This document shows, in pieces, positions 1 to 60,000 of a stretch of 60,000 bases of DNA; positions within the stretch are counted from its first letter, which is position 1, and the number at the start of each line of letters is the position of its first letter. Both the position numbers and the translations under genes were made by a program. Source of the stretch: Mobula hypostoma (Eukaryota); NCBI RefSeq assembly GCF_963921235.1, contig NC_086097.1, forward strand, positions 56,794,001 to 56,854,000. Reading direction: 5' to 3'. The notes beneath the pieces are model-generated. The model made no database searches. It worked only from the letters and a program-made list of their open reading frames with translations, and was not told where the DNA came from.

Positions 1-49
1 GACAGCCACAAAACAAAGAAAACCATAGAACCCTTTCAAAGAAAAAAAA

Positions 50-965
50 TCATCAACTCCTCCCCACACGCAAAAAAACAAATCGCCCAAATGGCAACGA
101 GGACATCAACCCCTGCTCAAATAACAGGCAAATGGCAACGAGGACATCAACCTCCCCCACGCAAAACAAACAAATCGTGCAAATGGCAACGAGGACATCA
201 ACCTCCCCCACGCAAAACAAACAAATCACCCAAATGGCAACGAGGACATCAACCTCCCCCACGCAAAACAAACAAATCGCCCAAATGGCAACGAGGACAT
301 CAACCTCCCCCACGCAAAACAAACAAATCGTGCAAATGGCAACGAGGACATCAACCTCCCCCACGCAAAACAAACAAATCGCCCAAATGGCAACGAGGAC
401 ATCAACCCCTGCTCAAATAACAGGCAAATGGCAACGAGGACATCAACCTCCCCCACGCAAAACAAACAAATCGTGCAAATGGCAACGAGGACATCAACCC
501 CCCCACGCAAAACAAACAAATCGCCCAAATGGCAACGAGGACATCAACCTCCCCCACGCAAAACAAACAAATCGCCCAAATGGCAACGAGGACATCAACA
601 CCCCCACGCAAAACAAACAAATCGTGCAAATGGCAACGAGGACATCAACCTCCCCCACGCAAAACAAACAAATCGTGCAAATGGCAACGAGGACATCAAC
701 CTCCCCCACGCAAAACAAACAAATCGCCCAAATGGCAACGAGGACATCAACCTCCCCCACGCAAAACAAACAAATCGTGCAAATGGCAACGAGGACATCA
801 ACCTCCCCCACGCAAAACAAACAAATCGCCCAAATGGCAACGAGGACATCAACCTCCCCCACGCAAAACAAACAAATCGTGCAAATGGCAACGAGGACAT
901 CAACCTCCCCCACGCAAAACAAACAAATCGTGCAAATGGCAACGAGGACATCAACCTCCCCCACT
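50..965. repeat. Minisatellite, about 18 units of 51 bp (CAAATGGCAACGAGGACATCAACCTCCCCCACGCAAAACAAACAAATCG[TG/CC]) with two 41-bp variant units
   Basis: Unit starts read at 88, 129, 180, 231, 282, 333, 384, 425 ... 933; near-identical copies; explains all overlapping ORFs in 53-1017. Confidence 0.97.
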
Positions 966-974
966 CACTGACGT

Positions 975-2780
975 AACACTGCCACTGCCTTTATTTCAAA
1001 ATGCCCTGGCATATTAGAATGTTCCACACTGAATTCATTATCGTCCATGACTTTACCCTTGATAAATACTGATGCAAAGTACTCATTTAGAACCTCACCC
1101 ACATCCTCCACCTCCAATGATCCCTCCAGTGGTCCTTCCCTCTCCCTAGTTATCCTCATGCTCCTGATATATGTGTAGAATGCCCAAGAATTTTCTGTCA
1201 TCCTATTTGCTAAGGACTTTTCATGGACCCTCCAAATTCCTTTCTTGAGTTCTTTCCAGTTTCTTTATAATCCTCAAAGGCTCTACTTGATTTTTAGCTT
1301 CCCAAACTTTACTTGTGCTTCATTTACCCTTCTTGACTAAATTTACCGCCTCTCTTGACATCCAAGGTTCTCTTACCTTCTTACCTTGCCATCCATGTCC
1401 CTCCTTCTTATGGACCATTCCTGTCCTGTACACTGTGCAGTTGGTCTGTAGACACCCTCTATGTGTCAGATGTGGACTTGCCTCAAAAATAGCTGTTCCC
1501 AATTATCTCTCCCTGGTACTTGCCTAATACTCTTGTAAATGTTCTCCCACTGGAAGATCAGTCACCTGGCCAGGCTCATTACCCAACCCCTTGTCCAGAA
1601 TGGCCTCTCCTTGTGTTGAATTATCTACACCTTGATTGAAGAAGCCCTCCTGGATGCGCAAACAAATTCTGTCCTATTTAACCCTCTCGCACTAAGGAGG
1701 CCCAGTCTATATTAGATAAGTTGAATTCACCCAAAACATCTGTCTGTATATTTATTCCTCAACGTCCTGGTGGCTATTAAGGGGTTCTGTAGTATAAGCC
1801 CATCAGAGTGATTGCGTTTTCCTTATTTTTGAGTATTATCCATTATATCTTCGTGAAGTACGCCTGTGATATTGTCCCTGTTTAATGGTGCAATCCCTTC
1901 CTGGCCTTTACCTCCCTCTCCATCTTTTCTGAAACACTGAAACCCTAGGATTTTAAATATCCATTCCAGTCCCTCTCTTAAACAAGTCTCTGTAATGGCC
2001 ACAACATCATAGTTTCAGATACTGATCTATGCTCTAAGTTCATCACCCTTCCCCTAATTCTCCTACCATTAAAATAACCACATTTCAACCCACACATCCC
2101 ATCACGTCTATTACATTGCTCCTGCCTGTTCTTCAAAAACTTTCCAGTCATTACATCTACCTTCGTCTTGATCTCTCCACTTTCTGACCAGGTGCTCTGC
2201 CTCCCATTCCTCTGCCGAACTATTTTACTATACTGACAATGCACTAGAGAAACTCCTAGCTAGGGTATTGGTTTCACTCCAGTTAAGTGCAGTCTGTCCC
2301 TCTTGTACAGGTTGCCCCTGCTTCAGAAGAGGTTCCAATAGTCCAAGAATCTGAAACCATACCCTTTACACTAGTTCATCAGCTACACATTCATCTGTTC
2401 TGTGATTCTATTCCAGTCCTGACTGGAACATGGCACTGGGAGTAATCCAGAAATTATTACCTTCTAAGACCTGCTTTACACTCTCTTTCCTACATCCCTA
2501 TACTCACTATGCTGGGTTGTCTCTCCCTTTCTACCTATGCTGGTGCCAATATGCACCACAACCTTTGGCTGCTCAACCTTCCCCTTGAGAACGTACTGCA
2601 GTTTCTCTGAGACACCTTGACCTGGGCACCAGGGAGGCAACACACTATCCTGGTGTCTTTTTTGTGGCTTCAGAATCTCCTCACTGTCCCCCTAACTGTT
2701 GAACGTCATAACTATTGCTCTACCTGTCTTTACTCTTCCCTCTTGAACCTCAGAGCCAGGCACGGCACTACTGTGCCCCA
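975..2780 (-). mobile_element. Degraded CR1 LINE fragment (ORF1 esterase end and ORF2 endonuclease region)
   Basis: Minus-strand peptides such as GEVLNEYFASVF, EPWMSRE and LKCGYFNGRRIR are typical of CR1 ORF2; many stops. Confidence 0.8.
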
Positions 2781-3639
2781 ATGTAATTGAATTAAATCTG
2801 TGGGTAATACCTTTTTTCATATGATATATAAGATGATATTGAAGGTAATTAATAGGACCCCAGAAACGGGAGTACAGTAATCCCCATTCTTTGTCAATGA
2901 TTGCTGAGAACTTGCAAAACACAGGAATCCAATTACTGTACTCCATTCAGAATGGTTGATACACCTTATCTTTTGCAGTTGTGTCTTGTTGAACCTGCTC
3001 ATGATTTGCTAGGTTGGTATACTTCTGCTAGTTCAGTGCAATTATTCTGTTTGGTTCAGTAATCATGAAGGCAACACATCTCTTTAATAATTGTAATGTT
3101 CATACAGTGATCAAATTCAATATTTTCACCAGTTTTACACATTCACATAGATTGTCAGGAAGCCATGACCAAGGAAGTAAAGCATTTAAGTAATTGAAAA
3201 ACTCTTTTAAATTCTGCTTTTCCTCCTACTGCTCTACTACGAATGCACAAACTAGTTCAAGAACATGTACAGTACATAAGGAAGGTAGATATGAGTATTG
3301 ACACATACCTAACAATATCCAAAATCAGAAATCCTTCCCATGGCAAGCACAGTGGTACTGCTTTACTTAGTAGTGAAAGTAGTAACAACAGGAAGGCTTG
3401 CAGAGCTATGACATGGAGGCTCCCCCCATGGTTCCACAACAAGGTTTTAATCACCTATGTATTTACTAGTCAAAATTCTATTACCCCCATTTGGATTCTC
3501 TACTATAGTTAAATATAGTAGTTAGCCACTTCAGTACTGGTGACTGCTCTAAACCAACTAGGCTAAGCAGAACACTGGGAATTTTTCCTATCTGTTGCAA
3601 CTCGTACATTAGCAAAACAGGGACAGGGCAATGTACAGA

Positions 3640-4330
3640 AGACTAAAAAATTGTTGTTGCAATGACACGTGGGCTCGCTTGACATCAGTGTGCAGTAAAG
3701 TTGGGATCTTGGTGAGCCCATTGGTGAATTCATGGTTTGCATACTATGACAAAAGCAGATGCAAGATGGGGAGTATTTTCAGTGGACAGACTCATTTGCA
3801 AAGGATGCTGTATAATCCCTCTGAATTGACTCAGCTAAAGGCTTCTGAATGGTCCAAAAAGACCATATTACAATTCTTGGTGTACTGCCCCTAAATGTGA
3901 ACAATAATGATCATTGATGACACAATGATGTCCATTGTGTCACCCACTGAGTGGAATCCACACTGCTCTTTGGAGACCAGCCCTTCAGCCACTGCGGCAA
4001 GGCACTGAGGGGGATTTTGGCGATGACTTTCCTTTTTGCAGATAGCAAGGAGGCTCTTCTGTAGCTATCAGAGTTTGACTTGCCTCATTCCTTAAAGATG
4101 TCCATCATTATAGTGTCCCTGAGGTCTACTGCATGTTGGAGTTTGAATTGTAAATCAGTTTCTTAAGTTCTTCCCTGCCATGTTTTAGATCATCAGCAGG
4201 CATAAATCTTCTCCCGGGACAGGGAGAGTCAAAGAGCTTGATGTCAGGACCTCAAATCCATCATGTCCAGGCTGCCCTTGTGGCATCTTTCCATACTTTC
4301 CTCATCTCTCAGCACTTGGACCACAGACTG
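3640..4330 (-). mobile_element. Highly degraded RTE-like LINE reverse transcriptase remnant
   Basis: Reverse complement shows decayed KVIAKI...EQCGF...AF..VNSEGLY...DVKR motifs in RT order. Confidence 0.5.
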
Positions 4331-4369
4331 CTATACCACAACAGTTCAACTTCTCAGGTAAATATTTCT

Positions 4370-6150
4370 TAAAAAGCTGTGAGAGTGGCTGCCTTCACTA
4401 TCCTCTCAGGCAGCACATTCCAGATTTCAAACATCCCCGAGATGAAAAAAAACCTTTTTTTTACATCCCCTCTGAATCTCTTCCTCATTTACCTTAAAAC
4501 TATGCCCTCTGGTTATAAACGTATTTGCTAAGGGGATAAGTTTCTCACTACCTACCTGTCCATTATGTTCCCAAATTATGTAAACCTCAGTCAGATTCCC
4601 CTTCAATCTACAACATTTGTACTTTATCCAAGGAAAACAAACCCAGCCAATGCAGTTCTTTTACATAGCTTTCTTATAATCATGTAACGGCGTGGTTTAA
4701 ATCTACTACTCTTCTTCAATAAAGGTACCAAATCTGCTGTCCTTCTGTCACCCAGCACCTCTTCTGTTTCCAGAGAAACTTTCAAAATCTCTTGTTATGC
4801 CCCAGCAGTCTCCCGCCTTGCCTTCCAAGGCAACCTGGGGAATATTGCATCAGACACTGGGGTATATCCACTTTGATGACTGAGAAAACATCCAATATCT
4901 CTTCTTTTTCAGTGATAATTTGTTTTAGAATTCCCCTTTCTATCTTCAATGTCTTTCTCCAGAGAGAATATTTATCTTAGACTTTGTCTACGCCCTCATA
5001 CACAGATGCACCTTTGGTACCTAATCAGCCATATTCTTTTGCTGGTTACCCTCTTGCCTTTAATAAACATAAAATGCTTTGAGATTTTCCTCCATCTTGT
5101 CCACCTGTGCTATTTTGAGCCTCCCTTTGCCTAATAGTTACCTTTCTCAGGTATCCAGCTCCCTACCTGAGGAGTCTCACGAGATTTTCTATGCTACTGT
5201 GGAGCCTTCCCTGCTTTCATTTCTTTATACCTGCTATATTCTTCCATTTATCCAAACCTTGATAACCCTGACATCCACTATTCTTTGTTCTTGTTCTTCC
5301 TACCTTCTACCATTTTGGGAACACAATGGCCCTGCATTTCAGGCCTTAATTTCCAGTTCATCGTCGTCTTCCACCATAATAGAATGGCCATTTATCTTTG
5401 TAGTGCTCTCCAACTTCCTACACTATCCCAGCCAACTTCCCAAAACTATCACCATATGTCTAGTGGCACTATTTATGTACAGACTTAAAAGATTTCCTGG
5501 ACGTACTGGACATCCTGGAAAATCTACTTTATGTCAGCCCTTCACACTGAGGTGATCACAGTTAATATTAGAGAAGCTGAAATCTTCTACTGTCCTTACC
5601 CCATTATTTTTACACTTTTCTGAGATTTCTAGAGTCATAGAGTCTCAGATCTATACAGTGCAGATACAGTCCCTTTGGTCCATCGAGTCTATGTCAACCA
5701 TAGTGCCCCCCCACCAAACCCAATTTCCAGGATTCAGCCTATATTGTTCTAAGCCTTGTCCTTCCATATACCTCCCTCAGTGCCTCTTAAATGATACCAT
5801 CATTTAAGAGGCACTGAGGGAGGTATATGGAAGGACAACCATTTCCTCTGGCAGCTCATTCCATATAGTCCCCACCCTCTGCATGAAAATGTTACCCCTC
5901 AGGTCCCTTTCAATTCTTCCCCTCTCACCCCAAACCTATGCCCCCCTAGTTTTGGACTCCCCTTCCCTGGGGGAAGGACCATCCACCTTATCGATACACT
6001 CATAATTTTAAACACTTTTATAGCATCTCTCCTATAAGAGGCTAATAAAAACTGTACACAGTACTCCAAGTACAGCCTCACCAAAGTCCCAAGTCCTATA
6101 CTCAGTGCCCTGACTGATGAAAGGCAACATGCCAAAAGCCTTCCTCACCA
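4370..6150 (-). mobile_element. Cluster of CR1 fragments, including 3' ends
   Basis: VRLYLEYCVQF and GGHRFGVRGE motifs on the minus strand; CR1 tail reversed near 5630. Confidence 0.75.
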
Positions 6151-6239
6151 AAAATATTTTTACCTGGACTGTAATAAAAGCTGATAATATTGGAATTGCT
6201 GTTGCATTTTTGCATGTACCCGCCATAAGGATGCTCAGA

Positions 6240-6253
6240 GCGCCCTCTAGTGG
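6240..6253 (-). promoter_or_regulatory. CTCF-like motif CCACTAGAGGGCGC
   Basis: Near-consensus CTCF core read on the minus strand (plus strand gcgccctctagtgg). Confidence 0.6.
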
Positions 6254-6444
6254 GCGGAATACCCTATTAACTTCTATGGAAAAAATAAAATACTGTGGAT
6301 TTTGCTTCTAAGCTCTTTATTTTTAGAACCCATAAAAGTTATATTGACATAGTTAGCTTCCATGTCATTTCCAAAATTAAAATCTTAAAATCTGAAGGTA
6401 AAAGACCTTCCTTAATCAGTTCCTTGTTTACATATGTGGGGAAA

Positions 6445-6970
6445 TCACAGAGTCATACACCAAAGAAACAAGCCCATTGGTTCATCTGGTCCATCCTAGC
6501 TCGTTCCATTTGCCAGCATTTGGCCCATACCTTCTAAACCTTTCTGTTCAATGTCCATGTCCAACTGTCTTTTTAAAGTTGCTACTGTCCTCCGGCAGCT
6601 TATTTCATGTACAGTACACTCCATCCTTTCTTAATAAAGGTTGCCCTTCAAGCCTCTATTAAATCTTTCCCCTCTCACCTTCAACCTCTACCAAGCTCTT
6701 GATTCCCCGGACCTGGAAAAAGATGACCTCTTAGTCTCCCACATTGCAAGGAAAAATGTTCCAGCCTGTCCAACCTCTCCTTATAAAATCAGTCCCTTGA
6801 ATCCCGGCAAAATTCTTGTAAACCTTTTCCGCACCCTTTCCAGTTGAATAACACACTTCCAAAGCAGAGTGTCCCAAAATGGAACACAATAATCCAAGTG
6901 CGTTCGCAGCAGTGTCGTGTACAACCACACCACAACCTCCCAATTTCCGTACTCAATGCCCATGATGCCC
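6445..6970 (-). mobile_element. CR1 3' fragment
   Basis: ORF 6781-7017 contains LRTHLDYCVPFW...LERVRKRFTRILPG. Confidence 0.8.
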
Positions 6971-8328
6971 TCAAATTGTGTGCCTACGCGGATGGGTACG
7001 GTTAAGTTGCAGTGCATGGCTAAAAATTTGCTGAAGTAGAAGAGAAACTGAAGAAAAAAAAAGATTCAGTCAGCCTTGGCCCAAAAAAAAGCAATTGTCA
7101 TCAAAAGAATAAAAATAGAAGTAGGAGTAGCTATCTTGGATAGAAAATTTCAAAGATTCATCATCCTCTGTACAAAATTTATTTCTCATATTTTCTGAAT
7201 GACTAACACTGTTTTGAGACTGTTGTTTTTGATGCTTTACACTCTGCATCAACCCCCTGTAAAGCTTCTAAATTCTAGAAACAATACTCTGCTTTACCTC
7301 TCCTCCTAGAGCAAATCTTTTATTCATGGGATCAGTATGATGAACCTTCAGAAGTCAATCTGGTGAAGAACCTGCCCCCCACCCCCCCTGTAATCCTTCC
7401 GTTCTACTTACTTTGATCACCTCTATGGGGCTCCCTATGCAAGGATGAATTTGCACCAACAGGGGTTTCAGGGAGGATTTACCAGATTGCTGGTTAGGCA
7501 GGTTTAATGCATAAGGGGAAATTAAACTAGTTTCTCATTCCGGAAGAATATATTTGTATTTTTTCCAGTGTAATGTAACTTTCTCAACTAAAACACTTGG
7601 CAAGGTATCCAAACTTGGCAGTTCAATTTCAGTTACCAGCTGAAGTTTTTAGAGAACATTTGTTTGAACTTTTTAGTCTTTTCCTTTCTTCCTGTGTGAA
7701 CTGCATGCCTCAGATTTTAGAACTATAGAGTTGTACAGCACAGAAACAGGCCATTTGGCCTAACTCATTGTTTGTGACCAGAGTTTGGCGCAAGCGTTAA
7801 ACTTCCTTGGAACGACTAACAGAAATGTCATGATTAGTACAGATTCAGGCAGTCCCTGGGTTACAAACACCAGCTGATGAGCACCTCAACACGTGAATAA
7901 GCTCTAATAAAATTAATAAGTTCAAAATCTGATGTATGTACATATGCTCATTCCCATGAAAGGCACATATAGTTCCCTCTCTCAATCCACCTTTAACATT
8001 TGTTTTCTCCTATCAGTCTTGTGAACTTTTGATGCCCCCATTCATTACAATACTGTGAGGTATGGTTGTGATATCGAGTGACATTTGTGTATTTTCCAAC
8101 TTAAGACAAATTTGATTTATGGATATCTCTAAAAACAACCAATTTGTTACCTGGGGCGACCTGTAAATAATTATTGTGAAATCTGAGCTGCTCACTGTCA
8201 GATACATGATGATGAATGTGCCACCTTTTCTGCTGGACTCAATCAATACCGATCGGAGTAAATTGAAGCTTAGGATCAACTGAGGTTAGCAAATGAAATT
8301 TGACCACATGAAGGAGAAATAGTGACTG

Positions 8329-8450
8329 AGGCTACGTCCACACTAGACCCGATAAATCTGTAACCGAAGCTTTTTCTCTTCGTTTTGACCCTCTGTCCAC
8401 ACTGAAACGGCGTTTACCTCCCCCAAAAACAGAGCTTTTCTGAAAGCTGA
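8329..8450. mobile_element. Truncated end of a PIF/Harbinger-like non-autonomous DNA transposon
   Basis: GGCTACGTCCACACTA terminus resembles Harbinger-type TIRs; no partner TIR seen. Confidence 0.35.
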
Positions 8451-9214
8451 AGGTGTATGGAGGGTGTGAAGACTTAACATGTCATCACCATAAACCAGTA
8501 TTTAGAAAAGGATTTACAAATGGTCCTGTGGATAAGAAAAGTTACCCTAGAGGAGGATGAAATTTAAATTACTTTTCTGGGATGAGAATTCAAATGAGAT
8601 TATTTTAGTCTTGGTGTATTGTTACAGAAGATTATCCATACTCAAGGCACATGGCTTTGGAATGAAAAGGTTAAAGCTGATATTGACAGTTTGATTGGGC
8701 ACTTCAGTTAATCATGGATACTTGAGGCTTGCCTCTTGTTTTATTATCAACAATAAACTTGATCATTTTAATTATTACTGTTTTATTCAAAAGTCTGCAT
8801 TAAAAACAAAGTTCAAAGTTCAAAAATTCAAAGCAAATTTATTATTAAAGTATGTAAATGTCATAATACACTACTCAGAGATTTATTTTCTTACAGGCAT
8901 ACACAGCAGAACAAAAAATACAACAGAAACAATGAAAAATTACACATTAAGACTGACAAGCTGGCTGCTTGGTTATGTGCAAAAGAAGTCAAACTGTGGA
9001 ATTGCAAAAAAAGAGCAAAGCATAAATAATTAAATAAGTAATACTGAGAACATGAGATGAAGTGTCCTTGAAAGTGAGTCCGTAGGTTGTGGAATCAGTT
9101 CAGTGTTGCGGTGAGTGAAGTTACCCACACTGGATCCGAAGCCTGCTGGTTGAAGGGTAATAACTATTCCTGAACCTGGGGGTGTGGGACAGGAGGCATG
9201 GAGACAGACTAGCT

Positions 9215-9846
9215 CCAATTGGCATCGATGGATCTGGGGTTCAGAGGGTGGACAGCTTTAAGTTCCTCGGCATAAATATCACCGAGGATCTCACGTGGTC
9301 TGTACACAACAGACCTCTTTCACCTCAGACGGTTGAAGAAGTTTGGTGTGGGCCCCCAAATCCTAAGAACTTTCTACAGGGGCTCAATTGAGAGCACGCT
9401 GACTAGCTGCATCACTGCCTGGTATAGGAACCATACTTCCCACCATCGCAGGACTCTACAGAGAGTGGTGCGGACAGCCCAGTGCATCCGTAGATGTGAA
9501 CTTCCCACTATTCAGGACGTTTACAAAGACAGATGTGTAAAAAGGATCATTGGCGACCGGAGTCACCACAAACTGTTCCAGCTGCTACCATCTGGGAAAC
9601 GGTACCGCAGCATAAAAGCCAGGACCAACAGGCTCCGGGACAGCTTCTTCCACCAGGCCATCAGACTGATGAACTCATGCTGACACAACTGCATCTCTAT
9701 GTTATACTAAATATCCTGTTATACATACTATTTATTATAAATTACTATAAATTGCAGATTGTACATTTAGACACTGACGTAATGTAAAGATTTCTACTCC
9801 TCATGTATATGAAGGATGTAAGTAATAAAGTCAATTCAATTCAATT
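9215..9846 (+). mobile_element. Rex1/Babar-like LINE 3' fragment
   Basis: FKFLGINITEDLTWS...LLPSGKRYRS...RLRDSFFHQAIRLMN; AATAAA followed by a (TCAAT)n tail. Confidence 0.9.
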
Positions 9847-10436
9847 CCTTCCCAATGACCAGTAGAGAGATTCTGGATATGAATCATTGCAATATCCTAA
9901 ATATACTGCTCCCTTTTTAAAATTATATAATGATTTTGCAAATTTTAATCTGGTGCATAGATAAAATTTTATCTATTATTCAACGGTCTGGACTCTTTAT
10001 CCATCATTATTCAATTAGTAACATTCTCACTTCAGAGCCAAAAACTCTAGGATCAGGTCCCTAGCCATAGCTTTATGGATGTCTAGACTGGAGTACCGCT
10101 TTACAGATGAAGTAATGAACTAAGGCCTCAGCTGTTCACTTGGGCATACAGTAATGAGCTCTTGGCAATCTTCCAAAGAGGAGAAACATTATCCCTGTTG
10201 TCTTGCCATTATTTATTCCTCAATCAGCACAATTTTAGAAAAATTGAATTTGTCATCTTTCACTTTGTGGGAACTTGCTGTCCACAATTTGGTGGCTAAT
10301 TTTTATCAACAACTTCACTGTAAATCAATATGGCACATTCCAAAATTGAGTAATATGAATACACGTATGATAAACAAAAATATTCAATTTACAAAAGAAG
10401 AGTTTATTTAGACATGACTTAATTAGGAAGAAGCTG

Positions 10437-13119
10437 ACCGGAATTGCACTGAGAGCGGTAAGCGTAAAGGAGGGGGGCTTGCGGTTCTGGTAAATAACAG
10501 ATGGTGCAATCCTGGTCATATTACGATCAAGGAATGTGTTTGTAGCCCGGATATTGAACTCTTTGCTGTTGGACTCCAGCCATATTATTTGCCAAGGGAA
10601 ATCTCGCATGCAATTGTGGTTGTTGTGTACATCCCCTCCTCTGCCAACCCGACGTCGGCATGTAACATCATTTACACTGTCATAGCCAGATTACAAACCC
10701 AGCACCAGAGTGCCCTCATTACCATCTCGGCTGACTTCAACCATGATACCATGGCTAAAACACTGCCCAACTTCACGCAGTATGTGAGCTGTACAACCAG
10801 AGGGGAGAGGACTCTGGATTTGATGTACGCTAACGTTAAGGATGCATACAGCTCCTCTCCCCTCCCCCCATTGGGAAGGTCAGATCACAACCTGGTGCAT
10901 CTAAAACCCTGCGACGTGCCTCTGGTGAAGAGTAAACCTGCAACCTCAAGGACAGTGAGGAAATGGTCGGCGGAGGCTTATGAGGAGGTCTAGGGTTGTT
11001 TTGAGGTGACAGACTGGCAGGCACTCTGTGAGCCACATGGAGAGGATATTGATCACTGATTACATCAACTTCTGTGTGGACTGCAATGTTCCGACAAGAA
11101 CTGTCCTTTGTTATTCAAATAACAAGCCATGGATAACAAAGGACATTAAGGACATCCTGAACGCTAAAAAGAGGGCGTTTAGAGATGGAAACAGGGAGGA
11201 GCTGAGGGCAATACAGAGGGACCTGAAAGCCAGGATCAGGGAGGTTAAAGACAGGTACAGAAGGAAGCTTGAGTGGAAACTCCAGCAGAACAACATGAGA
11301 GAGGTCTGGAGTGGGATGAGGACCATCACTGGGTTCCGGCAAACTAGCAACAGAGGAGCTGAAGGCAGTGTGGACAGGGTCAACGAACTTAACCTGTTCT
11401 TTAACAGATTTGACATTGTGGCCCCTTCCCATCCCCCACATGAGTCATCTGTGGTCGGCCCCCAACCAACACATATTCCACTCTCCCTCCTACCCCTCCT
11501 CACAGTCCCCCACCCTGCTCTCATGACTATACCCCTTCCCCACACGAAACCACCACTGTGGGCTTCACGGCTGAACAGGTGAGAAGACAGCTGAAACGTC
11601 TCAACCCAAGCAAGGCTGCAGGACTGGATGGTGTCAGTACCAGGGTGCTCAAAGCCTGTGCCCCTCAGCTATGTGGAGTACTTTGCCATGTATTCAACCT
11701 GAGCCTGAGGTTCCAGAGGGTTCCTGTGCTGTGGAAGACGTCCTGCCTCGTCCCTGTGCCAAAGACGCCACGCCCCAGTGGCCTCAATGACTACAGACCG
11801 GTGGCATTGACCTCCCACATCATGAAGACCCTGGAGAGACTTGTTCTGGAGCTGCTCCGGCCTATGGTCAGGCCACACTTAGATCCCCTCCAGTTCGCCT
11901 GCCAGCCCCGACTAGGAGTTGAGGATGCCATCATCTACCTGCTGAACCGTGTCTACGCCCACCTGGACAAGCCAGTGAGCACTGTGAGGGTCATGTTTTT
12001 TGACTTCTCCAGTGCGTTCAACACCATCCACCCTGCTCTGCTGGGGAAGAAGCTGACAGCGATGCAGATGGATGCTTCCCTGGTATCATGGATTCTTGAT
12101 TACCTGACTGGCAGACCACAGTACATGTGCTTGCAAAACTGTGTGTCTGACAGAGTGATCAGCAGCACTGGGGCTCCACAAGGGACTGTCTTGTCTCCCT
12201 TTCTCTTCACCATTTACACCTCGGACTTCAACTACTGCACAGAGTCTTATCATCTTCAGAAGTTTTCTGATGACTCTGCCATAGTTGGATGCATCAGCAA
12301 GGAAGATGAAGCTGAGTACAGGGCTACGGTAGGAAACTTTATCACATGGTGTGAGCGGAATTATCTGCAGCTTAATGTGAAAAAGACTAAGGAGCTGGTG
12401 GTAGACCTGAGGAGAGCTAAGGTACCGGTGACCCCTGTTTCCATCCAGGGGGTCAGTGTGGACATGGTGAAGGATTACAAGTACCTGGGGATACGAATTG
12501 ACAATAAACTGGACTGGTCAAAGAACACCGAAGCTGTCTACAAGAAGGGTCAGAGCCATCTCTATTTCCTGAGGAGACTGACTGAAGTCCTTTAACATCT
12601 GCCAGATGATGCTGAGGATGTTCAACGAGTCTGTGGTGGCCAGTGTGATCATGTTTGCTGTTGTGTGCTGGGGCAGCAGGCTGAGGGAAGCAGACACCAA
12701 CAGAATCAACAAACTCATTCGTAAAGCCAGTGATGTTGTGGGGATGGAACTGGACTCTCTGACGGTGGCGTCTGAAAAGAGGATGCTGTCCAAGTTGCAT
12801 GCCATCTTGGACAATGTCTCCCATCCACTACATAATGTACTGGTTGGGCACAGGAGTACATTCAGCCAGAGACTCATTCCACCGAGATGCAGCACAGAGC
12901 GTCATAGGAAGTCATTCCTGCCTGTGGCCAACAAACTTTACAACTCCTCCCTTGGAGGGTCAGACACCCTGAGCCAATAGGCTGGTCCTGGACCTATTTC
13001 CTGGCATAATTTACATATTACTATTTAACTATTTATGGTTTTATTACTATTTAATTAATTATGGTGCAACCGTAATGAAAACCAATTTCCCCCGGGATCA
13101 ATAAAGTATGACTATGACT
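10437..13119 (+). mobile_element. 5'-truncated Rex1/Babar-like LINE, ORF2 (APE endonuclease + RT) with a few disablements
   Basis: GRSDHNLV endonuclease motif, FFDFSSAFNTI, PQGTVLSPFLF, KFSDD; (ATGACT)n tail; 9-bp TSD AAGAAGCTG at 10428-10436 and 13120-13128. Confidence 0.95.
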
Positions 13120-13626
13120 AAGAAGCTGTGGCTGTCACCTGTAGTCTTGAACACAGTTTTATAGAAGGCCTTGTTTTAAAGATGGAGCTATATCTGTAAT
13201 ATTAAAGGATTATAGTTTGCTAAAATCATTAATGATCTGAATGGCCCTGAATTGGGTCCAATTCACAAACCTGCATTTGCAGAGTTTAACCACCTATCCT
13301 AAACTGTTATGGAGATCGAGGCCAAAACAATCTCATAATCCATATCTGGGTGACGTCCTCCCAGGCTGAGACTTGGCTTTTGACAGTGTCTTTGCTGGTC
13401 ACTGATATTTAAAAATTAAAGCTAAAGCTGGAGATTAATTTTAAGAAATCACACTCTAGCCCTTAACTTTTGACTCGGGTTTGATAAACCATTGACATGA
13501 TTGGGATTGTGCTTCTTATACCAACCACCCTAAATGTAAAACTGAGGGCGAATTGCAGGTTATTATCTGCACTCTGCTCTGGACTCCGTGGTATCGAGAG
13601 CAGAAAGAGAAGTTGAAAGTTGCATT

Positions 13627-15520
13627 ACTCTCCTGTTTTAGCCAGTTCTCAGGTTATAAGCTGAATTTACATAAGAGTGAACTTTTTCCTTTGAATAATT
13701 GGATATCAACTAATTCTAACCTTCCTTTTAAAATTGTAAGAAACCAATTTACTTACTTAGGTATAACAATTACTAAAAATTATAAGTGCTTATTTAAAGA
13801 AAATTTTCTTACTCTATTGAATTATGTAAAAAGGACACTATCAAATTGGTCACCTCTTTCATTATCATTGATTGGTCAAATTAGTTGTATTAAAATGAAT
13901 ATTTTACCTAAATTTATTTATCTTTTTCAGGCATTATCTGTTTTTATCCCAAAATCTTTTTTTGATTCTCTTGATTCTATTATATCATCCTATATATGGA
14001 AAAATAAGTGTTCTAGACTAAACAAAATTCATCTTCAGAAAGCTAAAAAGAATGGAGGGCTAGCTTTACCAAACTTTAGGTTTTATTATTGGGCAGTTAA
14101 TATACGCTATCTTACATTTTGGTTATATTACATTAATCGTGAGGATTGTCTGATGTGGGTTTCTTTAGAAGCTAACTCTGTTAATAAATTTTCTATTATT
14201 TCTCTTCTTGGATCCTCACTTCCTTTATCCCTGAGTAAGTTAACTGCTAATCTGGTAGTTAAACATACTATGAGAATTTGGGTACAATTCCAAAAATACT
14301 TTGGCGTATTGAGATTTTCTCTTTCAAGTCCCATTTTCTCTAATTATTTTTTTAAATCTTCTATGACAGATGTGGCTTTTAAAGAATGGGATAGATTAGG
14401 TATTAAATACTTCCAGGACTTGTTTGTGGAGGGAAGTTTCCTTTCGTTTGAGCAACTGTCAGCTAAATATAGCTTACCCAAAACTCACTTTTTTCGATAC
14501 CTACAAATAAGAGACTAATCACGGTCTCAAATATGTACACTTCCTAAAAGTCCTGATAAGAATCTACTAGATGTAATTTTCAATTTGAAACCTTTTTATA
14601 ATGGATCTATATCTAATATTTATAATGTGTTGCTGGGAATGAGAAGTGTTCCTTTAGATAAAATTAAAAATCTTTGGGAACAAGTCTTACAGACTTCAAT
14701 TTCTGAGGGAACTTGGAATGAGATTTTTAAATTGGTTAACACTTCATCGTTATGTGCCCGTCACTCTCTCCTTCAATTTAAAGTGGTCCATATGACCAAG
14801 GATAAGTTGTCTCACTTTTATTTGGATATATCTCCTTATTGTGATAAATGTAATAATGGAGAAGCTTCACTCATTCATATGTTTTGGACATGTCCGAGTC
14901 TTGAAAAATATTGGAAAGAAGTATTTCAAACCTTCTCGGTACTTTTTAAAGTAAATTTTAAGCCTAATCCTTTGACCATTTTATTTGGTATTGTTAGAGG
15001 AAAGGATATTATTTTGGAGGAAAGGATATTATTTTGGAGAAATCTGATTTGCACGTTTCGGCTTTTATTTCTCTTATTGCTAGGAGGACGCTCTTGCTTA
15101 AATGGAAAGATGCAATCCCGCCCACACACATTCAATGACTGCGTGATGTGATGTCATGTTTAAATTTAGAGAAGATTCGATGTTCAATTTCTGAATCTAA
15201 TCAAGACTTCCAAACATTGTGGGGACCTTTTTTGAATTATTTTCAAAACCTTTGATTTGCCGTTAAAGCACAGATGATGTCTAATAATATACTTTTCTTC
15301 TTTCTTCTTCTTTACTAATCAGCTTTGGTCTTGGTGGTGGGTTAAATTTTTTTTCCATATAATAAATTTACTATACTGTATTTCAATATTATGAATTAAT
15401 CAATTTGTATGAATATAGAGTAAAGAGTTTATATGTGCGATTCAGTATAATATATTTGAGATATTTCTTTCTTGAACTCTGTATTCTCCTATGTAGAAAA
15501 TCAATAAAAATATTGAAAAA
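13627..15520 (+). mobile_element. 5'-truncated L1/Tx1-clade LINE (post-RT region and C-terminal zinc knuckle)
   Basis: FSQFSGYKLN..KSE, YLGI, KMNILPKFIYLFQ, GGLALPNF, CDKC..HMFWTC; AATAAA plus A-rich tail; about 12-bp TSD GAA(A/G)GTTGCATT at 13615 and 15521. Confidence 0.9.
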
Positions 15521-15889
15521 GAAGGTTGCATTGCTGCCACCCCACCTCCAGTTTCCACCCTTCACTGCAAAAGCGTATAAGTGAAGAAGAGATAAAAAAG
15601 AAAACGGAAGGTAACCAGCGGTTACCGAACAACCCTAACCAAAGAAATGTAATTCACTCCCATTAAAGCTTAGAGAGAACTATTGGTTATGTCAGGATTG
15701 CCAATAGTTTCCATTTTGCTCAAACAATGAATGAGGGAATAACTTTCTGCCCTTTCTCTATTTCCCTATATATTATATACCTACATGATTATTTGAATTA
15801 TCTTCTGCATTAAGACAGCGACTACTTCTGGGCGGCAAAAAACAAATCAATAGAAACAACCATTTGATTTATTAGTAACACTTTATTAA

Positions 15890-16632
15890 TAATGATCAAT
15901 GTTAAGGAGGAACATTGCCAATGGAAAGGCAAGCAGAGGCAAGCGGCAGAGGAGAGGGAGGCGCAGGCAACGCGTGGCCATGACCAGCAGACACCGAGTG
16001 ATGGTGAAGGCGCAGGGAAGGTCTGGTCGTGGCCAGCAGACTCAAGACAGAGTTGTGGCATCCCCGAGAGCACGGGAAGTCCTGATATCCGATCGACTTA
16101 AACACCGGACTTAATTAGAAAGGTCGGGTAAGGTCCAAGTTGTGGTGGTGGGGTCTGGGCCCCAGAGCAATCTGAGAGTGCGGAAAATCCCAGTGTTTGG
16201 ACGCTTTAAGTGCTGGGACAGATTGAAAAGGCTTTTGTGTCGGGACTGGAGGCAAAGCGACGGCCAGTTCTACTCACAGTTCTGCAAAGCTTACTCAGCT
16301 CTCCGCTGAACTACAATGCAGCTAGCGTGATGCCTGGCTTCACACCTGTGGTCTTGCAACTTTTACTTGGCTTTGTGATGAACTAAGGGTGTTGCCCGCA
16401 CCAGCGCAGTGATGCCTGGCTTTGTGTCTTTCGTAAAACTCCAGTTCTGCAGCTATTTGCTTTCTTTTATTGTTTGCACGAGTTGTTTTTTTCTCTCTCT
16501 GCATATTGGATGTTTGATGGTCATTTTTTAATCAGTTCTTTTGGGGCTCCTTTGTTTGTGCTGCCTGTAAGGAGACAAATCTCAAAGTTGTATAATTATA
16601 CATACTTTAATAATAAATATACTTTGAACTTT
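15890..16632 (+). mobile_element. Non-coding retroelement 3' segment with a (CTTTGAA)n-type tail
   Basis: Ends AATAAATATACTTTGAACTTTGAA; similar tails occur reversed elsewhere (e.g. about 8810). Confidence 0.5.
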
Positions 16633-16704
16633 GAAAGCCATAACTGGCTTAGTTTTCTACCTTAAGAGGCAATGAGTTTATGCATAACAAACTTGAATTC
16701 CAAA

Positions 16705-16900
16705 AAGGACAGGCTCCAGGACAGCTTCTTCCACTAGGCCATCAAACTGATTAACTCACGCTGATTTGAGTGTATTTCTATGTTACATTGTCTGTTCTAT
16801 TTATTATAAATTACTATGATTGCACCTTGCACTTTAGACAGAGGCGTAACATAAAGATTTTTACTCCTCAAGTATGTGAAGGATGTAAGAAATAAAGTCA
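16705..16900 (+). mobile_element. Short Rex1-like LINE 3' end
   Basis: Closely matches the 3' end at 9627-9835. Confidence 0.85.
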
Positions 16901-17230
16901 ATAATATTCCATTTCTACCATCCTTAATTGCCCATGAAAGGTGGTGGCAAGTTGCCTTCTTAAACTCTTGCCTTTCTTTGTGCTGGGCCATGGAGTGTTA
17001 GAGCACAATGAGTGAGTAGCTGCAGTATATTTTTGTCGATAGTATACACTGCAGTATATACAGAGAAGGAAACAAACTCTCAAGGGATAAAATCAGAGCT
17101 TAGCTTTCCATTCAAGTCGGGTTTATTAGCATATGTGCAAATATGGTGAGGTACAGGGACAACGAAGAATTTGCTTGAAGCAGTATCACAAGCATTTAGG
17201 TTCAGACAACAGTAAATATTCATACATTAA

Positions 17231-17428
17231 TATACTGTATGGCCTGCAGTATAATAAGGGCCTACTTTATGTTGTAGGGACACGTCGTTGCATGCACTAT
17301 TAGGCACGTATTGATCTGTATGTGTGTGCTGAGTTCGGTTTCTGTCAGTAAAGAACCATGAACCTTTACTCCCGTCTCCAGTGTATTTATTAGTAGCATT
17401 GCTGTGTAACCAGGCCACATACACAACA
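17231..17428 (+). repeat. 5' LTR (198 bp)
   Basis: Aligns end to end with 20684-20907; followed by the PBS. Confidence 0.95.
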
Positions 17429-17431
17429 AAT

Positions 17432-17441
17432 TGGTGACGAG
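17432..17441 (+). promoter_or_regulatory. Primer-binding site TGGTGACGAG (tRNA-Ser(GCT)-like, 1 mismatch)
   Basis: 3 nt after the 5' LTR; near-complement of the CCA 3' end of tRNA-Ser(GCT), which would give TGGCGACGAG. Confidence 0.75.
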
Positions 17442-18910
17442 TTTAATGAACCTACATGGTATTGGAACGCCGTGTTTTAGTTGATAACGACACTCAGAAG
17501 AAGAGCGCGAGGAACGAGCCAAGGAGTGGGAGAAGGAGGCAGAGCGAGGCCATGGGTCTGAAAGGAAGCAGGAGCACTGCTGGGGTTGGGAATGTCGGGA
17601 GACTAAGAGACACAGTCGGAGCCGCAGCACGTCAAGGCGAGACCACAGCCAGCGCTGACCCCAGGGACTGAGGGTCTGCCTGCCCCAGAAGGGAGATAAA
17701 AAGGAACGACACACGCACATCTAGACGGAGTGCGCTCGTGGCGCTAGCAAAAAGTACACGTGAGTCAGAAAGGAAAATAAGGGGAGAACAGGGCTTAATT
17801 AACATAACAAGGATGGTGATGATTGGAACCATTACAGCATTTGATAGTGGCATTGAAGACTGGGCAACTTACATTGAAAGAGTGGAGTTATATTGTGAGG
17901 TTAACGATGTTAAGGATGAAAAGAAAGCCAGCGTCTTACTCAGTATTATGGGAGCAAAAACATACGGCCTGCTGTGGAGCTTGTTAACTCCTGAAAAGCC
18001 AGCTGACAAAACGTTCAAGCGAATAGTAGACACTCCAACAACATTTAAACCTCAAACCACTGGTCATTGCTGAAAGATTTAAATTTCACAATCGGAATCA
18101 GAGTAAAAATGAAAGCACTTCTGAATATTGTGCTGAATTGCACAAACTATCAGAACATTGTCAATTTGGAGCTGGTTTATCAGACGCATTGAGGGACAGA
18201 TTAGTGAGTGGCATGCACTGTGAAACCACCCGGAAAAAGCTTCTGTGTGAAAGAGACCTTACATTTGAGAAAGCGCTAAACATTGCAATATCATTGGAAA
18301 CAGCAGCACGGGGTGCTTCAGAGATACAACAAAAATCTCTGGAATATGCTACGAATAAAATGTCACTGAACAGAAATGAAGGAAAGAAACGTTACCGTTG
18401 TGGGAACATGTCACATGACCCTGAGGACTGTTGGTTTAAAGACAAAGAATGCAGAAGCTGTGGCAAATGGGGCCACATTGGCAGAGTATGCAAAGCTAGT
18501 CAACAGCAGAAAAAGGTCAAAATACAGAGAAACAAGAAACCCCAGAAGGGAAAATACAACAATGTACACAAAATGAAAGAAAGCAGTTCTGATGAAAACG
18601 ACTCAGACAAAAGTGAATTGTCCTGTCTGCAACTTCACAGCGTGAAAGAGACAGATGATCGAAGAGTAATATGGATCACTCCACAAGTGGCAGGCGTGAG
18701 ACTGAAAATGGAGTTGGACACAGGCTCAGCTTTAACAGTGATCTCTGTACACGACTACAAACGACCGTTTTCTCACATACCTCTGAAACGAACTAAACTA
18801 CTGCTAAAGACTTAAACACGAGGAATTCTGCAGATGCTGGAAATTCAAGCAACACACATCAAAGTTGCTGGTGAACGCAGCAAACCAGGCAGCATCTCTA
18901 GGAAGAGGTA

Positions 18911-18954
18911 CAGTCGACATTTCGGGCTGAGATCCTTCGTCAGGACTAACTGAA
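18911..18954 (-). ncRNA. Second, mutated minimal hammerhead ribozyme
   Basis: Reverse complement reads CTGACGA-AGGATCTCAGCCC-GAAAT-GTC, with stem II and III substitutions. Confidence 0.55.
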
Positions 18955-19077
18955 CTCCCATCGAAGAGAAGATTTAAACTTCTTCAGTGTAGGCACCACA
19001 GAAGAGGCTGTCTTCTCCTATCATTTTGGATCTCCCCCTCCCCCTCCCACTTTGAAATCTCTTACTAGCTCTTCCTT

Positions 19078-19119
19078 CAGTTAGTCCTGACGAAGGGTCT
19101 CGGCCCGAAACGTCAACTG
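19078..19119 (+). ncRNA. Minimal type I hammerhead ribozyme (Penelope-type)
   Basis: CTGACGA-AGGGTCTCGGCCC-GAAAC-GTC core; CAGTT/AACTG stem I. Confidence 0.75.
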
Positions 19120-19393
19120 TACCTCTTCCTAGAGATGCTGCCCGGCCTGCTGCGTTCACCAGCAACTTTGATGTGTGTTGCTAAAGACTTACATAGGACA
19201 GAAAGTGCACCCCAAAGGTAAAATTAAAGTGATAGTGACCTACAGAGACAAAACACAGCAGCTGAACGTCTATGTACTGAAAAATGGAGGATCACCATTG
19301 CTGGGACGTGAATGGCTCAGGAAAATCCAGTTGGATTAGCACACCATCAAGGCACCAGATGTGTCAACAAAGGAGGGCAGCTCAGCGGGGAAG

Positions 19394-20329
19394 ATGTCCG
19401 CAGCTCTCCACTCACCCATTGTCGACTATTACAACGATGAGGAAGAGCTAGAGAGCATCGACAATGAGGACAAACGCAGTATCCATGGCCGCGACTCAAA
19501 TGAAGATACAGAGGATGCAAGGAAGACAGATATTGCCAATAAGTAGGATGATGAAGACTACCTGGAAGTAAAAGAGCAGATGTACCAGGAGAAGTTGACG
19601 TCTCTCAAAAGACAGCTACAGCAGTTACAGGAAGGCACTTTACAGGAGTACCAGAAAAGGATGAAGAAACTAGGTCAACAACACATGGAAAGAATATGAA
19701 ATGCTGAGCTTTTTCTGCAACTGGAGACAGAACAAGTTGAAAGGAATTATATTAAAGAGAAGAAAGCAGCAGTGAAGGAATCTGAAAATAAAAAGATTGA
19801 GTTAGAAGAAAAGAAAAAGATGATTGAGAATGAGAGGCTAACAATGGAACTCACAGGAGATTCTGTGGAGGTAAAGCCAATAATAACTAGGAAACTAAGG
19901 AGGAGACCTAATGACCCTGCTCCAATTACAGACAAAAGATGAAAACCTGCACCTGTGCAGTTAAATTACTTGTTAGCAGATGAACAGATAATGGAAGATC
20001 TTCGAACTCTCAATAAGCTTAAATCTCCGAAAAGACCAGCACCTCCGTCTTCTCCTGAGCATCTTCCCAGCACTCCTGCTGAATCACCAGCACAAAGATA
20101 TGAAGCACAAATAGAAGATGGAAAGTTATATTGCGATAAGAGATGGTATCATAAAGGTCAGGCTATCTATTTGGAATCTAGGGAGAATACGAAGATTGGC
20201 TGTGTAATTAGCTCAGTTGGAACAAATGAGATATTGCTAAGGAAGACAAGTGAAAGCACAAAGATGCATATATATGTAGGACAGCTGCACAGAGGAGTCT
20301 TCATTATACGGAGGCGATCTACTGCCTAG
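19394..20329 (+). pseudogene. SUDS3: Processed (intronless) SUDS3 retrocopy, Sin3 histone deacetylase corepressor complex component SDS3
   Basis: MSAA...[34 protein letters not shown]...[10 protein letters not shown]...[20 protein letters not shown]...IIRRRSTA*; one frame throughout, with stops at 19544, 19697 and 19940; 3'UTR with ATTAAA at 20415. Confidence 0.95.
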
Positions 20330-20435
20330 AACTCTTAGCAAGTTGGAGGCGCACATCTTCTTAACTCCCTATGCTCATAGGTCAACTTTTCATGACTTTT
20401 ATATGGAAATCTGTATTAAAACAAACAAATTTATT

Positions 20436-20491
20436 GACAGACGTTACCCAGAGAGGCAGAGTATACCCCCCTCCCGAGACTTGAGTTATAA
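20436..20491 (+). pseudogene. Residual Gypsy integrase C-terminal tail
   Basis: Translates DRRYPERQSIPP..RLEL*, resembling the RRYP.R.R.PP.RL ending of Gypsy pol. Confidence 0.65.
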
Positions 20492-20670
20492 ATGAGTCTT
20501 AGACTAAAAGTAAAAAAAAGGCTTGTTATAATGATATTATTATGTTACTTTGTTGTGATTTGATATTATTAAGTTACTAAGTAAACAAATTGTAGGTGTT
20601 TGTATGTTAAGGGTAGACGTATTTGTTTAGCTTAATGACCCAGTAAAAAAAGTTGATACACTATTAAAAT

Positions 20671-20683
20671 AAAAGGGGAGGAG
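20671..20683 (+). promoter_or_regulatory. Polypurine tract AAAAGGGGAGGAG
   Basis: Immediately precedes the TG start of the 3' LTR. Confidence 0.9.
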
Positions 20684-20907
20684 TGCACTGTATGGCCTAC
20701 AGTTATAATAAGGGACTACTTTATGTTGTAGGGATATGTCACTGCATGCGCTAATAGGCACGTATTGAGCATGTGCTATTAGGTGTGTATTGATCTGTAC
20801 GTGTATGCTGAGTTTGGTTTCTGCCAGTAAAGAACCATGAACCTTAGCTCCCATCTCCAGTGCTTTTATTAATAGCATTGTTGTGTAACCAAGCCACATA
20901 CACAACA
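20684..20907 (+). repeat. 3' LTR (224 bp, includes an extra 25-bp tandem unit)
   Basis: TG...CA termini; matches the 5' LTR. Confidence 0.95.
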
Positions 20908-21299
20908 ATTAAAGTTATGCAAGTTATACTACATTATACAAGGCAATGAAAGAAATTGAGGAAAACAAGACATTGGTGCAACAAAAAACAGTTAAGTCCA
21001 CAGTAGTACAAGAGATGTTATGTGGCTAAGGTGTGGTTCGTTTATGGAGTCATTGAACAGCAATATTCCTGTGACATACTTATAACATGCCCTCTGCTAA
21101 GCAATCATCACTATCTCACTGATCCAATTCGAGTTATATTTTTTTAAAAATGAAGCCATTTCGTTCGATAAGAAGTGCACTTGTATAAACATAAAATTGC
21201 AAGTTACAGCTAAACTTCGAGGAAAATCAATACATTGCTGGTCCTGTACATCCTTCACAAAATAACGCACTGCATTCAACCATCCAACAACCTGCAGCC

Positions 21300-21760
21300 A
21301 TCAGCAGGTTGAACTTGACACTCCAAAACTCCCGTTCCACGTGACGCTCCACACTCGCCTCAGATGCAAAGAGAAGCTGATCTTTTAGTCTACATTAGTG
21401 CCTGAAAAAGTCGAAAATTCTCGATAAGTTAATCAAAAAAATTCATTGAGAAAGAACGCACACAAAGAGGAGAAGCTCTTGAGCAGTAGTGGAAAACGCA
21501 ATCAGGCAGTAGGGAAGACAGATCAAGCGGAGGCTGAGGGTCCTGGGTGGGGTGGAGGACGGGGCCTACAGGTTCAGGCGGCTGCTGTTGTGGACGGTGT
21601 CTGCGGACCGGGGTGGGAGCGCAGCTGCAGCATGCCGCTGTTTGAAGGGCTGGGCACCGGGGGCGAGAAGACGGCTGTAGTGATCGATCTGGGAGCCGCA
21701 TACACAAAGTGAGTCGCGGGATGCACGGAGGGTGGGCGCCTGTGGGTTAACACCGAATGG
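21300..21760 (+). promoter_or_regulatory. ACTR10 promoter / CpG-rich first-exon region
   Basis: GC- and CpG-rich relative to the flanks; CACGTGACG E-box/CRE-like motif at about 21338. Confidence 0.6.
21632..21708 (+). CDS. ACTR10: ACTR10 coding exon 1
   Basis: [25 protein letters not shown](K); donor GTGAGT. Confidence 0.96.
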
Positions 21761-22219
21761 CCAGTATCCCTTTGTTTTCCAAATAATATATTAACATCAA
21801 ACGTTATTGGAGACGGCGAAATTGGAAATGAATGGTAAAACCTGGGAGCATTTGCCACAGTTTCACCAGAGTGCGTTGTGCACAATTTATGGGCAATTGT
21901 TTATGATTCTCCCTGTTTGACACCGGTGTTATTTAACAGAGACCGGTTTAGTAAACATTACTGGATTTTGAATTTATTTTATCATAACGGGGTTTTCCAA
22001 GTTTATCGTTTTCTTTACGGAACATTTCGGTCCTGATTTTGAATGCAGTGACAATAGACAATAGGTGCAGGAGTAGGTCATTCAGCCCTTCGAGCCAGCG
22101 CCACCATTCACTGTGATCGTGGGTGATCATCCGCAATCAGTACCCTTTTCTTGCCTTCTCCCCATATCCCAGTGGAAAGTGGTTGTTGAAAATTTAACTG
22201 AAATGTTAATTATTGCGAT

Positions 22220-23365
22220 GAATAGCTATGTTAGTATGCTGTTTATTGACCATAACTCAGCATTTAGCACCATCATTCCCACAGTCCTGATCGAAAAGCT
22301 ACAGAATCTGGGTCTCTGTACCTCCCTCTGCAACTAGATCCTTGGCTTCCTAACCAGCAGACTATAATCTGCGTGGATTGGAAATAACATTTCCACCTTG
22401 TTGACGATCAACACTGGCACACCTCAAGGATGCATCCTTAGCCCACTGCTCTACTCCCTCTGTACCATGAATGTGGCTAGCCATAGTTCAAATACCATCT
22501 GTAAATTTGTTGATGATACAACCAGTTTTGGCAGAATCTCCGATAGTGACAAGAGGACGACAAAGCGTGAGCTAGTTGTGTGTTGTAGTAGCAACAACCT
22601 TGCACTCAACATTGTGGACTTCAGAAGGGGTAAGACAAAGGAACACAAACCAATCCTCATAGAGGGATCAGAAGTGGAGAGAGTGAGCAGTTTCAAGTTC
22701 CTGGGTGCCATATCTCTGAGGACCTAGCCTGAATGCAACAATGCTGCAGCTATAAAGAGAGCAGAACAGCGGCTATATTTTATGAGGAGATTTGGTATGT
22801 CACCTAAAACACTTGAAAACTTCTAAAGATGTACCGTGGAGAGCATTCTGACAGGCTGCATCACCGTCCGATATGGGGAGGCCAACTGCACAAGATTGAA
22901 GTAAGTTGTAAAATTAGTCAGCTCTATTATGAGTTCTAGCCTCTGTAGTAGCCAAGGTATCTTCAAGAAGCGGTGCCTGAGGAAGGTGGTGTCCGTTGTT
23001 AAGGACCCCCACCACCCAGGACATGCCCTCTTTGCATTGTTACCATCAGGAAGGAGGTACAGAAGCCGAAAGACACACACTCAGCGATTCAGGAACAGCT
23101 TCTTCCCCTCAGCCATCCAAGTTCTAAATAGACATTGAACCCATGAACACTACATCAACTACTTTTTATTTCTGTTTTTGTACTACTTATTTAATTTAAC
23201 TATTTTATATATACATATTTTTAAAATTAATTATATATATATATATGCACATTTAATGTAATTCAGTTTTTTCCTATATTTATCATGTATTGCATTGTAC
23301 TGCTGCTGCAAAGTTAACAAATTTCACGTCATATGCCGGTGATATTAAATCTGATTCTGATTCTA
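22220..23365 (+). mobile_element. Rex1-like LINE RT/3' fragment
   Basis: [36 protein letters not shown]; (ATTCTG)n tail. Confidence 0.9.
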
Positions 23366-23389
23366 AATAAAGTTTTGAACTATTAGTAG

Positions 23390-24860
23390 AGACATTACTG
23401 GAGGAAATTCTGCCACATGTGATCTGCCAGCATTTGGATTGACAGAGTCTGATTAAGAGTCCACGTAGCTTTGTGTGTAGAAAGCCGTAGGTGGTGAATG
23501 TTTCATGGGTTTTCAAGGAGCTAACTGAAAAGGTAGATGACCGTTCGGTCTGTTTGAACATTTGCAATGCTTTCGACTAGATTCTGCTGGTTTGGAAGGT
23601 TAGGTTGCTTGTGGATCCAGGGTGAGCTGGTTTGATGGATTGAAAATTGACATGGAGGTAGGAAGTGGGAGGAGGTAACTGAAGACTTTCTCAGAATGGA
23701 GGCTGGCAACTTGTGTGCCGCGGGGGTTGATGTTGGAACCCTTGTTATTTGGAGGTTTTGTTGACCGTGAGCAAGGTTATCGTAAATTACAGGGGGATCT
23801 TGATCAGTTAGGGAAGTGAGCTGAGGAGTGCAAGTGAATTTTAATACAGTTAAGTGTGAGGTGATGTGCTTTAGAAAGTCAAACCAGCGTAGGACTTAAT
23901 TGAACTATGAATGGTAGTAGGAAGTGTAATGGAGTAGAAGGACCTACCTAGGAATAGAAGTGCATAGTTCATTGAAAGCAGTGTCACTGGTAAGGTGATG
24001 GAAAAGACATATTTAGTGTGCTGACATTCAGCAGATGGGGGGGGGCAGAGGAGCAGCATCTTAAATTCAGTCTGGATAGCCTCCAACCTGAGGTATCAAT
24101 ACGATTTTTCCTTATGGTAAACAAAATCCATCCATCCCCCCTCTATTCCCCACTCTGACCTTTTACCTCTTCTCACCTGCCTATTACTTCCCTTTCTCCT
24201 ATGATCCATTCCAGATTCCAATTTCTCCAGTCTTTGACCCTTCCTACTCACCTGGCTTCACCTATCACCTTCCAGCTAACCTCCTTCCCCTCCCCCCACC
24301 TCTATATTCTGGCATCTTCTCCCTTCCTTCTCAGTTCTGAAGAAGGGTCTTAGCCCATAACATTGACTATCTATTTATTTCCACTGATGCTGAGTTCCTC
24401 AATCATTTCTTGTGTGTTGCTTTGGATTTCCAGCATCTGCAGACTTTCTTGTGTTTATTGAGTATCGGAGTCAGGACATCATGTTATGGTTGTATAAGTC
24501 ATTAGTGAGGCCGCACTTGGAGTAATGCATACTGTTTTGGCTACCATGTGGAAAGAGTGCAGAAAAGATTTGTGAGAATGTTGCCAGGACTAGTGTGCCT
24601 GAGATTGTCCAGGTTAGATCTTTCTTTGTAGGAGAATGGGAGGGTAACCTTGCCTATGCCTCTCAAAGTTTTAAACATTTCTGTGGGTTGGATGTTGGCA
24701 GACCTTTTTTTCCCAGGGAGGGGAGTTTAAAACTAGGAAGCATAGATTTAAGGTGAGAGGATAAGATTTAAAAATGATCTGCAGGGCATCTCTTTCTATG
24801 CAGAGGTGGTGAGTATGTGGAACAAGCTGACAGAGGAAGTGTTTGAAGCAGGTTTTCTAG
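23390..24860 (+). mobile_element. Degraded CR1 fragment with a nested Penelope remnant (about 24020-24455)
   Basis: CR1 RT and 3' motifs; internal PLE 3' end with a decayed hammerhead (CTGAAGAAGGGTCTTAGCCC). Confidence 0.7.
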
Positions 24861-25329
24861 GAGCCATGTATCTATTTTATGTCAGTATTTTGTGTTGCAC
24901 ATTTATCATGGGTAATTTGCGGTAGAAGCAAATGAGTATAGCTGCATGTTCTTGCTTTGTTCAGTTGAGAGGGAGTGAGCTGGGGGTAATTTTTTTTGTT
25001 GACTGCTTATTTTGCTTAGTTACGCATAATTACACTAATTTGAACACTAATTGCTTTTAATTCATTAAATCGCTAATTTAGTTTTGTTAGTTTTATATCG
25101 TCGTGCGATTGTCTTTGCTGGTTTCATAATAAGGGATCGAATAGAACTCAGTTACTTGGAAGTGCACTGTGCAGTGTCAAATCCCATACTCGGTCTCTCA
25201 GCGATTTTAGTATAATAGTTTTATAATAAGTTTTAGTATAATAGTGTCATTTAAGAAACACTTGGAGGGGTGGGGCTGAGAGAGATACAGCCCGAACAAG
25301 AGAAATCGGGACTAACTGAGTGGCACCAT

Positions 25330-25487
25330 AATTGAAGTTGCTGGTGAACGCAGCAGGCCAGGCAGCATCTCTAGGAAGAGGTACAGTCGACGTTTCACGC
25401 CGAGCCCCTTCGACGGCCTGCTGCGTTCACCAGCAACTTTGATGTGTGTTGCTTGAATTTCCAGCATCTGCAGAATTTCTCGTGTTG
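25330..25487. mobile_element. Short inverted Penelope pseudo-LTR fragment
   Basis: Same sequence family as 18815-19178; flanked by a TGGCACCATAATTG duplication. Confidence 0.8.
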
Positions 25488-26056
25488 GCACCATAATTGG
25501 TATGGACTCATTGGGCCAAAGAGTCTGTGACCATGCTGAATTACTCTATGACTTTATGACCCCAATTGTAACTTAATTAAATTGTCCTATTCTTTACTTT
25601 GGAAATCAAGACACCAACTAACGACCTTACCAATATACCTCAAAAAAGAGCTTTGTAATCATGTTTTCAAAAAGCAGTTTTGATTCTGTCAGTCATATTG
25701 AATGTTTTCTTCTGGCACTTTCACCATGTCCTTCAGATAACACATTCTAACATTGAAGTGGGAGAGGTGGGAGTTGTGTAAGGAGCAGATGGAAAATCTA
25801 GTATTGAAAATCTCCATAACAAATAAGTAGTTCAGAGTTCAGAATAAGGCTATGTATGTGGGGGAAGGAGTTATGAACAGGGCAGATGGAAGATCCAGTA
25901 CTGAAAATATATATTAGCAAAAGAGGGTTAGGGTATTCATTTTGTTTCAATTGGTATTCTTTTGCAAAGAAGTGTTGTGCCATCACCAGTGTACTGTAAT
26001 TCTTGCATTGCACTGTTCATGTGTTAGTCAGATATGGTATTTAGCAATTTCAGATA

Positions 26057-27622
26057 CAGATTTCCCCCGCCATCCGAAGGTAGAGCGTTCCTATGAAACG
26101 GTTCGTAAGCCGAAATGTGTAAAACGAAGAAGCAATTACCATTTATTTATATGGGGAAATTTTGTGAGCGTTCGCAGACCCAAAAATAACCTACCAAATC
26201 ATGCCAAATAACACATAAAACCTAAAATAACAGTAACATTTAGTAAAAGCAGGAATGATACGATTAGTACACAGCCTATATAAAGTAGAAATACTTTTCC
26301 ACAATCATTGCCTGAACTGTTCTCCATAGCAAAAATCTCACGCAAGCACCGTCGGCAGAAAATCTCACGCAAGCGCTCTCCAGTAACCTTTAAGCTATGA
26401 AGCTACCAAATCATACCAAATAACACGTAAAAATACACAGCCAATATAAAGTAGAAATAATGTATGCACAGTGTAGTATCACTTATGGGAATCGGGAAGA
26501 TAGCTTGCCGAGCACACTGATGATGGTGTGTTATACTGAGTTGGAGTTTGGGTGGTGCAGTGGCCCCCACCCTCCAGGCCGCCGAGCGATACATTGCTGC
26601 GAAGCATGCAGGGATACAGCGGTAGCTGGGAGGCACACAGCACATCCTTAAGAAAAAAGCCGAAATAAACAAGCTAATTAATTAGGTGCCGCCCAACACG
26701 TAATTGTCGGCCCAGATCAGTGACGTTTGCCGATTGCATCGCCTTTGATCTGGGCCGACATTTACGTGTGGGGCGGCACCTAATTAATTAGCATGTTTAC
26801 CTGTGTGCCTCCCGGCTACCATTGCATTCACCACGAATCGGTATCTGTCCGTGGCCCGGGGGTTAGGATGGTGGGACACTGGGGTGTCATCTCGTCATCG
26901 TCTGTTTCCATTAGAGCAGGCAGGTCATCTTCTATCTCTGCCTGCCTCGATGTCGAAGGTCGAGGTTCATTGTCTGCTGTGGCTGATGTGGAAGGCTTGC
27001 TTGGCTGCTGAGCCTCACGCATTTTTCTATCACACAGTTCTTTGTAAGGACTCAAACCATCCTGCAAATATCCCCTAAACTGACGTACCCTTTCAAAATT
27101 AAAGTCGTACTTTATCATTACTCATTTGGTTTTGATTGTTATCCTTTTTTCTTCCAATTGCATCAGCTCTTCATCTGTCAGTTCTTGGTCATGGGATGCC
27201 AAAACCTCTTCAACATCATGTTCGTCAGCTTCCACAAGCCAAACTCACGTTGTCCTTACTTCATTCACTACAATCAAAACGCTTAATTATGTCTAGTTTT
27301 ACACTAAGTGTAACACCCTTACGAGCTCTTTCAGGCTTTTCCGATACCTTAGAACTCACCTTGCAAACGGCTGCTCACAGGCTCGTGTTTAAGCAATGCC
27401 GGCGAGAATGCTGTTCCGAATCCGGGGGAGAGCGGCTGCTCGGGGCGCACGCTGCCTTTTATCGCGTGCTGATTTTTTCGCAGGCTGATTTTTAATCGTG
27501 CACTGATTTTATTTTTCGTAACAGTGAAAACACCTTCTGAAAGCGAAAACAGGGTACTAATGTAGGTCTTTCATAACAGTGAGGTTTCGTAAAGCGAACG
27601 TTCGAAAAGCGGGGGACACCTG
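26057..27622 (-). mobile_element. pogo/Tigger-like DNA transposon, internally deleted
   Basis: TA TSDs; TIRs CAGATTTCCCCCGC / GCGGGGGACACCTG; minus-strand remnant RKGVTLSVKLDIIKRF (CENP-B-type HTH). Confidence 0.85.
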
Positions 27623-27652
27623 TACATTGAACATTTTTTCTTCAATCTCTAG

Positions 27653-27725
27653 ATGTGGTTTTGCAGGAGAAACTGGACCAAGATGCATTATTCCCAGTGA
27701 AATCAAGAAGCCAGGTGTATCCCAG
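27653..27725 (+). CDS. ACTR10: ACTR10 coding exon 2
   Basis: [28 protein letters not shown] boundaries; phase consistent. Confidence 0.96.
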
Positions 27726-27989
27726 GTAAGTTTTTCACCTCTATATTCTTTTAGTGTGAGAAGTTGCACACAAAAACAATATTTATAGCAACCTTGGAAA
27801 CTAGACATTTTTAAGTTGCTTGCCATTTCAAACTTTGCATTTTTATCAAAACAATTGTATTTTTAATATCATTAGTTATTCATTTAATTTTGCCTACTCA
27901 TGTTGGATAAGGTTAACATACACACCAGCACAGAATTTCGAAATGTGATTTTTTTTTTGTGTAGACTTGTGTCAGCAATCATAAAAATG

Positions 27990-30900
27990 ATTATAACCTT
28001 GTAACCTACAACAATCTTCTACACCACCACCAACCGTCATGTCATCAGCAAACTTACTAACCCACCCTTCCACTTCCTCATCTAAATCATTTATAAAAAT
28101 AACAAAGAGCAGGGGTCCCAGAACAGATCCCTGTAGAACACCACTCGTCATGGGCCTGTCAACAGAATACACTCTCTTCACTACCACCCTCTGCCTTGTG
28201 AACACTTTCATCAATTTGTTTTATCTCTTCCTTGAAAAAAATCAGTCAGGCTTGTGATACACAACCTGCCCCTTACAAAACCATGTTAATTATCCGTAAT
28301 CAAACTATGCTTCTCCAAATGCTTGTAAATTCTGTCTCTAAGAATCCTCTCCAGTAGTTTGCTCACCACTAATGTAAGACTCACTGGTCTATAATTCCCA
28401 GCATCATCTCTATTACCTTTTTTGAACAAATGAATAACATTTGCCATCCTACAATCTTCTGGTACTACTTCAGAGATTCAAAGTACATTCATTATCAAAG
28501 TATATATGCAGTATACAATCCTGAGATTTGTCTTCCCACAGACAGCCATGGAACCTATTCACAGAAAACATCATGCCCCCAATACGCAAGAAAAAAGAAA
28601 CCAAACAAACAGCAAAATGCGAGTGAATAACACACAGTATTAAACATCAAACCACAGAGTCCTTGAAACAGTGTGGGAATGTTCAGTTTAGATCAGTGAC
28701 TGCTGGTCACAGAGCCAGTCCAGCCCAATCAATATCATGTAAAATAGCAGTTTTAAAAAAGGAGTAACCAGAATCACATAAACTGCAGAATCCTTTTTAA
28801 AAAAAAAATTGAGTCCAATCCACAAACCTTGGCCAAGACCCAAGGCTCCTGCACTTTCCTTTGGCTGCAGATATATCACTTGCGCCTCTCTTTTGCACTT
28901 TACGTATGTAAAGAAACTTTTGGTATACTCTTTAATATTATTGGCCAGTTGTAATTTGAAGATCACACCCTTACTACTGTTTGGGGTTCTGTATATAACT
29001 CCCATCAGGGTCTTTTTACCCTTACAATTCCTTAGCTCTCCCCAAACAATTCAACACCTTCTGACCCTATGTCACTGTTTCCAATAATCTAACTTCACTT
29101 TCTACCAACAAAGCCACGCCATCCCCTTTGCCATGCTGACTGTCCTTTTGATAACAATGTGTATCCTTGAACTTTAAGCTCCCTGCTGTAATCTTCTTTC
29201 GTCTGCAATTCAATGATGCCCACAACATCAAGCATGCCAGTCTTTAACTACAAGTTCATCTACCTAATTCCATATACTGCATGCATTCTATTGTAAAACC
29301 TTCAGTCCTGTATTCAGCCTTTTCGATTTTGTCCACCTTTTCGTTACAACTCATTGTGTTGACTGCAATTTTGCCCTATCATTGGCCTCTCTTTGTTGGC
29401 AGTCTCACTACACACTGCTTCTGTTTGTAAACCAACTACCTTATCACTCCAGTTTCCTTGCCTTGCCAAATTAGTTTAAACCCTCCCGAACAGCTCCGGC
29501 AAACCTGCCCACAAGGATATTGATTCCCCTCGAGTTCAGGTGTAACCCATCCCTTTTGTTCAGGTTGTACATCCCCAGAAGAGATCCCAATGATCCTTAC
29601 AGCTGAACCCCTGACCCCTGCACCAGTTTCTCAGCCACACATTTATCTGCCAAATCATTCTATTCTTACCCTCACTGGTGTGTGGCACCGGCAGCAATCC
29701 AGAGATTACTACCCTGGAGGTTCTGTTTTACAGCTTTTTACCTACCTCCCTGAAATCTCTTTTCAGGACTTCCTCACCTTTCCTATCTATGTCATTGGTG
29801 CCAATATGTACCAAGACTTCTGGCTACTCACTCTCCCCTTTAAAATGTCATGGACCCTATCCAAGATATCCCTGACCCTACAATCCGGGTGTCTCTATCG
29901 CGCCCACAGAATTTCTCCTCTCTTCCGCTGACTGGAATCTCCTATCACCATAGCAGTCCTCTTCACCTGTCTACTCCTCGAAGCCACAGCAACAGACTCA
30001 GTTCCAGAGACCCAGGCACTGCACCCCCCCCCCCCCCAAGTAGGTCATCCCAGACATCCCACCTCTCCCGGAAGTTCTGGGAGTCTCCTGCATATTAATA
30101 GTGGCTCCCTGATGCCTGCAAATTATATACAATATCACAGAAATCAATTTTTTTGAGAGCGAGCAAGAGAAAGCGAGAGAGAGCACGGGAGTGACCACGA
30201 GAGAGAGTGCAAGAGCAAGCAAGCAAGCGAGAGAGCGAGAGTGGAAGCAAGCGAGAGAGAACGCCGGCGAGAGAGAGTGAGAGCACACCATGGCAGAGTG
30301 TTCCAAAAAATATATGAAACGTACGTCACCCCAGGCTACACTAAAGTGTACCCCTGCCTAATAGGGCTCAAAATAATGATGGTGTTGCTCGCTGCGCTGT
30401 TTGCAACAGTGACTTTTCTATTGCCCATGGTGGGTTAAGACTGTAAAAGACATGTTGAGGTGAGTTTGACAGGTGCCATTCGTTCATTAGCATAGCTAAT
30501 GTTATTTAATCTAGCTGGCTAGCTGCTAAGGAGCTACTCTATTGCAGACATCCCACCTCTCCCGGGAGTCTCCCGCAAGTTGATGGTGCTACCTCCCTGA
30601 AATGAGTTTTTGCAGGGTGGGATGTCTGTCATCCCCCTCTACCTAGGGCTGACTACCTCTCTGTAGCTACTGTCTATCACCTCCTCATTCTTCCATGTGA
30701 GCCAAAGGTCATCGAGCTGCAGTTCCTGTTGTTTAATGTGTTTTCTGAAGAATTGCAACTCAGTGCGGCTGGTACAGATGTGTTTATCTGGGAGTCTGGA
30801 GGTCTCCCAGACTTCCCACATCCCACACACAGTACAAAACACTGCCCCTGGAGCCAGTCTCACTACACTACTAGGCCCTAACAGTTGAAGAATGAAGAAT

Positions 30901-31090
30901 TAAGAGCAAAAAGACAAACTTACTTCACTGAAGCCTGATGGACAAAAGCCACACTAAACAATGTCCCACTCACAACAATGGCTGCTTTGCCAGCGCTTGC
31001 ATTATTTTTATTCGCCCTTTCTAATGAATCCCGATCAGCGATTGGTCACAGTCCAAATCCAAAAAGCTGCCTCAAAGTTCTGCATTTTTA
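27990..31090 (-). mobile_element. Fragmented CR1 (ORF1 zinc finger/esterase, endonuclease, RT) with nested insertions
   Basis: CTVCGMWE, GVIYRTPNS, QGSVLGPLLFVIFINDLD..SKFADD. Confidence 0.8.
30051..30628. mobile_element. Non-autonomous DNA transposon (MITE) with CAGACATCCCACC TIRs
   Basis: TIRs at 30051 and 30628, extra internal TIR copy at 30545, 6-bp TSD TCATCC. Confidence 0.8.
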
Positions 31091-31339
31091 ACCTCAAGTG
31101 TGAGCCTGTTTGAAAAGATAGCTCTCTTTATGTACTGTTGTAAACAACCATACCTTCAGTTTCTCACACAGCTTGTAAATGAGCAGCATTGCAGTGCTTT
31201 ATGGCTAAGTAGTGGCAGTAATAAAGATGATTTGGTTGAGAGTACTTTAACTGTGTGGAATAGTTCTTCTCTGACCAATTCTTTCGGGACTTTAATCAGC
31301 ATGGACCTGTAGTGATTTAAAACTTCCAAATAATCTTGA

Positions 31340-31465
<126 letters not shown>

Positions 31466-32365
31466 TAGGGTATATTAAAAAATTGATTTTACTAAGTTGA
31501 TGTTTAAATATTATGCTGCATGCAAAACATAAATTTTAGTTCAGAGTAGAATCTTAATAACTGTAAAGTTTTTATCACACTCCAATTTAAAAAATGCATG
31601 CTTTCCTAAATCTCTATACAGTATACTTCATCGAGCTGCTGGAGTGTGCTTCATCTAGCTGCTAGAGCACGTAATTAAAATAAAGTACGTAATAAAATTA
31701 CAGGTTGGGGTTGTGTGAAGGAAAATCTGATCTCTTGCCACAAGTCCATAGAAGATGGATACAAAAGGCCATATAAGATTTTTCTCCAGAGCCGTTTAAG
31801 CTATGGAAGAGCCCTTGTGGAATTTCTTCGTCACAATTTTTAAGAGCATCTAAGGACTGAAAACTTGTAATGGAGAATAGTGTTTTAAGACCTGCTCGGC
31901 TCTGTACACCACTACTCTCATCTCTAGTGTAAAATAAACAGTAACAACTGAACGTTTTTTAATATTCTGGTTACAGTGTACGTACTTAAGTCCATCACCC
32001 TACTGGGCATAGGCCACTGATAGCAGCTCGCCAGAGTCCTCTGTCCCAGGCCAGTCTTTCAAGTTGTCCCCAGATCTAGCCCATCTTCTTGGTGTATCCT
32101 CCCCTCCCAGGGATGGGGTCTCTGGAGCTTCTGTTGGCACTTTTGTAGCTCTAGGTTTTTATGGGATGGGGTTGCTAGCCCCATACCCAACCTGGTTTGG
32201 GACCATCTATGGTGGAGTTAATTACACTGTAGTTGCACCTTAATTATATGTCATCCATTAAATTTTTTTTAACTTTTTAAGCACATTGTTTCTTATTGAC
32301 TGAGTTTTACTTGATAAGGTTTGTTTCATGAATGGTATCATTTTTTTTCTCCTTTTCCATAACAG

Positions 32366-32474
32366 ACACTTGCTAGTAAACCCAAGGGATCGGCGAGTTG
32401 TTGTCATTGAATCAGTTCTGTGTCCATCACACTTCAGAGAAACACTCACTAAAGTTTTCTTTAAGCACTTTGAG
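32366..32474 (+). CDS. ACTR10: ACTR10 coding exon 4
   Basis: [36 protein letters not shown]. Confidence 0.96.
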
Positions 32475-32539
32475 GTAGGAAGCTGATGATAATGTTGTTC
32501 TAAGACCAAAAGAAGTAAAATGCAGTCAGATCAGTTTTT

Positions 32540-35280
32540 AAAGATGTATTAAAAAGCCACATGTAAAGTATAGCATACAGTTCTGGTCATCCTATTGTAG
32601 GAAGGATGTCGAGGCTTTGGAGAGGGTGCCAAAGAGGTTTACCATGGTGCTGCCTGGATTAGAGGGCATTTGCAATAATGAGAGGTTGAACAAATTTTGG
32701 TTGTTTTTTCTGGAGAGGTGGAGGCTGAGGGGAGATCTGATAAAGGTTTATAAGATGAAGGGAGGCATAGATAGAGTAGACAGACAGTATCTTTTCCCCA
32801 GTGTTGGAGCGTCTAATAACAGAGGGCATGCATTTAAAGTGAGGGGGGTGATTTCGGAGGAGATGTGAGGAGCAAGTTTTTTATGCCAAGAGCGTTGAGT
32901 GTCTGGCATGCACTGCCTGGGTTGTTAGTAGAGGCAGATACATTAGGGGCTTTTAAAAGATGTTTCAATAGACACATGAATGTGAGGTAAATGGAAGGAT
33001 ATGGACATTGATTAGGCAGGAGATTAGTTGGCCATTTGATTACTAATTTAATTGGTTTGGCATAACATGGTGGGCCACAGGGCCTGTTCCTGTGCTGTTC
33101 TGTTCTATTTTCTATTAACCCTTATGCAGTCATGAGTATGGCATATTTATCTGGAATTATGAAAAAATATTTTTCAGTAGAAGGTTGGTAAGCAAAATTT
33201 TGGGGCCACTTGTGTTCTCAAGGAAGTGAGATTTTTAGCATTAGGAACTTCTGAGAACAGATAATGTTCTCAGGCAGGGGATGGGAACCAGAGTGATAGA
33301 GCTGAGGATGAGGCAGTTGGCATACAAGTCGATGCATTGTTAGTGAGACTGTGAGGAAGGGCAGGCAGATGACCGGGCAAAATTGCAGTCACTGGGATGA
33401 GTTGAAGTGTAACGTAGTGACAAAATTCAAAAAGGGTGATGAATACAGGACTGAAAGTGTTAATATTTAACTGTACACAGCATGCAGAATAAAGTAGGTG
33501 ATCCTGTGGTGCTGTTGGGGATTGGCAGGTATGATGTTGTGGGCATCACCAAGTCATAGCTGAAAGAAGATCCTAACTGGGAGCTTAATGTCCAAGGATA
33601 CACTTGTATTGAAATGACAGACAGGTAGGCAGAAGGGGTGGAGTGGCTCTGTTAGTTTAAAAAAATCCTTAGAAAGAGGTGAATTGGATAGGGAGGTGCA
33701 GAATCCTTTTGGATAAGTACGAAATTACAAAGATAAAAAGACCCTGATGGGAATTATGTGGTGGCCTCTGAACAGTATCCAAGCTGTGGGATACAAATTA
33801 CAACGGGAGATAGAAAAGGCATGTTAAAAGGGCAGTGTTACAGTAGTCACGGAGGATTTCAGTGTGCAGAAAGATTGGGAAAATCAGGTTGGTGCTGCTT
33901 GACTCCAAGAGAGGGAATTTGTAGAATGCCTACGTGATGCCTTTTTAGAGCGGCTTGTGATTGAGCCCACCAGGGGAATGCTAGTTTGGGGTTGTGTAAT
34001 GAATCAGATTTGATTAGGGAGCTTAAAGTTAAGGAACCTCTTTACCTTACAGGAGACAGTGTTCATAATATGACAGAGTTCACCCTGCAATTTGAGAAGA
34101 TAAAATCAGAGGCATCGGTATTACAGTGGAGTAAAGGGAATTATAGAGGCACGAGAGAGGAGCTGGCCATCGTTGATTGGAAGGGAACGCCATCAGAGTT
34201 GACGGCAGAGCAGCAATGGCTGGAGTTCTGGAGGCAATTCAGAAGGTGCAGGATAGATACATCTTAAATATAAAGATGTATTATAAAAGGAGGATGAGGT
34301 AAATGTGGCTGACAACAGAAATCAAAGACGGCCTCAAAGCAAGAGAGAGGGCATATAATATAACAAAAATTACTGGGATGTTAGAGGATTGGGAAGCTTT
34401 TAAAAACCAACAGAAGGCAACTAAACAAGCCATAAGGAGAGGAAAGACAAAATATGAAAGGTAAGCTGGCCAATAGCTTCAAAGAGGATACCAAAAGGTT
34501 TTTCAGATATATAATGAGTAAAAGGGAGGGAAGATTGGATATTATAATGCTGGAGAGGTCGCAATGGGGGCAAAGGAATGTTAGGTGAACTTGATAAGTA
34601 TTTTGTGTCAGTCTTCACTATGGAAGCCACCAGCAGTACTGTATGCCTGAAATTCGAGAGTACTGGGGCAGAAGTGATTGTGATTGCTATTACTAAGGAG
34701 AAAGTGCTTGAGAAACTGAAAAGGTCTGAAGGTAGATAAGTCACCTGGACCAGATGGACTACACCCCAGGGTTCTGGAAAAAAAAGTAGCTGAAGAGATC
34801 ATGGAGGCATTAGTAATGATCTTTCAAGAATCAATAGGTCCTGGAATGGTTCCGAGGCCTGGAAGAATGCAGATGTCACTCCACTCTTTAAGAAGGCAGA
34901 GGGTGATTTTCAAATAAGGAAATTATAGGCCAATTAGCCTGACTTCAGTGATTGGGACGATATTGGAGTCCCATTATTAAAGATGAGGTTTCAGGGTACT
35001 TGGAGGCACATGATAAAGTAAGCCTTAGTCAGCATAGAACAGAGATGAGAAAAAATTTCTTCAGCCAGAGGGTGGTGAATCGTGAATTCATCATCATGAA
35101 CAGCTGTGGAGACCAAGTCACTGAGTACATTGAAAGCGGAGGTTCTTGATTAGTCAGGGCATCAAAAGTTATGGGGAGAGGGAATGAGAATGGGGTAGAG
35201 AAGGATAATAAATCAGACACGATGGAATGGCAGAACAGATTCAATGGGCCAAATGGTCTAATTATGCTCCTGTGTCTTAT
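32540..35280 (+). mobile_element. CR1 fragments (3' end 32540-33115; endonuclease-RT remnant 33270-35280)
   Basis: LERVPKRFT..LPG, SPGPDG and NFFSQRVV motifs; TTCTA/TTCTG tail. Confidence 0.8.
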
Positions 35281-35634
35281 TATCAAGTAGCTAAAAAGAT
35301 TACAGAAAATTTTAAGTTTTAAAATGGAACTTGTCAGTGGCACTAGTCTGATGCAAGTGCTGATACATGCTACTGCTTTCAAGGAGTTTGCATGTTCCTG
35401 TGACTGTGACTTTCCTCCGGTGCTGGAGTGCCTCCCACAGTTCATGGATGTACTGTTTAGTAGGAACAACTGGCCATTGTAAATTGTCCTGTGATTAGGG
35501 GCGGATTGAATCAGGCGATTGTTGGGCAGCGTGGCTCAAAGGGCTGGAATGGCTTGTTCCACGCTGTACCTCAATTTAAAAAAATTAAAAATCAATATTA
35601 TATTTTATCTTGCAAGTTGTAGTTCTTTGATGTG

Positions 35635-35648
35635 CCACTAGATGGAGT
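35635..35648 (+). promoter_or_regulatory. CTCF-like motif CCACTAGATGGAGT
   Basis: Resembles the CTCF core; intronic. Confidence 0.4.
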
Positions 35649-35827
35649 GTTGCACATAGTTCCCTACGTGACTGGAATGCAAAACATGGAAAAAAAGTTT
35701 AAACAATCGTGATTTACTATTGAATGTGCTGCATTTATTGAAAAGTAAATATTTCAAACAATTGCATTTGAATTTTCCCTAGAAAGTCATCAATAAGTTG
35801 TATTAATTCCCCACTTTGTGTTTTTAG

Positions 35828-35935
35828 GTTCCTTCAGTGCTCTTTGCTCCATGCCATCTTGTGTCGCTGCTGACTCTTGGTATCAATTCTGCTGTGGTTT
35901 TAGATTGTGGATATACAGAAGCACTAGTATTGCCT
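35828..35935 (+). CDS. ACTR10: ACTR10 coding exon 5
   Basis: [36 protein letters not shown]; donor GTATCTTTT. Confidence 0.95.
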
Positions 35936-37462
35936 GTATCTTTTTGAAAACAATTTTATGAAGGATGAGATGATTACTGGTTACTGAAAATAACTTGTTT
36001 GATCATCATCAGTGTACATTTTCTAAAAATTATGGTAATGGAAAAGCATGGTTGCAAACTAATGGGATTCTGATGTGGTTTTACAAAAATAGATATTCCT
36101 ATAATGTGCCCAAACTTCCTCTGATTTTTTAAAAATAAATTCATTTACCCAAAGCAGCTTAATAAATATCCTCCTAGCCTCATTCTTAATGCGCTGTTGT
36201 ATCTGCCAGTCACATTTGATGCTAATTGTTCATTACCTGCTTTTCCAGTTCTACAATTTTTAAAATTTTTTTAAAGTTTAAAAATTGTTGAGTACCAATT
36301 ATTTTAAGAAGAAAAATAAAATAGATTTAGAAAAAGACAATATAAATGTATGAGAATGAAAGAGGATAAGGGAAGGCAGTCATTAGATGTAAAGGCTTTA
36401 TACAGTATACTTAACTACTATAATTTTTTAATTGGTCTTTAAACATAAGTGATGTCCAATTTAGGAGTGTGCCAAATGTGACTTTTGTTCAGATTAGGAG
36501 ACTGATCATGCTGAGACATTATGTACTATCCAGTATTTCTTAAACTGGTAAAAATATGTAGTATGAAGTAAAGCTGCTAGGTAGTTCAGAGGATGTGGAG
36601 ATATGGAGTAGTGTGTAATACAGTGAGAACCAGATGGTACTTACTAAAAGACATTTGTACTTAAAATGTTCTGTAAAGAAACAGGGTAGATGAAGAAAAT
36701 ATAGTTAAAGAGTAAATAGATTTAAACAAGAGCTTCTCTGTTTATAAATAGAACAAATTGAATTATTTGTTTTCTAGGTCTATTGGAGAATGCAGAATCA
36801 AGAATGATGAACTTGTGCAACACTATGGTTAACATTATTGTAGTCGTTACTGTTTACATTCCAGTAATTTACATTATTACGGGATAGATATAATAGAAAT
36901 TTTGGGTGCAACATCACTGGGATGTTTTCAGACATGAAAGATTATAAGAAGAAATGGGGTTTGAGAATTAATAATTGACTTCTGTGCCAGTGCTCAGAAG
37001 ATTGAGCAGCAGCCAACTGGGGTTATTTAACATTTAGAAGGCTAATAATATAGATAGATAAAAGGTAATTGAAGGAACATCACAAAAAATATTCAAAATA
37101 AGTTAACATAATTTAGACAACTAACTTGCTGAATTATGTGCCACTCATCTTTATTGAACTTCCCATAAATTATTCTCAATGTTAATTGCTTGGAAAAAGA
37201 ATATTTTAGAGTTTTGGGCAAACTGAGGAAATCATGAAGTCAAGGTGGGCCCTGAGATATTGAACTTTATGCAAAATTAAAATTAAAAGAATTGTTGGAA
37301 ATCCCAAATAAAAATTTGCTTGGCACAATTGCCTTTATGGTACTTAGAGGGGAAAGATACCCCTGAGTCTGAGGGGAAATAGAAACTATAAGGCAATCAA
37401 GAAATAGTAAATAAATGTATTCACATTATATTCAGTACAAAATATAATCTTAGCTTTGTCAG
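35936..37462 (+). other. Probable U12-type (minor spliceosome) GT-AG intron 5 of ACTR10
   Basis: 5'ss GTATCTTTT; AATCTTAGC branch-like sequence close to the AG; no long polypyrimidine tract. Confidence 0.7.
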
Positions 37463-37530
37463 ATATATGAAGGAATTCTGATTTTGAATGCATGGGAAGC
37501 ACTTCCACTGGGAGGAAAAGCAATCCATAC
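37463..37530 (+). CDS. ACTR10: ACTR10 coding exon 6
   Basis: IYEGILILNAWEALPLGGKAIH(T). Confidence 0.95.
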
Positions 37531-37619
37531 GTAAGAATTTTAAATTATAATATGCATTCATTGTATTTGAAATTAGTTATGATTAAAGCTAAAAAAAGTT
37601 CAATGTTTTATTACTGAAG

Positions 37620-37699
37620 GGAGTTACAGTCTCGGTTATTAGAAGAATGCACTGTGGACACTGGAACTAACACCGGAGAAGGCTTAGCAGCTGTGATGA
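37620..37699 (+). CDS. ACTR10: ACTR10 coding exon 7
   Basis: ELQSRLLEECTVDTGTNTGEGLAAVM; phase consistent. Confidence 0.9.
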
Positions 37700-37974
37700 G
37701 TAAGGCTTAAGTGACATATTTTGATGGTATATTTTTCATAGTGGTAAAATTTCTAAATTTTAAAATAGAAAAGAGATGTCACTTTTTAATTTCAAAATGT
37801 ATTGCATCTGAATAATCCATCTTTGGTAATTGCAATTTATAATTGCTTAAGATATTAACTCTATTTGCAAAGAAATCAATCTATTTTATATAATTGTCAT
37901 TCATAATATAAATTTTAAATAGCGTAATGTTACACAGCTTCGGTTTAAAATTGCTCTGAAATGTTTTTTAACAG

Positions 37975-38010
37975 GCTCACTTCCAGAAGATACAATAGAG
38001 GATATAAAAG
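37975..38010 (+). CDS. ACTR10: ACTR10 coding exon 8 (36 nt)
   Basis: SLPEDTIEDIK, matching the actin-fold xxEDIK motif. Confidence 0.92.
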
Positions 38011-38449
38011 GTAAAAAAAAACACGTTTTGGAAAAAACAAGCTGCTAGAGGAACTCGGCAGGTCAAGCAGCAGCTATGAAGGCAAAGGGATGATGTTTTG
38101 GATTGTAACCTTCAAAAGGCCTGCGTTCCTCTGGCAGTTTGTGTTTTTTTTTCCCTCTAGATTCCAACATCTGGAGTCTTTCGCCCCTCAGTCTTAAGCT
38201 GCATTGTTGTTATATCTAGAACATTGTGAGGCAAATACAATTCCTTATCAAGTGAAAAAGACCACAATTACTGTAAATCTAGAATAAATCAATGTGGGGC
38301 TAAAAAATCATGATATGAAAGAAAAGAGAAGATAATTGCTTCTGATGTTTTTATTGTGAGTGTTTTGGGCTGACGTAGAAGTTAATATCTGCAGTTCTTA
38401 AGTTTGGACTTGCTATCCTCTTTCTTCAAATGCATGAAATAATTTCACA

Positions 38450-39200
38450 GACACGGAGCAATACAGCACAAGAACAGGCACTTCAGTCCATGATATTTGT
38501 GCTTATCCTGATATCAAACTAGTTTCATCTTGTCTGTACATCATCCTTTGCCTGTTTATATGCCTATCTAAAAGCTACTTAAATGTTATCATCTTATCTG
38601 CTTCCACCACCTGTCCTAGCAGCAGTGCATTCCAGACAAAAACCTCTCTCTCTCTATTTTAACATTCACAAGACTTTAAACTTCCCCCACTCCCCTCCTT
38701 AAAGCTATGCCCTCCTGCATTTAATATTTCTACACTGGCAGGGGAGAAAAGTAAAGCTTCTTGACAACCTACCGTATCTGTTTTTTAAAATAATTTTATA
38801 TATACTTTTGTCAGGTCTCCCTTAGTTTCTAGTGCTCCAGAGAAAATGATCCAAGTTTGTCCAACTTCTCCTTGTAACAAATACTTCCCAATCCGGGCAG
38901 CATGTTGCCGAGCCTCTTCTGTACCCCTCGCCCCCCCACCAAGCCTCCACTTTCTTCCTGATTTTCAGCGACCACCGCTCACACGGTACTCCAAGTATGA
39001 CCTAAATAAAGTTTTATACAGTTGCAGCATAACTTGGTGATTTTTATGTTCAGTGCCCTGACCAACCAATGAAGGCAAGCATGCTGTACCGCTTTGCCTA
39101 CTTTAGTTGCCACTTTCAGGGACTTGCACCCCTAGTTCCTCTCTTCATCAATGCTCCGACCATTTACAGTATTCTTTTTTTCTTGCACTTGACTTTGTAA
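38450..39200 (-). mobile_element. Degraded CR1 3' fragment
   Basis: Reverse of CR1 3' ORF2 and UTR motifs. Confidence 0.65.
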
Positions 39201-39339
39201 CATACTGATATAAAATCTGATAGACTAAACAAAAATGGATAAGTTGTATGAAAGTAAAAGTACTCAATAAAACCTAGAATGAAGCAAAGTAGTGTTTTCA
39301 AATTTAGTCCCTAATTGTTTTGTTATGGATATTTTACAG

Positions 39340-39419
39340 TTCGTACTTGCTTTGTCAGTGATCTCCAGCGGGGTCTAAAAATTCAAGCAGCCAAGTTTAA
39401 CATTGATGGAAAAGCTGAA
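39340..39419 (+). CDS. ACTR10: ACTR10 coding exon 9
   Basis: (V)[26 protein letters not shown]. Confidence 0.95.
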
Positions 39420-39501
39420 GTAAGTATTAAGTAGTGGTGAATATAACTGATAAAGTACACATCTGACTATTGTTTAATTTTTATTTTGTATTTATTCATA
39501 G

Positions 39502-39575
39502 CGCCCACAACCACCACCTGATGTGGCATACCCATTGGATGGAGAGAGGATTTTGCATGTCAAAGGATCTATCAG
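39502..39575 (+). CDS. ACTR10: ACTR10 coding exon 10
   Basis: [24 protein letters not shown](R). Confidence 0.95.
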
Positions 39576-39624
39576 GTTGGATCACTTGGTCAAATATTAT
39601 AAAGTAAATAGTTTTTCCTGTAGG

Positions 39625-41108
39625 TTTTGATCTTTCAAAAATCTTTGGACTTTGGCATGGTGTCAGAGGACTGGAAAATTACAAATGTCACTCCACTCTT
39701 TAAGAAAGGAGGAAGGCAGCAGAATGAAATTGTAGACCAGTTAGCCTTACCTCAGTGGTTGGGAAGACGTTGGAGTCAGTTGGTAAGGTTAAGGTTATGG
39801 AGTACTTGGTGACACAGGACAAGATGGGATAAAGTCATCATGGTTTCCTTAAGGGAAAATCTTGCCTGAGGAGCCTATTGGAATTCTTTGAGGAGATTAC
39901 ACGTAGGATAGATAAAGGGGATCCAGTGAATGTTGTATATTTGGACTTTCAGAAGGCCTTTGACACGGTGCCTCATATGAGGCTGCTTACCAAGTTAAGA
40001 ACCTGTGGCATTACAGTAAAGTTATTGGCATGGTTAGAGCATTGACTGATTGGTAGGAGGCAGTGAGTGGGAATAAAAGGATCCTTTTCTGGTTGGCTGC
40101 TAGTGATTAATGGTGTTCTTCAGGTGTCAATATTGGGACCATTTCTTTTTTGCTGTATATCAATGATTTAGATGATGGTATAGATGGTTTTTGTTGCCAA
40201 GTTTTCAGATGATACGAAGATTGGTGGAGGGATAGATAGTGTTGAGGAAACAGTTAGGCTCAGACGAACCAGACAGATTAGGAGAACGGGCAAGAGAGTG
40301 GTAAATTAAGTATAATGTTGGAAAACACATGGTCTTGCACTTCAGTAATAGAAATAAATGTGCAGACTATTTTCTAAAATCCAAAAATCTGAGATGAAAA
40401 GTGACTTGGGAGTCCTTGTGCAGAACACCCTAAAGGATAACTTGCAGGTGGAGTCGGTGGTGAGGAAGACAAATGCAATATTAGCATTCATTTCAAGAGG
40501 TCTAGAATACAAGAGCAGGGATGTGATGCTGAGGCATTGGTGAGGCCTCACCTTGAGTATTATGTACAATTTTGGGCTCCTTATCTAAAAAAGATGTGCT
40601 GGCATTGGAGAGGGTTCAGAGGAGGTTAACAAGGATTACTCCAGGAATGAAAGGGTTATCATACAAGGAGCATTTGATGGCTCTGGGTCTGTACTCATTG
40701 GAATTTAGAAGATTGGTGGGGGGGGGTGGAGAATCTCATTGAAACCTTTCAAATGCTGAAAGCCCTAGACAGAGTAGATGTGGAAAGGATGTTTCCCATG
40801 GTGGACGAGTCTAAGACAAGGGGGCACAGACTCAGGATAGAGGGGCGTCCATTTGAAACAAAGATGTGGAGAAATTTCTTTAGCCAAAAGGTGGTGAATT
40901 TGTGGGATTTATAACCACAGGCAGCTGTGGAGGCCAGGTCGTTGCGTGTATTTAAGGCAGAGCTTGATCGGTTCTTGATTGGACACGGCATCAAAGGTTA
41001 CAGGGAGAAGGCTGAGGAGGGGGAGAAAAGGATCAGTCATGATTGAATGGCGGAGCAGACTTGATGGGTCAAATGGCCTAAATCTGCTCCTACGTCGTAT
41101 GGTCTTAC
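39625..41108 (+). mobile_element. CR1 RT and 3' end
   Basis: EDWKITNVTPLFKKG, YLDFQKAFD, NFFSQKVVNLW. Confidence 0.9.
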
Positions 41109-42265
41109 AGACACGGCGTTAAAAATGGAATGTAAAAATAGCCAATGAATTTAGAAGTAATTGAAAACAAGGGAATACAGGAACAGGGTTAATATGTATT
41201 AATAAAATATGTCTAAAATTCTCAACGTAGTAGGCCCATAAAGTACTGGAGGAACTCAACACGTCAGGCAGTACTTATGGAAATGACCAGTCCCAATGAA
41301 AAGTCTTGGCCCAAAAAGTCAACGGTTCATTTCCCTCCATAGATGCTGATTGGGAGTTCCTCCAGCATTTTGGGTGTTGTTCAGAGTTTTCAGCTTCTGC
41401 AGAATCTCTTTTCTCCTGTATAGAGGACTTGTCTTCTCACATCATATTCAGGTGGAAAATCTACAAATCATTAGAGCACACGGAATTGCTTTTAGAGCAA
41501 ACTGAATTCAGCGGTTCCTGCTATGCCATCCATCTACGTGGAATTTGCTCATTCTCTTTATGCCTATATGGGTTTTCCCTGGGTGTTGCAGTTTGCTCCT
41601 GCATCCTGAAGATGTGCTGGTCAGTAGCTTAATTTGATGTCTTTGTCATAGTTGGCTAGAAGGAGAATCAGTACGGATTTGATGAGATGAGAGAGAAAAT
41701 GAGTTGCAGGGAAATAATTCAGACATTTGGAGTTATGAGAATGATCTGAGAACGAGCATAGACTTGCTGGGATGATTCGCTGCTTCCCATTCCAAAGAAA
41801 AATTTAAAAATATGTAAGACCAGGGTTATCTTGCTCATATTGATCTGTGTATTAAATATGGATTTAAAGAGGAAAAGTAGAAAAAGTGTTTTCCATTTAA
41901 CTTTACAACTTTAGGGGAGAAATGAACATAATATTTTGATATAATTGTCTTAAAGATGTCATTCGGTCAACAAAAGGTAACATTTTTATAATTAAAATTC
42001 AGTAATCAAATAAAATTTTCAAAAACTGACTGACATTTTATATCAAAGCAAATTGATTTGCTACAATTAACTTGGGATTTTTGTAACCTTAAAGTAACTC
42101 CATAAATGTTTCCTGCATTATTTTTTAATTGTAATTAAGGAATGGTACTGCTTCAAGTTTAATTGTAACCATTGACTTTTGGAGTAATTAAGATACTAGC
42201 TTACAGCCAATGTCAGAAGTAATAAGATTGAATTTTAAGGATATTTTTATTCCTTTTTGTTATAG

Positions 42266-42347
42266 AGATTCTGTAATTGAAATTCTTTTTGAACAAGATA
42301 ATGAAGAAAAATCTATCGCTGCTTTAATCCTTGACTCACTTTTACAG
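42266..42347 (+). CDS. ACTR10: ACTR10 coding exon 11
   Basis: [27 protein letters not shown]. Confidence 0.96.
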
Positions 42348-43792
42348 GTAACATGGTACATTGTGCTGAATTTAATCTTTTACAAAGATTCTCAATTTCT
42401 TGATGCTATATTCTAGCTGGTCATTGTAGTATATGAAGAAATGACCCAAGTTAAAATCTTGTAATCAAAGTGACTTGTATTTGGGATAGATTGGGTCAGT
42501 AACCGGGGACAAGATGTTACACAATTTCCCCCAAACTTGCTCTTTAGTGATATTCTAGGTTATAAATCTGCATCATAAAGCATCAGCAATGCATTGTACT
42601 TCAATAATGATAAATTGTACTGGTAATGTACTTTGGTTACTGTTACTGTACAATAATTGAAGCCTCATGAGCAAATAATTCAGTCATTCACTGAAGGAAA
42701 TTGTTGCCAGGAATACTGTCTTTCTGATGACTGCCTGGTTTTAATATATCAAATAGTTATAAAGAGTTTTATCTCAGTTTAAAGAGCAGTTGTAATTTTT
42801 CCCAATCTCCCTTTTGGACAAAGCACCCATTATCATTCCCTAAAATAGACGTTTCTACTTCCCCAAAAATTAGGCTGATAACTTATTTCATTTACTGTTG
42901 TTAGATCTGTCCTTTAACACTCACTACAAAATAAGTGGTGGACTCACAAATATTTTGCTGGGAGGAGATCTGGGAAATCTTGATGGCATGATAGGTATTA
43001 TGTGAAAACAGGTTCTTGTAAAATGTAAATCAAGCCATACCCTAGAGCAGCATAATGTGGCAAAAGAGCCAAAAAAAAACGGCCTCCACTGTTTTGCTGG
43101 GGAGGTACTAGATATAGTAATACTCATTAAGGAGAATACAAATAGCATTTTGCAACAGAAAATAACAAGGGTTTCCTGGATAAATATACATGCATTGAAA
43201 CACGTCCCTGGTCAGTTGTGCTGAATACATGTTCTAGCAATCATCATAATTTGTCCCTGCAGTTTAAATATTATTATTGAAGTCAAATGCATTGCTGCTG
43301 CTTTATAGTACACTTAGCACAATCAGCAGGGGATGAAGTAATTTGGGCAATAATATGTTACTATTTTTTCCCCTGTTGGAAAGCATTGCGAAGACTTCAA
43401 CTTCACTTTACCCCACTACCTTTATGATTAATATTAAAGCTTCCAAGTATCTCTCAGTGGGGGATGAGGACACACAATATAATGAAAGCAGAAGTATGCT
43501 GCCTGTCTGTTTTCTAATATAATCATGGTTCATGTGTCCCGAGTGTCAACACCTCCCATAAATTTCCTTATATTCCAAAAATGTATTTTCCTCTTTAAAT
43601 ACCTCCAATAATCTAACTGCTGAATAGAGATGAAGATTTTGAATTATTCTGAGTCTGTTGGCCTCTAGCATATGTATTTCTGCCAGAGTGTGGATTGATC
43701 ACTCATTTGGGCATAGGCAGAACATAGTTTTGAGAAAATAGGGGGCGATTAATGATATTTCTGTTTTGTTTTTCTGTAAACATTATTGTCAG

Positions 43793-43994
43793 TGCCCTAT
43801 TGACACAAGAAAACAACTAGCAGAAAATCTTGTGATCATTGGTGGAACTGCTATGCTGCCCGGCTTCCTGCATCGTATTCTGGATGAAATTCGGTATCTG
43901 GTGCAAAAACCAAAATACAAAGATGTGTTGGCTACAAAGACTTTTAAAGTTCATACTCCACCAGCAAAACCAAATGCTGTGGCTTGGTTGGGAG
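43793..43994 (+). CDS. ACTR10: ACTR10 coding exon 12
   Basis: [32 protein letters not shown]...NAVAWLG. Confidence 0.97.
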
Positions 43995-44178
43995 GTGAGA
44001 ATGAGTTCTGTGTAGCAAATGTATCAATAGACTATTTGTTTCAGAGAATGTAATGTGTGTTCAAAGTGGAAATGATACACAGTTCCACATCTGTCTCACT
44101 AACTGTGTGGTTATTTCTGTAGATCTCTGTCCTGCTCAATACTGAGTATATAATGGGGTCTCTTCTTAATGCATTATA

Positions 44179-47100
44179 CAAGGGGTGATTGATAAGTTTG
44201 TGGCCTAAGGTAGAAGGAGATGAGTTATTAACTTCAAACTTTTTGCGTTATCCCTCAAAGAGTTGAACTGCACCTGCATGTAATGAGAGCTTCTTGGACC
44301 TCCAGGTGGTCCACAGCAGGGTTCAGGTGGTCCACAGCAGGGGTGATTGATAAGTTTGTGGCCTACGGTAGAAGGAAATGAGTTGTACAGCTCTCCTTAC
44401 ATGTACGTGCAGATCAAATCCGAGTGATTATACAGAAAGTTTGAAGTTAATAACTCATCTCCTTCTACCTTAGGCCACGAACTTATCAATCACCCCTGAT
44501 GAATTATTACCATAGAACACTACAGCATGGAAAATAGGTCATTCAGCCCTTCTAGTCTGTGCTGAAACATTATTCTACTAGTCCCATTGACCTGCACCCA
44601 GTCCATAACCCTCCAGACCTCTCCCATCCATGTATCTATCCAATTTATTCTTAAAACTTAAGAGTGAGCCCGCATTTACCATGTCAGCTGGCAGCTCATT
44701 CCACACTCCCACCACTCTCTGAGTGAAGAAGTTTCCCCTAGTATTCCCCCTAAACCTTTCCCCTTTCACCCTAAAGCCATGTCCTCTCGTATTTATCTCT
44801 CCTAATCTAAGTGGAAAGAGCCTATTCACATTTACTGTCTATACCCCTCATAATTTTGTAAACCTCTGTCAAATCTCCCCTCATTCTTCTACGCTGCAAG
44901 GAATAAAGTCCTAACCTGTTCAGTCTTTCCCAGTAACTGAACTCCTGAAGACCTGGCAACATCCAAGTAAATCTTCTCTGCACACTTTCAATCTTACTGA
45001 TATCCTTCCTATAGTTAGGTGACCAGAACTGCACACAATACTCCAAATTTGGCCTCACCAATGTTTTATACAACCTCCCCATAACATCCCAACTCCTATA
45101 CTCAATACTTTTGATTTATGAATGCCAGGATGCCAAAAGCCGCCTTTACCACCCTGTTCACCTGTGACGCCACTTTCAGGGAATTATGGATCTGAACTTC
45201 CAGATCTCTTTGTTCCTCCGCACTCCTCAGTCCCCTACCATTTACTGTGTATGTCCTACTTTGATTTGTCCTTCCAAAATGCAACACCTCACCCTTGTCT
45301 GCATTAAATTCCATCTGCCATTTTCTGCCCCATTTCTCCTGTTGGTCCAGATCCCTCTACAAGTTTTGAAAGCTTCCTCGCTGTCCACAACACCTCCAAT
45401 CTTAGTGTCATCAGCAAACTTGCTGATCCAATTTACCACATTATTATCTAAATTATTGATATAGACAACAAACAGCAATGGTCCCAGCACAGATCCTTGA
45501 GGCACACCACTAGTCACAGGCCTCCAGTCTGATAAGCAATCATCCACTACCACTCTCTGTCTTCTCCCACACAGCCAATTTCGAATCCAGTTTACAACCT
45601 GTCCATGGATACCTAGTGTCTGAACCTTCTGAACTAACCTGCCATGTGGGACCTTGTCAAAGGCCAAGTCCATGTAGACAACATCCACAGCCTTTCCTTC
45701 GTCTACTTTCTTGGTAACCTCCTCGAAAAACTCTACAAGATTCGTTAAGCACGATCTACCACGCACAAAGCCATGCTGACTATCCTTAATCAGCCCTTGG
45801 CTGTCCAAATACTTGTATATCCGATCTCTCAGAACACCTTCCAACAATTTACCTACTACTGATGTCAGGCTCACTGGCCTGTAATTACCTGGTTTACTTT
45901 TGGAGCCTTTTTTAAGCAACAGAACAACATGAGCTACCCTCCAATCCTCCGGCACCATACCCGTGGCTAAGGACATTTTAAACATTTCTGCCAGGGCCCC
46001 TGCAGTTTCTACACTAGTCTCTCTCAAGGTCCGAGGAAATATCATGTCAGGCCCGGAGGATTTATCTACCTTTATTCATTGTAAGGCAGCAAGCACCTCC
46101 TCGTCTTTAATCTCTATATGTTCCATGACACTGCTGCTTGTTTCCCTTCCTTCCATATACGCTATGCTAGTTTCCTGAGTAAATACCGATGCAAAAAAAT
46201 TGTTTAAGATCTCCCCCATGTCGTGAAGCTCCACACATGGACAACCACTTTGATCTTTTAGGGGACCAATTTTGTCCCTTACTATCCTTTTACTCTTAAT
46301 ATACTTGTAGAAACCCTTCGGGTTTACCTTCACATTATCTGCCAAAGCAACCTCATGTCTTCTTTTTGCCTTCCTGATTTCCTTCTTTAGTATTTTCTTA
46401 CATTTTCTATACTCTTCAAGTACCTCATTTGTTCCTTGTTGCCTGTCTCTCTTTACACCTGCTTATGCATCTAGCAGGTGTACACTATACACCTCTAGTG
46501 TATAGAGGTGTATACCGCTCTCTTTTTCTTAACCAGATCGCCAATATCCCTTGAAAACCAAGGTTCCCTATGCATGTTAACTTTGCCTTTAATCCTGGCA
46601 GAAACATGCAAACTCTGCACTCTCAAAATTTCGCCTTTGAATACCTTCTACGTACTGAACACGTCCTTGCCAGAAAACAACTTATCCCAATCAACTCTTC
46701 CTAGATCCTTTCTCATTTCCTCAAAATTGGCCATTCTCCAATTTAGAACCTTAACTCGAGGACCAGACCTATCCTTATCCATAATTAACTTGAAACTGGA
46801 CATTATGTTCACTGGACCCAAAATGTTCGCCTACACATACTTCTGTCACCTGACCTGTCTGGTTCCCTAATAGGAGATCAAGTATTGCATCCTCTCTGGT
46901 TGGTACCTCTATATATTGATTTAGAAAACTGCTCTGAACACATTTGACAAACTCCACGTCACCTAACCCTTTCACGGTGTGGGAGTCCCAGTCAATATGT
47001 GTAAATTTAAAATACCCTACTATTACAACTTGCTGTTTCTTATTTCAGTCTGCTACCTCTCTACAGATTTGCTCCTCAAATTCTCTCTGACTATTGGGCG

Positions 47101-47635
47101 GTCTATAATACAACCCTATTGGTGTAGTCACCTCTTTCCCGTTCCTCAGCTCTACCCATAGACAAGCCCTCCAGGCTGTCCTGTCTATGCACAGCTGTGA
47201 TATTCTCCCTGACTAGTAATGCCACTCCTCCCCCTTTTATCCCTTCCCCTCTGTCACGTCTGAAACAACGGAACCCCGGAAGATTAAGCTGCCAGTCCTG
47301 CCCCTCCTGCAACCGTCTCACTAATAGCAATAATGTTGTAATCCCACGTGTCAATCCACACCCTGATTAATTGATGAGTTATTAACTTCCAACTTTCTGC
47401 ATAATCACTCTGCATGTAACGAGAGCTGTATAGCTCATCTCCTTCTACCTTAGGCCACAAATTTATCAATCACCCCTGCTGTGGGCACTTTCTGGAGGTC
47501 CAAGATCCGTATGCTCCACGACCGCTGGACTAAGTGTGTAAATGTAAGAGGAGACTATGTTGTAAAATAAATGTGCTAGGTTTTCTAAAATTGACTTCTT
47601 CTACCTGAGGCCACAAATGTGTCAATCACCCCTCG
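44179..47635. mobile_element. mariner-derived non-autonomous element split by a CR1 insertion
   Basis: TA TSDs; TIRs C(A/G)AGGGGTGATTGATAAGTTTGTGGCCT at both ends, plus internal TIR copies. Confidence 0.85.
44510..47371 (-). mobile_element. CR1 LINE, 5'-truncated ORF2 (endonuclease + RT) with frameshifts
   Basis: ORFs 45242-46045 and neighbours; about 13-bp TSD TGATGA(A/G)TTATTA at 44497 and 47372. Confidence 0.93.
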
Positions 47636-48017
47636 TACATTGTAGTGAACCAAAACTTTGCATAAATGATTTTTAACTACTTGCACATCAAAGGCTGAAT
47701 ATAATAATAAAAGTCCAATAAGGTGGATTTTGGAGCTGGACTAGCAGATTTTCCTGAATATTAGATGTTATTTCAACCCTTTGTAATTTTATTGCTTTTT
47801 TAGATGTTAAAGTAAGTTCTCCAGTAAACCAGGCATATGGGAAGGGTATGGAGGACTTCAGTCTGGGTGAATGCAAAGGGTGTATGAAACCTGGGCTTCA
47901 GTAAGTGGGAAAGGAGTGTGATAAACATTACCTATTGAGCTGGGTATCAAATCACTGCACAGCAGATTACTAGAGTTGCTATAAATAATATTTTTGTGAC
48001 TCTTTTAACACTCAAAA

Positions 48018-50045
48018 TAGAAACCATGGAACCATAGAAACTACAGCACAGAAACAGGCCTTTTGGCCCTTCTTGGCTGTGCCGAACCATTTTCTGCCTA
48101 GTCCCACTGACCTGCACACGGACCATATCCCTCCATACACCTCCCATCCATGTATCTGTCCAATTTATTCTTAAATGTTAAAAAAGAACCCGCATTTACC
48201 ACCTCGTCTGGCAGCTCATTCCATACTCCCACCACTCTCTGTGTGAAGAAGCTCCCCCTAATGTTCCCTTTAAACTTTTCCCCCCTCACCCTTAACCCAT
48301 GTCCTCTGGTTTTTTTCTCCCCTTGCCTCAGTAGAAAAAGCCTGCTTGCATTCACTCTATCTATACCCATCATAATTTTATATACCTCTATCAAATCTCC
48401 CCTCATTCTTCTACGCTCCAGGGAATAAAGTCCTATCCTATTCAACCTTTCTCTGTAACTGAGTTTCTCAAGTCCCGGCAACATCCTTGTAAACCTTCTC
48501 TGCACTCTTTCAACCTTATTTATATCCTTCCTGTAATTTGGTGACCAAAACTGAACACAATACTCCAGATTCGGCCTCACCAATGCCTTATACAACCTCA
48601 TCATAACATTCCAGCTCTTATACTCAATACTACAATTAATAAAGGCCAATGTACCAAAAGCTCTCTTTACGACCCTATCTACCTGTGACGCCACTTTTAG
48701 GGAATTTTGTATCTGTATTCCCAGATCCCTCTGTTCCACTGCACCCCTCAGTGCCTTACCATTAACCCTGTACGTTCTACCTTGGTTTGTCCTTCCAACG
48801 TGCAATACCTCACACTTGTCTCCATCTGCCATTTTTCAGCCCATTTTTCCAGCTGGTCGAAGTCCCTCTGCAGGCTCTGGAAACCTTCCTGTCTACTACA
48901 CCTCCAATCTTTGTATCATCAGCAAATTTGCTGATCCAATTTACCACATTATCATCCAGATCATTGATGTAGATGACAAATAACAATGGACTCAGCACTG
49001 ATCCCTGTGGCACACCACTAGTCGCAGGCCTCCACTCGGAGAAGCAATTCTCTACTACCACTGTTTGGTTTCTTCCATTGAGCTAATGTCTAATCCAATT
49101 TACCACCTCTCCATGTATACCTAGCGACTGAATTTTCCTAACTAACCTCCCATGCGGGACCTTGTCAAAGGCCTTACTGAAGTCCATGTAGACAATATCC
49201 ACTGCCTTCCCTTCATCCACTTTCCTGGTAACCTCCTCGAAAAACCCTAATAGATTGGTCAAACATGACCTACCACGCACAAAGCCATGTTGACTCTCCC
49301 TAATAAGTCCCTGTCTATCCAAATGCTTGTAGATTCTGTCTCTTAGTACTCCCTCCAATAACTTACCTACTACCGACGTTATATTTACTGGCCTATAATT
49401 TCCCGGATTACTTTTCGATCCTTTCTTAAACAACGGAACAACATGAACCACTCTCCAATCCTCCGGCACCTCACCTGTAGACAACGACATTTTAAATATT
49501 TCTGCCAGGGCCCCTGCAATTTCAACATTAGTCTCCTTCAAGGTCCAAGGGAACACCCTGTCAGGTCCCGGGGATTTATCCACTTTAATTTTCCTCAAGA
49601 CAGCAAGGACCTCCTCCTTTTCGATCTGTACAGTTTCCATGATCTCACTACTTGTTTCCCTTAATTCCATAGACTTCATGCTAGTTTCCTTAGTAAATAC
49701 AGACGCAAAAAACCTAGTTAAGATCTCCCCCATTTCCTTTGGTTCCGCACGTAGCCAACCACTCTGATCTTCAAGAGGACCAAGTTTATCCCTTACAATC
49801 CTTTTGCTCTTAATATACCTGTAAAAGCTCTTTGGATTATCCTTCGCTTTGACTGCCAAGGCAACCTCATGTCTTCTTTTAGCCCTCCTGATTTCTTTCT
49901 TAAGTATTTTCTTGCACTTCTTATACTCCTCAAGCACCTTATTTACTCCCTGCTTCCTATACATGTCATACAACTCCCTCTTCTTCTTTATCAGAGTTGC
50001 ACTATCCCTTGAGAACCAAGGTTCCTTATTCCTATTCACTTTGCA
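48018..50045 (-). mobile_element. Young CR1 LINE, 5'-truncated RT and 3' end
   Basis: ORFs 49083-50099, 48810-49061 and 48098-48832 with YMDFSKAFDKVPH, PQGSVL, KFADD. Confidence 0.95.
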
Positions 50046-52119
50046 CTTCACAATCTGAAAAAATGCTGTAAAAACAAAATTGTTTCTGATTAATCCCATA
50101 TATTAATGAAGTTTATAAATAAAAACCAATAGATTTACTCAGTGATAAATGCAAGCTTACATGTCTAGCAAACTGAAACAGAATAATTCAACCAGTGTAT
50201 TTCATTTTCTTTGTCTTGTAGAATAGGTCTGTGTGTATATCAGCTGTTCAAAGTGGTTTTTCTCCATAACCATGCAAGCTTAGTTCTGTTCAAATGGATA
50301 TCCAATTACCTTGAGAGTTTTTTGGGAATTTTACTACATCACCTGTGCTCTAGCCCGTAAATAGTCTCTACTTAAAATAACTTTGCCTCTTTTCATTCTA
50401 GAGCTATTTGGTAATTACTTTATATCTGTGACTGGTTATTAACTCACTTGCAAAAATAAATATTTCTTACTACTTGTTTTATCAAAACACTTTTGAATGT
50501 TCTTGCCTGTTTTGATCCTAGGAGAACTTTTCCACCCCTTCAAATCTTTTTTACAATTGTTGCTGATTTACATTCATATTCTAATTTTGGTTTTGCTATC
50601 TATCTTATCGTTCCCTTTTAAAGAGCCTAACATATATGCTGTTATTTTTGGTAGTGTAAGCCTTTTTCTTTAAATTAATACTGACTTCTCTTGTTAGTAA
50701 TGGGTGTACCACTTTTCATGGAAGCTTTTGTGTTTTAAAGGAACTTATTTGTATAAACTATGTATTCTTTAGATGGCAGCTATACCTTTATGATTTTTAC
50801 TTTTGCTTTAAAAGTAGGATGTGTTAGTTGACTATAGTAGATTCAGAAACTTCCCAATTTACTATAGTCAACTAATGCTTTATAATTTTATAATTCACTC
50901 AGTTTAGGAATTAAGTCTGTGGTTTCAATTGAATTAAATCACTGTCAATTTTATTATTAATTAACCCTCATTGATTCCTCTGACTACAAATCTAAAAATC
51001 CTTATAGATACACTATAAATTGCTTCTGTACAATATTACTGCGAACTCAGTCTCTTCCATAATTATTGCATTAACCTTGTTATATGCGCCCATTTCCAGA
51101 TTTATATTCCATCCTTTGTACTTGCTGGTAATGCTATCCACAGATCTGTATGTTCATCCCAGGCCTATATTGATTTCTTTCAAATAAATGTATTTACATA
51201 TCAAGGAACCGATTTGTAATAAAATGATGTATTGGGTACATTGTAAAGTGCCTTAAAGTGTTTGTTTATTATCTGCAGGAAATTGTGCATCTTTGCTGGC
51301 AGATAATAAGGACTTATTAATCAGGACTAAGGATAATAAAGATAATTAGGCCCTAACAGCATTTTCTGTTTTTCTACAGTAGTTCCACCAAACTGATCCT
51401 GTTTATTTTTATGAGTGAAACTATTCTTTTTTCATTGCCTGTCTCTATGTTAAATATACTGAAATAATTAAATCATAACTGTCTCAGTCTTAGATATTAT
51501 ATCTGTATTGCATTTCTTCATACCTTCAGCCCAAATACATAATCTCACAACTACTCTTAAATTTCATTTGCCGCCATGTATCTACTGATGCAGTCAATCT
51601 GTATTATGTTCATTCTTTTTCCATATGTCCAAGTTTGCTCTCATTGATAATTTTTAAAATACTTTTCTGTATACCAGTATCCATTTCATTTTTAAACCTC
51701 CTTGGAGAACGCTATTGTTCATTATCCTCTGGTTTTGAGAATTAACCATTGATTATGACTCATTATTTTCTGTCCCTTAAGTCATTTTTTTTTGTCTGAG
51801 CTGTCATTGCCTCTCCAATTCCATATTATATATCAGCTTTTGATGTGGTACTTTGTCTTGTTGGTTAGCTTTATCTTTGGTCTTCTAATATAAATGTATT
51901 TGTTCATTCCTAAGAGTTAATTATGTCGATCAATATGAAAAAGAACTAATTCAGTTTTTAAAAATCACTTTCCTTCTGCAATTCAGCTATCGTACACTAT
52001 CGTATTAATAATTGAACAATATCAGATAGAAGACAGGATAAATGCACTGAGATTTATAAGGCAGAGAATATTATTTTTGATTGAATTTTATCATTAATCA
52101 TTATTTTATTTAATTCTAG

Positions 52120-52301
52120 GAGCCATTTTTGGTGCTCTGCAGGACATATTAGGTAGCCGTTCAGTCTCCAAAGAATATTACAACCAGACAGGTCGTATTC
52201 CTGACTGGTGCTGCTTGAATAACCCACCGCTGGAAATGATGTATGAGACCAGTAAAGCTCCTCCTCCATTGATGAAGAGAGCATATTCCACGGAGAAGTA
52301 G
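52120..52301 (+). CDS. ACTR10: ACTR10 coding exon 13 (terminal)
   Basis: (G)[30 protein letters not shown]...[13 protein letters not shown]; exon lengths total 1254 nt. Confidence 0.97.
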
Positions 52302-52658
52302 AGAGCTTCATGGTCTCTGGCAAACTAGTTTCTAAGTTATGTACTGTTTTAGAATTACATTGTATGCCTAGATTTTCATAATAATGTTGCTCAAAATATC
52401 TACATATTATATAAATATGTTTGATCAGTTACTTGATATTCTTTAATGTTCTTAACTAAAACATTGCATGTTTCCAAAATGTATGTTACTATCTAAATGC
52501 TAAAAGCTTAAGAGAAGTATGGCATTAAATTAATGCTGTAAGTGCTACTGAAGATAATTTTTTTTGGGCCCGGTTGATGATAATAGTTTGAATTTGCAGA
52601 TGCTTGACTGGAAGTCTATTCTGCTGCATAAATACTTTTTGGGTCCAAAGTTTACAAA

Positions 52659-52664
52659 AATAAA
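52659..52664 (+). terminator. Candidate ACTR10 polyadenylation signal AATAAA
   Basis: First AATAAA I found after the stop codon (an ATTAAA also lies at about 52524). Confidence 0.45.
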
Positions 52665-55320
52665 AGTTCTCAAGACCACACAAAATTTATCTTAGTTATG
52701 AAATGTAAAGCCATGTTTTCTGAATATTTGTTTGTTACTGTTCTGTGGAGTACAACATTTTCTTAATTGGGAAAACCACATTTTAAACAAATACGTACAT
52801 TTACAAGATTTACATTCCTAAAAAATCAATCTTGACTAGTCAGTACATATGAGTATTGAAATTTTGCAGATCTTTCCATGACAAAGAAAGTTGGATTCCA
52901 TTTCCTTATGTTTATGTCCCCTTTTTTCAAAAACCACTTCTTTCACCAAGGTCTTAGTCATGCCTCAGTCATCTCCTTTGATGTCTATTTTTGCTTTTTG
53001 AGCGATGTTGATTAAACCACTGAAGTAACCTATAACATTATGTCTTTCTTTCCTTGTATCACGAACGAGGCAGATTTCCATGGAACCTGAGTTATCTGAT
53101 TTGGCTGAGTGCATATGGTATCAGACTTTACAACAGGTGGAAAATAGTTGTGGAAGTAAACAAGCACATTACAATTATCCTTGCTAAAGTGAAAAAACTG
53201 GGCAAAGGACAGTTAAATGCTCTTACTTATCCTGATTTCTGTTTTTTGGCAAACCACAACAGCCCTTTGATTTTGCAAAGTAAATCAGATTTTAGATCTT
53301 TAGATTACATATGATACCCATATAGATATTTTTAAGGATTATTATAATTGTAGCCTAAATGTAAATGAACCCAAAATAACTGATGTGGCATTACATCTTT
53401 GAGAAGTTGTCATGCATTTAATGCCAGTTCATCACTAGCCTCACTTCATTAAACTAAACTATAAATTGGACTTCTGCAGCAATTATTTCAGTCAGGACAA
53501 TTCACTCAATGTGAACCCAATGAACACATTGCTTATAGTAGTACATCTAACAGTACGTAAACAATCATTCTTTCACTGGTTGATACCAGAACAACAACTT
53601 CCTGATTATTAAACCGTGTAAATCAAAATAATAGGGCAAATACTATTGTAATTTCTTATCTTGGATGAATGTCAAACTGAGGAAATGCATTTACAGCAGG
53701 TTGATCAGTTGTATAAAAATCAAAAGAATAATTTGTTAACGTTTTTAAAATGTGGAAATAATCTACAAAACTTCTTCAGTTCGTTTTTTTTTGTTTTACT
53801 GAATTATTCTGATTATATTGTGGCCTGTGTGTTCATCAATATTTCCATTTCAGAATTTCCTAATCAGAGATTTAAAATCACTGAAGTTACTACAGCGCTT
53901 AAGTGACAAATATGCTTTTGAAATTATGATGTTTTCCCCCAACAAAGTGGAACACCGTGTGCAGGATGGGTACAGTTTCATGTTTCACATATTTTCTGAA
54001 TTGGGTTTGATATATGGAATAATATATTGGGCTGCTCACACTTTGATAACTGAATTTTGGAAATTGCAGGGTAGGCGCCGATAAACTGGACTCTGAAAAC
54101 TTACACTCGTTCCTCAGTCACACTTTATTTACTTGCACACAAGGAGAACAGCTTGGCCCCTGTCACCAAACTGTTCTAAAGTTTAAACAAAAAAAGTGAC
54201 ATTTTTATACAGATATTAATCAATTGGTAGCCTTGTGGATGTTCAAATTCCTTATCTGCATAATCAGTCACAAGTTGCACTATAATATAGGTATTAATAA
54301 CAAATAGAAACTACAAGCTAATAGCTAATTCTTCCTTAATTTTAGTAAACTAATGACCATTTGTCTGTGTGCCTTGCATCGTTGGCATGTATTCTTATCA
54401 TGTCTTGGTGTGCCACATAGCTTCAGTCCCCTGCTTTGCAAAGAAATTATGCTTTTCAAAGATCTTTCTTACTTGGATTAATTGAACACTATCTGTAAAT
54501 ATTTTTGCCTGCACATTATCTTAACCCTTGTTTTGCTATAAATTCCACAATAGGTGTACTAGGTGTTTATGCTAAATTTGTGACACAATTATAGCTGAGC
54601 AGGAAAGGCCTTGTTGAAATTCAACTTCCATAAGGTATTAATTTATATTGGAAAATTGGTGATGGGGTAAGTGTCCTTCCTAGATTATAGTGGCTAATTA
54701 GAAGAACATCTGAGATTGCATAGTTGTTTTGGAATAGCCTTCATAATTTATTGTGCTATTTTACACACTCAAACCCTGTTGTTTATTGGAATTATTATTT
54801 ATGAAAGCCCTGTTGAAGTGAATTAGGAGAAGTGACAGATTTTGGAAAGAATGTTTTCTTGATTTGCATAGCACAAAACTTGAAAGTTAGACTTGTTCAA
54901 TACTAAGGAAAATAATGAAGGAAATCCACTGGAGTTTTGACACTTTGAATGAAAGATAACTTATAAATATAGATTTAAACAATTCTGTACATTATAGTCA
55001 TATAAAAGAAAATTGAGGAGAGGGGAAAAAAAGCAAAGCCTGGAAACTCCTTTGGCCTTGTACAGAGTTAGGTATGTTTAAAAATCCTGTTTTTACAAAA
55101 TAATTAGTAACTGATATCTCTAAACATCTAACTACAATAATTTACCAATAGCTCAGAATAGTTAAAATCCCAGGTGATTCTGGAGAAGCTGTAATGACCT
55201 TTGTCTCATTGACCCAAACTTTATGCAGAAGAGATGGATTTCTATGGATTACGTTAACCAGTTTCCCTTCCTGGGGGAAAAAAACATGGAAATCAAGGAC
55301 ATGAAGACAGCATAGAAATA

Positions 55321-56916
55321 CAATAAGTTTCAGGAAAGTTTATGAACCCTCTGCAATTACCTGGTTTTCTGCATTCATTACTCATAACAAGTGGTCTGAT
55401 CTTCATCCAAGTCACAATAATAGACAAACTCAATCTGCCTAAACTAATAACTTGTCTTTATTGAACATATTGTTTCATCATTCACAGTTCAGGCTGGAAA
55501 AAGTATGTGAACCCTTGTGTTTAATAACTTGTAGACCCTCCTTTAGCAGTAGTAACCTCCACCAAACATTTCCTGCTGCTGCTGATTAGCCTTGCACAAC
55601 GGCGAGGAGAAATGTTAGATCATTCCTCCATACAAAACTGTTTCCGTTCATCAGCATTTTTGGGATACTCGCATGAGCAGCCCTCTTCAGGTCATGCCAC
55701 AGCACCTCAATTGGATTAACATCTGGGCTCTGACTTGGGTCATTCCAAAGCACGAGTTTTCTTCTTTTTAAAACTTTCTGTTGTGGATTTACTCTTGTGT
55801 TTCAGATCGTCTTGTTGCATCATCTAACTTCTATTCAGGTTTAGGTGACAGAGTGCTACCCTGACATTCTATAAAATGTCTCGATACAATTTTGAATTTA
55901 TTGCTTCCTCAATGATTGCAAGTGTCCAGGCCCTGAGGCAGCAAAGCAGCCCCAAACCATGATGCTCCTTCCACCATGCTTCACAGTTGAGATGAGATTT
56001 TGGTGTTGCTGTGGAGTGCCCTTATTACTCCAAACAAAGGGGTGTGCATTTCTGCCAAGAAGTTCAACTTTTGTCTGCTCTGTCCACAGAACATTCTCCC
56101 AAAAGTGCTGTGGAACATCCAGGTGGTCTTTTGCTTACTTGACACGTGCAGCAATGTTTGTTTGTTTGTTTGTTTGTTTTCGGAGAGCAGTGGTTTCCTT
56201 TGTGGTATCCTTCCATGAACACCAGTATTCAGTATTTTTCTTACAGTGGACATATAAACAGGGACTTTAGCAAGTTGTAGAGATTTCTGCGGGTCTTTTG
56301 CTGTTACCCTTAGGTTCTTTTTCACCTCCTTCAGCATTGCACATTGTGATCTTGCAGGACACCCAGTCCTAGGGAGAGTAGCAACAGCACTGAATTTCCT
56401 CCATTTGTAGACAATTTGTCTTACTGTGGACTGATGAACACTCAGGTGTTTAGAAATGCTTTTGTAGCCTTTTCTAGCTTCATGCATGTCTATATTTCTA
56501 CTTCGAAGGTCCTCTGAAAGTCGTTTTGATCAAGGCATAGTGCACATAAGCAGATCTTTCTTGAGAAGAGCAGGCTCTGTCCATAAGCTGACTTTGTGTG
56601 CCTTTTTTACAGGGCAGGGCACCTCTACAACCCACACCTCCAATCTCATCTCATTGAGTGGAACACCTGACTCCAAATAGCTTTTGTAGAAGGCATTACC
56701 CCAGAGGTTCACATTCTTTTTTGAACTTAGACTGTGAATGTTTAAATGGTGTACAGAGTATCGATGAGAAGTAGTACAATTGCTTGTGTGTTATTAGTTT
56801 AGGCAGGCTGTATTTGTCTACAGTTGTGACTTAGATGAAGATCAGACCTCATTTTATGAGTGATTATTGTAGAAAACCACATAATTGCAAAGCATTCACA
56901 AATCTTCTTGCAACTG
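55321..56916 (-). mobile_element. Full-length decayed Tc1-family DNA transposon
   Basis: TA TSDs, long inverted termini, transposase remnant GYKSISKHLSVHQSTVRQIVYKWRKF; about 1.6 kb. Confidence 0.92.
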
Positions 56917-58924
56917 TATGTGTTGCAATTATTAAACTTGACAATTTAGTATAATTCAATTTGAAGCTAGTCAATTTAGTTAGATGTTTATTTCAGCATC
57001 AAAGTATATTCTCTCAGTAAGGCAGCTGAGAATGTATATTATATGAAGTTTCAAAATTAGAATGAATGTTATAGGTTCTTTGAAGGAACCCAAAACACAG
57101 GCAGGATAATGTAGATCATATAGAATTGGGTAAGATATGCATATGTGTTACATTTACACAAAGAAATATATTTACCACTACATCCCAGACTAATATCTTC
57201 TTTCTGTCACCTCCACTAACAAGTCGATTTCCATTCAGGTGTAGACTCCTCACCACCCCAATATGTTCAGACATAATGAAACGACATTTTCCTGAGGAAA
57301 GATTGGATATTCTTAAAGTACTTCCCTATTTATGGCACTAATGTCAATATCAAAAATTATTTTCAGTGCAACATTTAGTCAATTAAGTGTGAATTAACTC
57401 TTTAATATATGAACACCAAATGTTTTCCTCTTTTTGTTAGCAAGTGAAAGGGAAAAGATGGCAATAAGAAATTGTAATTTTCTTTGCTAGGATGAATTCT
57501 GAGTTGGTTGGTATTGTTCATCTACAATCAGCAAAACCATAGCTTTAAACTTTCTGTTTTCCTCATCGCTTTGGTTTATGTCAAATAACTACTCATGGCC
57601 AAGATAGGAGATGTGACTGCTCTCACTTCAGCCAACTGCAGTGTTTATTTAAAATCCCTTACTTACATAAGAAAATGGTACATGTTATTCATTATCCAGT
57701 ATTACTGATAATATTATTGTCAAATTCTGATTTTGCTTTCTGGCTGAGATGTTTCATACTAGGACATGAGATGGATCTATATAATGTTTCTACTTACAGA
57801 TAGCTTTTAAGTTCTTCATGAGCAATAGAAGCAAACCCCGAGGTTCCCTACTCTCCAAATAGCAATTGCACTTATTTATCAGAAATGTTTGCTCACTAGT
57901 TGTAGTTATGCAATAACCTACTATTAAAATAATCCCTCTTTCATCTTTGCATTTTATTTATGAACATTCTCATCACATATATGTGCAGGAGATCGAAACA
58001 ACCGCTCCGGGGTGGGGGGGGGGGCGGGGAGTGGAATCCACATACTTCTAGTAAACATATTCAAAATAAAGGATTAGGAGATGAAGACCCATTTGGGTTT
58101 GATCTCAGTATAAATGCCAGGTGACCTTAAAAACTGATCCCATCAAAGTGCGAAGGATTAAGCTTTGCCATTGCTAATGGGGTTACATCTTTAAGATCTA
58201 CCAATGTGGAGAGGTTTAAACTACTTTACACAGATTTCTTTGGTGATTAAAAATGAAACAGTCTGGGTACTAATGTTTCATAAATGTTAGAACTTTGTAA
58301 ATCCTTGGACGCCCAGTCCAGGTTAACTGCAGTTGTCTTCTCGTGTATCAATATCTGTACCTATTTATATCCAGTAATATCAGAGGTTCTCTCCCTAAGT
58401 TTATACAAAAAAAAATGATAGAGCAGCAAGGAGCCTAACCAGCTCCTCATATAACTTGCACTCCTTTTGTAAGTTACCGTCTCCATATGTTTAAAAAAAA
58501 AACGGGAATAATCAACAAAATATTTGGTGGGCAGGGCTCTCCTGCATTCTTATCTTTCTCCAAATAGGTAGCCTCTCTGTTACAGGTTTACAATTGCGAG
58601 AAAATTCAAATATGACAATAGAGTTTGAGTATTAAAACACAGGATATTTTCTCTCTGAAAAATGATTTGATAAGACTACTTGTTTTATGTGTCTTTGAGC
58701 ATTGTGAGATAAAAGTGGAAAATGATGGAAATCTTCTGCAGGTAAGGTAGCATCTGTGGAAACAGAGACCCTTCCACAATTTACCAATCTTGATGAAGGA
58801 ACATTTAAAATTTTTATCCAGCAATTTCTATTTTTTATTTCAGGTACAATATTTACTGTTTGGGGATTTACAATTTTAAAAACTGAATTGAGATTCTGTA
58901 TTTTGGATTTTAATATTATTCCCA

Positions 58925-59166
58925 TAAGGGCAAGGTTGTATGGAAGACTGGCAGTTGCCCATGCTGCAAGTCTTCCCTCTCCACAACACTGATGTTGTCC
59001 AAGGGAAGGGCAAGGGCCGATACAGCTTGGCACCAGTGTCGTTGCAGAGCTCTGTGTGGTTAAGTGCCTTGCTCAAGGACACAACACGCTGCCTCGGCTG
59101 GGGCTCGAACTCACAACCATCAGGTCACTAGTCGAATGCCTTAATCACTTGGCCACGTGCCCACAA
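58925..59166 (-). mobile_element. tRNA-derived SINE
   Basis: A box TGGCCAAGTG and B box GTTCGAGCC on the minus strand, followed by a GTGTCCTTGAGCAAGGCACTTAAC core. Confidence 0.85.
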
Positions 59167-59319
59167 CATATTTATTGTTTTTGCATATGTATGATAAAAT
59201 AATAAAGCAAAATGTGAAACTCCTGGGAAATGGTAATTGAGATGAGAATTCATATTAATATAAACACCAATAAAGTGTTTGGGTTTTATTTGTTGTCCTT
59301 TGTAATTCTATGATCTTAA

Positions 59320-60000
59320 AAAGATGCGAGCCCATGGTATTACAGGACATATATTATCATGGATAGAAGGCTGGCAGGAGGCAAAGACTCAGGATAAAGG
59401 AAGCCTATTCTGGTTGGCTGCCAGTGACTGGTGTTCCACAGGGGTCAGTATTGGGACCACTTCTTTTCAACATGAAATCTTGAGAATTGATGGCTTTGTG
59501 GCCAAGTTTGTGGATGATATGAGGATAGGTGGAGAGGCAGGTTGTGTTGAGGAAGCAGGGAGTTTGCAGAAGGACTTAGACAGATTGGGAAAAATGGGCA
59601 AAGAAGTGGCAGATGGAATATGAGGAATGTTTGATGGTTCTGGGCTTGTATTTGCTGGAGTTCAGAAGAATGAAGGCGGATCTCATTGAAATCTATAGAA
59701 TATTGACAGGCCTAAATAGAGTGGATGTGGAGAGGATGTTTCATATAGTTGATGAGTCGAGGACCAGAGGGCACAGCTTCAGAATACAGGGACGTCCATT
59801 TAGAACAGAGGTGAGGAAGAATTTCTTCAGCTAGAAGGTGGTGAATCTGGACTTCATGGCCATGGATGGCTGTGCAGGCCAAGTCATTGAGTATATTTAA
59901 AGGGGAAATTGATAAGTTCTTGATTAGTTAGGGCATCAAGGGTTACGGGGAGAAGACATGAGAATGGGGTTGAGAGGGATAATAAATCAGACATTATGCA
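59320..60000 (+). mobile_element. Internally deleted CR1 3' fragment
   Basis: AKFVDD, LQKDLDRL, TRGHSFRI..RKNFFS. Confidence 0.85.

Follow-up and report, generated by a model that had tools for sequence, protein, structure and literature searches.

How did an intronless copy of the host gene SUDS3 come to lie inside an LTR retrotransposon, in place of most of its pol region? We addressed this question for one element in a stretch of 60,000 nucleotides from Mobula hypostoma (the window), where positions 17226-20912 read, in order, ATTAA, LTR, PBS, gag-protease, intronless SUDS3, about 17 final pol codons, PPT, LTR, and ATTAA. The element is very probably a non-autonomous Ty3/Gypsy derivative in which spliced SUDS3 was captured by template switching during reverse transcription, the chimera then being amplified.

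Structure of the window element

A preliminary description had listed the parts of this element, and on reading the sequence we found each of them at the coordinates then claimed or a few bases off. The features are as follows.

17226-17230, + strand: left TSD, ATTAA; same letters at 20908-20912, with different 5-bp TSDs in other copies
17231-17428, + strand: 5' LTR, 198 nt; starts with TATA (TGTA in other copies) and ends with ACAACA
17432-17442, + strand: PBS, TGGTGACGAGT in the window copy, starting with TGG 3 nt past the 5' LTR
17813-18814, + strand: gag (two CCHC knuckles) and N-terminal protease (DTGS); ATG at 17813, frameshift near 18030-18073
~18815-19184, no strand: secondary hairpin-repeat insertion of ~370 nt interrupting the protease; 107-nt inverted arms at 18848-18954 and 19076-19182
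19185-19381, + strand: C-terminal protease and PR-RT linker of the Gypsy pol frame; homology to autonomous copies L031-L042 through 19381
19375-19381, + strand: 5' junction microhomology GGGCAGC, present both in the Gypsy linker and in the SUDS3 5'UTR of the host
19382-19393, + strand: host SUDS3 5'UTR, 12 nt (host exon 1, locus L046)
19394-20329, + strand: intronless SUDS3 CDS, 311 codons, in frame with gag-protease
20330-20442, + strand: SUDS3 3'UTR, 113 nt; the last 7 nt (20436-20442) are the GACAGAC microhomology of subfamily A
20443-20491, + strand: last Gypsy pol codons (integrase C-terminal tail), with an indel; stop TAA at 20489-20491
20492-20683, + strand: Gypsy 3' untranslated region, ending in the PPT AAAATAAAAGGGGAGGAG at 20666-20683
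20684-20907, + strand: 3' LTR, 224 nt, TG...CA, from the LTR comparison
20908-20912, + strand: right TSD, ATTAA, read in the sequence

The two LTRs are 88-89% identical over ungapped blocks (K2P 0.113), and the 5' LTR has one 25-nt tandem repeat unit fewer than the 3' LTR. The PBS reads TGGCGACGAGG in less decayed chimera copies and in autonomous copies, a motif that may resemble the complement of a tRNA-Ser 3' end. At the other end of the element, the retained integrase terminus, put at ~18 codons in the preliminary description, amounts to ~17 codons up to the stop at 20489-20491; in natural autonomous copies this tail reads ...QGRRYPERQRRPPQRLEL followed by the stop. The TG...CA LTRs (the window 5' LTR starts with TA, against TG elsewhere), PBS, PPT, and short TSD are structural marks of Ty3/Gypsy elements, and the Gag with a CCHC knuckle and the retropepsin found in the family assign its proteins to the same group.

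When the window copy was compared with Pfam as seven short frame pieces, Sds3 was detected in one piece only, and neither gag nor protease in any. The protease region of a less decayed sister copy matched RVP (24.0 bits; cutoff 20.7), and the gag ORF of another copy (P0122) shows 63% identity to the gag of a 1315-aa Gypsy polyprotein, P0124. The hairpin repeat, which the earlier parts list had omitted, is bordered by a 10-13-bp direct repeat (TGCTAAAGACTTA) and is private to the window copy, being absent from all 20 other copies. It is very abundant, with a contig depth in the millions, and contigs end at ~18813 and ~19184. Two further kinds of damage are a TGG to TAG change at 19338-19340 in the Gypsy linker and three in-frame stops in the SUDS3 frame (19544, 19697, and 19940). 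The window copy, with its later repeat insertion, frameshift, and stop codons, is one old, decayed, dead insertion. LINE reverse-transcriptase fragments are common in its vicinity.

The SUDS3 cargo and its parental gene

The presence of an intronless SUDS3 CDS at 19394-20329, proposed from the sequence at the outset, was confirmed by a Pfam Sds3 match (32.9 bits; cutoff 25.4) and by matches to SDS3 chains in the PDB (7sxi, 1e-35; 4zqa, 2e-28; 2n2h, 5e-07), so that all three solved SDS3 regions, i.e. the dimerisation helix, the Sin3-interaction domain, and the C-terminal domain, are recognisable. The cargo is 85% identical to Mobula SDS3 with 100% query coverage. A 24-nt in-frame deletion after 19798, removing the 8 residues ELKENLIA, is common to the whole family, and all retrocopy-type proteins combine this deletion with S>G and P>T changes relative to the host-type SDS3 of rays, sharks, and chimaera. 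From these three shared characters, all family cargo appears to go back to a single SUDS3 capture.

The parental gene was located in the same genome, on another contig, and bears introns; four of its exon borders are seamless in the cargo. In a comparison that covers 450 of the 936 cargo ORF positions, chimera copies show 91-95% nucleotide identity to the host exons; one copy of subfamily B (see below) is 96.8% identical to the host over 439 nt. The cargo thus derives from SUDS3 itself rather than from a paralogous gene. In the DNA similarity search for the host gene, retrocopies crowded the best 40 matches, and one of the matches proved afterwards to be the last host exon; a 46-nt pattern with at most 2 mismatches gave 78 matches, the host locus not being among them.

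An autonomous partner and the fusion points

With polyprotein P0124 as the query (Pfam domain order gag-asp_proteas, RVT_1, RT_RNaseH, rve), we found 12 decayed gag-PR-RT-RH-IN loci in the same genome, matching its residues 2-1315. First-look candidates for the partner number 1623. These partner copies show 85-93% nucleotide identity to the chimera in the LTR, leader, gag, and PR, and their pol sequences are 89-92% identical to one another, similar to the divergence among chimera copies. Homology between partner and chimera ends at window position 19381 in 12 of 12 loci and restarts at 20417-20443 in 10 of 12. The alignment thereby bears out the original view that the central pol region is absent rather than pushed apart.

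Aligning the chimera with both the autonomous partner and the parental gene, as the preliminary description had proposed for finding junction microhomologies, mapped the junctions to base resolution and uncovered a 7-nt match at each of the two window junctions. At the 5' junction (marked by a slash), the partner reads ...GGAGGGCAGC/AAGGCTAC, the chimera ...GGAGGGCAGC/TCAGCGGGGAAGATG, and host exon 1 ...GGCGGGCAGC/TCGGCGGGGAAGATG; three upstream bases extend the GGGCAGC microhomology to matches at 9 of 10 positions. The supposed "GC-rich leader" at ~19340-19393 is for the most part Gypsy: the pol frame continues through 19381, and only 19382-19393 is host 5'UTR.

Two kinds of 3' junction occur. 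In subfamily A, which includes the window copy, the host sequence ...TTATTGACAGAC/tgaag meets the partner sequence ...TTCAGGACAGAC/GTTACCC. Subfamily B carries ~225 nt of additional host 3'UTR and joins the partner 24 nt further 3'; exact microhomology is absent there, with 7/10 similarity in the adjoining sequences (CCGGACAATC versus CCGGAGAGGC). Subfamily A thus holds partner sequence absent from B, and B holds host 3'UTR absent from A. At both junction types the host 3'UTR is cut mid-sequence. What had been described as the whole host SUDS3 mRNA is therefore a full CDS between two truncated UTRs, and the 3'UTR, although present (113 nt), stops after ATTAAA at a microhomology and not at a polyadenylation site, since the host 3'UTR and subfamily B both read straight through this point.

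As first reported for the window copy, SUDS3 has no poly(A) tail or TSD of its own; neither was seen at any junction in the window copy or the 20 other copies. These 21 copies do not fit the class of LINE-made processed pseudogenes, recognised by a 3' poly(A) tail and an own flanking TSD. The features of LTR-mediated retrocopies are instead present: a spliced host segment replaces element sequence between two fusion points, the fusion points show microsimilarity (7 nt at the 5' junction; 7 nt in A and 7/10 in B at the 3' junction), and an integrase-type TSD surrounds the whole chimera, with no poly(A) or TSD inside it.

A dispersed family of chimeras

A query spanning both junctions (19300-20500) returned 860 first-look candidates, the best 40 of which were scored and lie on many contigs with 91-93% identity; a natural cargo ORF as a query gave 1908 candidates. 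We examined 21 copies in detail (the window copy and 20 fetched ones) of at least 860 candidates. All 20 fetched copies have the same LTR-gag-PR-SUDS3-tail-LTR order and share both junctions, and RT and IN are absent from 21 of 21. Every element with both ends resolved (14 of 14, the window copy and 13 others) has its own 5-bp TSD, perfect in 9 and matching at 4 of 5 positions in 5. The chimera therefore moved as a unit, as had been supposed for the window copy from its matching outer repeats, and the sign of a mobile family put forward earlier, namely that multiple loci should have these junctions but differ in their TSDs, is borne out by the 20 copies.

Mean pairwise distances are 7.3-7.4% for pairs inside either subfamily as well as for A-B pairs. 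The tree of copies is star-like, with near-zero internal branches, and does not resolve the order of A and B. A single burst appears to have amplified the chimera to at least hundreds of copies.

Traces of the family are also found in annotation and in sequencing runs. Annotated Mobula "SDS3-like" proteins carry the family deletion, and one of them runs into protease-derived sequence, so these gene models probably represent transposon cargo in decay. Annotated fusions of protease and SUDS3 were sought among proteins of 82-263 aa, and the 13 matches each cover the protease part only. Contigs from a public run bridge both flank-LTR borders of the window copy with zero differences. In run X5, from a second organism, one contig over 17000-17260 has 6 differences and reaches only 29 nt into the LTR, and was not counted as bridging (31-letter rule); in run X9, from a third organism, words of the family are present and no bridging contig was listed.

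Passenger or functional cargo

Because SUDS3 sits in the gag-protease reading frame, the founder would have encoded a Gag-PR-SUDS3 polyprotein. This raises the possibility that the cargo aided the chimera, the polyprotein or a released SDS3 variant interfering with or hijacking Sin3/HDAC silencing, or steering integration; this would account for the abundance of the derivative. Several observations fit such a role: the CDS is complete and continues the gag-PR frame, 19 of 21 copies are free of indels from the protease end to the ATG, one copy keeps the gag, PR, and SUDS3 ORFs in a single frame, all three solved SDS3 regions are recognisable, and the family-wide 24-nt deletion is itself in frame and lies within the dimerisation coiled coil. 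Chimera candidates also number about half of those of the partner (860 versus 1623). However, an in-frame fusion and an in-frame deletion would each arise one time in three by chance. Moreover, the real frame gives a pairwise dN/dS of 0.59 over the 21 copies, and the two shifted-frame controls give 0.52 and 0.69, leaving no trace of purifying selection, although with a star-like tree this test is nearly powerless for the active phase. Of 63 near-full-length matches, only 4 are stop-free, which fits neutral decay, and the copies do appear to decay neutrally. We thus consider a beneficial cargo unlikely. The more specific proposal, that the founder protein with its 8-residue coiled-coil deletion acted as a decoy or tether on Sin3/HDAC and gave an edge to a non-autonomous element, seems equally doubtful; if true, a retrotransposon would have taken a subunit of the chromatin-repression system, and the edge so gained would be part of the reason why the element is about half as numerous as its helper.

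Origin of the chimera

We infer an RNA-level mechanism with mobilisation in trans, in which B preceded A. In a virus-like particle, within a single cycle of DNA synthesis, the reverse transcriptase would have left the element RNA close to the pol end, switched to a spliced SUDS3 mRNA packaged alongside, copied this from within its 3'UTR to 12 nt before the ATG, and gone back to the element RNA in the protease-RT linker, swapping ~2.7 kb of RT-RNaseH-integrase for ~1.05-1.3 kb of SUDS3. The product would retain the LTRs, PBS, leader, gag, protease, and PPT, and its RNA should therefore be packageable, reverse-transcribable, and integrable by partner proteins acting in trans. The matching cis sequences and similar divergence suggest that the chimera depended on the partner and was mobilised by it, the enzymes for its burst presumably coming from autonomous copies. 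For subfamily A, the simplest origin would be an additional switch at GACAGAC, with a subfamily-B RNA as one template and helper RNA as the other. The insertion in the window would be ancient and later hit by the repeat insertion, the frameshift, and the stops. The double template switch first suggested for this locus is supported by the microhomologies, the replaced pol, the lack of poly(A), and the independent insertions.

A different route would begin with a LINE-made SUDS3 pseudogene that landed in a Gypsy pol gene, lost the surrounding pol, its poly(A) tail, and its inner TSD through microhomology deletions, and was then amplified. LINE reverse-transcriptase fragments near the element are compatible with it, and DNA end joining leaves microhomology as well; as the RNA step is inferred, a DNA-level rearrangement of a SUDS3-bearing element would fit the microhomologies too. 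Nevertheless, this route requires an insertion and at least two precise deletions, against one reverse-transcription cycle, and none of the 21 examined copies keeps a poly(A) tail, an inner TSD, or extra pol sequence. The reciprocal content of the subfamilies, partner sequence in A and host 3'UTR in B, argues for repeated template switching and not for stepwise deletion. We regard the pseudogene route as very unlikely. An assembly chimera, with junctions absent from the animal's DNA, has virtually no chance of being the explanation, since 20 independently placed copies and 40 scored matches show the same junctions, public-run contigs bridge both flank-LTR borders without differences, and Mobula "SDS3-like" proteins carry the family deletion, one continuing into protease-derived sequence.

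Comparison with known systems

Helper-dependent defective retroviruses with gag-onc fusions have their pol replaced by a spliced cellular CDS and keep their cis signals. The SUDS3 chimera resembles them in its replaced pol, in-frame gag fusion, and retained cis signals, and probably in its need for a helper. It differs in being an intracellular germline Gypsy element without env rather than an infectious retrovirus, in carrying a corepressor subunit on which selection left no sign, and in an outcome of genomic amplification, not cell transformation.

LTR-mediated retrocopies of animals are already known as a mechanism (Tan et al. 2016, Genome Res 26:1663, PMC5131818), and for the mechanism of retroviral capture that article cites Goodrich and Duesberg 1990 and Swain and Coffin 1992. 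In the cases it describes, as here, intronless host sequence lies within an LTR element between discontinuous element parts, with microsimilarity at the fusion points, both LTRs, and neither poly(A) nor an own TSD. Most of those captures took only part of the transcript (median 26%) and have one or few insertions, whereas the present chimera has a complete CDS in frame with gag-protease, hundreds of copies or more, a cartilaginous fish as host, and two 3'-junction subfamilies. Maize Bs1 and HERV-K/FAM8A1, as cited in PMC5131818, are likewise LTR elements with captured host sequence and junction microsimilarity; Bs1 holds pieces of multiple genes, HERV-K/FAM8A1 involves just one processed pseudogene, and in that account neither is portrayed as a family of hundreds of copies, unlike the SUDS3 chimera.

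A preprint names SUDS3 as one of the parental genes with the most retrocopies in cartilaginous fishes and, in the part available, ties retrocopy numbers to non-LTR (LINE) content and post-insertion filtering (bioRxiv 10.64898/2026.06.26.734816). Its SUDS3 retrocopies are probably the same copies as the chimera family. In contrast to the LINE-linked retrocopies of that account, the chimera copies would be the cargo of one amplified Gypsy derivative, stemming from one capture.

Implications

The locus provides a clean, base-resolved case of LTR-mediated gene capture in a vertebrate, with the parent, the partner, and two junction variants from one genome, and the chimera grew into a large family rather than remaining a single pseudogene. 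A corepressor subunit fused in frame to gag-protease is an intriguing feature, known here from sequence alone. At least in this lineage, a single capture with later transposon multiplication may lie behind the SUDS3 "retrocopies" tallied for cartilaginous fishes (bioRxiv 10.64898/2026.06.26.734816), as opposed to numerous separate retropositions or to selective retention.

Structure and decay of the window element

Direct reading of 16900-21300 agrees with the order of parts proposed in the preliminary description, that of a Gypsy LTR retrotransposon copy carrying SUDS3 where RT, RNase H and integrase would be expected.

Parts of the window element, in window positions

17226-17230: left target-site duplication (TSD), ATTAA
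17231-17428: 5' LTR, 198 nt
3 nt after the 5' LTR: primer-binding site with TGG start, then the leader
ATG at 17813: gag frame, with two CCHC knuckles
after gag: protease, with a DTGS motif
19394-20329: SUDS3 frame, 311 codons
after 20329: SUDS3 3'UTR stretch, 113 nt
stop at 20489-20491: short pol tail
20666-20683: polypurine tract
20684-20907: 3' LTR, 224 nt
20908-20912: right TSD, ATTAA

The assignment of the cargo to SUDS3 is solid: the frame scores 32.9 bits against Pfam Sds3 (cutoff 25.4), it matches the SDS3 regions of PDB entries 7sxi (1e-35), 4zqa (2e-28) and 2n2h (5e-07), and the top database protein, source-named Mobula birostris SDS3, is 85% identical across the entire query. The LTR pair shows 88-89% identity in ungapped blocks (K2P 0.113). 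This copy is dead, because its SUDS3 frame contains three in-frame stops, gag is frameshifted, a TGG codon has become TAG at 19338, and a hairpin repeat of ~370 nt interrupts the protease at ~18815-19184.

The hairpin repeat has 107-nt inverted arms (93% complementary), and a 10-13-bp direct repeat flanks its insertion. Its contig depth reaches millions in the runs of three organisms, and fragments also occur close to several of the other loci fetched. The repeat is very abundant and probably MITE- or SINE-like. The window element is surrounded by transposon debris, and its insertion site is transposon-rich DNA with no obvious gene. Long stop-free, reverse-transcriptase-like frames (LINE-type fragments) flank it at 9000-15200 and 22300-22800.

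An autonomous partner

The gag ORF of a sister copy (P0122) matches ~1310-aa Gypsy polyproteins, source-named 'K02A2.6-like', at up to 63-68% identity. One of these, P0124, contains protease, RT, RNase H and integrase domains in Gypsy order, and a genome search with it returned decayed full-length elements. The LTR, leader, gag and protease of the 12 partner loci so obtained are 85-93% identical in nucleotides to those of the window element. Homology stops at window position 19381 in all 12 and resumes at 20417-20443 in 10 of them; thus ~2.7 kb of pol was replaced rather than displaced, as had been proposed from the sequence alone. Searching with 1201 nt of pol from one partner yielded 1623 candidates (89-92% identity); on this rough count the partner outnumbers the chimera about twofold, and its divergence is similar. 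We infer that the chimera was mobilised in trans. One partner copy, L039, carries a nested insertion, seen as an extra segment at the protease-RT border (near oriented 1260-1367).

Junctions and subfamilies

Sequences at the 5' junction and the subfamily A 3' junction (slash, junction)

5', partner: ...GGAGGGCAGC/AAGGCTAC
5', chimera: ...GGAGGGCAGC/TCAGCGGGGAAGATG
5', host: ...GGCGGGCAGC/TCGGCGGGGAAGATG
3', host 3'UTR: ...TTATTGACAGAC/tgaag
3', partner: ...TTCAGGACAGAC/GTTACCC

The 5' switch point lies within GGGCAGC, which is common to both sides (window 19375-19381), and the host 5'UTR contributes just 12 nt beyond 19381; the segment previously taken for a short GC-rich leader is therefore mostly Gypsy protease-RT linker. 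At the 3' junction of subfamily A, to which the window copy belongs, host 3'UTR and partner have GACAGAC in common (window 20436-20442). Natural partner copies end pol with ...QGRRYPERQRRPPQRLEL and a stop, and the chimera retains ~17 pol codons, close to the earlier estimate of ~18. Both the host 3'UTR and subfamily B continue past the ATTAAA that immediately precedes this junction, which is thus not in use as a poly(A) site here.

Subfamily B, which accounts for 14 of the 40 scored junction-query matches and 10 of the 20 copies selected for fetching, retains ~225 nt more host 3'UTR and joins the partner 24 nt further 3', adjoining a 7-of-10 similarity. Each subfamily contains sequence absent in the other, so neither can be derived from the other by deletion alone. 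Most simply, subfamily A would have arisen through one additional template switch at GACAGAC, involving a B-type RNA and a helper RNA. None of the SUDS3 junctions examined has a poly(A) tail or a TSD, in line with what had been noticed for the window copy.

The parental gene

Eight residues, ELKENLIA, are present in host-type SDS3 and missing from all retrocopy-type proteins in the protein alignment. A degenerate pattern for these residues occurs at two genomic places, one of which consists of two SUDS3 exons split by an intron. Exon 1 with the 5'UTR (followed by a GT donor) and the last exon with the 3'UTR (preceded by an intron acceptor) were also found, giving a host gene spanning ~59 kb on another contig. 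The cargo crosses four host exon borders without a break and hence derives from a spliced mRNA. One subfamily B copy is 96.8% identical to the host over 439 nt; the 21 copies show 91-95% identity (median 94.0%) in a comparison limited to 450 ORF positions, the host gene having been fetched in part. At these positions, three synonymous CpG transitions are nearly fixed relative to the host, as is one P-to-T change; two further apparent differences are alignment artefacts at exon edges. An in-frame 24-nt deletion and an S-to-G change are seen in the protein alignment.

A family that moved as a unit

In the window's own genome (3.48 Gb, 200 contigs), a query across both junctions had 860 first-look candidates, a figure that is not a copy number; 40 of them were scored as matches (91-93% identity), spread over many contigs. 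We studied 21 copies (window plus 20 fetched) of at least 860 candidates. All 20 fetched copies have the order LTR-gag-PR-SUDS3-tail-LTR, and RT, integrase and the ~370-nt hairpin repeat are absent from every one. Fourteen elements (window plus 13; one more was dropped, its 5' end being unresolved) could be delimited at both ends. The comparison of TSDs at several loci suggested in the preliminary description gave a positive result: each of the 14 has its own 5-bp duplication, perfect in 9 and matching at 4/5 positions in 5. The SUDS3 chimera is thus a family that moved as a unit. Copy L019 carries a nested insertion (oriented 692-2089) with reverse-transcriptase-like ORFs inside the gag region.

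Reading frame and selection

The founder encoded a Gag-PR-SUDS3 polyprotein, since the SUDS3 ATG lies in the gag-protease frame, the stretch from the protease end to this ATG is free of indels in 19 of the 21 copies, and in one copy an open frame continues from protease into SUDS3. Pairwise dN/dS (210 pairs, without a consensus sequence) was 0.59 in the true frame versus 0.52 and 0.69 in the shifted frames, giving no signal of selection on the cargo. The tree is a star (mean distances of 7.34% within A, 7.39% within B and 7.35% between them), so almost all change occurred after insertion, and selection in the active phase would largely escape this test. A natural cargo ORF query gave 127 scored matches, 63 of them near full length by manual count; only 4 of the 63 are stop-free, which fits neutral decay.

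Age and annotated cargo

LTR-LTR K2P distances range from 0.05 to 0.13 in 13 elements (0.03-0.10 excluding CpG sites), and terminal branches of the copy tree measure ~0.035-0.055. In a second organism's run, flanking DNA differs by ~2% from the window (6/261 letters) and the contig extends 29 nt into the LTR, hinting that the insertion predates the split between the two, although this overlap is too short to count as bridging.

Of 11 elements with full LTR pairs, 6 (window, L012, L013, L014, L020 and L024; gap counts 25-31) have LTRs that differ by one 25-nt tandem-repeat unit, the 5' LTR being the shorter in 5 of these 6. The recurrence of this asymmetry among independently inserted elements favours slippage during reverse transcription over indels acquired later, albeit in a small sample.

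Source-named 'SDS3-like' proteins of two Mobula species (P0003, P0004, P0005, P0006, P0110 and P0121) carry the family-specific 8-residue deletion, and P0110 also has protease-linker sequence upstream of the SUDS3 start. Judged by these sequences, the gene models look like transposon cargo annotated as genes.

Comparison with known cases

The SUDS3 chimera would behave like those helper-dependent retroviruses in which a cellular gene is fused to gag. It is unusual in carrying a complete CDS, in having it fused in frame, and in how far it amplified. It displays every feature listed for LTR-mediated retrocopies by Tan et al. 2016 (PMC5131818). An RBM25-carrying LTR chimera (L047, G000:C1:5777066-5780137) has no detectable similarity to the SUDS3 Gypsy family or its partner; capture of host mRNAs thus took place in at least two unrelated LTR lineages of this genome. 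Our literature search, of limited scope, found no description of a SUDS3-carrying LTR element. A 2026 preprint (bioRxiv 10.64898/2026.06.26.734816) places SUDS3 among the most retrocopied cartilaginous-fish genes, alongside MIPOL1, SDF2L1, SLU7 and ZNF276, and treats retrocopies in relation to non-LTR elements; for the SUDS3 retrocopy count given there, the Gypsy-borne family offers a different cause.

What the first reader, a model, noticed from the sequence alone, without database searches (positions are those of the whole stretch)
17813..20329. Captured SUDS3 is fused in frame to Gag-protease (gag-onc-like polyprotein)
After removing the Penelope insertion plus one TSD copy (18815-19191), the frame reads ...KLLLKT-YIGQKVHPKG...LLGREWLRKIQLD*HTIKAPDVSTKEGSSAGK-MSAALHS... 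and continues in one frame to the SUDS3 stop. Codon starts 19193, 19301, 19394 and 19955 share a frame. The TAG after IQLD is probably a mutated TGG. The ancestral element would therefore have encoded one Gag-PR-SUDS3 polyprotein with SUDS3 where RT normally sits, potentially released by the element's own protease and packaged in particles. Speculation: delivering or titrating a Sin3/HDAC subunit could act as an anti-silencing function. Caveat: an in-frame join has a 1-in-3 chance by accident.
Basis: partly seen in the sequence, partly recalled or inferred. Interest (0 to 1): 0.8.

Follow-up and report, generated by a model that had tools for sequence, protein, structure and literature searches.

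The report
Gypsy family carrying in-frame SUDS3 passenger
This is one dead copy of a jumping-gene family with hundreds of copies in a ray-like fish, whose copying enzymes are replaced by a spliced copy of the host gene SUDS3 joined in frame to the element's own capsid and protease genes, but the SUDS3 cargo likely rode along as a passenger rather than serving as a tool.

Summary
Observation confirmed at family level. Window 17231-20907 is a Gypsy LTR element (two LTRs, 5-bp target duplication). Its RT/RNaseH/integrase are replaced by all 12 spliced exons of host SUDS3, joined at a 10-nt overlap with an RT-bearing donor family of the same genome. It has roughly 300-400 copies. Counted column by column across copies, gag-protease (402 codons) runs in frame into SUDS3; this copy's stops, gag frameshift and 377-bp insertion are its own damage.

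The functional reading is not supported. Private changes are neutral (omega 1.00). Lineage-linked SUDS3 changes are 7 replacement : 1 silent, against 24:28 in gag-protease. 128 of 130 copies lack 8 coiled-coil residues. 42 of 100 sampled copies belong to lineages that cut SUDS3 with backwards RNF213 and still multiplied. The founding branch cannot be polarised (2 replacement : 12 silent versus host), so an early functional phase stays open (about 12%).

Known kind: LTR-mediated retrocopy (Tan 2016), unusually amplified. The scan already noted this family, its in-frame join and the RNF213 piece on other DNA.

The parts
17226..17230 (+). 5' target-site duplication (5 bp)
   Evidence: identical 5-mer at 20908-20912
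17231..17428 (+). 5' LTR
   Evidence: aligns to 20684-20907; shared with RT-bearing donor copies
17432..17441 (+). primer-binding site (tRNA-Ser type, assignment recalled)
   Evidence: TGG-starting 10-mer 3 nt after the LTR end; tRNA identity not tested
17813..18814 (+). gag (with zinc-knuckle region) and N-terminal part of aspartic protease (DTG motif); frameshift near 18030-18070 in this copy
   Evidence: 59-61% identical to single-ORF Gypsy polyproteins P0122/P0123; ORFs
18815..19191 (.). copy-specific 377-bp palindromic repeat insertion including one copy of a 13-bp duplication
   Evidence: absent from 29 of 29 other loci
19192..19381 (+). protease C-terminal part (LLGREWL) and start of the protease-RT linker; premature stop at 19337 in this copy
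   Evidence: 90 of 90 RT-hit loci match it; 82 matches end exactly at 19381
19372..19381 (+). 5' template-switch overlap (10 nt) between donor pol linker and host SUDS3 5'UTR
   Evidence: host match starts at 19372, donor match ends at 19381
19394..20329 (+). spliced SUDS3 coding sequence (311 codons; host 319), three premature stops in this copy
   Evidence: 12 host exons at G000:C78 8,439,661-8,380,525 tile it without introns; Pfam Sds3
19797..19798 (+). site of family-wide 24-nt in-frame deletion (host residues about 136-143, inside the coiled coil), between short direct repeats
   Evidence: 128 of 130 copies; 4ZQA matches host residues 80-163
20330..20442 (+). host SUDS3 3'UTR (short subtype; a long subtype keeps about 230 nt more)
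20436..20442 (+). 3' switch overlap (7 nt) back to donor sequence
   Evidence: host, window and donors L162/L178 compared
20443..20683 (+). donor 3' region ending in polypurine tract (20671-20683)
20684..20907 (+). 3' LTR (TG...CA)
20908..20912 (+). 3' target-site duplication

Best explanation
This is a decayed copy of a Gypsy LTR family whose RT, RNase H and integrase are replaced by the spliced host SUDS3 message in frame with gag-protease, likely captured by reverse-transcriptase template switching, likely spread with enzymes from intact relatives, and with SUDS3 likely a neutral passenger. Shown: the structure, the 10-nt and 7-nt overlaps at the two joins, the donor family, the copy number range, the open frame at family level, neutral decay, and serial second capture. 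Inferred: co-packaging of SUDS3 mRNA in a donor particle, double template switch, mobilisation in trans, repeated recombination with donors, and translation of the fusion while the family was active. The in-frame join is most simply the 1-in-3 outcome of a switch into a stop-free 22-nt 5'UTR stretch.
For: Host gene with 12 exons over 59 kb, copy intronless. Donor: 48 of 60 long loci carry RT+RNaseH+integrase, while 128 of 129 family loci carry none. Overlaps at both joins. Copies: 40 of 40 scored, 149 of 150; 51 with both LTRs, mean LTR-LTR difference 0.084, 0.052 without CpG, lowest 0.022; perfect 5-nt target duplication in 29 of 51. Cargo drift: low-frequency non-CpG omega 1.00 in 130 copies. 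Lineage-linked non-CpG SUDS3 variants 7N:1S in 163 copies, neutral expectation 73% N; P=0.32 under neutrality, 0.018 under omega 0.3. Positive control: shared gag-protease variants 24N:28S in 72 copies, P=5e-5 against neutrality; 48 of 54 such variants also segregate in donors, which points to recombination with helpers. Coiled-coil deletion in 128 of 130. Antisense RNF213 interrupts SUDS3 at codons about 226-233 in 42 of 100 sampled copies; these frames end 19 or 48 codons after LKSP (28 of 31, 24 of 38). No copy has a stop-free frame of 700 codons (max 560 in 162).
Against: The lineage-linked count is small (8); the direct Fisher test against gag-protease is borderline (P=0.053, or 0.12 with the counts). 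Host-versus-family differences are 2N:12S. About 6.6 non-CpG silent changes are expected on the host branch alone (my arithmetic), but they could not be polarised with an outgroup. Three near-fixed changes at host CpG sites are all silent (3 of 18 silent-class versus 0 of 38 other). The join and both large lineage-level deletions (24 nt, 57 nt) keep the frame, whereas 40 of 160 singleton indels do. No lineage-level stop was found in codons 1-225. One 2-nt deletion is seen in 3 copies. The RNF213 cuts fall just after the Sin3-binding helix (host 195-219). Family-only shared gag-protease variants are 1N:5S (P=0.007), so the element's own frame may have been used.
Confidence: 0.72

Rival explanations
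1. The frame was kept for the element's sake, not for SUDS3 function. Read-through to a stop near the 3' LTR would stabilise the RNA (no long 3'UTR for nonsense-mediated decay) or help cis packaging by the element's own Gag, so in-frame captures multiply better whatever they encode.
For: Join, 24-nt and 57-nt deletions all in frame while residues drift. Family-only gag-protease variants 1N:5S. An unrelated 4E-T capture family in the same genome also has an in-frame count of majority columns from Gypsy linker to 4E-T (267 columns, 0 of 89 stop-majority).
Against: RNF213 lineages stop early and leave about 1-1.5 kb untranslated, yet make up 42 of 100 copies. The 24-nt deletion lies between short repeats in codon register, which favours in-frame loss without selection. 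The 4E-T family is old: only 3 of 13 aligned rows (11 distinct copies) are individually in frame.
Confidence: 0.15
2. Functional gag-onc-like phase: the fusion, or SUDS3 released by the protease, acted as a dominant-negative or decoy Sin3/HDAC subunit that eased silencing of the element and drove its spread, at least early.
For: Full coding sequence captured in frame after the protease. 2N:12S host-family difference and three silent-only CpG fixations. All lineages keep the coiled coil (minus 8 residues) and the Sin3-binding helix. Several hundred copies.
Against: 7N:1S lineage-linked changes; other cargoes with no silencing role (4E-T) multiplied in the same way in this genome. A helper-dependent element gains little exclusive benefit from a diffusible factor (inference). 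The protease cleavage site relative to the join is unknown.
Confidence: 0.12
3. Single processed pseudogene inserted by a LINE into a resident Gypsy copy, or an assembly artefact.
For: LINE-type retrocopies are the usual route in vertebrates (preprint 10.64898/2026.06.26.734816, passages).
Against: Identical 5' join in 102 of 130 copies (HSP start -21), donor sequence replaced not split, no poly(A) or duplication round the cDNA, dispersed copies with their own target duplications.
Confidence: 0.01

Closest known systems
LTR-mediated retrocopies / pseudo-LTR retrotransposons of animals (Tan et al. 2016, PMC5131818; abstract and passages read)
   Same: Spliced host mRNA replaces part of the internal ORF, microsimilarity at switch points, both LTRs kept, multi-gene chimeras, secondary retroposition, frequent in-frame longest ORF.
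   Different: Hundreds of copies in a vertebrate rather than one to a few; whole coding sequence fused behind gag-protease; serial second capture that itself multiplied.
Maize Bs1 (as described in PMC5131818 and PMC13317346, passages)
   Same: LTR element with captured pieces of several host genes forming a hybrid frame; copies share switch points.
   Different: Bs1 has 1-5 copies and is reported transcribed and translated; here about 300-400 decayed copies, no protein evidence.
Transducing retroviruses with gag-onc fusions (recalled, no call)
   Same: Host coding sequence in frame with gag in a defective, helper-dependent genome.
   Different: No env and no room for one in 3.3 kb; no sign of selection on the cargo; donor is a Gypsy retrotransposon.
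TE-encoded anti-silencing factors such as VANC/KIU of Vandal MULEs (PMC13317346, passages)
   Same: Captured host chromatin-related domain carried by a mobile element.
   Different: Those are conserved and shown to act; SUDS3 here drifts neutrally and is dispensable in large sublineages.
SUDS3 as a top retrocopy parent in cartilaginous fishes (bioRxiv 10.64898/2026.06.26.734816; 12 passages read; supplements closed)
   Same: Same gene flagged as prolific.
   Different: The passages seen tie retrocopy numbers to non-LTR elements and do not mention an LTR carrier; this family likely explains the SUDS3 count.

Membership tests
LTR-mediated retrocopy (Tan 2016) | Intronless host mRNA flanked by discontinuous LTR-retrotransposon parts | tested here: met
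   12 host exons tile 19372-20442; donor sequence on both sides
LTR-mediated retrocopy (Tan 2016) | Part of the internal ORF is replaced, not merely interrupted | tested here: met
   RT/RNaseH/integrase absent in 128 of 129 family loci, all present in 48 of 60 donor loci
LTR-mediated retrocopy (Tan 2016) | Microsimilarity at switch points | tested here: met
   10 nt at 5' join, 7 nt at 3' join
LTR-mediated retrocopy (Tan 2016) | Both LTRs and integrase-type target duplication, no poly(A) | tested here: met
LTR-mediated retrocopy (Tan 2016) | Secondary retroposition with shared switch points | tested here: met
   same 5' join in 102 of 130 copies; 130-nt GT..AG segment of the RNF213 piece present in 29 and absent in 37 copies, as if spliced from element RNA
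LTR-mediated retrocopy (Tan 2016) | Co-transcription from the LTR | tested here: inconclusive
   contigs bridge the join in 2 of 4 laid runs, but no run is on record as RNA
Ty3/Gypsy single-ORF element (donor) | Gag-PR-RT-RNaseH-integrase order in one polyprotein | tested here: met
   closest intact relatives are 1310-aa K02A2.6-like polyproteins; donors align along P0123; met for the donor, the cargo element lacks the last three
gag-onc transducing retrovirus | Host coding sequence in frame with gag | tested here: met
gag-onc transducing retrovirus | Cargo protein expressed and selected | tested here: not met
   7N:1S lineage-linked, omega 1.00 private; founding branch unresolved
gag-onc transducing retrovirus | Infectious spread with a helper's env | not tested
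   no env in the element; donors were compared only with an env-less polyprotein
TE-encoded anti-silencing factor | Conservation of the factor in active lineages | tested here: not met
TE-encoded anti-silencing factor | Demonstrated relief of silencing | not testable with these tools
   needs experiments

The most novel reading that the evidence does not exclude
A vertebrate Gypsy element captured a whole Sin3/HDAC subunit in frame behind its protease and, in its founding phase, used a coiled-coil-shortened SUDS3 that keeps the Sin3-binding helix as a decoy against host silencing, the first retrotransposon-borne anti-silencing protein taken whole from a host corepressor complex.
Probability: 0.12. 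Interest if true: 0.8.

Novelty: new member of a known kind. Interest (0 to 1): 0.42.

Why it matters
It is a large, clean vertebrate case of LTR template-switch gene capture with donor, host gene, switch points and sublineages all in one genome. It warns that retrocopy counts and automatic 'SDS3-like' gene calls in rays are inflated by a mobile family rather than by independent LINE-made copies. With other capture families in the same genome it makes a general question testable: do amplified captures favour in-frame sense joins? If the cargo had been selected it would be a new anti-silencing strategy, but the data here do not show that.

Tried and rejected
Expression: no RNA holder listed. 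Four runs guessed to be RNA were laid as contigs. One contig each in X3 and X8 bridges the protease-SUDS3 join, and loose ends show donor and RNF213 joins, but these cannot show transcription; the X3 contig mixes host-like and family features and may be an assembly chimera. In X3, contigs lack the host letter at 19669, 20068, 20164 and 20185, which hints that 4 of the 12 silent differences arose on the host side; I treat this as weak and did not count it. Looking for basal copies that carry several host alleles together found none. A whole-element multiple alignment was too gappy and used wrong exon borders; it was discarded and replaced by projection on the host mRNA. A plain count threshold for 'shared' SUDS3 variants (23N:6S) includes recurrent mutations, so linkage-defined variants are used instead. 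Rfam found nothing in 17200-21000; a hammerhead-like stretch in the insertion folded no better than shuffles (z -1.24). SLU7 and PWI-domain searches showed no amplified family with those domains. Pfam missed gag and protease in the broken ORFs. No structure or complex prediction was run: a coiled-coil pair would pass by likeness to solved structures. Literature: five full-text searches returned no paper describing this element; subscription journals, Repbase and Dfam were not searchable, and preprint supplements were closed.

Full report
What is in the window. Bases 17231-20907 form an LTR element: LTRs at 17231-17428 and 20684-20907, a 5-bp target duplication, a primer-binding site at 17432 and a polypurine tract before 20684. 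Inside lie gag and protease, 59-61% identical to single-ORF Gypsy polyproteins of about 1310 residues, then SUDS3 (Pfam Sds3; best relatives are ray SDS3 proteins, 83-85% identical). This copy is dead: a gag frameshift near 18030-18070, a 377-bp palindromic insertion with a 13-bp duplication, a stop at 19337 and three stops in SUDS3.

Host gene and donor. A 45-residue query found one exact, exon-sized match at G000:C78. The gene has 12 exons over about 59 kb, one intron of AT-AC type, and encodes 319 residues. The exons tile window 19372-20442 with no intron, from 22 nt before the ATG into the 3'UTR. An RT-bearing family shares the LTR, gag and protease: 90 of 90 loci found by an RT-linker query match the window's protease end (mean 90% identity), 82 of them ending at 19381, and 48 of 60 long loci hold RT, RNase H and integrase. 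Host match from 19372 and donor match to 19381 give a 10-nt overlap. The 3' join of this subtype has a 7-nt overlap. This is the template-switch signature described by Tan et al. 2016 (PMC5131818, abstract and passages).

Family. All 40 scored candidates of 1184 matched the SUDS3 part; 149 of 150 scored of 391 were family copies. Thirty of the 60 loci from two RNF213-piece searches were already among those 150 (my tally), which points to roughly 300-400 copies. In 51 copies with both LTRs the LTRs differ by 8.4% (5.2% without CpG, lowest 2.2%), so the family is old and shows no young copy; 29 of 51 have a perfect 5-nt target duplication. Annotated 'SDS3-like' proteins of two Mobula species carry the same 8-residue gap, so the family predates their split.

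Is the join in frame? Yes at family level. In 28 other copies the codon after IQLD is sense in 25 and the distance to the SUDS3 ATG is a multiple of three in 27. In 72 copies with unbroken alignment (of 129) the two ATGs are 402 codon columns apart; the one stop-majority column is a decaying CpG codon, also decayed in donors. No SUDS3 codon column of 312 has a stop as commonest codon. The source frame was therefore about 713 codons. No natural copy among 162 has it whole; the longest stop-free stretch is 560.

Was the cargo selected? Low-frequency non-CpG variants, which mostly arose after insertion, give omega 1.00 for SUDS3 (130 copies) and 0.97 for gag-protease. Variants shared by 8 or more of 72 copies in gag-protease are 24 replacement to 28 silent, against 73% replacement expected (P=5e-5), so the method sees purifying selection where it is expected. 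Most such variants also segregate in donors (48 of 54), which suggests repeated recombination with helpers; the six family-only ones are 1:5. In SUDS3, variants linked to a structural sublineage or to each other (163 copies; CpG columns and codons 134-146 and 224-234 left out) are 7 replacement to 1 silent: compatible with neutrality (P=0.32), unlikely under omega 0.3 (P=0.018), though the direct contrast with gag-protease is borderline (P=0.053). 128 of 130 copies lack 24 nt inside the dimerisation coiled coil (domain role from PMC8800102, passages), and 15 of 163 lack a further 57 nt.

Second capture. 42 of 100 copies fetched carry a backwards piece of RNF213 around its RING finger. One type is inserted at SUDS3 nt 668-677 with a 10-nt repeat; the other replaces the last third of SUDS3. 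All 33 further RNF213-piece loci also carry SUDS3. The frame ends 19 or 48 codons after LKSP, removing the capped Tudor domain. A 130-nt segment with GT (24 of 29) and AG (24 of 29) ends on the element's strand is missing in 37 copies, as expected if it was spliced out of element RNA. These lineages multiplied without a full SUDS3.

What speaks for the other side. Host and family differ at 2 replacement and 12 silent sites, which would look like purifying selection in a plain Ka/Ks. But the host gene kept collecting silent changes after the capture: about 6.6 non-CpG ones are expected from the copies' own rate, and 6 are seen. Three near-fixed changes at host CpG sites are all silent. No outgroup DNA was available. 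The join and both large deletions keep the frame while only 40 of 160 singleton indels do, and the RNF213 cuts leave the Sin3-binding helix (host 195-219). A separate, older 4E-T capture family, first seen in another note of the scan, also has an in-frame majority-column count across its join, though only 3 of 13 rows are individually in frame. These points keep selection on the frame (0.15) and an early functional phase (0.12) alive.

Expression. No run is on record as RNA; contigs bridge the join in two of four laid runs, which shows the join exists in other samples but not that it is transcribed.

Comparison and verdict. It meets the tested defining features of LTR-mediated retrocopies and works like a helper-dependent gag-onc genome, but fails the selection test for an anti-silencing factor. 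Five searches found no paper on this element; a 2026 preprint lists SUDS3 among the top retrocopy parents of cartilaginous fishes without an LTR link in the passages read. Earlier notes of this scan describe the same family, the in-frame join and the RNF213 piece on other DNA; they were read after my own analysis and are not independent support. New member of a known kind, unusually amplified; interest 0.42.

Noticed in passing
window 21632-21709 (+): First coding exon of ACTR10/Arp11 (26 residues, E 3.5e-9) in a GC-rich stretch; the element ends about 720 bp upstream of its ATG on the same strand.
   Followed up: partly
G000:C78 8,398,855-8,395,736 (host SUDS3 intron 7): Intron with AT...AC ends and ATATCC donor, a minor-spliceosome type (label recalled); correctly spliced out in the captured copy.
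   Followed up: partly
L148 (G000:C58:4446876-4451876): The one family copy seen that keeps most of the 24 nt missing elsewhere, yet belongs to the RNF213 lineage; possibly a later recombination with host mRNA.
   Followed up: partly
L304-L323: A separate, older Gypsy family with captured 4E-T mRNA (60 matches); not the same donor; join appears in frame by column count.
   Followed up: partly
window 18815-19191; also 25335-25486: Palindromic high-copy repeat with CTGACGA...GAAAC core resembling Penelope-type hammerheads (recalled); no Rfam match.
   Followed up: partly
L162, L169, L172, L178: Internally deleted donor copies without host cargo, showing other non-autonomous derivatives.
   Followed up: no
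window 128-964: Tandem array of 51-bp units, 16.6 copies, 93% matches.
   Followed up: no
window 44532-49479: Two LINE-like stretches about 3.5 kb apart, 80-85% alike.
   Followed up: no
runs X1 and X3, loose ends at 20363: A further RNF213-to-SUDS3 3'UTR join type seen in contigs of two coded organisms.
   Followed up: no
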